This document shows, piece by piece, positions 1 to 64,000 of a stretch of DNA of 64,000 bases. The translations under genes and the position numbers were made by a program. The stretch covers positions 119,350,001 to 119,414,000 of the forward strand of contig NW_027362768.1 in NCBI RefSeq assembly GCF_046119375.1, given 5' to 3'. The notes below the pieces were generated by a model. It was not told where the DNA came from, did no database searches, and saw only the letters and a program-made list of their open reading frames with translations. Every line of letters begins with the position of its first letter. Position 1 is the first letter of the stretch. The DNA is from Phyllobates terribilis (Eukaryota).

Positions 1-424
1 TGTATCAGGAGTGCAGCAGGCAGAGTCTGTATCAGGAGTGCAGCAGGCAGAGTCTGTATCAGGAGTGCAGCAGGCAGAGTCTGTATCAGGAGTGCAGCAG
101 GCAGAGTCTGTAACAGGAGTGCAGCAGGCAGAGTCTGTATCAGGAGTGCAGCAGGCAGAGTCTGAATCTGGAGTGCAGCTGGCAGAGTCTGAATCAGGAG
201 TGCAGCAGGCAGAGCCTGAATCAGGAGTGCAGCAGGCAGAGCCTGAATCAGGAGTGCAGCAGGCAGAGCCTGAATCAGGAGTGCAGCAGGCAGAGTCTGA
301 ATCAGGAGTGCAGCAGGCAGAGTCTGAATCAGGAGTGCAGCAGGCAGAGTCTGTATCAGGAGTGCAGCACGGCAGAGTCTGTATCAGGAGTGAAGCACGG
401 CAGAGTCTGTATCAGGAGTGCAGC
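1..424. repeat. 27-bp minisatellite (TGTATCAGGAGTGCAGCAGGCAGAGTC)n, about 15-16 copies, runs off the window start
   Basis: Unit directly visible; variants TGTATC/TGAATC and GAGTC/GAGCC occur in blocks. Confidence 0.95.
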
Positions 425-469
425 AAGGACTGGTACGCAACCTTACACAACTTAGACTGCAGAACAGGA

Positions 470-1700
470 AGGTTCCACTACAGCCACATTCCCCACATTT
501 AAAAAAATTAGTGGCAGATGCCAGGAAAGTGGCAACAATTTCACTACTGTAGAAATAGTGTAAATAAGACCCACACCTCTTCCAGTACAGCCAACACAGG
601 AGATGGAGACCTAACCAGGGGTATTCACATTGCCCTAATTGAGGGCCTAACACCACCGAAGTGGCATCAATGTCATCAGACTACAAGTAGTTTAACGCAG
701 ACCCATACCTGTCCCACTACAGCCAACCCAGGAGATGCTGACTCAATCGGAAGTGTTTACATTTAAAAAAATAGGGCTTAAGACCACCATTTCAGTGGCC
801 AACATATTGGAGATGGTGGAGTTCAACCTCTTAGCTTTGTCATATGTAGGAAGAAACAATCTTTTATGTGACCACAACAGCGGGATTGAGGGCTGGCTGC
901 AGGGCTGAGAGAAGGCAGAGTACGGTGAAACGGACAAACCGATAGACCATGAGTGAGATGCAGGTGGAGATGTTACGGTGGATTGAGAAACGTGTGGTGT
1001 GCTCAGAGGAACAAACACAGCAGGCATGACCGCTTCACTTACAGCTGATGGGCTGTCACTCAACCTAACTGTAGCGGGTATACAGCTGGTTCTGTCGGAT
1101 ACCTGTGTGACACAACTTGGCACGGTAACAGAGGAGAGGAAGAAGCAGCAGATGTGTTTGATGGGGCGGCTGATGGTTGTTTATTGAAAATCAATTTAGA
1201 GTTTATCATGTTTGTGTACCCGTTTGGGGAGAATAATATCTGCACCAAATGCTCAATTTCAGTACAGTATAACTATAGAAATGCATGGAGACCAAAACCT
1301 CTTCCACTACAGTCAACCCAATGGATGGAGACCCATTCAGGATTCCCCACATTTCCAAAAATTAGCGGCAGACGCCAGCAAAGTGTAATCTATTTCACTC
1401 CAATAGAAATAGTGTAAATGAGACCCACATCTCTTCCAGTATAGACAACCCAAGAGATGGAGACAACCAGGAGTGTTCACATTGCCTTAAATAAGTGCCT
1501 AACAAACACCATCGAAGTGGCATTAATTTCACTAGAGTATAAGTATTGCAAAGGAGGCCAAAACCAGTTCCTCTACAGCCAACCCAATGGATGGAGACCC
1601 AACCATGATTCTCCACATTTCAAAAAATTAGTGGCAGACGCCAGCAATGTCTAATCAATTTCACTACAGTAGAAATAGTGTAAATGAGACCCAGTTAGAA
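470..1700. repeat. Degenerate dispersed/tandem repeat (3 related blocks near 470-760, 1290-1560, 1565-1700) surrounding a hAT fragment
   Basis: Recurrent motifs CCCCACATTT..AAAAATTAG(T/C)GGCAGA(T/C)GCCAG and AGAAATAGTGTAAAT(A/G)AGACCC. Confidence 0.65.
743..1190 (-). pseudogene. Short hAT transposase fragment
   Basis: Translation ..YDKAKRLNSTISNMLATEM matches HEKAKRLNFTICKLLATEM of the 13876-17556 transposase. Confidence 0.8.
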
Positions 1701-2254
1701 AATAGCAAAAGGCAATGGTACTCACCAGCCAAGGTTCCAAGAAAAATGCACACCAGGACATGGCCGGCCCCCTTTTGTTAGAAGGAGGTAACACAGGTGC
1801 AGAATGCTAATGAACAATCGCCCTCACCCACTCTCACTGGAGGGGCGGTTGCCTAGCACTAAAACTGCACACAGATGAAACTTGAAGTAGGGTGCAATTC
1901 ACACACTCGCGGCACCGTGCCTAGCCAGCATCCTATTACACGCCCCTACTATTCGACTAGGCAGGGTGTCTGGCACCCTATCCGTGCATCGCAGAGTTGC
2001 GAAGCCCCAACTCACAAGGTCACCATTACTGGGCCTGGCTGTGTCCTGGCAGATAAAAAAGTGCAAAAAATATCATATGAGGTATTAGTTAATATTTTGG
2101 CCAAAATACGTAAGCTCGCAAGACATCGTCAAGGGTCCTCACGGTTTTGCGAGTCCCTACTCTAACATTAAAAACAAACAGCATAGCCAGAACAATAAAC
2201 AGAATTTTTAAAAAATTCCAAAATCAATTAGAAAATAGCAAAAGGCAATGGTAC

Positions 2255-4861
2255 TCACTCCGCATCCTCCTCTTCTTCTGCGGCCACCACCTCCTGCCAC
2301 AGGTAATTCAAAGTTTGCTCCAGCATGTATATGACCGGAATAGTGATGCTGATGACAGCATCATCAGCGCTAACCAGTTTAGCAGCCATTTCAAAACTGT
2401 GCAGAAGGGTGCTGAGGTCCTTAATCAGTTCCCACTCCGCAAACATGATATGCCCCAAGTCCGTACTGCATTGCCCCAAGCTATACGTCATGACATACTG
2501 CGTCAGAGTTCGTTGCTGCTGGCACAGTCGCTGTAACATGTGCAGAGTGGAATTCCACCGCGGCGGCACATCACAGATCAACCTGTTAACTGGCACGGAC
2601 AAAGATCTCTGTATCGATGCAAGTCGATGACATGAGGGGTGCGAATGGCGGAAGTGACTTCCGTACTTTGTGAAGCAGCTCATCCAGGCCAGGATAGTGG
2701 CGGAGAAATCACTGTACCACCAGGTTGAAGACGTGAGCAATGCAAGGCACGTGTGCAATGTTGCCTCGGCCTAGGGCCGCTAACAGGTTTGCACCGTTAT
2801 CGCACACTGCCTTCCCTGGCTCTAGGTTCAGCGGAGACAGCCATTGCGAAAACTGAGCCTGGAGAGATGCCCACAACTCTTCACCTGTATGACTGCAATC
2901 TCCAAGGCATATTAATTTGAAGACTGCCTGATTACGGTGAGCCCTGACTGCACAGTACGGACGTGGTGTGTATTCCCTCCACACCCTTGGAATGCGTGTC
3001 TCGTTAAGGCAGAGGTTGAGTTTATCAGGTGGAGCATTCAGAAGCAGCAGAGGCAGTGGAAAATACCGAGGTTTCTTCTGCAAGCCTTGGAGATTACAAG
3101 ATTTGTGGAGCAGCTCCTTCCCTGCCTGCCCCCACAGCCACCAGAGTCACCCAGTGCCCAGACTGCGAGATGTAATGCCCTTGGTCACGCTTACTCATCC
3201 AGGTGTCTGTGGTGAAATGCACCCTGGCACACGTAGATTTAGACAAGGAATGGTTGATGTTGTCTAAGACATGCTGGTGTAGCGCAGGCACAGCTTTCTT
3301 AGAGAAGTAATGGCAACTGGGGGACTGCGACGGCCATCAGTTTTCGGAAACCATCTGTATCTGCCAGGCGGAAAGGCAGCATTTCCGTGGCCAACAGTTT
3401 GGAGATGGTGGAGTCCAGCCTCTTAGCTTTGTCATGCGTAGGATGAAACAATCTTTTACATGACCACAACTGCGGGACCGAGGGCTGGCTAAGGTGCTGA
3501 GAGAGGACAGAGTATGGTGAACCGGAAAAACTGGTGGCGCGTGAGTGAGGTGCAGATGTTACCGTGGATTGGGAAACATGCGGTGTGCTCGGTGAAACAA
3601 ACAGCAGGCGTGTCCACTTCCATTACAGCTGACGGGCTGTCACTCAGCCTGACTGGAGCGGGTAAAGAACCGGAGTTTCTGAGATGACCTGCATGATAAT
3701 ACTTGGCAGAGGAGGAGGAAGAAGCAGCGGATGTGTTTAATGGGGCAGCTGACGGTAATTGAGGTGCGCTGGTCCGCATTTCAACGCGGTAAGATTCCCA
3801 GCATAAAGAATGTTGTTTGAGCATGTGAACGTTCATGCATGTAGTAGTCAAATTAGTGCCGTTTTTCCCTCTACTAAGTTTTTTATTGCAAAGTTTGCAG
3901 ATAACGTGAGTTGGCTCATCCTTTGCAGTGACAAAAAAGGCCCATGCTAGGCAACCCTTGCTGCCCCTGCGAGTTGCAGACCTGTGACCGCTGCTGGCCA
4001 TAGCCACGGTTGTGGCTAAGGATGCAGTGCTCATCGTGCTTGCATCACTCCGTGTCTGCGCCGTAGGGTGAAATGTAACCTCCATGTCTTCCTCCTCCAC
4101 CTCCTCAGATGAGCTACTCGGTTGCGTGACTCTGGGTTCACACCAAGTAGGATCTTCAACCTCGTCATCATCCAATGTGTTATCCCACTCCTCGCCCTCA
4201 GAGTGACCCCTCTCCTCTTTTTGCTCTGACAGCACAGTACAGTCTGCATGAGCCTCAGGTATCTGAGTCTCATCGGGATCACCTCCCCTGCGGTTAACGT
4301 CTGGTGATGAGGGTCAGGAACCTGCTCGGACCCTACTTTATCCTGCCCCGAATCCAAGCTAAAAAAATGTTGGTCATCGGTGCAGATGCTTTCCTCCCCT
4401 TGACTCTGTGACTGTTTGGAGTACACTTCTGATGCCCATGGTGTAGAATGGGTGAAGAGTTCTACAGACTCGCCCATCTGTAGTTCGCTACTGTCACTTG
4501 GGCAGTTGGCCGGTTGTGACGCAGGGGAAAGCATGGGTAATTGGGGTGCCACCTTTGTGGACTGTACTGCATGTGATGTTGAGGTGGAGGAAGAAGAGGA
4601 GAGGCCACTGGAAGCAGAGCTTGCCATCCACTGTAGCACCTGCTCTTTCTTGGCCTTACCAACAAGGCGTATCACTGTGCAGCTGCCAAAGGAAGGGAGT
4701 GCAGTAGGCCAACCACAAACATAAGTTGTCAGTTATTTTTGAATAGGATCTGTTTGTGTTGGTTCACTAGTGCTTTTACTAACATTACCACATACCCCAC
4801 GTACACCTTGAACACCAAGCCTATTCCCCCTTCCACCACTCCCTCTCTTTTTCCCATTCAT
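2255..4861 (-). pseudogene. Frameshifted hAT transposase (BED zinc finger plus N-terminal part of DDE domain), 3' end missing
   Basis: Fragments: AWAFF..CKLC..KLSRG..TTTCMNVH (BED), HFTTDTW, VCDNGAN, CIAH, CDVPPRWNST; collinear with 13876-17556; inferred start MNGKK at about 4861. Confidence 0.9.
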
Positions 4862-5155
4862 GTTGGTCAGAAACAGTGGTAGGAGCACGCAATTAACTAA
4901 AGAAAAATATGTTTTTTCCTGTGCAATAGCTCAGCACACACCTGAATTTCAGCAACACTAAATGACAAGGTAAGATATGGCCTGCCATATAATGTTACTA
5001 ACAGACAAAAGAAATTTGTCAGTGTGCATGAGGCCGATAAATCCTACGAGGTATTCTCCAAACAATTTCAAACTGAGATGTCCCCTGCTGTATTACTTTA
5101 GGAACAGAAGAAATTATTTTTTTCGAATGTGGATGAGGCCAGTATGACCTTTTAG

Positions 5156-5650
5156 CAGACTGGATCAACTTTGCCACAGTAAAAAACCTTTGGTGGACTC
5201 TGCCTGCCAACCAAAAATATACATACGTTTGATTGTGCGTACAAGCTGAATTTGATCGCCACTGACATATTAGCTGGCTTATAGCACTGTATGACTTCTG
5301 GCACAGGAAAAAATACTTTTTGGACTGGGTCTAGTAAGAGAAGTTTTTTTTTTTTTTACTGTGAAACCAGGACAAGTTCGACGCCACTAAAATAGAATCT
5401 GCCTTTTAGCAGACTGGATCAACTTTGTCACAGTAAAAAACCTTTGGTGGACTCTGCCTGCCAACCAAAAATATATATAGGTTTAACTGTGCGTACAAGT
5501 TGAATTTGACCACCACTGACGTAGTAGCTGGCTTATAGCACTGTATGCCTTTTGGCACAGGAAAAAATATTTTTTGGACTGGGCATAGCAAGAGAAAAAA
5601 TATACTTTTTTACTCTGAAACCACCTGAAGTTCAACTCCACTAAAATAGT
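5156..5650. repeat. Two direct copies of a ~253-bp unit in the 5' region of hAT copy A
   Basis: GCAGACTGGATCAACTTTG.CACAGTAAAAAACCTTTGGTGGACTCTGCCTGCCAACC at 5156 and 5409. Confidence 0.85.
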
Positions 5651-6554
5651 ATCTGACACTAAAAAAACTTTAGTGCACACAGCTTTCAATATCACAATAG
5701 CAACTGGAGAAAAAAAACAGATTTTGTGCTCTGCAATAAGAAGCTCTGCAGACAGTGCTGAGCACAATTTCAATCCCACTAAATGAAAAGGTGCACTGTG
5801 CTTGCTTGATCACATTAGCGAGTGCAAAAAAAGATTCAAGGTATACAGAGACATGGAGCTCTATACCAGCGGTGCACAGCACTATTGTATGGCATGGGCT
5901 CTCTGTTTCTGTCAGAGTCCCAGTACTTGCACAAGAACACCAAAAATGTGCTGCACCAGCGGTTGCAGAGGTACACAGGCCAGGAATTATCTACACTTTC
6001 TGACTACCACACAAGCGCCCATCTATCTAGCTAATATCTCTCATTACACAGGGGAACAGTGAGCTGCGTCTGTCTCCAGCAGTGACATGGATATAATGGC
6101 ACTGAGGGAATATGGCCGCTTTTTCTATTGAGAGGACATGTGATTTCTGCAGCCAATTGCAGAATCCCGTATGTCTGGACAGTATAGATGCTTCCTGCGC
6201 TATGATTGACTGGCCGCGCTTTCCTCAGTAAAAGTTACCGCCCACAGGAAAAAAAACAAACAGTGCGCCGCTGATCTGACCTGTTCTAAGCTCTCCACAG
6301 CTCCCACACTCACCTGGCACATGTCACCGCTCACTATGCACTATGCTAACAAAACTGTTCAAAATGCCGTGGTTGCCCTGTATTCACATTTCCGTGCAAA
6401 TCCGTCGAACTTTTCTGATTTTAAGAAAATTTGCTCGCCTTTGCAATCACGAATCCGAATGTGCCATATTCGTGACGAATTTGAAACTTTCAAACATTCG
6501 CCGAACAAATTCGCTCAACACTGTTAGTGATCTGTTTACATCTAGGTCTGCAAT

Positions 6555-6715
6555 GATGACAAAGGTGCATCCTTTATATCTAAGGAAAAGAGGATTCATC
6601 ATAATTGGTGATTCTTTACTGCAAGAGCAATGAGACTATGGAACTCTCTGCCACATGGTGCTGTGAAGGTCGACTCGATAACGAAATTCAAGGAAGGCTT
6701 AGATCTCTTTCTTCA
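6555..6715 (+). mobile_element. CR1-type LINE 3' fragment
   Basis: Degenerate translation resembling CR1 ORF2 C-terminus (..FFT.RA.RLWNSLP..V.....FK.GLD.FL). Confidence 0.7.
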
Positions 6716-7290
6716 TATAGTGGGTACTAGAATTTTGTCATCTATGAAACTATGAAAAACACAAGAATGGAGTTCTGTCTGCGCTATCTTGTATGGGCAA
6801 CTTTAGACATGAGTGAGCTCCCACTTTCTGGTAAGTTTTTTCACGAGGTTTGGGAGACTGTCTTTGGGAATTTGGTTAATTTAGCCAAAAGAGCACATGT
6901 GAGATTAGGCACTAATATCAGATGACAAGATCTGGTTCACAATTAGCATTCAAATTTACTCCAACTATATTTAATGGGGCTGAAGTCAGGGCTCTGGGTA
7001 ACGACCTCCACATAAAACTTTTAAAATCATATTTTTATTAATTTGTGCACAACTTTGCTGGGAAAAAGAATGGCCTTTTCATCCAAAATTAGTAATATAC
7101 ATTGGTTAAAATGACTTTGTTGTAGCGTTAATAATACCCATTACTGGGAACAAGGAGCTTGGCTTGAATCGCCAAATGCACCATAGCATTATCCCTCCTC
7201 TACCAAATCTTACAATAGGCATAGGCACTATGCATTTTCATAGGTACTGTTCTCTGGGCACCAGCCTAACCCAGATTTATTTGTCAGACT

Positions 7291-7695
7291 TAAGGCTTAT
7301 GCAGACAACTGTATTTTTGTACGATCTGTACGATCTAACAAAACATCGGATCACACTCGGACCAATGTAATTCTATTTGGCCGTGTACTTGTCCAATGTC
7401 CGAGACTGTCCGAGGAAAAAAATTGCAGCATGCACAATTTGCATCCATCACATGCAAGTCAGTGAGTCCATGAAAAATATCCGGCTGCACTTGGGTAACT
7501 TGCGAGTGCAGTGCGATTTTCATGGACTGACAGAATGGAGAAATTTATTTTCCCGTCTTCTCCACAGTTGAGAAAATCAGATCACAATATGGTCACACCC
7601 TGATCAAACTCTGATTAAAGTTTGATCAGAGTGCGATCAGCATTGTCCCAATTCTCTCAGATGAGAGAAAATACAGTTGAGTGACCAGAGCCTAA
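7291..7695. mobile_element. Non-autonomous inverted-repeat element (T2/Kolobok-like MITE)
   Basis: Ends TAAGGC..AACTGTATTTT / AAAATACAGTT..GCCTAA; internal GATCACACT/GATCAGAGTG motifs shared with 38707-40068. Confidence 0.6.
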
Positions 7696-8804
7696 GAAGG
7701 GGCACATGCTTCATCACTTCAGAAATCAAGATTCTCCTGCTTTGGAGTTAAGTATTGCCTGCATGCTTCACACCACTCCCGAGGATGCTTGGCATTGCAC
7801 ATACTCATATCAGCCTTGTGTGCAGATATGTCCGTATGGAAATCCTTTTCATGAAGCTCCCAAAGCACAGATCTGGTGCTAAAAAAAATGGCAAAAGCCC
7901 TGTCTGTTTGATTACCGCTGCCATCTTTCTTTTCCCATTAAGGAATATTAAGAGTTTAGTCTTGTCTGACATCAGATCTATGGGATATTTAAAGGGGACA
8001 TGGACCTTTAACATGCTGCTTGGTCCCTATCATCTGTAAATTGGTTTCTGCTTTTTCTGTTGGTCATTCTCAGTTGAATTCTTGCCAGTTTAACAACTCT
8101 TCTGCCCCACTGACTTGTGTTGGTGTCTACTTCCACTAATGCTACTTTCCTGTTTGAAAAATTATTACATATTAATCTGATCCTAGTTTTCAAGACATAT
8201 TTTTAATATTTTTCTATGTTTCTCTTCAAGGTATATATTGGATACTATTCAGGGGGGCAACCCTTTTCTCATCCTAGATATCAATGAGGGCTATATTCTC
8301 ATTGAATATAATGGCTCCTTCAAACTAGTCAACTATGCCAACCCAACGATGGCACTCAGCCATTCTGCCTCTCTTCACACTATGTTCTAGGTCTGTTTAT
8401 ATGTATCAACTCACAAGTTTTAGCTTCTGTCCTGTTATACTAAATTAGTGCTATGGTCCTTTAAATATAATAAGAGATAAATCAAATAATGGCAGCATAT
8501 TCTAGTCCTACACCATCACTTACAGAATATTCGTTGGAAAACTCCTTTAAATTATGCTATTATGCTCGGTGTGAAACATACGCATGAATCGTTAAAGTAA
8601 AACATTAAAATTCTTTAAAGGAATTTTCCAAATTTGGAAGATAGACATTTATAGAACCAACATATACTTGTTAGCAGCTGTTTTCCAGGGTTGGTACAGT
8701 GACTTGCGAAAGTATTCAACCCCTTGGTTATTTACCTATTTTGTTACATTACGACTTGCGTTTAAATATTTTTGTAATCTGATTTGTGTGTGATGCATCA
8801 GCAC

Positions 8805-9115
8805 TAGTGTTGAGCGAGTATGTTCTATTAACCCTTTCGCCGAGTATGCTCAGACCGAGCTCCGAGTATTTATAGCTGCTCGGTGATATGGTTGACTGGC
8901 TCCCGTGTGCATGATTTGCAACTGTTTGACAGTTTTATTACATGTGAGGAATGTGTAAGAAATAGACATTCCTCACATCTAATAAAACTGTCAAACAGTT
9001 TCAAATCATGCACACGGGAGCGATTCAACCATATCACCGAGCAGCTATAAATACTCGGAGCTCGGCCCGAGCATACTCGGCGAAAGGGTTAATAGAACAT
9101 ACTTGCTCAACACTA
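8805..9115. mobile_element. hAT-family hairpin MITE (311 bp, ~150-bp arms)
   Basis: TAGTGTTGAGCGAGTATG...CATACTTGCTCAACACTA; near-perfect palindrome; 8-bp TSD ATCAGCAC at 8797-8804 and 9116-9123. Confidence 0.92.
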
Positions 9116-9907
9116 ATCAGCACTAGTGTTGAGCGAGCACTAAAATGCTCGGGTGCTCGAAGCTCGGGCCGAGCTCACCGTGATACTTGGGTGCTCGACT
9201 CGAGCAACGAGCCCAATGTTAGTCTATGGGAGACCCGAGCATTTTTACGGCGGCAGCCCCGGCAGTATGTAGAAAGCCTAAAAAGTTCCCAAAGCGATAG
9301 TGACAGTGCTCAAATGACATGGGGACAGCATGGGGATCGCCCCAGGAAGCATTTCTGACCCCCAGGTCACTGCTGTCAACAACGTCCTCAGAGGTATTAA
9401 GTAGTGTTGAGCCACCCCCGTAGTGTTCGAGTTCGGTTCGGTTCGTCGAACACCCGTGTGTTCGCCGAACTGTTCGTCGAACTGTTCGTCGAACACCTTC
9501 GAACACCGTTAAAACCAATGGCAGGCAAACAAAAACACATAGAAACACATAGAAAACACCTTCAAAGGTGTCCAAAAGCTGACAAACTGCTCAGAAGACA
9601 TAACTAACACATGGAAAAGTGACAAGTACATATAGTCATGCGAAAATAAAAGAGGTGGAGGAGTAAAAGGAGGGGGAGACACAGATATAGGCATGTCATG
9701 CCCTTCTAAAATCCAAAAAGTGAGAAGCCGACACGGCCAGTCCGCTCCTGCCCGTGCCACCTCCGTGTCGCCGGGTTTGTGCCAGAGCCGCGGTGAACCC
9801 TGACGGCCAGCCCCCCTCTCCCAATACTGGTGCCTGTCCGCTGGTGGGTCGAGCGAGCCCCCCTGTGGTGGAGGCAGCTCTAAGCTTTTTAATTTAAATT
9901 GTCTCTC

Positions 9908-10180
9908 TAATTTGAATGAATACACTTTAAATCCATTTACAAGGATCTATTGGAGGGCAAGTCTCATGCCAGCAGCCGCGGTAATTCCAGCTCCAGTAGC
10001 GTCCACTAAAGCTGCTGCAGTTAAAAAGCTTTTATAAGGATCGAGCTCGGCTGTCCACCGCAAGGCATCCTACTGCCAGTCCCAGCCCCTATGCCTTGGG
10101 GTGCCTCCTGATGCTCTTCACTAAGTATCCCATGGTCCCGAAGCATTTCCTTTGAAAAAATTAAGTGTCTAAACTACAGG
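9908..10180 (+). pseudogene. Diverged 18S rRNA fragment (~270 bp, conserved 530-loop region into V4)
   Basis: GGAGGGCAAGTCT..TGCCAGCAGCCGCGGTAATTCCAGCTCCA.TAGCG...GCTGCAGTTAAAAAGCT and TTT.CTTTGAAAAAATTA match eukaryotic SSU rRNA; many substitutions. Confidence 0.9.
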
Positions 10181-10287
10181 TGGTGCAGCTTGCTCAACAG
10201 CCGGGATAATCCGCTTACTAGCAGACACTGCTACTAGGCACAAAGTATTTCCTGGGCTAGATGCAGTTAAAAATTTGTAATTAGATA

Positions 10288-12105
10288 CTCTCGTTGGATG
10301 CTGAGAAAGCATTCCATAGAGTCTCCTGGCACGCCATATATGATTCTCTTAAAAAGCTTGGGGTAGGGGTCTAGGGGACCCTTTTATAGCCAAAATCACG
10401 GCCCTGTATCGCAATACGTCACCTAGGCTGAAGATAAATGGAACTGTAGCACCCTGAGGGCTCGGTTGCTAAAGACGTATTGCACCTCACCCAGAGGTGT
10501 GATATCTCACTCTCAGGTAAGGATGGAGTGTGGATCAGGACCCGACACCTGCATGCATTACACCACATTGCCGTGGGGCAGGGCGACCAATATGCCCCTG
10601 AGATGGGCACGACAGTCCCTGTCCCTGGCTGGAGTGGGGGGAGGGAACACTGAGGAAGGGGAACCCTGTAGTGCAGGAGCAGGGAGGAAGCAGTTCCTGG
10701 GTGCATTGAGAAGGGAGTATAAAAGGTGGGCACCATCTTAGTTCAGTGCAGAGAAGTCTGAGCAGAAGTGGCAGGGAGCAGGGGCTCTGCATGAGCTCTG
10801 CTCCGGAGGCGGGCCTAGTAACAGAGGCCCAGGCCTGGAAGAGGGAGAAGGAAGGAAGAGGAGCGGAGAAGGCTCCAGGAACGAGGAATGAAGGGATCCC
10901 AGGGGTGCGGACGGGCGAGTCGCCACCGCACGCCCGAATCCACCTGCGTGGAGGGGTCAGGCCAAAGGGGGAGACCGGTCCCCGAACTAGTGGAGGCAGG
11001 AAACGACCCTCAGCTAGAAACCGGAGGCTCTGACATTTTATGTGGCGCAGCCCCTCGCTACACCCGCTAGGAAGGCACCACATAGGGTCAGGGAAACTGG
11101 CGCCAAGTTTACCAAGAGGAGGCCCGAGGCAGCCGGACAGAAGTGTTGGTAAGAAAGGCCAGACAAAGGACACACAAAGGGGGTCCTGTGAAGTGCTCCA
11201 AAGTTATCTGGAAGTTGTCTGAGCCCCTCACCTGGTGAGCACAGTACGACGTGGGCAGCCGTTACCTGCAGACGTGGTCTGGATAATAAGAACTGTGAGT
11301 AAAGGCCCTGAACTGCATCACTGACTCCGTGTCGTTACTGCTGCTGCCCTGCACCATCACCCCCATCCTCCGCATACACTGCCCTGAGGCTATACTCCTC
11401 CCGTGGGGAGTTATGCTACGCTCTGCTGCACCCACAACACCAGCCTCAGTGGTCTGCCCTGTAGCGGCGGTTCACTCTGACCGCAATCCACGGGTGGCGT
11501 AGTCGGACATTTAAACATGAAAACCACATAAATAGTTCCGCCACTGGTTTGACCGCCCTGAGCCACGGAACTGGGTCGCCGCCACGAAGACTACAACCAC
11601 CAGCATCCACCAAAAAGGGTCCGGCTCCGGGTGTCCCAAGGCCCAGGGGGTGCGTCAGAACATTTTCATCACCTTTCACAATCACCAATGGGACAAGGCA
11701 GTGATGTCCTCTGTCCCCTCTCTTATACATCCTAGTGACGGAGCACCTGCTCTCATCAATTCGCCATAACCCCAATATTAGGTGGATTGAGGTGGGAGGC
11801 ACCGAGTACAAGTGCTCTCTATTTGCTGATGATGTCCTAGTATATATCACTCAATCACATATATCCATCCATGCTGTTATGGCTGAAATAGATCACTTTG
11901 TTACATGGTAAAATTTTAAAATCAATGCAGCGAAGTCTGAGGCCCTCGATGTCTCCCTCCCCAAATCCATATAGGATTCCATCCAGTCCAACTTTCCCTT
12001 TGCCTGGCCCTCACAGGGTATCAAATACTTAGGAATTCCTATTCATAGAGACCTCTCCCATCTATGTTATCTTAATTTTGGGCCCTTTATTGAACAACTC
12101 CATAC
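10288..12105 (+). mobile_element. LINE-1-type ORF2 reverse transcriptase fragment, split by a solo LTR
   Basis: Joined translation LDAEKAF..VSW..ALY..RLKINGT|FSSPF.ITNGTRQ..PLS..SLFADDVL..KINAAKSE; disabled by frameshifts. Confidence 0.85.
10445..11657. mobile_element. Solo LTR (1213 bp), probably Gypsy-class
   Basis: TGTAGCACCC...GGGTGCGTCA termini (TG..CA, short imperfect inverted repeat); 4-bp TSD GAAC at 10441-10444 and 11658-11661; removal restores L1 RT continuity. Confidence 0.85.
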
Positions 12106-12179
12106 AGACCACGGTTGGCAAGTTAGAACTGTAAGATTCACTACGTGAACCACTGGTGTTTTGTGGAAAAGCACATGTA

Positions 12180-13520
12180 CACTGCGTTCCAAATTATTAT
12201 ACAAAAAGTGTTTAGGAGTGATAAGGGAAGAATTTGTTTGTCAGTTAAACTCATTGATGGTGATGTGTGTCAGGGCTCTTTATATCACTGTAAGCAATTG
12301 CAGACACCTGTGCTAATTAGTTTGGCAGGTGTGTCCAATGAAAGGCAAGACTACTTAAGAAGGCTCTCTCACATTATTAAGCAGCCTACATTTTCTGCCA
12401 AAATGGGAAAGAAAAAGGATGTGTCGGCTGCTGAGAAGCAACAAATTGTGGAGTGTTTAGGTCAAGGCATGACTACAATCAACATTGTGCGATGATCAGG
12501 ATGAAGTGTCCTGGCAATCAAGAAGTATGTAGCTGATTCACAGTACACACGTGTGCGTGCTGATAAGGGCAAATTGAGGACTCTTTCCTACAGGCAATTA
12601 CGTCAGGTTGAAAGAGCAGCGGCAAAAAAGCCTTGTCATAGCAGCAGACAAGTTTTTGAAGCTGCTTGTGCCTCCAACGTCCCCCGAACAACAAGATGCA
12701 GGGTCCTTCAGAGGTTTGCAGCTGTGCATGCGCCATCCTGTCGACCTCCTCTATCCACTTCACACAAGCAAAAACGGCTCCAGTGGGCCAAACATTACAT
12801 GAAGACTGATTTCAAAACTGTTTTGTTCACGGATGAGTGCCGTGCAGCGCTCGATGGTCCAGATGGATGGAGTGGAGGATGGCTGGTTGATGGACACCCC
12901 ACGCAAACACGGCTACAGCGCCAACAAGGAGGAGGTGGAGTAATGTTTTGGGCTGGAATCATGGGGAGAGAGATTGTCGGCCCCTTTAGGATCCCTGAAG
13001 GCGCTAAAGATGAACTCCATAATGTATGTGGATTTTCTCAAACAGCACTTCCTGCCATGGTTCAAGAAGAAGAACCGTGTATTTCACAGCAAGATCATTT
13101 TTCTGCATGATAATGCACCATCTCATGCTGCACATAAAACATCTGCATCTCTGGCTGATATGGGCATAAAAGGGGACAAACTTATGGTGTGACCCCCATG
13201 CTCCCCTGACCTCTACCCCATTCAGAACCTTTGGAGCATCATTAAAAGGAGTGTCTATGATGGCGGGAGGCAGTTCACATCTAAGCAACAGCTCTGGGAG
13301 GGTATTCTGTCCTCATGCAAAACAATTGAAGCAGAAACCATCCAAAACCTGACAAATTCAATGGACGAGAGAGTTCAGAAGCTCCTTTCGAACAAGGGGT
13401 CCTATGTGAAAATGTAACATCACCTAGAATAAAGTTTTGAGTTGAAAACTGTTTGATTTCAGTTTCTAACAACCTGCTAATGCTTATAATTTCAAAAATG
13501 ACCATTTTTTTGGTCTTTAT
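12180..13520 (+). mobile_element. Tc1-like element, right end truncated
   Basis: TA|CACTGCGTTCCAAATTATTAT left terminus; transposase remnants. Confidence 0.85.
12403..13415 (+). pseudogene. Tc1 transposase pseudogene
   Basis: MGKKKDVS.., FTDEC, GGGVMFWAGI, FLHDNAPSH, SPDLYPIQNLW (catalytic E replaced by Q); stops and frameshifts. Confidence 0.88.
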
Positions 13521-13875
13521 TAAAATGAAAAGGTTGATCGAAAAGTTTGGGGGATCTAAGAGTGTGGCAACCCAGTAGTCATGATTACTTCGAATTCTGA
13601 CAATATGAGGGTCATGCTGCAGGTAGTGCAGCAAGAAGGCACTTATGTGCCTTGCGCATCTCGGAGCCCCAAAATTATTTTCCGGGCTAGATGCAGCTAA
13701 AAATTATTTTTAATTTTAAATCTGGTGAAGCTTTAGTATAGATGGCCTAATAGGATCAGTGCTGCACACTGCTACAAAGCCCAAATTATTTTCCAGTCAA
13801 GATACAGATAAACATGATTAGTAATTTGAAAGCTTAAAACGGTTGGTTGGGTGATTTTAACCAATCATCAAGCTT

Positions 13876-16800
13876 TTACTCTCCCCAGGATGACACAGGG
13901 GTAGAAAAGTCGTTTCGGATCCATGATTTGTTCATCTTTATGAACGTGAGTCTGTCTACATTATCAGTGGAGAGCCGCGTGCGCTTATCTGTCAGCACAC
14001 CACCAGCAGCGCTGAACACACGTTCAGACAGAACGCTGGCTGCGGGGCATGACAAGATCTCCAAGGCGTAAGTGGCTAGCTCCGGCCATTTATCCAGATT
14101 GGAAGCCCAAAAAGAGCAAGGGTCCAGTGACACAGTCGTGGCTTCAATGTTTACTTGGAGATACTCCTGTACCATCGTCTCTAGGCGTTGACTATGTGTC
14201 AGACTTCTTGTCTCCTGTGGCCTTGCAAAGGATGGGCTAAAAAAGTGGTGAAATGATTCCGCAAAATTGATGTTACCAGCAGATACTGTGGTTCTGTTAC
14301 GGTTTGAGTGCTGAAAACTTGACGGTCCCACGGTTGGCAAGTTGGAACTGTGAGATTCACTACGTGCACCACTGGTATTTTGTGGAAAAGCACATGTAAG
14401 ATTCTGCAACAGTCTCTGCTGATACTCCTGCATGCGTGCATCCCTTTCTATGGCAGGAATAATTTCTGCAAATTTACTTTTGTACCGGGGATCTAACAGT
14501 GTGGCAACCCAGTAGTCAGGATTATTTCTAATTCTCACAATTCGAGGGTCATGTTGCAGGTAGTGCAGCAAGAAGGCACTCATGTGTGTTGCGCATCCAG
14601 GAGCACCAAGTCCCTGTTGTGTTGGTGGCGAGGTAACAATCATGCTTCCTTCCTCTGTCCTCTCCCCCCAACCTCGCACAACAGAAATGTGATCAAGGTC
14701 TCCCTCATCTGATGAGTCTTCCATCAGTTCGTCCTCCACTTCTTCCTGGGCTCCTGCACCTTCCTCACTAGTTTGGCTGCTACCATGCGCCCTGGTAAAA
14801 CCATCTCCCCCACCCTCACATGCCTGCCGCCTTGGTGCTGCCGACCGTCTGGACCTTGCAGATGTTAGCCCTTGCGCATACAACTCCTCCTCCTCTACTT
14901 CCTCCACCTCCTCTTGTGCCACCACCTGACTCCGAATTCTGTTTAACATGTGCTCCAGCATGTAAATCACCGGAATAGTCATGCTGATAATGGCATCGTC
15001 AGCACTAAACATCTTCGTCGCCATTTCAAAACTGTGCAGAAGGGTGCATAGGTCCCTGATCTGAGACCACTCCTCCAGCGTGATTTGCCCCACCTCTGAA
15101 TCTCGTTGGCCCAGGCTATACGTCAGAACGTATTGCACCAGGGCTTGTCGGTGCTGCCACAGTCGCTGCAACATGTGCAGAGTTGAATTCCACCGGGTAG
15201 GCACATCGCATTTTAGCGGGTGAAGTGGCAGGCCCAACGACTTCTGTAGAGATGTAAGTCGCTGAGCTGCGGGATGCGAACGGCGGAAGTGAGCACACAG
15301 CGACCGTGCCCTCTGCAGAAGGCCATCTAGTCTGGGATAGTGGGCTAAAAATTGCTGGACAACCAGGTTCAACACGTGAGCCATACAAGGCACGTGTGTG
15401 ACATTGCCCCGGCGAAGGGCCGCACCCAGGTTTGCAGCATTGTCGCACACGGCCTTCCCTGGTTTCAGGTCCAGTGGAGACAACCATTCATGAAATTGGT
15501 TCTCCAGAGCTGACCACAACTCCTCAGCTGTGTGACTCACATTTCCCAGACATTTCAATGTAAAAACCGCCTGATGACGTTGAGCCCTACTGCCAGCATA
15601 GTAAGGAGGTGTGCAGGATCCCTTCTGCGCAGTTAGAAAGCTTGTGGCATGACCAGACAGGCTTTGGGTGCAGGTGGAAGACCGAGAGGAGGTTGAGGAG
15701 GCAGAAGCAGTGGAGGAACTTTGACATAAAGAGGATTGACGCACAACTCGTGGGGACGGCAAGACTTGGACAGCAGCCCCTTGTCCTGCTGTCACCATAG
15801 TTACCCAGTGCCCAGTCAGCGACATGTAACGCCCCTGTCCATGCCTACTCGTCCAAGTGTCTGTGGTGAAATGCACCCTGTCACACACAGAGTTTCTCAA
15901 AGAAGCGGTGATGTTGTGTGCGACATGCTGGTGGAGCGCAGGCACACCTTTCTTTGAGAAGTAGTGCCGACTGGGCATCTGGTACTGGGGCACTGCGACG
16001 GACATAAAGTCTCGAAAATCCTCTGTGTCCACCAGGCGGAAAGGCAGCATTTCTGTAGCCAAGAGCTTGCAGATGGTGAAATTCAACCTCTTAGCTTTCT
16101 CATGGCTAGGAGGAAATGGTCTTTTACTTGTCCACATCTGAGGGACCGAGGGCTGGCTATTGTGCTTAGACGGGGTTGATAAGGGTGTCCCCGGCAAACT
16201 GCCGGTCTGTGAGGAAAATGCAGGCGGACATGTTAGGTTGCCTTGATCCAAAGGTGGTGCTATCGATGTCGGACAGCGCTCAACACCAGCTGGTGTTACC
16301 ACATCCAAAGAAAATGATGACCTGCCAATCACGCTGGCTGTTGCGGGTAAAGAGGTGGCAGGTCTGCGCCCCAAAACAGGTGTGACTGCTGTCCCCCCAG
16401 TCACAGAGGATGAAGAGGCCGCGGATGCACAAGATATGGCAGACGGTGATTGGAACGGCCGGCTAGGCCGCATTGTAGCACACTGAGCTTCCCACTGCAA
16501 CTTATGCTTCATGTCCATGTGCCGGTTCATGCATGAAGTACTCAAACTATGTATTTTTTGGCCTCTACTTAGCTTTTGCTGACAAATGTTACAGATAACA
16601 CGAGTTGGGTCATCTTTATCGATCTGAAAAAATGCCCAGGCTATGCAAGGCTTAGCACCCATGCGACCTGAAGAGCCACCACGACTTGTGGTGAGAGGCA
16701 GAGTTGTGTTTGAGGATGCAGTTGTTGACGTGCTTCCAGTACTACGTCTCTGTCCAGGAAGGCGCAACCTGACCTCGTCGTCACTAGCATCTTCCTCCAC

Positions 16801-17556
16801 CTCCTCTGCTGACCTCATCTCTTGGCTGACTGTGGGTTGACAGTAAGTGGGATCTCCGACCTCATCATCATCACCCTGTGCGTTATCACACCCGTTGTCC
16901 TCAGAGCCAACCTGTTCCTGCCCTGACAAAAAAATAAAGTTGTCGCTCCAATCAGGTATTTGAGTCTTATCATCGTCTTCCTCATTGTCTCCACCAACAG
17001 GAGTTACAGTTTGGGAATGAGGGTCTACATTATGGTCAGAACCTTCTGCGTCTGGTCCTGGATCCGACTCATAAAGATTCTGGGCATCAGTGCAGATCAT
17101 TTCCTCGTCTGGATTCACAGAAGCGCTGGAGTCGACCTCTGATTCCCAGGCTATAGTATGAGTAAACAGCTCTGCAGACTCAACCATCTGTTCTACCTCA
17201 CACTCAGACGGGCAGCTGGAGATTTGGGAGCTGTGAGGAAGCAAGTGCGATTTGGGTGACACCTTTGAGGACTGGAGTATTTGTGATGTTGAAGTTGATG
17301 TGGAGGAGAGCCCACTTAAAGGAGCACTTGATATCCGTTGAAGCACCTGCTGTTTTTGTGCCTCATCTGGAATTTGTAGCGATTGGCGTGGCCGTAAGAA
17401 AGGGATCTTATCACATTGTCCGCTAAAAGAAGTAGACATTTTAGTTTGGCTGGAAGATGGTCTTTCTTCTGCACCTACCCCACGGACACAACCTTTTTTC
17501 CCCTTCCCAACACGCCTATTCCCCTTTCCACCAGCAGCAGGCCTTTTTCCACTCAT
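13876..17556 (-). CDS. hAT-superfamily transposase, 1226 aa, BED zinc finger + DDE + C-terminal hAT dimerisation domain
   Basis: AWAFF..CNIC..KLSRG..CMNRHMDMKH (BED); FTTDTW (D1), VCDNAAN (D2), CMAH, CDVPTRWNST, LLDPRYK, WPEL..LSCPAASVLSERVFSAAG (E); no internal stop. Confidence 0.93.
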   Translation of the reverse strand: MSGKRPAAGGKGNRRVGKGKKGCVRGVGAEERPSSSQTKMSTSFSGQCDKIPFLRPRQSLQIPDEAQKQQVLQRISSAPLSGLSSTSTSTSQILQSSKVSPKSHLLPHSSQISSCPSECEVEQMVESAELFTHTIAWESEVDSSASVNPDEEMICTDAQNLYESDPGPDAEGSDHNVDPHSQTVTPVGGDNEEDDDKTQIPDWSDNFIFLSGQEQVGSEDNGCDNAQGDDDEVGDPTYCQPTVSQEMRSAEEVEEDASDDEVRLRLPGQRRSTGSTSTTASSNTTLPLTTSRGGSSGRMGAKPCIAWAFFQIDKDDPTRVICNICQQKLSRGQKIHSLSTSCMNRHMDMKHKLQWEAQCATMRPSRPFQSPSAISCASAASSSSVTGGTAVTPVLGRRPATSLPATASVIGRSSFSLDVVTPAGVERCPTSIAPPLDQGNLTCPPAFSSQTGSLPGTPLSTPSKHNSQPSVPQMWTSKRPFPPSHEKAKRLNFTICKLLATEMLPFRLVDTEDFRDFMSVAVPQYQMPSRHYFSKKGVPALHQHVAHNITASLRNSVCDRVHFTTDTWTSRHGQGRYMSLTGHWVTMVTAGQGAAVQVLPSPRVVRQSSLCQSSSTASASSTSSRSSTCTQSLSGHATSFLTAQKGSCTPPYYAGSRAQRHQAVFTLKCLGNVSHTAEELWSALENQFHEWLSPLDLKPGKAVCDNAANLGAALRRGNVTHVPCMAHVLNLVVQQFLAHYPRLDGLLQRARSLCAHFRRSHPAAQRLTSLQKSLGLPLHPLKCDVPTRWNSTLHMLQRLWQHRQALVQYVLTYSLGQRDSEVGQITLEEWSQIRDLCTLLHSFEMATKMFSADDAIISMTIPVIYMLEHMLNRIRSQVVAQEEVEEVEEEELYAQGLTSARSRRSAAPRRQACEGGGDGFTRAHGSSQTSEEGAGAQEEVEDELMEDSSDEGDLDHISVVRGWGERTEEGSMIVTSPPTQQGLGAPGCATHMSAFLLHYLQHDPRIVRIRNNPDYWVATLLDPRYKSKFAEIIPAIERDARMQEYQQRLLQNLTCAFPQNTSGARSESHSSNLPTVGPSSFQHSNRNRTTVSAGNINFAESFHHFFSPSFARPQETRSLTHSQRLETMVQEYLQVNIEATTVSLDPCSFWASNLDKWPELATYALEILSCPAASVLSERVFSAAGGVLTDKRTRLSTDNVDRLTFIKMNKSWIRNDFSTPVSSWGE

Positions 17557-17689
17557 TTTGGTGGTTAACTAATTCACAACTCTGGAGTTGTTTGCACAAA
17601 AAAACAATGGATGGTAACCGAGCAGAGCTGAGTGGCCAAACTGTGGTATTAGGCCAAAACTATTGGCTGGGTTAGATGCAGAAAAAAAA

Positions 17690-19170
17690 TATTTTTAATT
17701 TGCAACCTGATGGAGGTCAGTATAGATGGACTAATAGACCAAGTCCCACACACCGCTACAAGCCCAAATATTTTTTCAGAGCTAGATGCAGAAATTTTTT
17801 TTATTCAATTTGCAACCTGATGGAGGTCAGTATAGATGGACTAATAGACCAAGTCCCACACACTGCTAGAAGCCCAAATATTTTTTCAGAGCTAGATGCA
17901 GAAAAAAATTATTTTTAATTTGCAACCTGATGGAGGTCAGTATAGATGGACTAATAGACCAAGTCCCACACACTGCTAGAAGCCCAAATATTTTTTCAGA
18001 GCTAGATGCAGAAAAAAATTATTTTTAATTTGCAACCTGATGGAGGTCAGTATAGATGGACTAATAGAACAAGTCCCACACGCTGCTAGAAGCCCAAATA
18101 TTTTTTCAGAGATAAATGAAGAAAAAAATTATTTTTAATTTGCAACCTGATGGAGGTCAGTATAGATGGACTAATAGACCAAGTCCCACACACTGCTAGA
18201 AGCCCAAATATTTTTTCAGAGCTAGATGCAGAAAAAAATTATTTTTAATTTGCAACCTGATGGAGGTCAGTATAGATGGACTAATAGACCAAGTCCCACA
18301 CACTGCTAGAAGCCCAAATATTTTTTCAGAGCTAGATGCAGAAAAAAATTAGTTTTAATTTGCAACCTGATGGAGGTCAGTATAGATGGACTAATAGACC
18401 AAGTCCCACACACCGCTAGAAGCCCAAATATTTTTTCAGAGCTAGATGCAGAAAAAAATTATTTTTAATTTGCAACCTGATGGAGGTCAGTATAGATGAA
18501 CTAATAGACCAAGTCCCACACACTGCTAGAAGCCCAAATATTTTTTCAGAGCTAGATGCAGAAAAAAATTATTTTTAATTTGCAACCTGATGGAGGTCAG
18601 TATAGATGGACTAATAGACCAAGTCCCACACACTGCTAGAAGCCCAAATATTTTTTCAGAGCTAGATGCAGAAAAAAATTATTTTTAATTTGCAACCTGA
18701 TGGAGGTCAGTATAGATGGACTAATAGACCAAGTCCCACACACCGCTAGAAGCCCAAATATTTTTTCAGAGCTAGATGCAGAAAAAAATTATTTTTAATT
18801 TGCAACCTGATGTAGGTCAGTATAGATGGACTAATAGACCAAGTCCCACACACTGCTAGAAGCCCAAATATTTTTTCAGAGCTAGATGCAGAAAAAAATT
18901 ATTTTTAATTTGCAACCTGATGGAGGTCAGTATAGATGGACTAATAGACCAAGTCCCACACACTGCTAGAAGCCCAAATATTTTTTCAGAGGTAGATGCA
19001 GAAAAAAATTATTTTTAATTTGCAACCTGATGGAGGTCAGTATAGATGGACTAATAGACCAAGTCCCACACACCGCGCTAGAAGCCCAAATATTTTTTCA
19101 GAGCTAGATGCAGAAAAAAATTATATTCAGTTTGCAACCTGATGGAGGTCAGTATAGATGGACTAATAGA
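17690..19170. repeat. Tandem array, 14 x 110 bp, immediately upstream of the transposase ATG
   Basis: TGCAACCTGA at 17701, 17811, 17921 ... 19021, 19133; units nearly identical. Confidence 0.95.
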
Positions 19171-21644
19171 ATGATGCTATGCCCAAAAGATTTTACTTCA
19201 CTAGGTGCAGTAAAAAAATTGGTATTCTATACACAGGTGTTATATCTTGCAACACAGATAGGCTACTCCACTGACTAACACACTCTGCAATAGGCCAAAA
19301 AGGATTAGCTTTGCTAGATTCAGCCAAATGCTGTGAAAAAAACTTGCACAGCACTGGCACAGACCTGCCTGGCAAAAACTGATAGGAACTCATGTAACCT
19401 AGTCCTGAAAAGGACTCCAATTACAATTAGTCTTTACTCCCACAACCTATCTATTTAAGAGCACAGACCTCCCTGATAAAAGTCGTAGGAAATGCTGCAA
19501 CCTAGTCCTTAAAAGGACTGCAATCACAACTATTCCCTACTCCCAAGCTATCTGTATATTTGTGCGAAAATTGGCTTGAAATTAACAAGGTATAGCACAC
19601 ACAGCAACAGCGGTGCCGTCTAACACGCAGCTGCAGCAGTGAGAAAATGGTGGCGACGGGGAAAATGGCTTGGTCTTATAGGGCAAGGACATGTGACATA
19701 CACTGCCAATCACACATGCCCTTGCTTGTGTGAAAAAAAGCACTTCGCTCCGTGTGTGCGCTGCTGATAGGCTGACAGATTGCACCTCCCCACTGCAAAT
19801 GCGGGAAAGAGAAAAAAAAATGGAGATCTTCATTGTTCCTGCAGAGATCCATCCCCTGCCCCTCCCCCCGCCCCGCTGTACACTCAAACTGCGTATTAAC
19901 ATTAATTTTCATCATTACTGAGAAAAAATCCAGTTATGATTTTGGTGCACGAACAGTTATCGAACATAACCTCGAACAGCCGAATTTTTCTCAAATTGTT
20001 CGTGTTCGCCGACCGGCTCGAACACCGCCCAAAACAGCTCGAATTTGAGATTGGCGAACAGTTCGAGTAGAACAACGCTCATCTCTAGTATTAAGCCACT
20101 TTTACGGGCTCACAATAAAATGTTCAAAAATGAAACTGAAACACTTGTGTATAAGGTAAAATAAATAACCAAAAACAAAAGTACTCCTCCACACCTTGGG
20201 CTATGTTCACAAGTAGCATTTTTTATGCGTTTTTGCACTTTTGTATTGCTTTCAACTGTGACAAATGCATTCACCGGGAAATGTCATTTTAACATTTTAC
20301 AACCTTACCTGGTCATGTGCTGTGTGACACATGCATACAGTGCTGAAAAGACATGGGAACAGCATGGGGAAGACCCCTGGAAGCATCTCTGACACCCAGG
20401 TCACTGCCTAAAAGTGTGCCCATCAGAAGTGATCCTTGCCGCATCAGAAAATGCAGATTTGCAACTATCCCCGTGCAAGTCCTTGTCCCAGGGCAGTGTT
20501 CAATTGTACCTCCTCGATTCCTTGCAATGCAAGCGCAAGTATGCAGCCTGCCACCCACCCACCCCCAGGCTGCAATACCATACTGCTTGTTTGCTTGCAC
20601 TTGAAATTGGGCCTTTTAGGCATGTGGAGGCGGAATCTGGCCACCACGTCATGGCTGCGTCGGCGGCCTGGTATCCATACTCAGTCCCCAGCTGCCCGGC
20701 GGCCGGGTGTCCACGCTTGGTCCCCAGCCGCCAGGGGGCGGCCGGATGTCCATAAACGGTCCCCAGCCGCCCCTATTTGAAGGACAGCCTAACCACAAAC
20801 ACGTGAACAAGTGAATGTGGCCAGGGATGGTCCATCTCACTGACGCCTTCACACTGGGTTAATATTGTGGAAGCCGGGACACAGTTGGACACTGGGATGC
20901 AACACGTCCTCCAGACATAGAGGATTGCAGTTCCTGGGTCAATCAGGCTTCAACACAAAGTTCAGAAGGTAGACAGCAGCAGTGGTCGGCCACCTACACA
21001 ACGAGTAAATTATTCATGATCATAGGGCCATCCATCTCCTTAGCTTTCTGTTCCTTGGAATGCAAGCGCATGTATGTAGTAGTGGCTAGGCCTGAGGTGG
21101 TCAGCATTTTGGCGCATATCCTACCTCCTCCGAGGATTGCTGGATGTTTTCCTGCTACTATCCCAGTTCTATGACTCCCGTTAAAACAAAGCTTCAGGTG
21201 ATGAATGATGGATGAGGTGGTGGCAAAGGAGAAAGAGCAGGAGGAACAGGGACCATTCACATCAATATCTGGCCAGTCAACCACACATGTCTTGTAGGAT
21301 ATGTTTCTGTACCAAAAGGAGCGGTTTGGCTACACAGTTATAGGGCATACAGTGAGTGCAATGCCTACCAAAAATTTCGAGGCACTCCAATGCCCATTGG
21401 AAGTGACATGGAGTTCAGTGGGCCTTAACTAAACCGTTTTTTCCATTTATAGCAACTGGGTCTCCTGTACACTGTTGGCCTAAGCAGTGAATGGAAGGCT
21501 TTCCAAAAATTATGAGGAACTGCAATGCCCCTTGAAAGAGATGTGGATTACAGCGTACTAAAAACCTTCTACCCATTATTGGGGAGTGGGTCTCACTTAG
21601 TGTTGGCCTATGCATTGAAAAGCAAAAGCTGACTAAAATTAGGA

Positions 21645-24575
21645 GGAAATGCAATGCCCGTTGGAAGAGTCGTGGAGGTTAGAGTTAATTAAAAACAACA
21701 TTTCAATGCCCCTTGGAAGAGCTATGGAGTTCAGAGTGGTTTAACAAGGCGGTTTTAATGCCCCTTGGAAGAGACGTGCAGGTCACAGTAGCTTAACAAG
21801 ACGGTTTTAATGCCCCTTGGAAGAGACATGGAGGTCACAGTAGCTTAACAAGACAGTTTTAATGCCCCTTGGAAGAGTGGTGGAGGTTACAGTGGAATAA
21901 AAAGACAATATCAATGCCCCGTGGAAGAGATGTGGAGGTCACAGTAGCTTTACAAGACAGTTTTAATGCCCCTTGGAAAAGTGGTGGAGGTCGCAGTGGA
22001 ATAAAAAGACAATATCAATGCCCCTTGGAAGAGTGGTGGAGGTCGCATTAGCTTCACAAGACGGTTTTAATGCCCCTTGGAAGAGACATGGAGGTCACAG
22101 TAGCTTAGCAAGACGGTTTTAATGCCCCTTGGAAGAGACGTGGAGGTCACTGTAGCCTAACAAGACGTTTTTAATGCCCTTTGGAAGAGACGTGGAGGTC
22201 ACAGTGGAATAAAAAGACAATATCAATGCCATTTGGAAGAGTGGTGGAGGTTACAGTGGAATAAAAAGACAATATCAATGCCCCTTGGAAGAGATGTGGA
22301 GGTCACAGTAATTTTACAAGACGGTTTTAATGCCCCTTGGAAGAGTGGTGGAGGTTGCAGTGGAATAAAAAGACAACATCAATGCCCCTTGGAAGAGTGG
22401 TAGAGGTCGCAGTAGCTTAACAAGACGGTTTTAATGCCCCTTGGAAGAGACATGGAGGTCACAGTAGCTTAACAAGATGGTTTTAATGCCCCTTGGAAGA
22501 GACGTGGAGGTCACTGTAGCTTAACAAGATGTTTTTAATGCCCCTTGGAAGAGACGTGGAGGTCACAGTGGAATAAAAAGACAATATCAATGCCCTTTGG
22601 AAGAGTGGTGGAGGTCGCAATAGCTTAACAAGACAATTTTATTGCCCCTTGGAAGAGACGTGGAGGTCGCAGTAGCTTAACAAGACGGTTTTAATGCCCC
22701 TTGGAAGAGACGTGGAGGTCACAGTAGCTTAACAAGACGGTTTTAATGCCCCTTGGAAGAGACGTGGAGGTCACAGTGGAATGAAAAGACAATATCAATG
22801 CCCCTTGGAAGAGTGGTGGAGGTCGCAGTAGCTTAACAAGACGGTTTTAATGCCCCTTGGAAGAGACATGGAGGTCACAGTAGCTTAACAAGATGGTTTT
22901 AATGCCCCTTGGAAGAGACGTGGAGGTCACTGTAGCTTAACAAGACGGTTTTAATGCCCCTTGGAAGAGACGTGGAGGTCACAGTGGAATAAAAAGACAA
23001 TATCAATGCCCCTTGGAAGAGTGGTGGAGGTTACAGTGGAATAAAAAGACAATATCAATGCCCCGTGAAAGAGATGTGGAGGTCACAGTAGCTTTACAAG
23101 ACGGTTTTAATGCCCCTTGGAAGAGTGGTGGAGGTCGCAGTGGAATAAAAAGACAATATCAATGCCCCTTGGAAGAGTGGTTGAGGTCGCAATAGCTTAA
23201 CAAGACAGTTTTAATGCCCCTTGGAAGAGACATGGAGGTCACAGTAGCTTAACAAGACAGTGTTAATGCCCCATGGAAGAGTGGTGGAGGTCGCAGAGGA
23301 TTAAAAAGACAATATCAATGCCCCTTGGGAGAGTGGTGGAGGTCGCAGTAGCTTAACAAGATGATTTTATTGCCCCTTGGAAGAGACGTGGTGGTCGCAG
23401 TAGCTTAACAAGATGGTTTTAATGCCCCTTGGAAGAGACGTGGAGGTCACAGTGGAATAAAAAGACAATATCAATGCCCTTTGGTAGAGTGGTGGAGGTC
23501 GCAATAGCTTAACAAGACGGTTTTAATGCCCCTTGGAAGAGACGTGGATGTCACAGTTACTTAACAAGACGGTTTTAATGCCCCTTGGAAGAGACGTGGA
23601 GGTCACAGTAGCTTAACAAGACAGTTTTAATGCCCCGTGGAAGAGACGTGGAGGTTACAGTAGCTTAACAAGACAGTTTAAATGCCCCTTGGAAGAGATG
23701 TGGAGGTCACAGTGGAATAAAAAAACAATATCAATGCCCCTTGGAAGAGTGGTGGAGGTCACAGTAGCTTAACAAGACAGTGTTAATGCCCCTTGGAAAA
23801 GTGGTGGAGGTCACAGTGGAATAAAAAGACAATATCAATGCCCCTTGGAAGAGTGGTGGAGGTCGCAGTAGCTTAACAAGATGATTTTATTGCCCCTTGG
23901 AAGAGATGTGGAGGTCGCAGTAGCTTAACAAGATGGTTTTAATGCCCCTTGGAAGAGACGTGGAGGTCACAGTAGCTTAACAAGACGGTTTTAATGCCCC
24001 TTGGAAGAGACGTGGAGGTCACAGTAGCTTAACAAGACGGTTTTAATGCCCCTTGGAAGAGACGTGGAGGTCAAAGTGGAATAAAAACACAATATCAATG
24101 CCCCTTGGAAGAGTGGTGGAGGTCGCAGTAGCTTAACAAAATGGGTTTAATGCCCCTTGGAAGAGACGTGGAGGTCACAGTAGCTTAACAATATGGTTTT
24201 AATGCCCCTTGGAAGAGACATGGAGGTCATAGAAGCTTAACAAGACGGTTTAAATGCCCCTTGGAAGAGACGTGGAGGTCACAGTAGCTTAAAAAGACGG
24301 TTTTAATGCCCCTTGGAAGAGACGTGGAGGTCACAGTAGTTTAACAAGATGGTTTAAATGCCCCTTGGAAGAGACGTGGAGGTCACAGTGGAATAAAAAG
24401 ACAATATCAATGCCCCGTGGAAGAGATGTGGAGGTCACAGTAGCTTAACAAGACGGTTTTAATGCCCCTTGGAAGAGTGGTAGAGGTCGCAGTGGAATAA
24501 AAAGACAATAACAATACCCAGTGGAAGAGACGTGGAGGTCACAGTAGCTTAACAAGACGATTTTAATGCCCCTTA
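21645..24575. repeat. 52-bp satellite array (~56 copies) inside the outer hAT
   Basis: AATGCCCCTTGGAAGAG(ACG/TGG)TGGAGGTC(A/G)CAGT + (AGCTTAACAAGACGGTTTT or GGAATAAAAAGACAATATC). Confidence 0.95.
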
Positions 24576-24863
24576 CAAGAGCCATGCAGTACAGCATATT
24601 AAAAACATTATTTCCATTATTGGGGAGTGGGTCTCCCATAGTCTTTGCCTATGCCTTCCAAGCAAAAGCTGCCTAAAGTTAGGAGGGAGGAACTTGCAAT
24701 GCTGGCAACACGGACCACGGTCATCCTGGTGGTATAGTGGTGGTGGAGGCTGAGGATAAGGAGAAGAGCAAAAATCAGTCGAAATGAGGAAGCGTATACC
24801 CATGTGTAGGTGTGAAGTGGTGCATGGGAATACACCTCCCGAAACAACACAGTGGATTTGACT

Positions 24864-25617
24864 TTATGTTACTCTGCTGTCATTTGGTGGTGATGAGAAG
24901 TCTGGCCCAATCCAGCCCTTGTTCATTTTGATAATGGTCAGCTTGTCAGCATTGTCAGTTGATAGGCAAGTGCGCTTATCAGTTATAATTCCCCCAGCGG
25001 CACTAAAAACACACTCCGATAACACGCTAGCGGCAGGGCAGGCCAGGACCTCCAAGGCGTACAGAGCGAGTTCATTCCAAGTGTCCAGCTTGGATACCCA
25101 ATAATTAAAAGGCACAGAGAAATCACGGAGGACGCTGGTACGGTCGGCAAGGTACTCCCTCACCATCTTTTGAAACTTTCCACTCCTTGTAAGAGTACCC
25201 CGCGCCTCAGGGCCTGTAAGCTGGGCGGGTCTCAGAAAACTGTCCCAGAACGTTGACAGTTTTCCCCTGCCTCTGCTGGATTGGAGTTGCGTCTCTCTCG
25301 CCTGTACGCCTTGGTTGGTCAACGAACTGTGATCTCTGCTGCCAGCATGTTCAGATGGGAAGTTTTACAACAGTTCTGCAGCAAGGGCCTTCTGTTACTG
25401 CCCCATTTTTGTAGACCTCTCCACCTCAGGAATAAGAGAGTTAAAGTTCTCCTTGTAGCGGGGGTCTAAAAGTTTCACCAACCAGTAATGACTGTCACCC
25501 AACATTTTGATAACGCGAGGGTCACGGTTAAGGCAGCGTAACATAAAGTCAGCCATGTGTGCCAGACTGGTAATGGGCAAGACTTCCGTGTCCTCACCAA
25601 GATGAGGAATAACCATG

Positions 25618-25648
<31 letters not shown>

Positions 25649-28216
25649 TGTCTTCAGGCCACCCACGCTGAACCGACGGTATGACAGTTGTACAGGTACT
25701 ACCGTCTACAGCGCATGATATTAGCTTCTGTTCTTCCTCCTCCTCCTCTCCCTCATTGTTCCCCAATGCACGTTGGGATGAGATGAGGCTGCGCTGTGTG
25801 TAATCGCCCGCTACGGCTTCTTGATCCATCTCATCATACTCTGGCTGCAATGCAACCTCTTTAATTCTTTGCAGAGAGCATTGCAAAAGACAGACAAGTG
25901 GGATGCTGACGCTAATGACAGCATCATCGCCACTCACCATCTTGGTGGACTCCTCAAAGTTTGTCAGGATGGTACATATGTCAGACATCCAGGTCCACTC
26001 CGGAGGTCTTATGTGTGGAGTCTGACCTGAATATCGACAGCCTTGCTGCAGCTGGTACTCCACAACTGCTCTCTTCTGCTCACAAATCCTTTGCAACATG
26101 TGGAGCGTAGAGTTCCAATGTGTGGGGACATCACACACCAGTCAGTGTGCCGGAAGCTGCAAACGCTGCTGCAACACAGCTAGGGCGGAGGAAGCTGTAG
26201 CCAACTTCCAAAAATGAGCTGACAGGCGGCGTACTTTGACGAGCAGATCTGGCAACTCGGGGGACGATTTAAGAAGCCGCTAAACCACAAGGTTAAGCAC
26301 ATGAGCAGGCATGGTACGTGTGTGATCTCGCCTCGCCTCAGAGCCTCCACGAGGTTACGGCCATTGTCACACACGACCATGCCTGGATGTAGGTTCAGCG
26401 GTCTCAGCCACACATCTTCCTGCTCTTTCACAGCTGTCCACAACTCACAAGCAGTGTGAGGTTTATCACCTAAGCTTATGAGTTTCAGCACAGCCTGTTG
26501 CCGCTTGGCTGAGGCAGTACTGCAGTGATTCCAGCTTGTAACTGATGTGGTGATATCTGAAATGGAGGCTGAACATGAGGAGGAGGAGGATGATGCGCAG
26601 GAGCTGTACACTGTGGGGGCATCTCTCACTGACATAGGGCCCGCAATCCTCGGTGTGGGGAGGATGTGTTCCATCCCAAGGTCCGACTGGGTCCCGGCTT
26701 CCACTATGTTTACCCAGTGTGCCGTCAGGGAGATGTACCATCCCTGGCCACAAGCACTTGTCCACGTGTCCGTTGTCAGGTGGACTCTCCCAGTAACTGC
26801 GTTGTTGAGGGCACGGCAGATGTTTTGGGACACGTACTTGAGTAGTGCGGGGATGGCACACCGGGCAAAATAGTGTCGGCTGGGGACCCAGTACCGAGGG
26901 ACGGCCACCGCCATAAGCTTGCGGAAGGATTCCATCTCCACCAGCCTAAAGGGAAGCATTTCCAAAGCAAGCAGTCATGAAATGTGCAAATTTAGGACTG
27001 TGGCCTGTGGGGCATTGGATGCGAATTTGCGCTTTCATTCAAAGCTCTGGGATATGGACAATTGAACGCTGCGGTGGGACGTGGATGTGGATGTTGATGC
27101 TGTTTCTTGAGAAACTGCCATAACAAGTGAAGACTGAGAGGAGGGGGCATCTTTGTATGCAGTATGGACAGGGGATAGCCTTGCACGCACAACAGGGGGT
27201 TCTCTTACACGCACAACAGCGGAAGAAGCAGTGGTGACACCCACTGACACTGGTCGTGGACCCTGGGGTTTGCCCCACAAAGTCGGGTGCTTTGCTGCCA
27301 TGTGCCTGATTATGCCGGTGGTGGTCAGGCTGGTAGTTTTGTCACCCCTGCTGATGCTGGCCTGGCAGGTGGTACAAATGGCCTTTTTGGGATTATCAGC
27401 AGAGTCTTTAAAAAAATTCCAGACTCTTGAAGACCTACCGGTTGTACTGGCAACGTCCCTCGTGTTGGTGTTACGGGTAGCGTTTGCAAGCCTTCTGTCT
27501 TTGGCCACCACACTGCTTCTTCCTGCCTGTTGGGGTACTCTGCCTCCCTCCCCCTGTGTGCTGCTTGCCTCGCTCTTTGTGTCCTCCTGCCACATTGGGT
27601 CAGTTACTAGATCATCCACCACCTCCTCATCTTCCACTTCTGCACCACGGTCCTCCTCCTCACTTCGTGGCAATTGTGTCTCATCATCATCCACCTCTTG
27701 TGACAAATTGCCAGCGTCGACTTCCTGTGGCCGTGGCTGTTCAAATATTTGGCCATCGCTAAATGGGATCTCCTCTTCCACCACTTCAAGCGGAGCAGGC
27801 GAGGGGCACAAATATGGAAATGGACCAGTGAACAGCTCTTCAGAGTGTCCAAGTGTGGGATCAGTTGCTGTCTGACGACACTCGGCATGGTGGGAGGAAG
27901 GAGCATCAGGGTGAGGAGGAGTATGCAGTCGAGACACACGGCTACTAACACTTGACCGTGTGGAAGACAGACCGGAGGTGGTGGTGCCCAGGTGACTGGA
28001 AGTATTATCTGCTATCCAATTAATAACCTGTTCACACTGATCAGTTCGCAATAGTGGTGCTGTTGTGTGCTTCCCTAGTAATTCGGTCAAGAACTGGGAG
28101 CGAGAAGACGTGGCAGTTGGTTGTGGCACATTTTCACCTTGGCCACGGCCCCATCCTTTGCACGCACCATCACCAGAACGTCCAGTTCCACGTCCCTTGC
28201 CACGCGTCTTGCCCAT
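24864..28216 (-). pseudogene. Full-length but frameshifted hAT transposase of the outer element
   Basis: ORF pieces 27035-28216 (BED: VWNFF..CTTC..RHMAAKH), 26180-26965 (LTTDTW, VCDNG), 25395-26138 (CDVPTHWNST, LLDPRYK), 24864-25322 (ACPAASVLSECVFSAAGG). Confidence 0.92.
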
Positions 28217-29482
28217 TGTAAATGAAGTAAAATAACTTAAACTCGCACTGTCAATGGCAAAAGGGTAATAAAATGGAGATTTGAACCGAGGAAGAGGAAA
28301 ACCACAGTTCTGGTTCTCTGGTCTACATCAGACTCTTTTAAACAGACATATTGGTGTCTGAACAGTCAGCGAGACACTGAAAATGTTTTTTTTATGCAAA
28401 AAACACAAAAAAGTGGATAATACAGAAATTTGAACCGTGGAACTGCAAAACCACAGTTCTAGTTCTCTGGCCTACACCAGACTCTTTTAAACAGATATAT
28501 TTGTGTCTGAACACTCACAGACACACTCAATTTTTTTTGGGGGGTTGGGAATACCAAAAGGTTAATAAGACAGGTATTTATACAGTCTGACTGAGGGAAA
28601 AAAAAAAAACAGGATTTAGATGAAAAAAAAAGGATTTTTCCTGGCCCCTGAGACCTGGGGCTAAGTGTAGAAATTTGACAAGCAGGAGCACACAGGACTG
28701 TAATGCAGTGTTTGTTGGTATAACTACTGCTTCTCCTATACAGCCTGCCTGCCTGCCTGATATCTGGGATGGATATTAGTCCTGAGAAGGACTGTTTGTT
28801 TGATTTGGCAGGCTTTAGAGACCCTACACTAACTATTTTGCAGTATAAATCTCTCCCTAGCTCTGCAGCACTGACCCTACACTGTCTGATCCGGAGGGAC
28901 TGCGTGCAAGATAGCGGCGCCCGGTTTTAAATACTCGAAGTGACGCTGTGCGGCCAGCCAATCACTGTAATGCCCACAAACAACATTCCTGCGGAATCAC
29001 TGTGACTGTCTGGCAATCCCTGCATGTTCATTGGCTCTGTAAAGAGCGCCAAACGTGCAGGGCGGAGACCCGAGCTCCCGCCCGAGTAACCCAGAAATGC
29101 TCGGTGCTCACCGAACATCCCGAGTAGTGAGATGCTCGGACGAGTACCGAGCAGTGTCGAGCATGCTCGCTCAACACTAATCAGCACTAAATAGTCTAAG
29201 CTGGTGAAGTGAAATGAGAAAAATATAGGCATAAATTAAAGTTATGTGTTCAAATAACTAAAAATTGGCACGTACATACGTATATTCACCCCTTTTGCTA
29301 TGAAGCCCCTAAAAATTTCTTGTGCAATCAATTACCTTCATAAGTCACATGCTTAGTGAAAGGAAGTCCACCTGTGTGCAATCTAAGTGTCACATGGTCT
29401 GTCAGTATGTACATACCTTTTCTGAAAGGCCACAGAGGCTGCAGCACCATTAAGCAAGAGGCACCACTAACCAAACAACACC

Positions 29483-30351
29483 ATGAAGACCAAGGAGATC
29501 TCTAAACAAGTCAAGGACAAAGTTGTTGAGAAGTACAAGTCAGGGTTGGGTTATAGAAAAATATCCCAATCTCTGATGATTCCCCGGAGCACGATCAAAT
29601 CCATCATCATCAAATGGAAAGAACATGGTACCATAACCAACCTGCCAAGAAAAGGCTGCCTACCAAAACTCTCAGCTTGGGCAAGTAAGGCATTAATTAT
29701 AGAAGCAGCACCAAGACCAAAGGTAACTGTGAAGGAGCTACAGAGTTCCCAAGCAGAGACAGGAGTATCTGTCCATATGACCACAATAAGCCGTACACTC
29801 CATAGAGGTGGCCTTTTTAGCAGAGAGGGCAGAAAAAACCTTTACTTGCACACAAAAATTGTAACGCTCATTTTGAAATTGCCAAAAGACATGTGGAAGA
29901 CTCCCCAAATGTATGGAGGAAGGTGCTGTGGTCAGGTGAGACCAAAATTTAATTTTTTGGGGACCAAGGTAAATGCTATGTTTGGCGCCAAACCAACACA
30001 GCTCATCACCCCAAGAACACCATCACCAGAGTGGAACATGGTGGTGGCAGCATCATGCTGTGGGGATGTTTTTCAGCAGCAGGGACAGGGAAAATGGTCT
30101 GAGTCGAGGGAAAGATGGATGGTACAAAATACAGGGATATTCTTGAGCAAAACCTGTTTCAGTCTGTCAGTGATTTGAGACTGGGACGGAGGTTCACCTT
30201 GCAACCAGACAATGACCCAAAGCATACTGCTAAAGCAACATTCGAGTGGTTTAAATGGAAACATGTAATTGTTTTGGAGTGGCCTAGTCAAAGCTCAGAT
30301 CTTAATCCAATTGATAATCTGTGGTCAGACTTGAAGATTGCTCATCATTGA
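29483..30351 (+). pseudogene. Tc1 transposase pseudogene (3' truncated)
   Basis: MKTKEISKQVKDKVV (paired-like HTH), [27 protein letters not shown]; frameshifted. Confidence 0.88.
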
Positions 30352-31293
30352 GCAGAGATCTAAATCTGCGCATGCACCAACAACCGGCGCCATTTTCCTC
30401 AGCAAGGTCAATGTGTGCAGAGGGGACCCCCCTCCTCCCTCGAACCACCATGACACCCCCTCCTCCTAGCCCAGGGCCTGCAGCATCGGCCCACTCCTGC
30501 CGCCGCCTGCTTCCTACAGCAGCGACCCTGCTCCACCATCGCCATTTTCCCCAGCAAATTTGGAGAATAAAAAAGTGCGTGCTATAGTCTGAAAAATACG
30601 GTATGTTGATAGTTGAAAAAACATTAAATAAATGTTTGCCCAGTAAATTATCATTCTTTGATGCAGCTACTCACATTTTTGTCGCCATTGGCTCTTACCA
30701 TTCAACATGGCCACATGTGTTTGATTACACAGGGCAAGTAGCTACTGATGTATTTCTGGAAGTGACGGTCCTTATACAAGAATGAAAATTCGATCACACA
30801 AAATATGTCATAGTAAAAGAAAAAACAAATAGTGCTCCTAGGGCCCTAGGGAAACAAATCCACAAAAAAAAGAATCAGAAGATCACCACGAAGAGGAAAA
30901 GTAGGAATTTGCTAAGATAAGCAAACAATAGAGCTACGCCTATGGTTGGGATAGATGAGGTTTCCGATGTCATTGCTGCTCACCTAGATGGCGGGATCTA
31001 CCCCACAAATTATATATGGACTCCATCTGGTGATAGGATCATGGAGGTAGCAGGGTGAAAAAATAGAAAAAAAAATCCTCCTTATAAAAAAAGGTCACTG
31101 CTGCTCTTTGTGGAGTCACCGTTCAACTTCATGACCCAGCACAAGTCATTAACATCAAATGTAGAAAAAATGTTTTTATTGGTTGAAATAATGGATGAGA
31201 GATTTAATTCAGCAGATCCCTCGAATATGGCAGGGAAATATCCATCAGTATGAAAACTGAAATTTCATCTGAATCAGACTGCCTGAGATACCC

Positions 31294-31709
31294 TATGGCT
31301 TATGGGCACACAGTCTTTTTCAGGAAAATTCCACCTGGAATCCACCTGAAAAACTGCTGGAAAACTGCTGCAAAAAATAAACATAATAAACAGCAATGTA
31401 AAATCTACATTACTGTGCACGTTCAGTCTTGTGTAACTTCTTTTAACTGCTTTAGGGTTTGGAAACTATGAAACAGTTAATAGAAGTATCATGCTCATTC
31501 TCTGGGCGACTCCTGCTAGAAAACAGTTCATTAGTCACAGTTTAAATCATAGAAAAAAAATTGAAGCCACCTAAAAAAAAATTACAGGAAAATCAGCAGT
31601 GAAGCTGCTTCAGTAAAAAGACCACTGGATTTTTTCTGAAGTAGCTGAGCCTAGGAGAACCGTGGTGGGTCTGCCAGTATCTTAAAGACGTTGTACGCAC
31701 ATACCCTAA
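31294..31709. mobile_element. Probable decayed MITE
   Basis: Imperfect terminal inversion GGCTTATGGGCACAC / GTACGCACATACCC. Confidence 0.4.
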
Positions 31710-32831
31710 GACTGCAAACTATGCGTCTGTTGGGATGGGAATCAAAGCGCCACCTCTTCTAGTTAGAATGTATATAGTATCCATTACCAATTTCCAACAA
31801 GAAAAGGAGGGGTGAAAAAAAAGAATGATTTTTTTCACACCTAAGAATGACCTTCTATAGAACCATTGTTCCCGTATGACCAAAATATGGTCAACTAACG
31901 ACTTTGAGGATTTCGTAAAATCGAAATGAGATGAATAAATGCTCACCTCTCATATTGGACCACATGTCGAGCTTTAAAAAACATTTTTTCTCTATATTTC
32001 AGCAATGTTTGCATAGAAAGAGTTTAGCTACTGTAAAGATACCAAACATCCCAGCTGCAAAACTGTTTAAATATAATGTTATGTTTAGAGCCATACATAA
32101 AACATATCATTATTTTTATAAAATGATTTACTTAAATATGCGCCAACTTTGCCTCAGAGGAAAATAAATGTTTGAGATGCTTAATGATCAAAATTCCCAG
32201 CTCTTATCATATTTGTTTAACAGCTTCGTGACCTTGTTCTTCTCACTTCAAGTCTAAATGCAAAGAAAAGACAGTGGTTTCAATAGGGTACCCAATTCAT
32301 ATGATTTATTAGCATTAGTGATGAGCGAGTATGTTCTGTTAACCCTTTCGGTGAGCATGCTCGGGTGCTCGCCGAGTATCTTCAGTGTGCTTGGCTGTTA
32401 TAATTAGAAAAAGTATGGAAAAGAATTTTAAATGTTAATGTGTCAATTTTAACCATAGAACCTATATATAGGACACATAAACTAAATATAATATAAAATA
32501 TAACATTTATTAGTGATAATTTTAAAAATACATAATAAAAATAAAAGGAATAGGGAAAGGAATCACAAAAAAGAAAAAAGGAGGTTCACAAAGGAAAGTA
32601 TCAATAATGCCAAGAGAAGACATGCACAAAATGAATACATCAACCAATATACCACATGAAATGTTAAAGTGTTATGTATGCAGGTAATAAAGTGAGATAG
32701 TGATAAAGTGCAAGTGCTGGTATACTTCTCACAGTACTAGATGTATATCAGGATAACATAACAGTGGGAATGATAAATAGGAATAAGGCATGTGTTACAT
32801 ATTGAGGCTGGTACTGACCCGTGAGACCTGG

Positions 32832-32867
32832 ATCCAACGCGCGTTTCGCCGGAGCTTTTACAAGGAT
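32832..32867 (-). ncRNA. Mirror copy of the hammerhead-like motif in the left Penelope arm
   Basis: Exact reverse complement of 37980-38015. Confidence 0.5.
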
Positions 32868-33968
32868 ATGGTAGAAGAAAAGATAGAGGGGTATTTATAA
32901 GAAGTCCAGCCAATGGGGAAGCAGAAAATAATAAGGGGGTGCTGTTTAACACATGTGCTGTGTAATTGATATGGCGCCATATCATGTGGCCACATCGCCC
33001 TTTCCCCATGTCGTTGTGCGACTAGCAAAAGCGCAGATCAGCTGGGGAAAAAAAGGACATGTGCCGGCGTGCGTTTCATTGGGGCAGTGGAACGCACGCA
33101 CCGGAAATGACATAGTGCCCTAGGCACCGGAAATGAGCTATGGTGTGCGTTCCACACGCTAGAGGCCGGGCATCGGCATGCGTGTCACAAGGTAAATGAG
33201 ATGCACAAACCGGAAATGACGTAATGCCACAGATACAGGAAATGCACTGAGATGTGCGTTCCACCATGTGAGACGCAGAGGGAAGCAGAGGGAGGATCAT
33301 ATTGACGGTGAAGCAAGAGTGAAAGGGGATGTGGAAAATGTGAAAATGTGAATAGGTGCATATGAGATATGGACAAAAGTTGATGTGAAAGAAGTAAAAA
33401 GAATTTAAGTGTAGAAAAAAGTGAAGATGAACATGTAGTGCCACAGACTATTTAATCCCATATTGAAATAAGTTACAGTCGGCAAATATTTCCATACTAA
33501 ATTGTGCAACAACCATAAAGTGTGGAAGAATTTAATAACTAAAGATAAAGTCCCTCTGCTAAATAAATGTGTAATGATAAAAAAAAAAAAAAATATATAA
33601 CCAATTGACATACATAGAAAAATTCCACAATATTAGAAGAAACAGCACATATAAAATGAAATTATAAATAGAGCACATAGATAAAGTGAGATGCTGGCAT
33701 ATCCGTAATGTAGAACACTAATATAAGAGAGTATCTTGGAGTCCTGATGTCATCAGCAGACTAGAGGCTATGGCTGGAGGGCAGTCAAATCAGCTGGCGA
33801 AAGAACTACATGGAAAACCAAAACATAACATAAAATTAAATATAGACATAAATAAGTGATAAAATAATAAAGAAGAAGAAGATAGATGATAAAATAAATA
33901 AAATAATGATAGAAATAAAAAACTAAATAAAAACAAATGATCATAGATGTACCTAGTCAATATACTAC

Positions 33969-35393
33969 TTAAAGGAAGGAAACAAAACTATTTGTTTCGT
34001 TCAAGCCATAAGGGGTTAATGTGTTCAAAATTATAATCCACCTTGACTCTTTTTGTGCCAGAAGCTTTTTCCAATTGCCACCTCTAACCCCCGGGTAGAC
34101 ACGATCGATGCCACTTACTTGAAGACCACTTGGGTCGCAGTCATGAAATTGTTTGAAGTGGCGTGGAAGTGTCTTAAGGAGGTCCATGTTGTCAACTTCC
34201 CTGGCTGATCTAATATCCAGGACATGTTCCCTGGTTCGTCTCCGCAGTTCCCTCGAAGTTAGGCCAATGTATTTTTTTCCACAGGGGCATCTTGCACAAT
34301 ATACCACTCCATTAGTAGTGCAGTTAATTGAGTGGGTAATTCTAAATTCTTTAGTATCATCATAGTTGGAGAAAACTTTGGTGGACTCAATATTGATACA
34401 AGCGACACAAGAGACGCATGGGCGACAGCCCCAAGGTGGACCCTTTGAGCCAAAGAGACCTTTCGTATTGGAAGATTCCAAGTGACTGTGGACCAGTAAG
34501 TCCTTCAAATTTTTTGAACGTCTGTACGTGATGGTTGGGTGAGATGGTAAGTATTTATTAAGAGTTTGGTCAATTTTCAAGACTTGCCAATGTTTTTTCA
34601 GGGCTAGCCACATATCACTATTTCTTGCATTGTAAGTAGAGATGAATCTCACAGTGTCATCTCTATTTTTGGCACTTGTGGAATAGAGAAGGTCCTTTCT
34701 TTTAGAAAATTTTGCTCTACGATAGCCTTGATGTATGATGCTTTCATTATATCCACGATTATAAAATCTGTTTTTTAAAATTGAAGCTTGTTTTTCAAAT
34801 TTAAAATCGCTATAGCAGATGCGGCGCATTCTTAAAAACTGACCAGTTGGGATACTCCTAATTAAGTTTCTGGGATGTGAGGATTGTGCGTGAAGTAAGG
34901 TATTAGCTGCAGTTGGTTTGCGGTGAACGTCCGTCTGGATGTAACCGTTGAGATCAACCTCCAAGATGACATCCATGTATACAATCCCCTCTCTTCCAGT
35001 AGTAAAAGAAAGTTTAATATTTTGGTTGTTGTTGTTAAGTATATTAATAAATGATGTGACTTCTTCCAGGGAACCCTGCCATAAGAAAAAAACATCATCT
35101 ATATATCTCCCCCAATATAAGATGTTACTGGACTGAGATAACGGATTAGTCATAAGGAATTCCCTTTCCCACAGCCCCAGGAACAAATTAGCATATGAGG
35201 GTGCACAGGCAGCCCCCATAGCGGTGCCCCGGAGCTGTAGGTAAAAGGAATCTTGGAAAAGAAAGAAGTTGTGACCCAGAGCAAATTGGAGTAGTTGTAA
35301 AATCAAAATTCTCAAGTTTTTATCATAATCAGACATTTCAAGAAAAGTTTCCACTGCTCTTAATCCATCCATTGTTTGATGGATGGGATACAT
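33969..35393 (-). CDS. Penelope-like RT (C-terminal part) + GIY-YIG endonuclease, 5'-truncated but uninterrupted
   Basis: GTAMGAACAPSYANLF, WGRYIDDVF, YRK-type DVHRKPT, GVVYCARCPCGKKYIGLTSR..RTREH; the N-terminus is a junction artefact. Confidence 0.85.
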   Translation of the reverse strand: MYPIHQTMDGLRAVETFLEMSDYDKNLRILILQLLQFALGHNFFLFQDSFYLQLRGTAMGAACAPSYANLFLGLWEREFLMTNPLSQSSNILYWGRYIDDVFFLWQGSLEEVTSFINILNNNNQNIKLSFTTGREGIVYMDVILEVDLNGYIQTDVHRKPTAANTLLHAQSSHPRNLIRSIPTGQFLRMRRICYSDFKFEKQASILKNRFYNRGYNESIIHQGYRRAKFSKRKDLLYSTSAKNRDDTVRFISTYNARNSDMWLALKKHWQVLKIDQTLNKYLPSHPTITYRRSKNLKDLLVHSHLESSNTKGLFGSKGPPWGCRPCVSCVACINIESTKVFSNYDDTKEFRITHSINCTTNGVVYCARCPCGKKYIGLTSRELRRRTREHVLDIRSAREVDNMDLLKTLPRHFKQFHDCDPSGLQVSGIDRVYPGVRGGNWKKLLAQKESRWIIILNTLTPYGLNETNSFVSFL

Positions 35394-36860
35394 GTGGATT
35401 GTGATGTCCTGATGGTTACATGTGATGTAGAATCTCTCTACACCTCAATTAACCACAATGATGGATTAAGAGCAGTGGAAACTTTTCTTGAAATGTCTGA
35501 TTATGATAAAAACTTGAGAATTTTGATTTTACAACTACTCCAATTTGCTCTGGGTCACAACTTCTTTCTTTTCCAAGATTCCTTTTACCTACAGCTCCGG
35601 GGCACCGCTATGGGGGCTGCCTGTGCACCCTCATATGCTAATTTGTTCCTGGGGCTGTGGGAAAGGGAATTCCTTATGACTAATCCGTTATCTCAGTCCA
35701 GTAACATCTTATATTGGGGGAGATATATAGATGATGTTTTTTTCTTATGGCAGGGTTCCCTGGAAGAAGTCACATCATTTATTAATATACTTAACAACAA
35801 CAACCAAAATATTAAACTTTCTTTTACTACTGGAAGAGAGGGGATTGTATACTTGGATGTCATCTTGGAGGTTGATCTCAACGGTTACATCCAGACAGAC
35901 GTTCACCGCAAACCAACTGCAGCTAATACCTTACTTCACGCACAATCCTCACATCCCAGAAACTTAATTAGGAGTATCCCAACTGGTCAGTTTTTAAGAA
36001 TGCGCCGCATCTGCTCTAGCGATTTTAAATTTGAAAAACAAGCTTCAATTTTAAAAAACAGATTTTATAATCGTGGATATAATGAAAGCATCATACATCA
36101 AGGCTATCGTAGAGCAAAATTTTCTAAAAGAAAGGACCTTCTCTATTCCACAAGGGCCAAAAATAGAGATGACACTGTGAGATTCATCTCTACTTACAAT
36201 GCAATAAATAGTGATATGTGGCTAGCCCTGAAAAAACATTGGCAAGTCTTGAAAATTGACCAAACTCTTAATAAATACTGACCATCTCACCCAACCATCA
36301 CGTACAGACGTTCAAAAAATTTGAAGGACTTACTGGTCCACAGTCACTTGGAATCTTCCAATAAGAAAGGTCTCTTTGGCTCAAAGGGTCCACCTTGGGG
36401 CTGTCGCCCATGCGTCTCTTGTGTCGCTTGTATCAATATTGAGTCCACCAAAGTTTTCTCCAACTATGATGATACTAAAGAATTTAGAATTACCCACTCA
36501 ATTAACTGCACTACTAATGGAGTGGTATATTGTGCAAGATGCCCCTATGGAAAAAAATACATTGGCCTAACTTCGAGGGAACTGCGGAGACCAACCAGGG
36601 AACATGTCCTGGATATTAGATCAGCCAGGGAAGTTGACAACATGGACCTCCTTAAGACACTTCCACGCCACTTCAAACAATTTCATGACTGCGACTCAAG
36701 TGGTCTTCAAGTAAGTGGCATCGATCGTGTCTACCCGGGGGTTAGAGGTGGCAATTGGAAAAAGCTTCTGGCACAAAAAGAGTCAAGGTGGATTATAATT
36801 TTGAACACATTAACCCCTTATGGCTTGAACGAAACAAATAGTTTTGTTTCCTTCCTTTAA
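35376..36860 (+). pseudogene. Second Penelope-like RT + GIY-YIG copy with a premature stop at 36279-36281
   Basis: TCDVESLYT, RYIDD, GVVYC..YIG; TGA where the mirror copy has a Leu codon. Confidence 0.88.
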
Positions 36861-37235
36861 GTAGTATATTGACTAGGTACATCTATGATCATTTGTTTTT
36901 ATTTAGTTTTTTATTTCTATCATTATTTTATTTCTTTTATCATCTATCTTCTTCTTCTTTATTATTTTATCACTTATTTAAGTCAATATTTAATTTTATG
37001 TTATGTTTTGGTTTTCCATGTAGTTCTTTCGCCAGCTGATTTGACTGCCCTCCAGCCATAGCCTCTAGTCTGCTGATGACATCAGGACTCCAAGATACTC
37101 TCTTATATTAGTGTTCTACATTACGGATACGCCAGCATCTCACTTTATCTATGTGCTCTATTTATAATTTAATTTTATATGTGCTGTTTCTTCTAATATT
37201 GTGGAATTTTTCTATGTATGTCAATTGGTTATATA

Positions 37236-37266
<31 letters not shown>

Positions 37267-37979
37267 TTATCATTACACATTTATTTAGCAGAGGGACTTT
37301 ATCTTTAATTATTAAATTCTTCCACACTTTATGGTTGTTGCACAATTTAGTATGGAAATATTTGCCGACTGTAACTTATTTCAATATGGGATTAAATAGT
37401 CTGTGGCACTACATGTTCATCTTCACTTTTTTCTACACTTAAATTCTTTTTACTTCTTTCACATCAACTTTTGTCCATATCTCATATGCACCTATTCACA
37501 TTTTCACATTTTCCACATCCCCTTTCACTCTTGCTTCACCGTCAATATGATCCTCCCTCTGCTTCCCTCTGCGTCTCACATGGTGGAACGCACATCTCAG
37601 TGCATTTCCTGTATCTGTGGCATTACGTCATTTCCGGTTTGTGCATCTCATTTACCTTGTGACACGCATGCCGATGCCCGGCCTCTAGCGTGTGGAACGC
37701 ACACCATAGCTCATTTCCGGTGCCTAGGGCACTATGTCATTTCCGGTGCGTGCGTTCCACTGCCCTAATGAAACGCACGCCGGCACATGTCCTTTTTTTC
37801 CCCAGCTGATCTGCGCTTTTGCTAGTCGCACATTGACATGGGGAAAGGGCGATGTGGCCACATGATATGGCGCCATATCAATTACACAGCACATGTGTTA
37901 AACAGCACCCCCTTATTATTTTCTGCTTCCCCATTGGCTGGACTTCTTATAAATACCCCTCTATCTTTTCTTCTACCAT

Positions 37980-38015
37980 ATCCTTGTAAAAGCTCCGGCG
38001 AAACGCGCGTTGGAT
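37980..38015 (+). ncRNA. Minimal hammerhead-ribozyme-like motif (non-canonical core) in the Penelope 3' region
   Basis: ATCC-TTGTAAA-A-GC[TCCG]GC-GAAAC-GCGC-GTT-GGAT: stem I ATCC/GGAT, GAAA, palindromic stem III AACGCGCGTT. Confidence 0.5.
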
Positions 38016-38706
38016 CCAGGTCTCACGGGTCAGTACCAGCCTCAATATGTAACACATGCCTTATTCCTATTTATCATTCCCACTGTTATGTTATCCTGAT
38101 ATACATCTAGTACTGTGAGAAGTATACCAGCACTTGCACTTTATCACTATCTCACTTTATTACCTGCATACATAACACTTTAACATTTCATGTGGTATAT
38201 TGGTTGATGTATTCATTTTGTGCATGTCTTCTCTTGGCATTATTGATACTTTCCTTTGTGAACCTCCTTTTTTCTTTTTTGTGATTCCTTTCCCTATTCC
38301 TTTTATTTTTATTATGTATTTTTAAAATTATCACTAATAAATGTTATATTTTATATTATATTTAGTTTATGTGTCCTATATATAGGTTCTATGCTTGGCT
38401 GTTATGTTTAAGTCACTTTGTGCGCATGATTTGCGACTGTTTGACAGCTTTAATACATGTGAGGAATGCCTAAGAAACAGGGCGGTGACTCAAGCATAAC
38501 ATTTGAGCATGCTGAAGATACTCGGAAAACACCCGAGCATGCTCGTAAAACTCGAGTAACGAGCATGCTCGCTCATCACTAATTAGCATGAATACGGCTT
38601 TAAACTGGTTATTTAAAAGTTTCAAAGAACTGACTCTACTGCAACAAATGTTTAAATGGTGGGTATGGTTGGTAAACATGGTAAACTATTTTACAAACAG
38701 TTGCTT

Positions 38707-40068
38707 TTAGGGCAAATGCACACCAGCACATATTCTCTCATCCAAGAAAATTGAACCAATTATGCTAATCACACTGAGCGCACTCTGATCAGAGTGTGAT
38801 CATAGTGTGATCCGATTCTCTTTGATGAGGAGAAGATGGGGAAAAATGTCTCCATCTTCTCCTGTCAGTCCATGAAAATCAGACGGCACTCAGATGTCAT
38901 CCAAGTACAGTCCAATGTTTTACACAGACTCATTGACTTGATTGGCCGAGTGAGATCTGAATATCAGATCACACTCAGGCGTGCTGCTATTTTTCCTTGG
39001 ACCGTCTCAGACATGTGCACGGCCCCATAGAAGAACATTGGTCCAAGTGCGATGTGATGTTTTGCCGAATCGTACTCAGACCAAAAATATGGTCATGTGC
39101 AAGAGCCTTAAAGACAGTTGACAGTATTCTAAATACACCGGACCAATGTTATTCTATGGGGCCGTGCACATATCCAATTTTTTTCCTGAAAGAATCTGTC
39201 CAAGGAAAAAATCTCTTTATGCGGATTTGAATCCGATATTCCAATTGCACTTGGCCATGCAAGTCAATGAGTCCATGGAAAATATCAGACAGCACTTGAA
39301 TGACATCTTGAGTGCAGTGCAATTTTTACGGACTGACAGAATGGAGGAGATAGAGAATCGGATCACACTATTATTATTATTATGATTTATTATTATAGCG
39401 TCATTTATTCCATGGCGCTGTACATGTGAAAAAGGGGTATACATACATGAACTATTAGAAAGATCTTTAACAAAATGTGACGATGACTGGTAAAGGAGGA
39501 GCGAGGACCCTGCCCGCGAGGGGTCACAGTCCTTAAGGGATAGGTGAGGATACAGTAGGTGAGGGAAGAGCTGGTCGTACAGCAGTATGGTGGAGCAATG
39601 GTTACTGCAGGTTGTAGGCTTGTCGGAAGAGGTGGGTCTTCAGGCTCCTTTTGAAGGTTTCCACGGTAGGCGAGAGTCTGATGCTTTGGGGTAGAGAGTT
39701 CCAGAGTAGGGGGGATGCACGGGAGAAATCTTGTATGCGATTGTTGGAAGAGGAGATAAGCGGGGAGTAGAGAAGATCTTGTGAGGATTGGAGGTTGCGT
39801 GCAGGTATGTACCAGGAGACTAGGTCAGAGATATAAGGAGGAGACAGGTTGTGGATGGTTTGGTATGCCAGGGTTAGGGTTTTGAACTGGACTCTCTGGG
39901 CAATGTGGAGCTGGAGCCAGTGAAGGGATTAACAGAGGGGAGAGGCTGGGGTATAGCGTGGGGACAGTTGGATTAGTCGGGCAGTCGATCAAACTCTGAT
40001 CAGTGTGTGATTACCATAATCAGATTCTATTGGATGGGAGAAAATATGGTCGTGTGACCCCGGCCTTA
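38707..40068. mobile_element. Two adjacent T2/Kolobok-like MITEs (about 38707-39110 and 39120-40068); the second is split by an L2
   Basis: Similarity to 7291-7695 (CGGACCAATG, AGTCAATGAGTC, GATCACACT, CAAACTCTGATC); ..GAGCCTTAA and ..GGCCTTA ends. Confidence 0.6.
39373..39984 (-). mobile_element. L2-clade LINE 3' fragment
   Basis: (TTA)n tail at 39370-39395; minus-strand ORF2 C-terminus similar to 42200-42420. Confidence 0.75.
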
Positions 40069-40539
40069 CAGTTATAGACTTGCAAAACTTATTTGTGTAT
40101 CTAACAATAGTCCTTCTGTGTTTTTCTCCATAGAAATATTTAAACATTTTTTTTCTTGTATGTTTTTCATATACAGAAGATCCAGCAGGAAAATACCCTG
40201 GAAATATGTAGTATGAGTATCATTAAAAGCTATGCTATGATGTTACGACTAATTGCTAAACTCGATGTTGAATAATTGCTGCACCAGATCTACAGTATAT
40301 AGAAAGTGCATTATTCAATGTAAAATGCCATCTGGCACATATTTGGTGGTCCTGACAAATTTGACACATACATATTAATAACAATTTTATTTCTATAGCG
40401 CCAACATATTCCGCAGCACTTTACAATAAAGTGGGGATATGTACAAAAAATGAAGACAATACAAAGTAGCACCCCTCACCTTCAGAACCTCTAAACACAG
40501 AGTAAAATAGTCCAGGCTCACACCGCAAACCCGATTTCT

Positions 40540-43500
40540 CCAGCGTTGCTCTGAGAGTGCCGAACGCATATGGAGGAAAACTCGCACACTAGAAAACTTT
40601 ATCCACTATAAATTTATGTTAAAAACCTATAACTCTGCCCTTCACCCCGCCAAACAGTCCTACTTCACCACCCTGATCTCCTCAATATCCAACAACCCAA
40701 AAAACTCTTCGACACCTTTCACTCCCTCCTCAGTCCTAAAGCTCAGGCCCCTATCACGGATATTTGTGCTGAAGACCTGGCCTCCAACTTCACAGAGAAA
40801 ATAGAGAACATCCATCAGGAAATCAGCTCCCAGCCACCAAGAGCCGTGACTCCCATCCCTCCCCACAACTTCTCTGGATCACTCTCCACATTTGACCCAG
40901 TCACAGAAGAAGAAGTCTCCAGGCTCCTCTCTTCTTCTCATCCCACTACATGCACCACTGACCCCATTCCCTCATACCTACTCCAGTCTTTCTCTTCAGT
41001 CGTCACTACTCACCTAGCTAAAATCTTCAACCTTCTGGTATCTTCCCCTCCTCCTTCAAACACTCCATCATTACTCCATGATTAAAAAAGCCCTGTCTTG
41101 ACCCTTCCTGCACAAACAAATACAGACCAGTCTCCAATCTCCCTTTTATCTCTAAACTCTTGGAGCGCCTGGTCTACTCCCGCCTTACCTATTACCTCTC
41201 CATTCACTCTCTTCTAGACCCTTCACAGTCCGGCTTCCACCCCCTACATTATACTGAAACTGCAGTCGTCAAAGTAACCAATGACCTTCTGACAGCAAAA
41301 TGTAACGGTGACTACTCTCTGTTCATTTTTTTTACCTCTCTGCAGCTTTCGACACTGTTGAGCAACACCTCCTACTCTTTATGCTGCACTCAATCGGCAT
41401 AAAGGACACTGCTCTCTCCTGGTTCTCCTCCTACCTATCTGACCCCTCTTTCACTGTATCGTTCGCTGGCTCCACTTCTTCCCCCCCCTTCCTCTCACTA
41501 TTGGGGTTCCTCAGGGTTCAGTCCTTGGCTCTTTCTCTACACGGCCCCAATCGGACAGACCATCAGCAAATTTGGCTTTCAGTACCATCTTTATGCTGAT
41601 GACACACAACTATACGCCTCATCCCCTGACCTTACTCCCACTGTACTATAGAACATCCGTGATTGTCTGGCCACAGTTTCCAACATCATGTCCGCTCTTT
41701 ATCTGAAACTCAACCTTTCCAAAACTGAACTTCTTCTGCTCCCGTTGTCTACTCACCTCCCTAAATCTAACATCTTGCTCTCCATGTGTGGCACCACAAT
41801 AAAGCGCTGTTTGGGCTTTGTGTCTGACACCAATCTTTCCTTCACATTCCATATACAATCTTGCCCGCTCTTGTCGTTTGCACCTGAAGAACATCTCTAG
41901 AATTTGCCCCTTTCTCACCTTGGAAACAACAAATACCCTCACTGTTGCCCTGATCCACTCCCACCTTGACTACTGTAACTCTCTATTAATTGGCCTCCCC
42001 CTCACTCGACTTTCCCCTCTCCAGTCCATCCTTAATGCTGCAGCCAGGGTCATCTATCCGGCTAATCGTTACTCAGACGCTTTCGCCTTATACCAGTCAT
42101 TGCACTGGCTGCCCATACATTATAGGATCCAATTTAAATTGCTTGTTCTCACCCACAAAGCTCTCCACAGTGCGTCATCCCCCTACATCTCCTCCTTCAT
42201 TTCTGTTAATTGGCCTACCCGTTCTCTATGCTCCGCAAGCGTCTTTCCACTAACATCCACACTAATCCGTACCTCCCACTTCCGGCTCCAAGACTTCTCC
42301 CAAGCTGCACCTATTCTTTGGAATGCTCTTCCCCAAGAAATTAGGATGAACCACAACGTACACAGTTTTAGGTGCTCCCTAAAAACACACCTGTTTAGGG
42401 TGGCCTATCACGTTCCCTAATCAAAGTCCTTTTATATTTTTATAGCCCATTCATTATTTCTACAAACATACAGTAAGTCTCCACCAAACTCCACCGCACC
42501 CAAAAGCACTACAAATACTGGCTGATGATGAGCTCATGCAGCCTTTATCTATCCCTCATCCCCTCAAGATGGCTGGACCATCATTCTAAATACAGTGGGG
42601 GAAATAAGTATTTGATCCCTTGATGTTTTTTTAAGTTTGCCCACTGATAAAGACGTGAACAGTCCATAATTTTAAGGGTAGGTTAATTTTAACATTGAGA
42701 GATAGAATATCCCCAAAAAAATCAAGAAAATCACATTGTATAAATTAAATAAATTTATTTGCATTTGGCAGTGAAAAATAAGTATTTGATCCCTCTGGCA
42801 AACAACACTTAATACTTGGTGGCAAAACCCTTGTTGGCAAGCACAGCAGTCAGACGCTTTTTGTAGTTGATGATGAGTTTTGCGCATGTCAGGAGGAATT
42901 TCGGTCCACTCCTCTTTGCAGATCATCTCTAAATCATTAAGATTTTGAGGCTGTCGCTTGGCAACTCGGAGCTTCAACTCCCTCCATAAGTTTTCTATGG
43001 GATTAAGGTCTGGAGACTGGCTAGGCCACTCCATGATCTTACTGTGCTTCTTTTTGAGCCACTCCTTTATTGCTTTGACTGTATGTTTTGGGTCATTGTC
43101 TTGCGGGAAGACCCAGCCATGACCCATCTTCAATGCTCTTACTGACATGACCCCATCCATCTTCCCTTCAGTACGGTGCAGTCGTCATGTCCCCTTTGCA
43201 GAAAAGCATCCCCAAAGTATAATGTTTCCCCCACCATGTTTCACGGTTGGGACGATGTTCAAAGGGTTGTACTCATCCTTCTTCTTCCTCCAAACACGGC
43301 GAGTTGAATTAATGCCAAAGAGCTCAATTTTTGTCTCATCTGACTACAGCACCTTCTCCAAATAACTCGCAGAATCATCCAGATGTTCATTGGAAAACTT
43401 CAGACAAGCCTGCCCATGTGCCTTCTTGAGCAGGGGGACCTTGCGGGCACTGCAGGATTTTAAACCTTTAAGGCGAAATGTGTTACCAATGGTTTTCTTG

Positions 43501-44345
43501 CTGACTGTGGTCCCAGCTGCCTTGAGATCATTAACAAGTTCCCCCCGTGTAGTTTTAGGCTGATCTCTCGCCTTCCTCATGATCAAGTAAACCCCACAAG
43601 GTGAGATTTTGCATGGTGCCCCAGATCGATGTCGATTGACAGTCATTTTGTATTCCTTCCATTTTCTTACTATTGCACCAACAGTTGTCTCCTTCTCACC
43701 CAGCGCCTTACTTATGGTTTTGTAGCCCATTTGAGCTTTGTGCAGGTCTATGATCTTGTCCCTGATATCCTTAGAAAGCTCTTTGGTCTTGCCCATGTTG
43801 TAGAGGTTAGAGTCTGACTGATTAATTGAGTCTGTGGACAGGAGTGTTTTATACAGGTGACTATGTAAGACAGCTGTCTTTAATGCAGGTAATGAATTGA
43901 TTAGGAGCATCTAACTAGTCTGTAGGAGCCAGAACTCATAATGGTTTGTAGGGGATCAAATATTTATTTATCACTGCAAAATGCAAAAAAAATATCTAAT
44001 TTATACAATGGGATTTTCTTGATTTTTTTGGCGGGGATATTCTATCTCAATGTTAAAATTAACCTACCCTTAAAATTATAGACTGTTCATGTCATTGTCA
44101 GTGGGCAAACTTACAAAAACAGTATGGGATCAAATACCTATTTCCCCCCACTGTAAGCCCCTGTAATTTGTGTCACCCCTCCTCATTGTAGATTGTAAGC
44201 TCTTATGAGCAGGGTCGTCATTATTTTTTCTTTAATTATTATATTATCTTTAGCTATGTTACTTATGACTGTTGTATATGAACCTCTGAATTGTAAAGCG
44301 CTGCGGAATATGTTGGCACTATACAAATAAAGATTATTATTATTA
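40540..44345 (+). mobile_element. 5'-truncated L2-clade LINE, decayed, 3' UTR split by a Tc1
   Basis: [59 protein letters not shown]; tail AATAAAGATTATTATTATT at about 44325-44345. Confidence 0.88.
42593..44153 (-). mobile_element. Tc1 element with ~210-bp IR/DR-type inverted repeats; transposase disabled
   Basis: TA|CAGTGGGGGAAATAAGTATTTGATCCC ... GGGATCAAATACCTATTTCCCCCCACTG|TA; [31 protein letters not shown]; internal deletion and frameshifts. Confidence 0.92.
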
Positions 44346-45250
44346 AAGTAACACATAGTTCAACAGTTACTGGTGGAGGGAGGGCCCTGCTCACAAACTT
44401 ACAATCTATAAGGAAATAGGGGGACACAATAGGCAGAAAATGCTTGTCATGTATGGTCCAGCCATCATTATAATTAATAGGGTATTTAAAATAAATACAG
44501 GCAGGCAAATAAAAGGGACAAGATTCTGAGGAAAATTTAGAAAGAGGGAAGATGTAATAGTTAGATTAGTGTAGTGAAGTTATAGGCTTGTTTAAAGTGG
44601 TGTGTTTTTAAGGCACTTGTAAAAAAAATTGTTTGGGGCTAGGTATTAATCTGATCATTTGGGCATTCCAGAAAACTGATGCAGCACAAGAGAAGTCTTG
44701 GAGATGAAGGTAGGAGGTTCAGATTATGGAGGTTGTTAGACTTAGATAAGTTACAAAATGGAGAGAATGGATGATAGACAGAGATGAGGGAAGAGATGTA
44801 GTGTGGTGCAGAACTGTGGAGAGCTTTGTGAGAGAGAGAAATAAGTTTATATTGTAGCCTGTAGTGGATGGGTAACCAATGCAAAGACTGGCACAAGATG
44901 GAGACATCAGTGAAGCGGCTGGAAAAAGATACGACCCTGGCTGAGGAGAAAATTTGATAAGAAGGAAACCAATCAGCAGAGAATTGCAGTAGTCCAGACT
45001 AGAATGAATAAGAACGACAGCAAGAGTTTCTGAAGTTTCAAAGATGAGAACAGGTCAGATTCTGGAGATGTTTTTAAGATGCAGGTAACATGAGTGAGTG
45101 AGTGATTGAATATAGGGAATACAGGAAAGTTCCGTGTCAAATATGACCCCAAGAAAGCGAGCTTACTGCTTGGGAGTTATGGTTGAACCACCCAAGGAAA
45201 TTGCAATATTGGGCATAGGTAGGTTAGTAGAGAGAGGAAACATGAGAAGT
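44346..45250 (-). mobile_element. L2-clade LINE 3' fragment, tail-to-tail with the + strand L2
   Basis: Minus-strand CQSLHWLPIHYRLQYKL..SHKALHSSAP and L2-like 3' UTR (ATTGTAAG..GAGCAGGGCC). Confidence 0.75.
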
Positions 45251-46705
45251 TCAATTACCTATTAAAATATACATCAATGATTACTTAATATGATGGATCA
45301 AATGTGCTGTGAATACCACCACTTTCACCCAGTCGAAATGCACAAAGGTTGCAAACTGACAAAAATGATGCACAAAATATCTTTAACCCGAAATTTGTAA
45401 GCATTTTTTAAAGGATTTTGGTGATGTTTTTTCTTTCTTTTTTTTGCCACATTTACATTCAATTTTTTATTAGTGTCTTTCAGGGGGATTACTGGATCTC
45501 AATGAAGAGACCTACCTCAGTATGGAAACCTTTTCCTTTCCATGGAAAAAAAAGTCTAAAGTTGTCCATGCCATCCAAAGCAGAGAGCCATCTGTAGATA
45601 GTAATGTTTCAGGGGTTTTACTCCTCATCAGAACAGAGCAGATCACTGGCTGAATAAGAAGGGGGCTGGAGGCAAGTGCAGCTAGAAGGAAGCCCCACAT
45701 GACCGGGATTGGCCAGGAGGGTGCAATTTTTAAAACTAAGGGATCAGGATTGAGTATAAGCATGGAGGGGTGGGCATTTAAAGGGGGAAGGGGGGGAGTA
45801 TATTAAGGAAAGTGCAGGAAAATAGTCAGTCCAGCAGGGGAGTCATAAGTGAAAGTAGTGATAGTGCACAGAGTAAGAAAAATTTCCAACTTACCCATTG
45901 TTTGTGGATACTACCAGGCGTTATGGAGACGGTTGACTCCCTGATCACCAGGCTGAGAGATGCAGCAAGATCCAGGTGTGGAGGGTGGCTAGAATACCAG
46001 CTGTCCGAATTGCTGGGGAATGCCAGGGCGGAAGAATCGCCGTCGGGGTCAGGTAGAAGCACCAGGAGAACGCGGTCCCCCGAGAGGCTTTCACCAGAAA
46101 TTGCCAGCACATGCATCAGGCACAGGCTGCGGAGCCCCTCAGGGGACCCTGCGTCTGGTGAGCATGGCGGCAGGAATCCGCCTAGCCGGCCTGCGGGTGC
46201 TGCCATCAGAGTGTCGCGGTCCGTGACTGAAGTTACCCCCCCACCGGATGTGCGGCCTGCTCCTGCGGTGCGCCGCAGTAACAGAGCCAGGGCTGCGCCG
46301 GAAGCAAGGCCTGCGCTACAGCAACGTCATCAGCCGGGGGGCGGGGCCTCCCCGGAAGTGCGGCCTGTGTCACCGCCAGCGGTACACGACAGGGCTGCAC
46401 ACAAAGTGAGCGGTGGGCACAGATATCTGTCCCCTGCATCAGGAGCCAGTGCCAAATCGCGGAGCCGGGTTTCAAATAAAAAGGGGGCAAGAGGGACCGG
46501 AGGGACCAGCAGCACGGCAGGCACACCTGGCGATGTACCAGTCGGGGTGCCTGTTAGACAGAGCAGCAGGCGCAGACAGCACAGCGGATATACGGGCAGC
46601 CAGCAGCACTTTCAGGACCTGATGCCTGACTCAAGTCTTCCAACCCAGGGTAGTGGAGCAGCGTGCAGCAGCATGGAGTTGCCTGGCGGTCACCCACGAA
46701 CCACC

Positions 46706-47141
46706 TGTTAGAACCCTCCTGTTTGTTTTTTCTATCTTGTGTTTTGCGGTCACGAGACCATCTGCCTTTATATTCCAGCACCGCCCTTTAGGCTGTGCTG
46801 GACTTCAGTGTTTTACTGTTTCTCTAGCTAGGTGCTTCTGTGCCTGTATCTGTCAGTTCGTTTGGTCCTTCTGGGACCTGTAGTACTTTTTTGTCTGTTT
46901 GTCTTTTTGTGTTCTGCAACAACTTCTCTGTTTAGGAGGTGTCCCATTTTTTGTCCCAGTCTTTAGTTCTTTTAGGGACCCCTCCCCTTATGCTATAGGT
47001 CTTCGTTCAGACTAACCAAGGACTAAGGCGGGTCTGTTCGCTAGGAACAGGCAGCCCGCTACATCATAGGGATTCGGCTTAGTTTTACTGTAGGGACAGT
47101 ATTCCCTTATCTTTCCTTGGTTCATGTTGCAGATCATAACA
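46706..47141 (+). repeat. 5' LTR
   Basis: TGTTAGAACC...CAGATCATAACA; about 20 differences from the 3' LTR counted by eye. Confidence 0.95.
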
Positions 47142-47189
47142 GTAAGTCCAGCCCAAAAAAAAAAACTAATAGGAAGAAATTCGGGGATC

Positions 47190-50100
47190 AGTATGGTTTC
47201 CGTCCAGGATTTGGCTCAACACCTGCAGGGATTGTCTCTGGAGGTGGCCAAGCTGCAGCAACACGTGAGTAGCTGTTCTGAAGCGCATTTTGTGGAACCC
47301 AAGGTAGAACTCCCTGATGTTTTTTATGGTAAACAGCAAGATTTTTTTTCCTTTAAAAATGCTTGTTTGTTATATTTTCATTTGAGACCAAGGTCCTCTG
47401 GGAATGAATCACAGCGCATGGGTTTTATTATGTCACTTTTGCGCAAAGAACCACAGGGGTGGGCCTTTTCTCTCCAACCTAATGATCCATGTTTAAGGTC
47501 TGTAGAAGAATTTTTTTCTCCTATGGGGCTATTATATGATGATCCTGATCGAATCTCATCTGCTGAGGCAGAACTCAGGCGTTTGAATCAGGGGTCAGGT
47601 GATGTTGAAAATTATTGCACACACTTCAGAAGATGGGCCTCAGAAGTTAAATGGAATGATCCAGGTCTGAAATCTCTATTTTTTGCTGGTCTGAGTGAAA
47701 GGGTGAAGGATTTGCTAATTGCATTCCCCGCACCTGAGACTGCAGGATGCCATGCAATTAGCTGTTCGTGTGGATAGGAGACTGAGATTTAGACAGAATG
47801 AGGTAAAGACTCCTGCAATGGCAGGTCCTAGTCCCCAGAAAATCTGCTCTGACGGCGGAGAACCGATGGAGGTTGGGGCGAAGTCACTCCCCTCTCAGGA
47901 AAGAGACCGAAGGTTCGCCGAGGGATTGTGTCTTTATTGTGGTAAAGCTGACCATTTGATTATTGTGAGCTTTGTTTAAGTAAAGAAAAAAAAAAGGTCA
48001 GTTACACCCGTATAGCTTGTTTACTATCTGCAGGAGTATTTCTTTCTGGGAGTACTACTTTGCAGGAATATTTGATTGAATTTCAGGTATTTGTGGATTG
48101 TGGTTCAACACTTAATGTGATTGATAAAGGGTTTTTGGAAAACCTTACATTGAAATCCAAACCTTTGTCATCACCTATTTCTGTGATCGTAATTGATAAC
48201 ACTCCCTTGAAATGTATTACTCACAAGGTTGCTGCATTTCTCCTCACTATCAATGGAGTTCACCAAGAAATTTTGGACTTGGTTGTATAAGATAATTTAC
48301 CCTGTCCGGTCATTCTAGGATTGCCTTGGCTAAAATTGCACAATCCTTTGCTGGACTGGTTCACTAATGTGATTAAGTCTTGGAGTCCGAAGTGCTATGT
48401 TAAATGTTATAATGGTGCATTGCGGCTGTGGAAAAAGGGGAATTACCTGTACCTATTCAAGATTTTTGGAGGGTTTTTTCAGAGGAGGAGTCACAAGTTT
48501 TACCTCCTCATAGGGATTATGATTGCGCCATTGAGTTTGTTCCTGGAGCTACTCTTCCCAAGAGTCGCTTGTTTAATCTGACTATCCATGAAGGAAAGGC
48601 CTCGGAGGAGTACATACAGACTAGCCTGGCTGCTGGTCACATTAGACCTTCTAAGTCGCCTGTGGCAGTTGGATTTTTCTTTGTTAAAAAAAAGGACGGG
48701 GGTTTACGTCCATGTCTGGATTTTCGTGAAATTAATAAGATTACTGTACTCAATTCCTACCCATTGCCATTAATTCCTGACTTGTTTAACCAGTTGGTGG
48801 GGGCCAAGTGGTTCTCTAAAATTGATCTCCGGGGGGCATACAATTTGCTACGAGTGAAGGAGGGTGATGAATGGAAAACTGCTTTTAACACTCCGGTAGG
48901 TAATTTTGAGAATCTGGTGATGCCTTTTGGTCTTACCAATGCACCTGCATTTTTTCAGAACCTTATTAATGACATCCTGAGACCTTTGATTGGTAAGAAT
49001 GTGGTTGTATATTTGGATGAGATTTTGATTTGTTCACCAGATCTAGAGTCCCATTGGCAGAGTGTACGTGAAGTTTTGCAGTTATTGAGTGATAATTCAC
49101 TCTTTGCTAAGCTGGAGAAATGTGAGTTTGCTGTGCAGAAAATTTGTTTTTTGGGCTACATTGTCTCCAGCGAGGGCTTTGAGATGGACCCGGTGAAGGT
49201 TCAGGCTGTGCAGGAATGGCCTAGGCCTATTGGTTTGAAATCTATACAGAGATTTTTGGGTTTTGGCAATTATTATAGGAAATTCATTAAGAATTTTTCT
49301 GTAATTGTTAAGCCTCTGACCGATCTCACCAAGAAAGGTGCGAATACGGTCCAGTGGACTACTGAGGCCATTGAAGCGTTTGAGTATCTCAAAGAGAGGT
49401 TCAGTTCTGCCCCTATCCTTATGCAGCCTGATGAGACCAAGCCTTTTTTGGTCGAGGTCGATGCTTCATTGGTGGGGGTCGGAGCAGTTTTGTCTCAGGA
49501 GAACAAGGATGGAGTACATCCTTCAGCCTTCTTTTCAAAAAAAAATTTGGAAACTGAACTGAATTATGATGTTGGAAATCGGGAGTTGCTGGCTTTTAAA
49601 CTCACGTTTGAACATTGGCATCATTTTTTGGCAGGCGCTAGATTTCCTATTCAGGTTTTCACAGATCATATGAATTTGATCTATCTGGATGCTGCCAAGC
49701 GCTTGAATGCCTGTCAAGCTAGGTGGGCACTTTTTTTTCTCGGTTTCATTTTTCTGTTACCTATATCCCTAGTACTAAGAATGCTAAAGCCGATGCTTTA
49801 TCTCACAGCTTCTCTCCTATGGTCGGTGCCGAGGAGGAGGAGAGCATTTTACAAAAAGGAGTTGTGGTGGCGGCATTGGACTCCGTCTTGGAGAATGAGA
49901 TTCTGAAAGCTCGAGATGATGCTCCATCTAACACTCCCCATGGGAGGTTGTTCATGCCTAGAACCTTTAGGAGAGATTTGCTTGTGGCGTGTCATGAGTC
50001 TCAGTTGGCAGGTGATCCAGGAATTTTGGAGACTAAAAGACTCATCAGTCGCAGTTTTTGGTGGCCTGGATGGCAGAAGGAAGTCATCAAGTGGGTGCAT

Positions 50101-51190
50101 CAAAGTACTGTGTGTGCTAGGTCAAAGGCTTCACATACTCCTACTGCGGGGTTGCTTTGCCCTCTGGAGGTTCCTAGTGCACCTTGGACGCATCTCACAA
50201 TGGATTTTATTACTGATCTTCCTGTGTCAGAGGGTTTTACTGTCATCTGGGTTGTTGTGGACCGTTTTAGTAAGATGTGTCATTTGGTTCCATTCATTAA
50301 GTTGCCCTGCACCAAGACACTCACTAAGGCGTTTGTTAAGGAGATTGTCAAGCTCCATGGCGTTCCCACGGATATTGTTTCTGATAGAGGACCTCAGTTT
50401 GTGGCTCGCTTTTGGCGTGCTTTTTGTGATAGGTTGGGAGTCCATTTGTCATTTTTGTCTGGGTATCATCCTGAGTCTAATGGACAGACTGAAAGAAAGA
50501 ACCAGGATGTTGAACAGTTTTTGCGTTGGTTTATGGCGGACAATCAAGAGGTATGGTGTGATTTTCTGCCTCTCGCAGAATTTGCTCTTAACAATCATAC
50601 ATCCTCCTCTGCTGGGTGTTCTCCCTTTTTTTGTTGTACTGGGAGACATCCGTCTTTTGGTTCGTTCTCCAAATTGGGGTAGGCGGTGCCGGAGGAGGAG
50701 AATTTTTCCAGTGATTTGGAGAGAGTTTGGACTAATGTACGAAGTATTTTGGCAGGAAACGTAAGGAGGTTTTGTTTACTGTGGGTGACATGGTTTGGTT
50801 GTCCTCAAAGAACCTACGGGTGAGTATTCCCTCTAAAAAACTGGGTCTTAAGTTTGTGGGTCCATTTAAAGTGCTTCAGGTTGTTAACACGTCTGCTGTT
50901 AGGTTGGATGTCCCTACTTCCTGGAAGATTAATCCTGTGTTTCATGTTTCCTTGTTGAAAAAGGCTGATGTATCAGATAGGGATGCCACTGTCTCAGTTC
51001 CTCCTATGGTGGAAGACGGCGAATATGAAATTTCTCGTATCTTGAATTCTAGATGGCATAGAGGGAGATTACAGTATCTTGTCTCCTGGAAGGGTTTCGG
51101 TCCCGAAGACAACTCCTGGTAAGGACGGAAGATGTCTCTGCTCCTAGGCTTGTTAAAGCTTACCACAAGAGGTTTCCAGATAGGCCTGGG
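47190..51190 (+). pseudogene. Gypsy gag-pol pseudogene with C-terminal chromodomain
   Basis: Gag (YCTHFRRWA, CLYCGKADH), PR (FVDCGS), RT (FSKIDLRGAY, VMPFGL.NAP, YLDEIL), RH (VDAS, ELLA, TDH), IN (MDFITDLP, SDRGPQF, GQTERKN), chromo ([23 protein letters not shown]); multiple frameshifts. Confidence 0.92.
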
Positions 51191-51229
51191 CCTGGAGGAT
51201 CCGGAGGATCCTCATAAAAGAGGGGGTAC

Positions 51230-51666
51230 TGTTAGAACCCTCCTGTTTGTTTTTTCTATCTTGTGTTTTGCGGTCACGTGACCATCTGCCTTTATATTCC
51301 AGCTCCGCCCTTTTGGCTGTCCTGGACTTCAGTGTTTTACTGTTTTTTCTAGCTAGGTGCTTCTGTGCCTTTCTCTGTCAGTTCGTTTGGTCCTTCTGGG
51401 ACCTCTAGTACTTTTTTGTCTGTTTGTCTTTTTGTGTTCTGCAACAACTTCTCTGTTTAAGAGGTGTCCCATTTTTTGTCCCAGTCTTTAGTTCTTTTAG
51501 GGACCCCTCCTCTTATGTTATAGGTTTTCGTTCAGACTAGCCGAGGACTAAGGCGGGTCTGTTTGCTAGGAACAGGCAGCCCGCTACATCGTAGGGATTC
51601 AGCTTAGTTTTACTGTAGGGACAGTTTTCCCTTATCTTTCCTTAGTTCATGTTGCAGATCATAACA
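51230..51666 (+). repeat. 3' LTR
   Basis: Direct repeat of 46706-47141, preceded by the PPT. Confidence 0.95.
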
Positions 51667-52818
51667 CCAGCACGGATCGGGCTGCGAAGTCCGGGTCCAG
51701 AAGTCGTGCAGGGTCACGGACGGCAGGGAGGACCGGCGCAGTGACGGGCGGAGGACGATCTGCGGGGGCATTGGCACGTGCTCAGGTCCCCCCTAGTGAC
51801 GAGGAGGCCAGGGGCGCGGGCCTTGAGCAGCAGCATGAGTCTGGAGGATCGGAATACGGAGAGGATCGGGGCGACGCAAGGAATCAACAGGACTCAGGAC
51901 GTACGGCTGGCGGGGCACAGCACCTGCGCAGCTCAGTGAGTATGCGTCTATGTATGGTTGTCGCCCGCGGGGTCATTAGCGGATGGGGCAGGGGATAGGC
52001 AGTTGGCAGGGCCCAGCGGGGTAAATGTTGTGGGGAGGCGTGGGTCGGATGTTGTGGGGCTCAGGGATATTTTGGCGAGCATGTCACAATTTCTGGCAAG
52101 AATAGACGGGGGTGGAGCCAGCCAGGCAGGGTTATCTCCGGTGGCGGCTTGGTTACCTAGTCAACCTGTAGTGTTGCAGGTGGGGAGTGAATCGGCATGG
52201 TCGGCGGTGGGTGCAGAGGGGGAAACTTCGGGCGTATCGGTGTCCGTGCAGACAGAAAAGGATAAAGCGGATGCCGTAAAACTGGATGATAGGGCTAAAG
52301 GGGAGGTATATGTGTGCTTTGAGGGGCCCTTGGGGGCATACTTGAAGAAACAGGTTAAAGAAAAAATCTGGCGGGATGAATATATTGAAATTTTTTCCCT
52401 TCTTCCATTGGAAAAGTTTAATCTGGATAAGGGAAAAAAGGATGACAGTAGAAAAGAGGAGGAAGAGAAGCGCAGGTGGAAGTTGATTCCTCAGACATTT
52501 GTCAATTGGTTGCAAGCTTTTGCAATAATGGCTAGCGTCATTGGAGAAAAAGCACCGGATAATTGCTCGGTTTATTTTGCTACCTAGATGCTATTGGGGA
52601 GGCTCATCGTACTTATGGGGGCCAGGCATGGTTACGATATGACGAGCAATTTCGGCAGAGGAAGGACATAGGGTTGTGGCTGAAGGTTATGGCTCCGGTG
52701 AGGTATGGGCAGTCCTTTCATGGGAGCGGCAATAGTGGGAACCAATCAGCAGGACACGGGGGAAGTAGCCAAGGGGCACAAAGCTATAGGAAGGAAACGG
52801 TAACTTGTTGGCAATTTA

Positions 52819-54545
52819 ATGACGGCCAATGTAAGTACGGGAACTCCTGCAAATTTAAACATGTGTGCTCCCATTGTAACGGAAGTTCACACGGAGCATC
52901 TAAATGCTTTAAGAAGGGTAAGGGAAAGCTGCCATTGGGTACCGGTCAAGGGGGTGACTCCGGTGAGGCTTCACGAGATGGCCCCCTTTCTAAGTAGGTA
53001 TCCCGATCAGTTGAAGGCTAAGGTAATTTCAGATATTTTTTTGGAGGGTTTTAGAATTCCTTCTCCTGGTCACGAGGTCCCCTTTTCTGTTAAGAATTTT
53101 ATGTCGGCTTCCCGTCATCCGGAGGTGGTTAGTGTGAAGTTGACAAAAGAGGTTGAATTGGGTAGAATGGCTGGACCGTTTCAGGCACTACCTGGTCGTA
53201 AGGTGATTATTTCGCCGTTGGGGGTTGTGCCCAAGAAAGAGCTGAATAAGTTTCGTTTGATTCAGCATTTGTCGTACCCTAAGGGGCTTTCCGTGAATGA
53301 TGGCATTGCGCAAGAATTGTGTTCAGTTGAGTATACATCATTCGATGCGGCGGTGCAATGGGTACGGAGATGTGGGCCAGGATCATTGCTAGCTAAGACC
53401 GATATCGAGTCGACTTTTTGGATGCTGCCAGTTCACCCGGATAGCATGCCATTGTTAGGTTGTTTTTGGAAAGGGAAATACTATGTGGATAGGTGTTTGC
53501 CAATGGGTTGCGCAATTTCGTGTTCCTTGTTTGAAACGTTTAGTACCTTTTTGGAATGGGTGGTGAGGGACTTGGCATCAGTTCAGTCGGTCATTCATTA
53601 TTTGGATGACTTTTTGTTTATAGGTCCTCCGCAATCGTTGTTGTGTAGGAATTTGTTAGGTACTATGATGTGGGTAGCGGAGAATTTTGGCCTACCATTG
53701 GTGGAAGAAAAAACAGAAGGACCATTTTAAGTTTTTTAGGCATATTAATTGATTTAGAGAGGATGGAGTGTCGGTTGCCTGATGATAAATTGAGTTTGCT
53801 CAAGCAAGAGGTTGATAGAGTCAGGAGGTTGCATAAGGTGACACTGAAGGAGTTACAATCACTGTTAGGTCGTTTGAATTTTGCATGCAGGATCATGCCA
53901 ATGGGCAGAATATTTTGTCGCAGGTTGTCAGGGGCGACAGCAGGAGTGCGTGCGCTGCATCATTTCATTCGTTTAAATAAGGACCACAAGGAGGATTTGA
54001 AGGTTTGGAAGTTGTTTTTGGATAATTATAACGGCAGGTCGTTAATTCAGCACGAGTTTTTGAGCAGTTTTGATTGTGAGAATTTTACAGATGCTGTGGG
54101 AGGTGCTGGTTATGGGGCCTACTGGAAGGGGCGTTGGAGTGCTGGAGTATGGCCGAGTCTGTGGAAGGAGAGGGGTCTTACGAGGAACCTGGCATTTTTG
54201 GAATTGTTTCCTATCGTAGTTGCGGGTTCAATTTGGGGGGAGTGTTCTGCGAACAGGAGAATATGGTTTCATTGCGATAATATGGGAGTGGTGTCTGTAA
54301 TTAGCAGCTTATCGGCTTCATCTCCGCCTGTGATTAGGCTGGTGAGGGAACTAGTTCTCTGTTGTCTTAATTTGAATGCTTGGATTATGGCAGTCCATGT
54401 TCCAGGCGTGCAAAATTCCATCGCAGATGCCTTGTCACGTTTCCAGTGGGATCATTTCCGAGCGCTAGCACCAGAGGCAGAGGACGTGGGACAGGAATGC
54501 CCTTTGCATCTGTGGCAGCTGGTTATGGAGGAGCAGGACGGTTAA
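52819..54545 (+). pseudogene. Ngaro reverse transcriptase + RNase H (one frameshift near 53730)
   Basis: LGVVPKK..FRLIQHLS, KTDIES.F, LPMGC..S, YLDDFLF; TDA..GYGA, LELFPI, HCDNMGVV, HVPG..NSIADALSR. Confidence 0.9.
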
Positions 54546-55409
54546 TATGGGAGTCCATTACAAAGCAGACCTGGTCATCATACGAGGCATCGTGGCGAGT
54601 ATGGCAAAGTTGGTTACTGCAGTGGGGTTTGGTGGAGAATGACGGCGATAGAGAGATGGCGGTGTTGTTTCTTGTGGGAAGAGCAGCGGAGATTCGGTGG
54701 TCTGTTTCAAAAGTGGGCAAATTCGTTGCAGGTCTAGCGTTTGGTTTTAAATTGCAAGGGAAAAAAGATGTTACGAAGTCCTTTTTAGTGAAGCAAGCAC
54801 TTAGGGGCTTTAGGAGAGGGGGTAAGGTTTTAGATAAAAGAAGACCGGTGTCTTTTAGCATCTTGGAAAGGTTGGGTTTAGTGTTGGATAAGATATGTTG
54901 TTCTGTTTTTGAAGCTACACTGTTTAGGTTGGCTTTTTCATTGGCGTTTTTTTGGTGCACTGAGATTAGGCGAGTTGGTGGCACCGAGCAGGAATAGGGT
55001 TGGCGGCTTGTTTGCAGAGGATGTTAGCTGATGGGCTAGGGGCATTGAATTTTGTATCAGGTGTGGGAAGACAGATCAATTGGGCAGAGGCAAGTGGGTA
55101 GTATTGGGTGAGGTAAATGGAGCTTTCATGTGCCCAAGGAAATGTTTAATGGCGTACTGACAGGTTTGGTTTGGGCGGACGGGCCCCTTATTATGCCATG
55201 AAAATGGGGAGTTTTTGTCACGTTTTCAATTCATAGCAGTATTGAAGAAAGGAGTTCGGGAGTTGGGCCTTCGCCCGGAGGTGTACGGCTCACATTCTTT
55301 GAGAATTGGCGCGGCATCAGAAGCGGATGGTTTGGGTTTGGGCAAGGATGTGATACAACGCATCGGGAGGTGGAATTCTGATCGTTATTTGTCCTATGTA
55401 CGGCATTAG
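54520..55409 (+). pseudogene. Ngaro tyrosine recombinase, disabled
   Basis: LAFSLAFF..(LR) region and HSLRIGAAS..IQRIGRWNSDRYLSYVR (catalytic H-x-x-R and Y). Confidence 0.88.
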
Positions 55410-55469
55410 GTATTGGGCTTATGTTTTTATCTTGATAAGTGTTAAATTCCTTTTGGTTGTGTGCTGCAG

Positions 55470-56066
55470 GTGGCGTACCGTTGTTAGCATGGATTTTGGG
55501 ACACTCTTTCGTCCACTGGGGGGCGCTGCTGGCGGACGTGAGGCCAGACAGTAGGCAATTGGGTTTTTTGGAGGGAGCAAGTGGTGGTTCGGTGGCTCGG
55601 CTTTAGAGGGATGGTGTGGAGAAGAGTGCTTCCTGGATTTAATAAGGCAGCCCGTTTGGACCGTACGCCGGATATTTTGGTGGTACATGCGGGTGGGAAT
55701 GATTTTGGGGCCCGTCCCAGTTAGGGAATTGATTAGGGACATTCGTTTTGATTTTTTAGGGTTGTGGACATCCTTTCCTGAGGTGTTGATAGTTTGGTCT
55801 GACATTGTGCCAAGGAAAAAATGGAGGCAGGTTAGATCTTTGAAGGAGATTAATAGGGCACGAGTGAAGTTGAACAGAGCCATATCAGCTTTTGTGTCCA
55901 GGAATGGGGGAGTGAGCGTTCGACATTTGAACTCGAGGCGGGGGTTGGAAATTTTTGGGCAAAGGATGGCGTGCACTTGAATGACATTGGCATCGATTTG
56001 TGGGCATTGGCTATACAGGAGGGGATTGAGAGGGCTTTGGCAGTGTTGGGGCACTCACGAGCCTGA
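55470..56066 (+). pseudogene. SGNH/GDSL-like hydrolase ORF of the Ngaro element, frameshifted
   Basis: WILGHSFVHW (block I), VVHAGGND (block III), VWSDIVPR, DGVHLN (block V). Confidence 0.8.
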
Positions 56067-56534
56067 GGTGGTCAGGGCTGTTTGTTTGTGGCGGGGGGTG
56101 GGGTTCTTGGAGTCTTGGAGTTGGCACAGAAGTGTCAGTGGAAGAATTTGGTAAAAATTACAGGCAGTTTGTTAATTGGAGCGGGGTGATCTGTTATTTG
56201 GTTTTGGGCTCTGGACGGGGTTTTACCCTTGGAGCTTTTGGTGCCCTTGAGCTGGTGATGGACGGCTGAGGGTAACTTGGCGGTTCAAGTTTTAGTTTCA
56301 TTTATGCCAGATCTAATTTTTAACTCCAAGAAACCTCCCTTCTTATTTATATAACACTGTTAATATGTTAATGTTGTTTGTTAATAAAATGGCCGATGTG
56401 GCCAAATTTATCCAAAAGAAATACAGGTGCAGTGTTTTTATTTGGTGGGAAAAAGTGAGTGCTGGAAGATGGGAGGGGCATTGTAAAGGGTGGAACCCGG
56501 GTTGGCCGTACATGGTCAAGATGCATTTGAGGCA

Positions 56535-56750
56535 GTTCGGGAAATACCGGCTCTCATTAAAGAGACCCAACTCAGAATGGAGACAAATTGGAAAGTCGAA
56601 TCTCCATGGGATAAAATTAGCAAAGTAGCTCACAGTCTCTGGTTTGTCTGACATGAGTTATTTTACATATTTTTTCCAATGGAGAATTGCCTTGAAAATA
56701 AGTCTCCATACTGAGTCAAGTCTTTTTAATGGGAGCCAGTATCATGAGCT
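56535..56750. mobile_element. Small inverted-repeat element remnant
   Basis: ATACCGGCTCTCATTAAAGAGACC..CTCAGAATGGAGAC mirrored by GTCTCCATACTGAG..GTCTTTTTAATGGGAGCCAGTAT; related fragment near 45495-45570. Confidence 0.55.
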
Positions 56751-57699
56751 GTATCTACAGAATCTTATAAAACTGAGCCAATCAGAAATCCGCTGTGTAC
56801 CAATAAGGGGCAAAACCCTAAAAACAGTGTTGCCTACTGATATGTCTCTCTCTAGTTTGACTACTTTGCATATTATGGGTGTTTTGTAAGTCCTATAAAT
56901 AAAGACTGAGGAAAGTCCCAGAAATAATTACCTATCTAGAGCATGGGGGGGGTTTCTCTTTAGAAAAAAGGAATGCACGGACCCCATCAAAACATCACAA
57001 ATCAAAATGAATTCTATGTTGTTCAGCTCATAGTGCACTAAGGAGTTCCCACTGGCTGCAGCACTTTTGGCGAAGAAGAATTGGTGCATGTTAAAGCAGC
57101 CATATATAGCCATAGTACGGATAGACAATAATAAATGTGCATTTTAGTCCTGGCATACCTTGTCTTTTTTACTATACAGGATATTTTAATTTATTTGTTA
57201 GTAGACAGAAAATTCACAGTGAAGTGGTCTCTATGAAATAATAAAAAATGGTGTCCTCATGTCAATTGTAATAAGGATAGTAAAGATTAAATTATTATTA
57301 TTAAATCCCGATGTAAACCCTATAAAAAAGAAAGCAAATAGAAACACCAGAATTACCATATTTTGGTAGCTGCACCTTGATCAGAACTGCAATACAAATC
57401 GATCAGGACATCATATGTAAACCAAAATGGAACCAATAAAAACTTCAGCTGGCCATGCCAAAAACAAGCCCAGAAATAGCTCAATGGCTGAAAACATTAA
57501 AAAGAGTTACAGCTCTCAGAAAACGGTGACGCAAGTCTACATTTTTTTAAGCCACTTAACTAATTAAAAAAGCTATATCAGTTTGGTGTCAACATAATCA
57601 TGATGACCTGTAAAATTATGTTACCACACAATGAAAATCAAGACGGAATGGTAGAATTTTAATTTTTTTCACCATTTCACATTGGAATAGGGGTATTTC

Positions 57700-58330
57700 T
57701 TGAGTAGAAGGTACCACATTTGGGGCACAGTATGCATGGAAAAAAAGTGTTTGAGGGGCACATCATAGAGAAATGGCAGTGCATGTGGTACAGTATAAGG
57801 GCACAGTGTGGAGATGGGGCAGCCTGATGGAGTACAGTAAGATAGGGGGCAGAGTGGGGGCACAATATGAAAAGGGGCAATGTGGGCGTGCAGTGTGAAG
57901 GCACTGAGTGGAGTGTTCAGCATGGGGGGCCATTGATCATAAGGACATTGTGGGGCTAATAGCATTGGGGCAGTGTGAAGATAAGGACAGTTTGACTAGA
58001 CAATGTGGAAATCACGGGGTGCAGTGTGGAGATAGGGACAGTGAGAAGGGAAACAGTGCAGAGGGGACAGCTTAAAGTAGGAATGACAGAGTGGAGGCTA
58101 TAGTCCTCAAGGAAGGATGGTATGGAGGACATAGTTTATAATTGAGGACGGTGTGGTAAGTAAAGTTCATAAAGGGACAGAGTGGAGGTTATAGTTCATA
58201 TATGAGGATGGTGTGATGGATTTAGTTCATGTGGAGGGATGGTGTAGTGGTTGTAGTTCATAAGGGGACAGAGTATGAAGGCAATGTACCATAAGAAGGA
58301 CGGTGTAGGGGACATATTTTGTGCAGGGAG
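57700..58330. repeat. Degenerate purine-rich minisatellite
   Basis: Recurrent (G)ACAG(T/A)GTGGAG / GGATGGTGT / ATAGTTCATA motifs. Confidence 0.6.
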
Positions 58331-58815
58331 AAAAGTGAGAGACAAATATTTATTAATTGGCACAGCATTGGCAGATATTTCTAGTTATTGGCATTATAAT
58401 GACATTATTATTTTTAAGGGCACTGTGCTGGGATGTGCTACAAAAGGGCAGAGAAGAGGGAAGTCTGCAGAGATGAACTGTGGATATGAAACGTCATCAT
58501 GGTTTCTGGATCAGATGGAGACAAAAGGGATGAGGACAACTCCAACCAGAGGAGCTGTGACTTATAAATTAGCTGGGTATAAGTATTTAGATAAAATAAG
58601 TAGCACAAATAATCATAAACCACAGTTCCCACCTTCATCTAGGTTATTTTTGATGGGGCCAAAACTATTTTTTTGTCGTTTCTTACTGTTTAAGTAGTTG
58701 AAGAATATTGAAATCATGCACTGTTGGTAGTTTTGGTACTGTATTCATGTATTAATGCTTCTGGTACTGTATGCATGTACTGATGGTATTTCTGGCACTG
58801 TATTCATGTACTAAT

Positions 58816-59021
58816 TAGTGTTGAGCCACCCCCGTAGTGTTCGGGTTCGGTTCGGTTCGTCGAACACCGGGATGTTCGAGGAACTGTTCGTCGAACTGTT
58901 AGTCGAACACCTTAGAACACCGTCGAACACCGTTAAAACCAATGGCAGGCAAACAAAAACACATAGAAACACATAGAAAACACCTTCAAAGGTGTCCAAA
59001 AGCTGACAAACTGCTCAGAAG
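58816..59021. mobile_element. hAT terminal fragment nearly identical to 9402-9597
   Basis: TAGTGTTGAGCCACCCCCGTAGTGTTCG..AAAACCAATGGCAGGCAAAC..CTGCTCAGAAGAC shared. Confidence 0.9.
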
Positions 59022-59026
59022 ACTCT

Positions 59027-62000
59027 CTCTTTAAAAAATCTGGCCGGCAATTCAGCAGCGGCATACACCGGTACCCGACAATTTAGACAAGAAGGAATAG
59101 AGCATCACACATAGATTAGATAGATAGAAACATGTCAGTCACATATATAACAAGTACAGTGACAGTGTTGGTTACTGTACTTGTCATTTAGTGTAAAGGA
59201 TTTATTAAAAAAAATATTTGTGTTTTCATGCACCGTCTCTTTAAAAAAGCCGGCCGGCAATTCAGCAGCGGTACCCGACAATTTATAACAGAAAGAATAG
59301 AGCAGCACACATAGATTAGATAGATAGAAACATGTCAGTCACATATATAAGAAGTACAGTGACAGAGTTGGTTACTGTACTTGTCATTTAGTGTAAAGGA
59401 TTTATTTAAAAAAATAATAGTGTTTTCATGCACCGTCTCTTTAAAAAAGCCGGCCGACAATTCAGCAGCGGTACCCGACAATTTAGAACAGAAAGATAGA
59501 GCATCACACATAGATTAGATAGAATAGAAACATGTCAGTCACATATATAAGAAGTACAGTGACAGTGTTGGTTACTGTACTTGTCATTTAGTGTTAAAAT
59601 AAAGGATTTATTAAAAAAAAAATTGGCGTGGGGTTCCCCGTAATTTTAGTCTCTAGCAGAGGTTAAGAAGACGGCTGGGGCAGATGTTTGAAGCCTGGGA
59701 AGGGGGTAATACCCATGGAGCTTCCCAGGCTACTAATATCAGCCCCCAGCTGAATACCTAGCCTTTACTAGCTATTAAAATGGGGGACCCCCCCAAAAAA
59801 TGACGTGGGGTCCCCCCTATTTTAATAGCTAGCAAAGGCTAGGCAGACAGCTGGGGGCTCATATTAAAAGCCCAGGAAGGGTGCCATGAATATTGGCCCC
59901 CTCCCAGGCTAGAAACACCAGCCGTCAGCCGCCCCAGAAATGGCGCATCCATAGGATGCGCCAATTCTGCCATTTAGCCTCGCTCTTCCCACTGACCTGT
60001 AGCGGTGGCAGTGGGGTAATAGGGCTGGGGTTGATGTCAGCTTATAATGCCAGCTGACATCAAGCCCAGGTTAGTAATGGAGAGGCGTCTATAAGACACC
60101 CCCATTACTAACCCCATAGTCAAAGTTAAAAAAAAAACACAAACACCCAGAATAAAATCCTTTAATTGAAATAAACACACATTCCTTTAATGTTCTAAAT
60201 TAAACCATACTTACCATCACGCCCATTCCAGCTGAAGCCAACGATCTCCTGCAATAAAAGAAAAATAATAAAGCAACATCATCCTTACCTTTCCATGGTT
60301 CCCAGGACAGCTTCAGCTCTGCTACATCGAGATGATAGGAGGCTGGACCGCAGCAGAAAGCTGCCATCCAGCCTGTCATCCCGCAGACACTGAGAAGCGC
60401 AGACATGCTTGCGCTCCTCAGTGTCAGGCTGTGACGGCATCCAGATGAGCCGAGGTCATGTCCAATGAACTCAGCTCACCTCATGCATGTCACTGACAGC
60501 GTGGGAAAATTCTCCTGCACTCATCGCTTCAGCGTGAGAATTTTCCCACGCTGTCAGTGACGTGCATGAGGTGAGCTCATGTCCAATGAACTCAGCTCAC
60601 CTCATGTACGTCACTGACAGCGTGGGAGAATTCTCACGCTGAAGCGCTGAGTGCAGGAGAATTTTCCCACGCTGTCAGTGACGTGCATGAGGTGAGCTCA
60701 TGTCCAATGAACTCAGCTCACCTCATGTACGTCACTGACAGCGTGGGAGAATTCTCACGCTGAAGCGCTGAGTGCAGGAGAATTTTCCCACGCTTTCAGT
60801 GACGTGCATGAAGTGAGCTGAGTTCATTGGACATGAACTCGGCTCATCTGGATGCCGTCACAGCCTGACACTGAGGAGCACAAGCATGCCTGCTCTTCTC
60901 AGTGTCTGCGGCATGGCAAGCTGGATGGCAGCTTTCGGCTGCGATCCAGCCTGTCATGTGAATGTAGCAGAGCTGAAGCTGTCGTGGGAACCATGGAAAG
61001 GTAAGGATGATGTTGCTTTATTATTTAACTTTTATTGCAGGAGATCGTTGGCTTCAGCTGGAATAGGCGTGATGGTAAGTATAGTTTAATTTAGAACAAT
61101 AAAGAATTGTGTGTTTATTTCAATTAAAGGACTTTATTCTGGGTGTTGTGTTTTTTTTTTAATTCTTTACTAGAAATTCATGGCGGTCATGTCTAATATT
61201 GGCGTGACCCCATGAATTTCGGGCTTAGGGCCAGCTGATAATACCAAGCTGGCCCTAACCCCTTTATAACCCAGTAAGCCACCGCACCAGGGCCCTGGAT
61301 GAGTTGAGTACAGCGCCAGAAGATGGCGCTTCTATGAACGCGCCATTTTCCGGGGTGGCTGCGGACTGCAATTTGCAGCGGGGGGGGGGCCCAGAAAGCT
61401 TGGGACTCCCTGCGCTGCAGATTCCAGCCCCCAGCTGCCTAGTTGTACCTGGCTGGACACAAAAATAGGGCGAAGTCCCACGTATTTCTTTTTTAATTAT
61501 TTCATGAAATTCATGAAATAATTAAGAAAAAAAGGCCTTCCTTATATTGTTGTGTCCGGCCAGGTACAAATAGGCAGCTGGTGGTTGGGGGCTGCCCGTT
61601 CCTGCCTGCTGTACCTGGCTGGACACAAATATAGCGCGAAGCCCCACGTCAATTTTTTTAAATTATTTCAGGAAATTCATGAAATAATTAAAATAAAATT
61701 GACGTGGGGCTTCGCACTATATTTGTGTCCAGCCAGGTACAGCAGGCAGGAACGGGCTGCCCCCAACCACCAGCTGCCTATTTGTACCTGGCCGGACCCA
61801 ACAATATAGGGAAGCCCTTTTTTTCTTAATTATTTCATGAATTTCATGAAATAATTAAAAAAAAAAATACGTGGGGCTTCGCCCTATTTTTGTGTCCAGC
61901 CAGGTACAACTAGGCAGCTGGGGGCTGGAATCCGCAGCGCAGGGAGGCCCAAGCTTTCTGGGCCCCCCCCCCCGCTGCAAATTGCAGTCCGCAGCCACCC

Positions 62001-64000
62001 CGGAAATGGCGTGTTCATAGAAGCGCCATCTTCTGGCGCTGTACCCAACTCATCCAGGGCCCTGGTGCGGTGGCTCACTGGGTAATAAAGGGGTTAGGGC
62101 CAGCTTGGCATTATCAGCTGGCCCTAAGCCCGAAATTCATGGGGTCACGCCAATATTAGACATGACCACCATGAATTTCTAGTAAAGTATTTAAAAAAAA
62201 CACAACACCCAGAAAAAAGTCCTTTAATTGAAATAAACACACAATTCTATATTGTTCTAAATTAAACCATACTTACCATCACGCCCATTCCAGCTGAAGC
62301 CAACGATCTCCTGCAGTAAAAGAAAAATAATAAAGCAACATCATCCTTACCTTTCCATGGTCCCCAGGACAGCTTCAGCTCTGCTACATCGAGATGACAG
62401 GCTGGACCGCGGCAGAAAGCTGCCATCCAGCCTGTCATCCCGCAGACACTGAGAAGCGCAGGCTTGCTTGCTCTCCTCAGTGTCTGGCTGTGACGGCATC
62501 CAGATGAGCCGAGTTCATGTCCAATGAACTCAGCTCACTTCATGCGCGTCACTGACAGCGTGGGAAAATTCTCCTGCACTCAGCGCTTCAGCATGAGAAT
62601 TTTCCCACGCTGTCAGTGACGTGCATGAGGTGAGTTCATGTCCAATGATCTCAGCTCACCTCATGCACGTCACTGACAGCGTGGGAGAATTCTCACGCTG
62701 AAGCGCTGAGTGCAGGAGAATTTTCCCACGCTGTCAGTGACGTGCCTGAGGTGAGCCGAGTTCATTGGACATGAACTCGGCTCATCTTTATGCCGTCACA
62801 GCGAGACACTGAGGAGCGCAAGCATGCCTGCGCTTCTCAGTGTGTGCGGCATGGCAAGCTGGATGTCAGCGTTCTGCTGCGATCCAGCCTGTTATGTGAA
62901 TGTAGCAGAGCTGAAGCCGTCGTGGGAACCATGGAAAGGTAAGGATGATGTTGCTTTATTATTTAACTTTTATTGCAGGAGATCGTTGGCTTCAGCTGGA
63001 ATGGGCGTGACGGCAAGTATGGTTTAATTTAGAACAATAAAGAATTGTGTCTTTATTTCAATTAAAGGACTTTATTCTGGGTGTTTGTGTATTTTTTTAA
63101 CTTTGACTATGGGGTTAGTAATGGGGGTGTCTTGTAGACGCCTCTCCATTACTAACCTGGGCTTGATGTCAGCTGGCATTATAAGCTGACATCAACCCCA
63201 GCCCTATTACCCCACTGCCACCGCTACAGGGCAGTGGGAAGAGCGAGGCTAAGTGCCAGAATTGGCGCATCCTACGGATGCGCCATTTCTGGGGCGGCTG
63301 ACGGCTGGTGTTTCTAGCCTGGGAGGGGGCCAATATTCATGGCACCCTTCCTGGGCTATTAATATCAGCCCCCAGCTGTCTGCCTAGCCTTTGCTAGCTA
63401 TTAAAATAGGGGGGACCCCACGTCATTTTTTTGAGGGGTCCCCCATTTTAATAGCTAGTAAAGGCTAGGTATTCAGCTGGGGGCTGATATTAGTAGCCTG
63501 GGAAGCTCCGTGGGTATTACCCCCTTCCCAGGCTTCAAACATCTGCCCCAGCCGTCTGCTTAACCTCCGCTAGAGCCTAAAATTATGGGGGACCGCACGC
63601 CAATTTTTTATTAAATAAATCCTTTATTTTAACACTAAATGACAAGTACAGTAATCAACACTGTCACTGTACTTCATATATATGTGACTGACATGTTTCT
63701 TTCTATCTATTCTATGTGTGATTCTCTATTCCTTCTATTCTAAATTGTCGGGTACACCTGCTGAAATGCCGGCCGGCTTTTTTAAAGAGACGGTGCATGA
63801 AAACACTATTATTTTTTTTAATAAATCCTTTACACTAAATGACAAGTACTGTAATCAACATTGTCACTGTACTTCATATATATGTGACTGACATGTTTCT
63901 ATCTATCTAATCTATGTGTGATTCTCTATTCCTTCTATTCTAAATTGTCGGGTACCGCTGCTGAAATGCCGGCCGGCTTTTTTAAAGAGATGGTGCATGA
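59027..64000. repeat. Large foldback-like inverted-repeat element with nested palindromes, centre about 61675; right arm runs off the window
   Basis: ~200-bp tandem units at both outer ends in inverted orientation; 59626-60120 mirrors 63110-63601; 61160-61670 mirrors 61680-62190; blocks 60140-61150 and 62200-63085 are each self-palindromic. Confidence 0.88.

Follow-up and report, generated by a model that had tools for sequence, protein, structure and literature searches.

The question raised by this locus is how a transposase gene without any disablement can share one transposon with passengers that are long dead. It concerns a hAT element of Phyllobates terribilis within a stretch of 64,000 nucleotides (the window), for which a preliminary description had offered two ways out: either the passengers were already inside a mobilising master copy, i.e. 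a 'Pack-type' hAT, or the open reading frame (ORF) is maintained by selection or gene conversion.

A hAT unit and its passengers

The boundaries stand as first described, with one 8-bp target site duplication (TSD) enclosing 10.7 kb: the hAT unit measures 10,686 bp (9402..20087), and GTATTAAG occurs at 9394-9401 and 20088-20095 and nowhere else on the + strand of the window. The 11-bp terminal inverted repeats (TIRs) are imperfect (TAGTGTTGAGC / GCTCATCTCTA) and start with TAGTG and TAGAG, in agreement with the motif YARNG with which short hAT TIRs are described to begin (PMC3014272). The unit is built as follows:

9394..9401 (+), left copy of the 8-bp TSD (GTATTAAG)
9402..9718 (-), hAT terminus downstream of the ORF, comprising the 11-bp TIR and subterminal sequence
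9719..9885 (+), rDNA piece, 5'ETS by position
9903..10173 (+), 18S rRNA piece
10174..10286 (+), single 113-bp unit akin to the internal repeat of the element
10287..10444 (+), left part of an L1-type reverse transcriptase fragment
10445..11657 (+), solo LTR, TG...CA, 1,213 bp
11658..12108 (+), second GAAC, then right part of the L1 reverse transcriptase fragment
12109..12179 (-), stray copy of ORF bases 14328-14398 (94%), target of the Tc1
12178..13537 (+), Tc1-type transposon at TA
13550..13672 (-), stray copy of ORF bases 14487-14609 (89%)
13665..13834 (+), internal repeat of 110 bp, about 1.5 units, degenerate
13876..17556 (-), hAT transposase gene, intact and without introns, 1,226 aa
17653..19171 (+), tandem array of about 14 units of 110 bp, upstream of the ORF
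19172..20087 (-), hAT terminus upstream of the ORF, TIR at 20077-20087
20088..20095 (+), right copy of the 8-bp TSD

The ORF is indeed undisabled: it runs for 1,226 aa from its ATG without a stop, carries zf-BED and Dimer_Tnp_hAT domains and retains BED, D, D, CxxH and E, which were located by motif (C322/C325/H346/H351, D566, D705, CxxH 724-727 and E1178). The alignment to Hermes (E 2.7e-19) spans the second D, CxxH and E; the first D is assigned from its motif alone. By similarity searches, the element is classed in the Ac family of the hAT superfamily. With Hermes and the anuran ZBED4/6-like proteins it shares a BED finger, the DDE residues, CxxH, the dimerisation domain and the nTnnnnAn target, but at 1,226 aa its transposase is about twice as long as that of Hermes (612 aa) and has low-complexity inserts, and in the element the gene is preceded by a tandem array of 110-bp units and followed by 4 kb of cargo. 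No close protein relative was found among 7,980 candidates scored, the best identities among 48 matches being 44-49%; frog proteins, whose related members are annotated as ZBED4/6-like, are 33-49% identical.

The passengers named in the preliminary description, i.e. an 18S piece, a frameshifted L1 reverse transcriptase, a solo LTR and a dead, truncated Tc1, are all present. The 5'ETS-position piece derives from about 570-410 bp upstream of 18S and is 82.7% identical to host rDNA, and the 18S piece corresponds to about nt 559-838 of the gene, with 85.4% identity to the host genome's own 18S. The breakpoints of this capture are old and have been deleted into. The L1 fragment (RVT_1, E 2.7e-14) is split by the solo LTR with its 4-bp TSD GAAC; its left part carries a frameshift and ends in this GAAC, and its right part contains three stops. 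The Tc1, which lies within a stray duplicated segment of the hAT ORF, lacks 222 bp at its right end and has a TGA at 13190 as well as indels.

Copies throughout the genome

Exact words were counted over the 10.6-Gb assembly (reversed-pattern controls gave zero; assembly duplicates may be included). They yielded 61,200 matches for the ETS/18S junction, 45,989 for the Tc1 junction, 38,026 for the LTR junction and 4,165 for the empty LTR site, along with 73,405 for a 21-mer of the ORF and 88,177 for the terminal 18-mer of the left end, downstream of the ORF. The rDNA junctions thus amount to 69% of the left ends (61,200/88,177), so that most ends of this type appear to belong to long loaded copies. 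A junction search of the kind proposed earlier finds every junction at tens of thousands of loci, and the TSDs of the 35 end pairs recovered among 71 stitched sequences are all different (31 perfect, four with one mismatch), which bears out the idea that the passengers already resided in a mobilising master copy. These TSDs have T at position 2 in 30 of 35 cases and A at position 7 in 34, fitting the hAT target consensus nTnnnnAn reported in PMC8961557. At least 90% of the core is covered in 18 of 20 position-sampled copies, the sampling having been made from one contig end.

Other copies are collinear over their full length at 97-99% identity, with similarity stopping at the TIRs and each copy having its own TSD. 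Two unrelated insertions whose flanks happen to agree over 8 bp, or a spread of the copies by segmental duplication, are thereby already refuted and have next to no probability, even if nested and rearranged copies, which are common in the family, could be cited in their favour.

Multiplying the 38,026 LTR-bearing junctions by the median length of 10.9 kb gives 3.9% of the assembly, and the same arithmetic with the 61,200 rDNA junctions about 6%; we estimate that this family makes up about 4-6% of the 10.6-Gb assembly. Contigs of another organism contain a form that lacks the LTR. In an RNA run of organism B, a single read out of 12.7 million fell on the stretch, while a DNA run of the same sample covered 30 of 30 bins; another run, only guessed to be RNA, also covers 30 of 30, and neither counts here as evidence on expression.

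The cargo ladder and selection on the ORF

Each passenger is present in some subfamilies and absent from others. In a rooted tree of the ORF, a grade A is followed by L133 together with E, then by B, C and D, the four nodes all having 100% bootstrap support, and this order follows the cargo: rDNA (plus DIRS-like scraps, which were later lost, i.e. the cargo turns over), then L1, then Tc1, then LTR. Majority states were taken from 6 copies of A, 6 of C and 26 of D, subfamily B being a single copy; the majority of A, a grade, carries one stop. Lineages have also recombined, L250 combining the cargo of E with a D-like ORF. No rDNA-free ancestor with this ORF turned up among the loci fetched, a non-exhaustive set. 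Among the D copies, that of the window is an ordinary tip.

Identity of the 18S piece to the host declines from 89-91% in A to 87-89% in B and C and 85% in D; the 5'ETS-position piece is longer in the oldest subfamily, the 113-bp unit is tandem in older subfamilies but single here, and the 110-bp array upstream of the ORF differs in length from copy to copy. The frameshift in the left part of the L1 is common to older subfamilies. In subfamily C, Tc1 frames span 321-339 residues from stop to stop, and all four readable copies (of seven in total) have TGA before the last catalytic motif, where four free relatives have TGG; thus the Tc1 was already dead in C, and it has acquired further indels in the young subfamily. 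An intact Tc1 transposase amplified by the hAT was considered as a candidate and rejected, as the Tc1 frames stop at this TGA.

The comparison of ORF and passenger divergence called for in the preliminary description gives a private divergence from the majority in D of 0.39% for the ORF, 0.38% for the Tc1, 0.53% for the L1 and 0.56% for the 18S piece. With cargo and ORF equally divergent within the young subfamily (0.4-0.6%), nothing has decayed at the window locus. The passengers are thus far more decayed when compared with their sources, as had been stated, but not when compared with the family, where they are as young as the ORF. Between subfamilies, the cargo changes by 1.3-8.5%, which is around or above the synonymous rate of the ORF (2-3% from C to D).

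Synonymous and non-synonymous changes in the ORF number 72 and 104 between subfamilies versus 350 and 931 private ones (p=0.0004), and the step from C to D alone gives 22 and 26 (p=0.007); the Tc1 shows 7 and 22 on that branch, plus fixed frameshifts, the contrast between Tc1 and hAT on this branch alone being non-significant (p=0.09). Omega of the ORF is 0.36-0.60 between subfamilies, i.e. constraint is moderate, and near 1 for private changes, all of these estimates being based on majority states of small groups. The ORF is under purifying selection between subfamilies, and meanwhile the Tc1 passenger accumulates frameshifts. Selection on the ORF, as once proposed, is therefore seen between subfamilies but not at the window locus. 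The paradox of an intact ORF amid dead cargo dissolves: the dead cargo is inherited from selected master copies.

We consider it very probable that the element belongs, as a young copy, to a very abundant Ac-family hAT that retains its full-length transposase gene and moves as a unit of 11 kb, and whose source copies probably gathered rDNA, L1, Tc1 and LTR serially downstream of the gene and probably carry them as neutral passengers. The transposase would need only the two ends, so that DNA between stop codon and end would be copied along; each new wave would have been founded by copies with a working ORF, with the cargo free to decay. LTR and Tc1 probably entered by ordinary insertion (the LTR having a TSD with empty sites, the Tc1 a TA target), and rDNA and L1 may have entered by template switching or by truncated insertion and later deletion.

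Set against this, insertion and decay of the passengers at the window locus itself, with the ORF kept by local selection (domestication) or gene conversion, has practically no chance of being correct. The intact ORF of the window copy and the annotation of frog relatives as ZBED4/6-like genes would suit it, but the sharing of the junctions by tens of thousands of loci already refutes it, the window copy is the ordinary D tip mentioned above and private changes have an omega near 1. Moreover, the ORF is equally intact in 9 of 27 full-length young (D) copies and in 3 of 20 position-sampled ones; since the former fraction is what neutral decay predicts, neither local selection nor gene conversion is needed. 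A domesticated ZBED gene in the sense of a single fixed, immobile locus was also rejected, given 73,405 ORF matches, TIRs and TSDs and a private omega of about 1.

It is rather improbable that the cargo, albeit inherited from master copies, in part helps the element, by termination or promoter signals of LTR and Tc1 or by a length that spoils deletion derivatives. This would account for the LTR-bearing subfamily outnumbering the earlier one (38,026 LTR junctions versus 4,165 empty sites), and it could draw on the apparent dominance of long loaded copies at the left end as well as on AATAAA on the ORF strand within the Tc1 (13521) and L1 (12091) pieces. However, the cargo changes at or above the synonymous rate of the ORF and turns over, exact words under-count older subfamilies and, by chance, a later burst can sweep along whichever passenger is linked. 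We also hold it unlikely that one cargo-laden full-length lineage, having added about half a gigabase in recent bursts, owes its success to junk, Tc1 and solo LTR having given the transcript new 3' processing or a silencing shield with which loaded 11-kb copies outcompete short derivatives.

Known counterparts and consequences

The published precedent is hobo_AC of Anolis carolinensis, an autonomous hAT of 9-15 kb with 290 autonomous copies (Novick et al. 2010, PMC3014272), to which the present family adds its scale, a cargo of rDNA and a ladder that can be read. As described there, hobo_AC is likewise a young hAT swollen by fragments of other transposons, which amplifies its passengers, with lineages set apart by internal DNA gained or lost and with recombination between elements (PMC3014272). 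Its 290 autonomous copies compare with at least 38,000-61,000 junction matches for the Phyllobates hAT, rDNA cargo goes unmentioned in the parts of that report drawn on here, and the likeness described here is one of architecture. For hobo_AC, captured genomic blocks were preferred to insertion as the explanation (PMC3014272), but in Phyllobates the LTR with its own TSD and an empty-site subfamily, together with the Tc1 at TA, points to true nested insertion.

Multicopy Pack-TIRs such as Pack-hAT-N8_XT of Xenopus tropicalis, a frog hAT, are also TIR elements that captured host sequence and re-transposed with distinct TSDs, four multicopy cases with few copies each being described (Tan et al. 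2021, PMC8277862). Between its ends, the Phyllobates element does hold captured non-TE host sequence (the 5'ETS-position and 18S pieces, 83-91% identical to host rDNA across subfamilies). Pack-TIR cargo, however, is described as short (median 224 bp) and non-TE (PMC8277862), whereas here the full transposase is kept and about 4 kb consist mostly of transposon debris with rDNA as the only host sequence, so that the label 'Pack-type' applies only loosely. Searches of the literature listed no description of this hAT family or of an rDNA-carrying hAT, with hobo_AC as the sole match of one of them; a consensus entry for the family may exist in Repbase or Dfam.

For genome size, a single DNA-transposon family would account for an estimated 4-6% of the assembly in a group in which size change is credited largely to retrotransposons (PMC12822217). 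For annotation, fragment-based repeat counts would score the passengers as young bursts of LTR, Tc1, L1 and rRNA: even patterns built to exclude hAT flanks still gave hAT-borne copies at 13 of 20 Tc1 and 11 of 20 LTR loci. Should success depend on junk, tens of thousands of apparent LTR, Tc1, L1 and rRNA annotations in genomes of this kind would, as a side effect, be hitchhikers of one hAT. With selected and unselected sequence to be followed along identical branches, the family documents cleanly how master lineages of a cut-and-paste element evolve in nature, and, if active, it would be a vertebrate hAT for which moving 10-13 kb is routine.

The unit and its cargo

The preliminary description had proposed a hAT unit bounded by a target-site duplication (TSD) and carrying an undamaged transposase, and both features are real. 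The TSD GTATTAAG, which occurs only twice on the plus strand of the window, bounds 9402-20087 on both sides, next to imperfect terminal inverted repeats of 11 bp. The open reading frame (ORF) includes BED, catalytic and dimerisation parts, with the catalytic motifs located; Hermes is the top solved match and frog 'ZBED4/6-like' proteins are the nearest relatives (identity up to 44-49%), which marks the genome as frog-like. The passengers listed beforehand (18S piece, frameshifted L1 reverse transcriptase (RT), solo LTR, truncated Tc1) were all recovered, and all cargo lies downstream of the ORF stop:

9719-9885: rDNA piece from upstream of 18S, 82.7% against the genome's own rDNA
9903-10173: 18S piece (nt 559-838), joined to the former, 85.4% against the genome's own 18S gene
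Next in window order, before the L1-type fragment: single repeat unit
L1-type RT fragment: frameshift and stops, interrupted by the solo LTR
Solo LTR: 1,213 bp, TSD GAAC, splitting the L1-type RT fragment
Tc1: at a TA, right end short by 222 bp, within a stray partial copy of the hAT ORF
13876-17556, minus strand: hAT transposase ORF, stop-free over 1,226 aa, with a zf-BED domain and a hAT dimerisation domain

The sequences at 9303-9373 and 20337-20407, on either side of the element, match at 87%, so the hAT inserted into a repeat. At the TTAA in the 18S piece (9927-9930), L181 and L060 hold different TTAA-flanked insertions. The free relatives recovered for the cargo Tc1 (L162, L166, L167, L175; 93-95% alike) are internally deleted, inverted-duplicated derivatives.

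The window also holds a 5.66-kb sister element from 58816 onward (L151:817-6478; TSD GTACTAAT), a non-autonomous relative with the same ends (~92%) and no transposase similarity. Older broken hAT relatives lie at 746-4555 (~45-66% protein identity in pieces) and 24888-27421 (40-45%), and short elements with related TAGTG(T/A)TGAGC ends, one of them a 153-bp near-perfect hairpin, at 8805-9115, 9124, 29169, 32316 and 38571.

Copies across the genome

Fifty loci were fetched and stitched, and 20 more were chosen by their position among the listed junctions (entries 1-10 and 26-35 on contig C1). Among 29 other loci sharing the ORF end, 28 stay collinear through Tc1; 18 of the 20 position-sampled copies span at least 90% of 9402-17600, and in three the ORF still reaches 1,226 aa or more. 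Of 71 sequences (70 loci and the window), 35 have both termini flanked by a TSD, one of these being a non-autonomous sister element; the rest are truncated, nested or extend past the fetched span. All 35 TSDs are distinct (31 perfect, four with one mismatch); the second base is T in 30 and the seventh is A in 34, a pattern given in the available text of PMC8961557 as the Ac-family consensus. Same-family nesting or joining of copies is frequent (L065, L137, L207, L225/L226, L215/L216), and repeated insertions of LTR elements with 65-75% similarity to the cargo LTR are seen, at different sites, in L207, L212, L254, L256, L259, L265 and L266.

Exact genome-wide word matches in the 10.57-Gb genome (G000), which may include assembly duplicates and which mutated copies escape, number 88,177 for the left hAT end, 73,405 for an ORF 21-mer, 61,200 for the ETS/18S junction, 45,989 for the Tc1 junction, 38,026 for the LTR junction and 4,165 for the LTR empty site; every reversed control gave 0. 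Looking for cargo junctions at other loci, as had been proposed, gave tens of thousands of matches for each of the three junctions counted. Multiplying the smallest of these cargo counts by a median length of 10.9 kb, taken from 29 copies, gives 3.9% of the assembly; the rDNA-junction count treated in the same way gives ~6%. Among 20 ORF matches lacking a listed LTR junction, nine had LTR-bearing cargo and five belonged to a side lineage.

Probable stepwise accretion of the cargo

The family falls into structural subfamilies. A carries rDNA and an RT scrap (weak RVT_1, E 0.001) and is devoid of L1, Tc1 and LTR; B, a single copy (L131), gains L1, C gains Tc1, and D, to which the window copy belongs, gains the LTR. 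L133, B and side lineage E have a tyrosine-recombinase piece (PF00589) that C and D lack; this piece and the RT scrap we take to be DIRS-like. In a tree built from the ORFs of 24 copies, with the 68%-identical hAT relative at 746-4555 as outgroup, the order is A (basal), (L133+E), B, C, D. Those nodes all have 100% bootstrap, and terminal branches grow shorter from A to D. The LTR-less joint is present in contigs of another organism (X17), and the LTR form in DNA run X9 (organism B).

Side lineage E (L248, L250, L258, L265, L266; five of 20 sampled ORF matches) carries downstream of the ORF a copy of the upstream array region in inverted orientation, with the DIRS-like recombinase piece as cargo. 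It is likely non-autonomous, to judge by its coding sequence, since all five copies share a stop at codon 1040.

Ageing, selection and mobilisation of a loaded element

Private divergence, i.e. that of single copies, within D (26 copies) amounts to 0.39% for the ORF, 0.38% for Tc1, 0.53% for L1 and 0.56% for 18S, so that, since insertion, all parts of the element have aged to the same degree. ORF changes of the private kind look neutral (350 synonymous and 931 non-synonymous, the latter including 54 stops), and of the full-length ORFs 9/27 in D, 0/6 in C and 0/2 in A are intact. Between subfamily majorities, computed after excluding nested young copies (L127, L137, L139) and copies without group assignment, the synonymous/non-synonymous ratio is 72/104 (omega 0.36-0.60), which differs from the private 350/931 (Fisher test, p=0.0004; p=0.007 for C to D alone). 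Weighing against this reading are the small size of groups A and C, the status of A as a grade whose majority state carries a stop, and the existence of recombinants (L250). Tc1 shows 7/22 changes plus fixed frameshifts on the C to D branch (p=0.09 versus the ORF, not significant alone), and identity of the 18S piece to the host drifted from 89-91% (A) to 85% (D). The suggested comparison of ORF and passenger divergence together with dN/dS has yielded equal ageing within D and ORF constraint between subfamily majorities.

Overall, our data show family-wide junctions, distinct TSDs, a cargo ladder that matches the order of subfamilies in the ORF tree, and a selection contrast, bearing out the earlier suspicion that the passengers were already inside a mobilising master copy. 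The ends alone would suffice for cut-and-paste mobilisation and, because nothing else would be needed, the region behind the ORF stop may serve as a free-riding hold. Entry of the LTR and Tc1 resembles ordinary nested insertion, and successive waves would have been founded by ORF-intact copies.

Hobo_AC of Anolis, an autonomous hAT of 9-15 kb that contains TE fragments, has 290 copies and is described as multiplying its passengers (PMC3014272, in the part available), is a precedent for the passenger-carrying behaviour of the present family. Multicopy Pack-TIRs of Xenopus are few and short (PMC8277862, excerpt). Poison-frog genome papers give hAT totals of 3.9% (PMC11152451) and 255 Mb (PMC6278860); the accessible sections of these two papers make no mention of a composite hAT of such kind, and in the literature searched we found no description of the present family. 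The hAT in the window is an extreme new example of a known cargo-carrying behaviour: the behaviour itself has precedent, and what is new is its scale, the presence of rDNA among the passengers and a ladder whose steps can be told apart.
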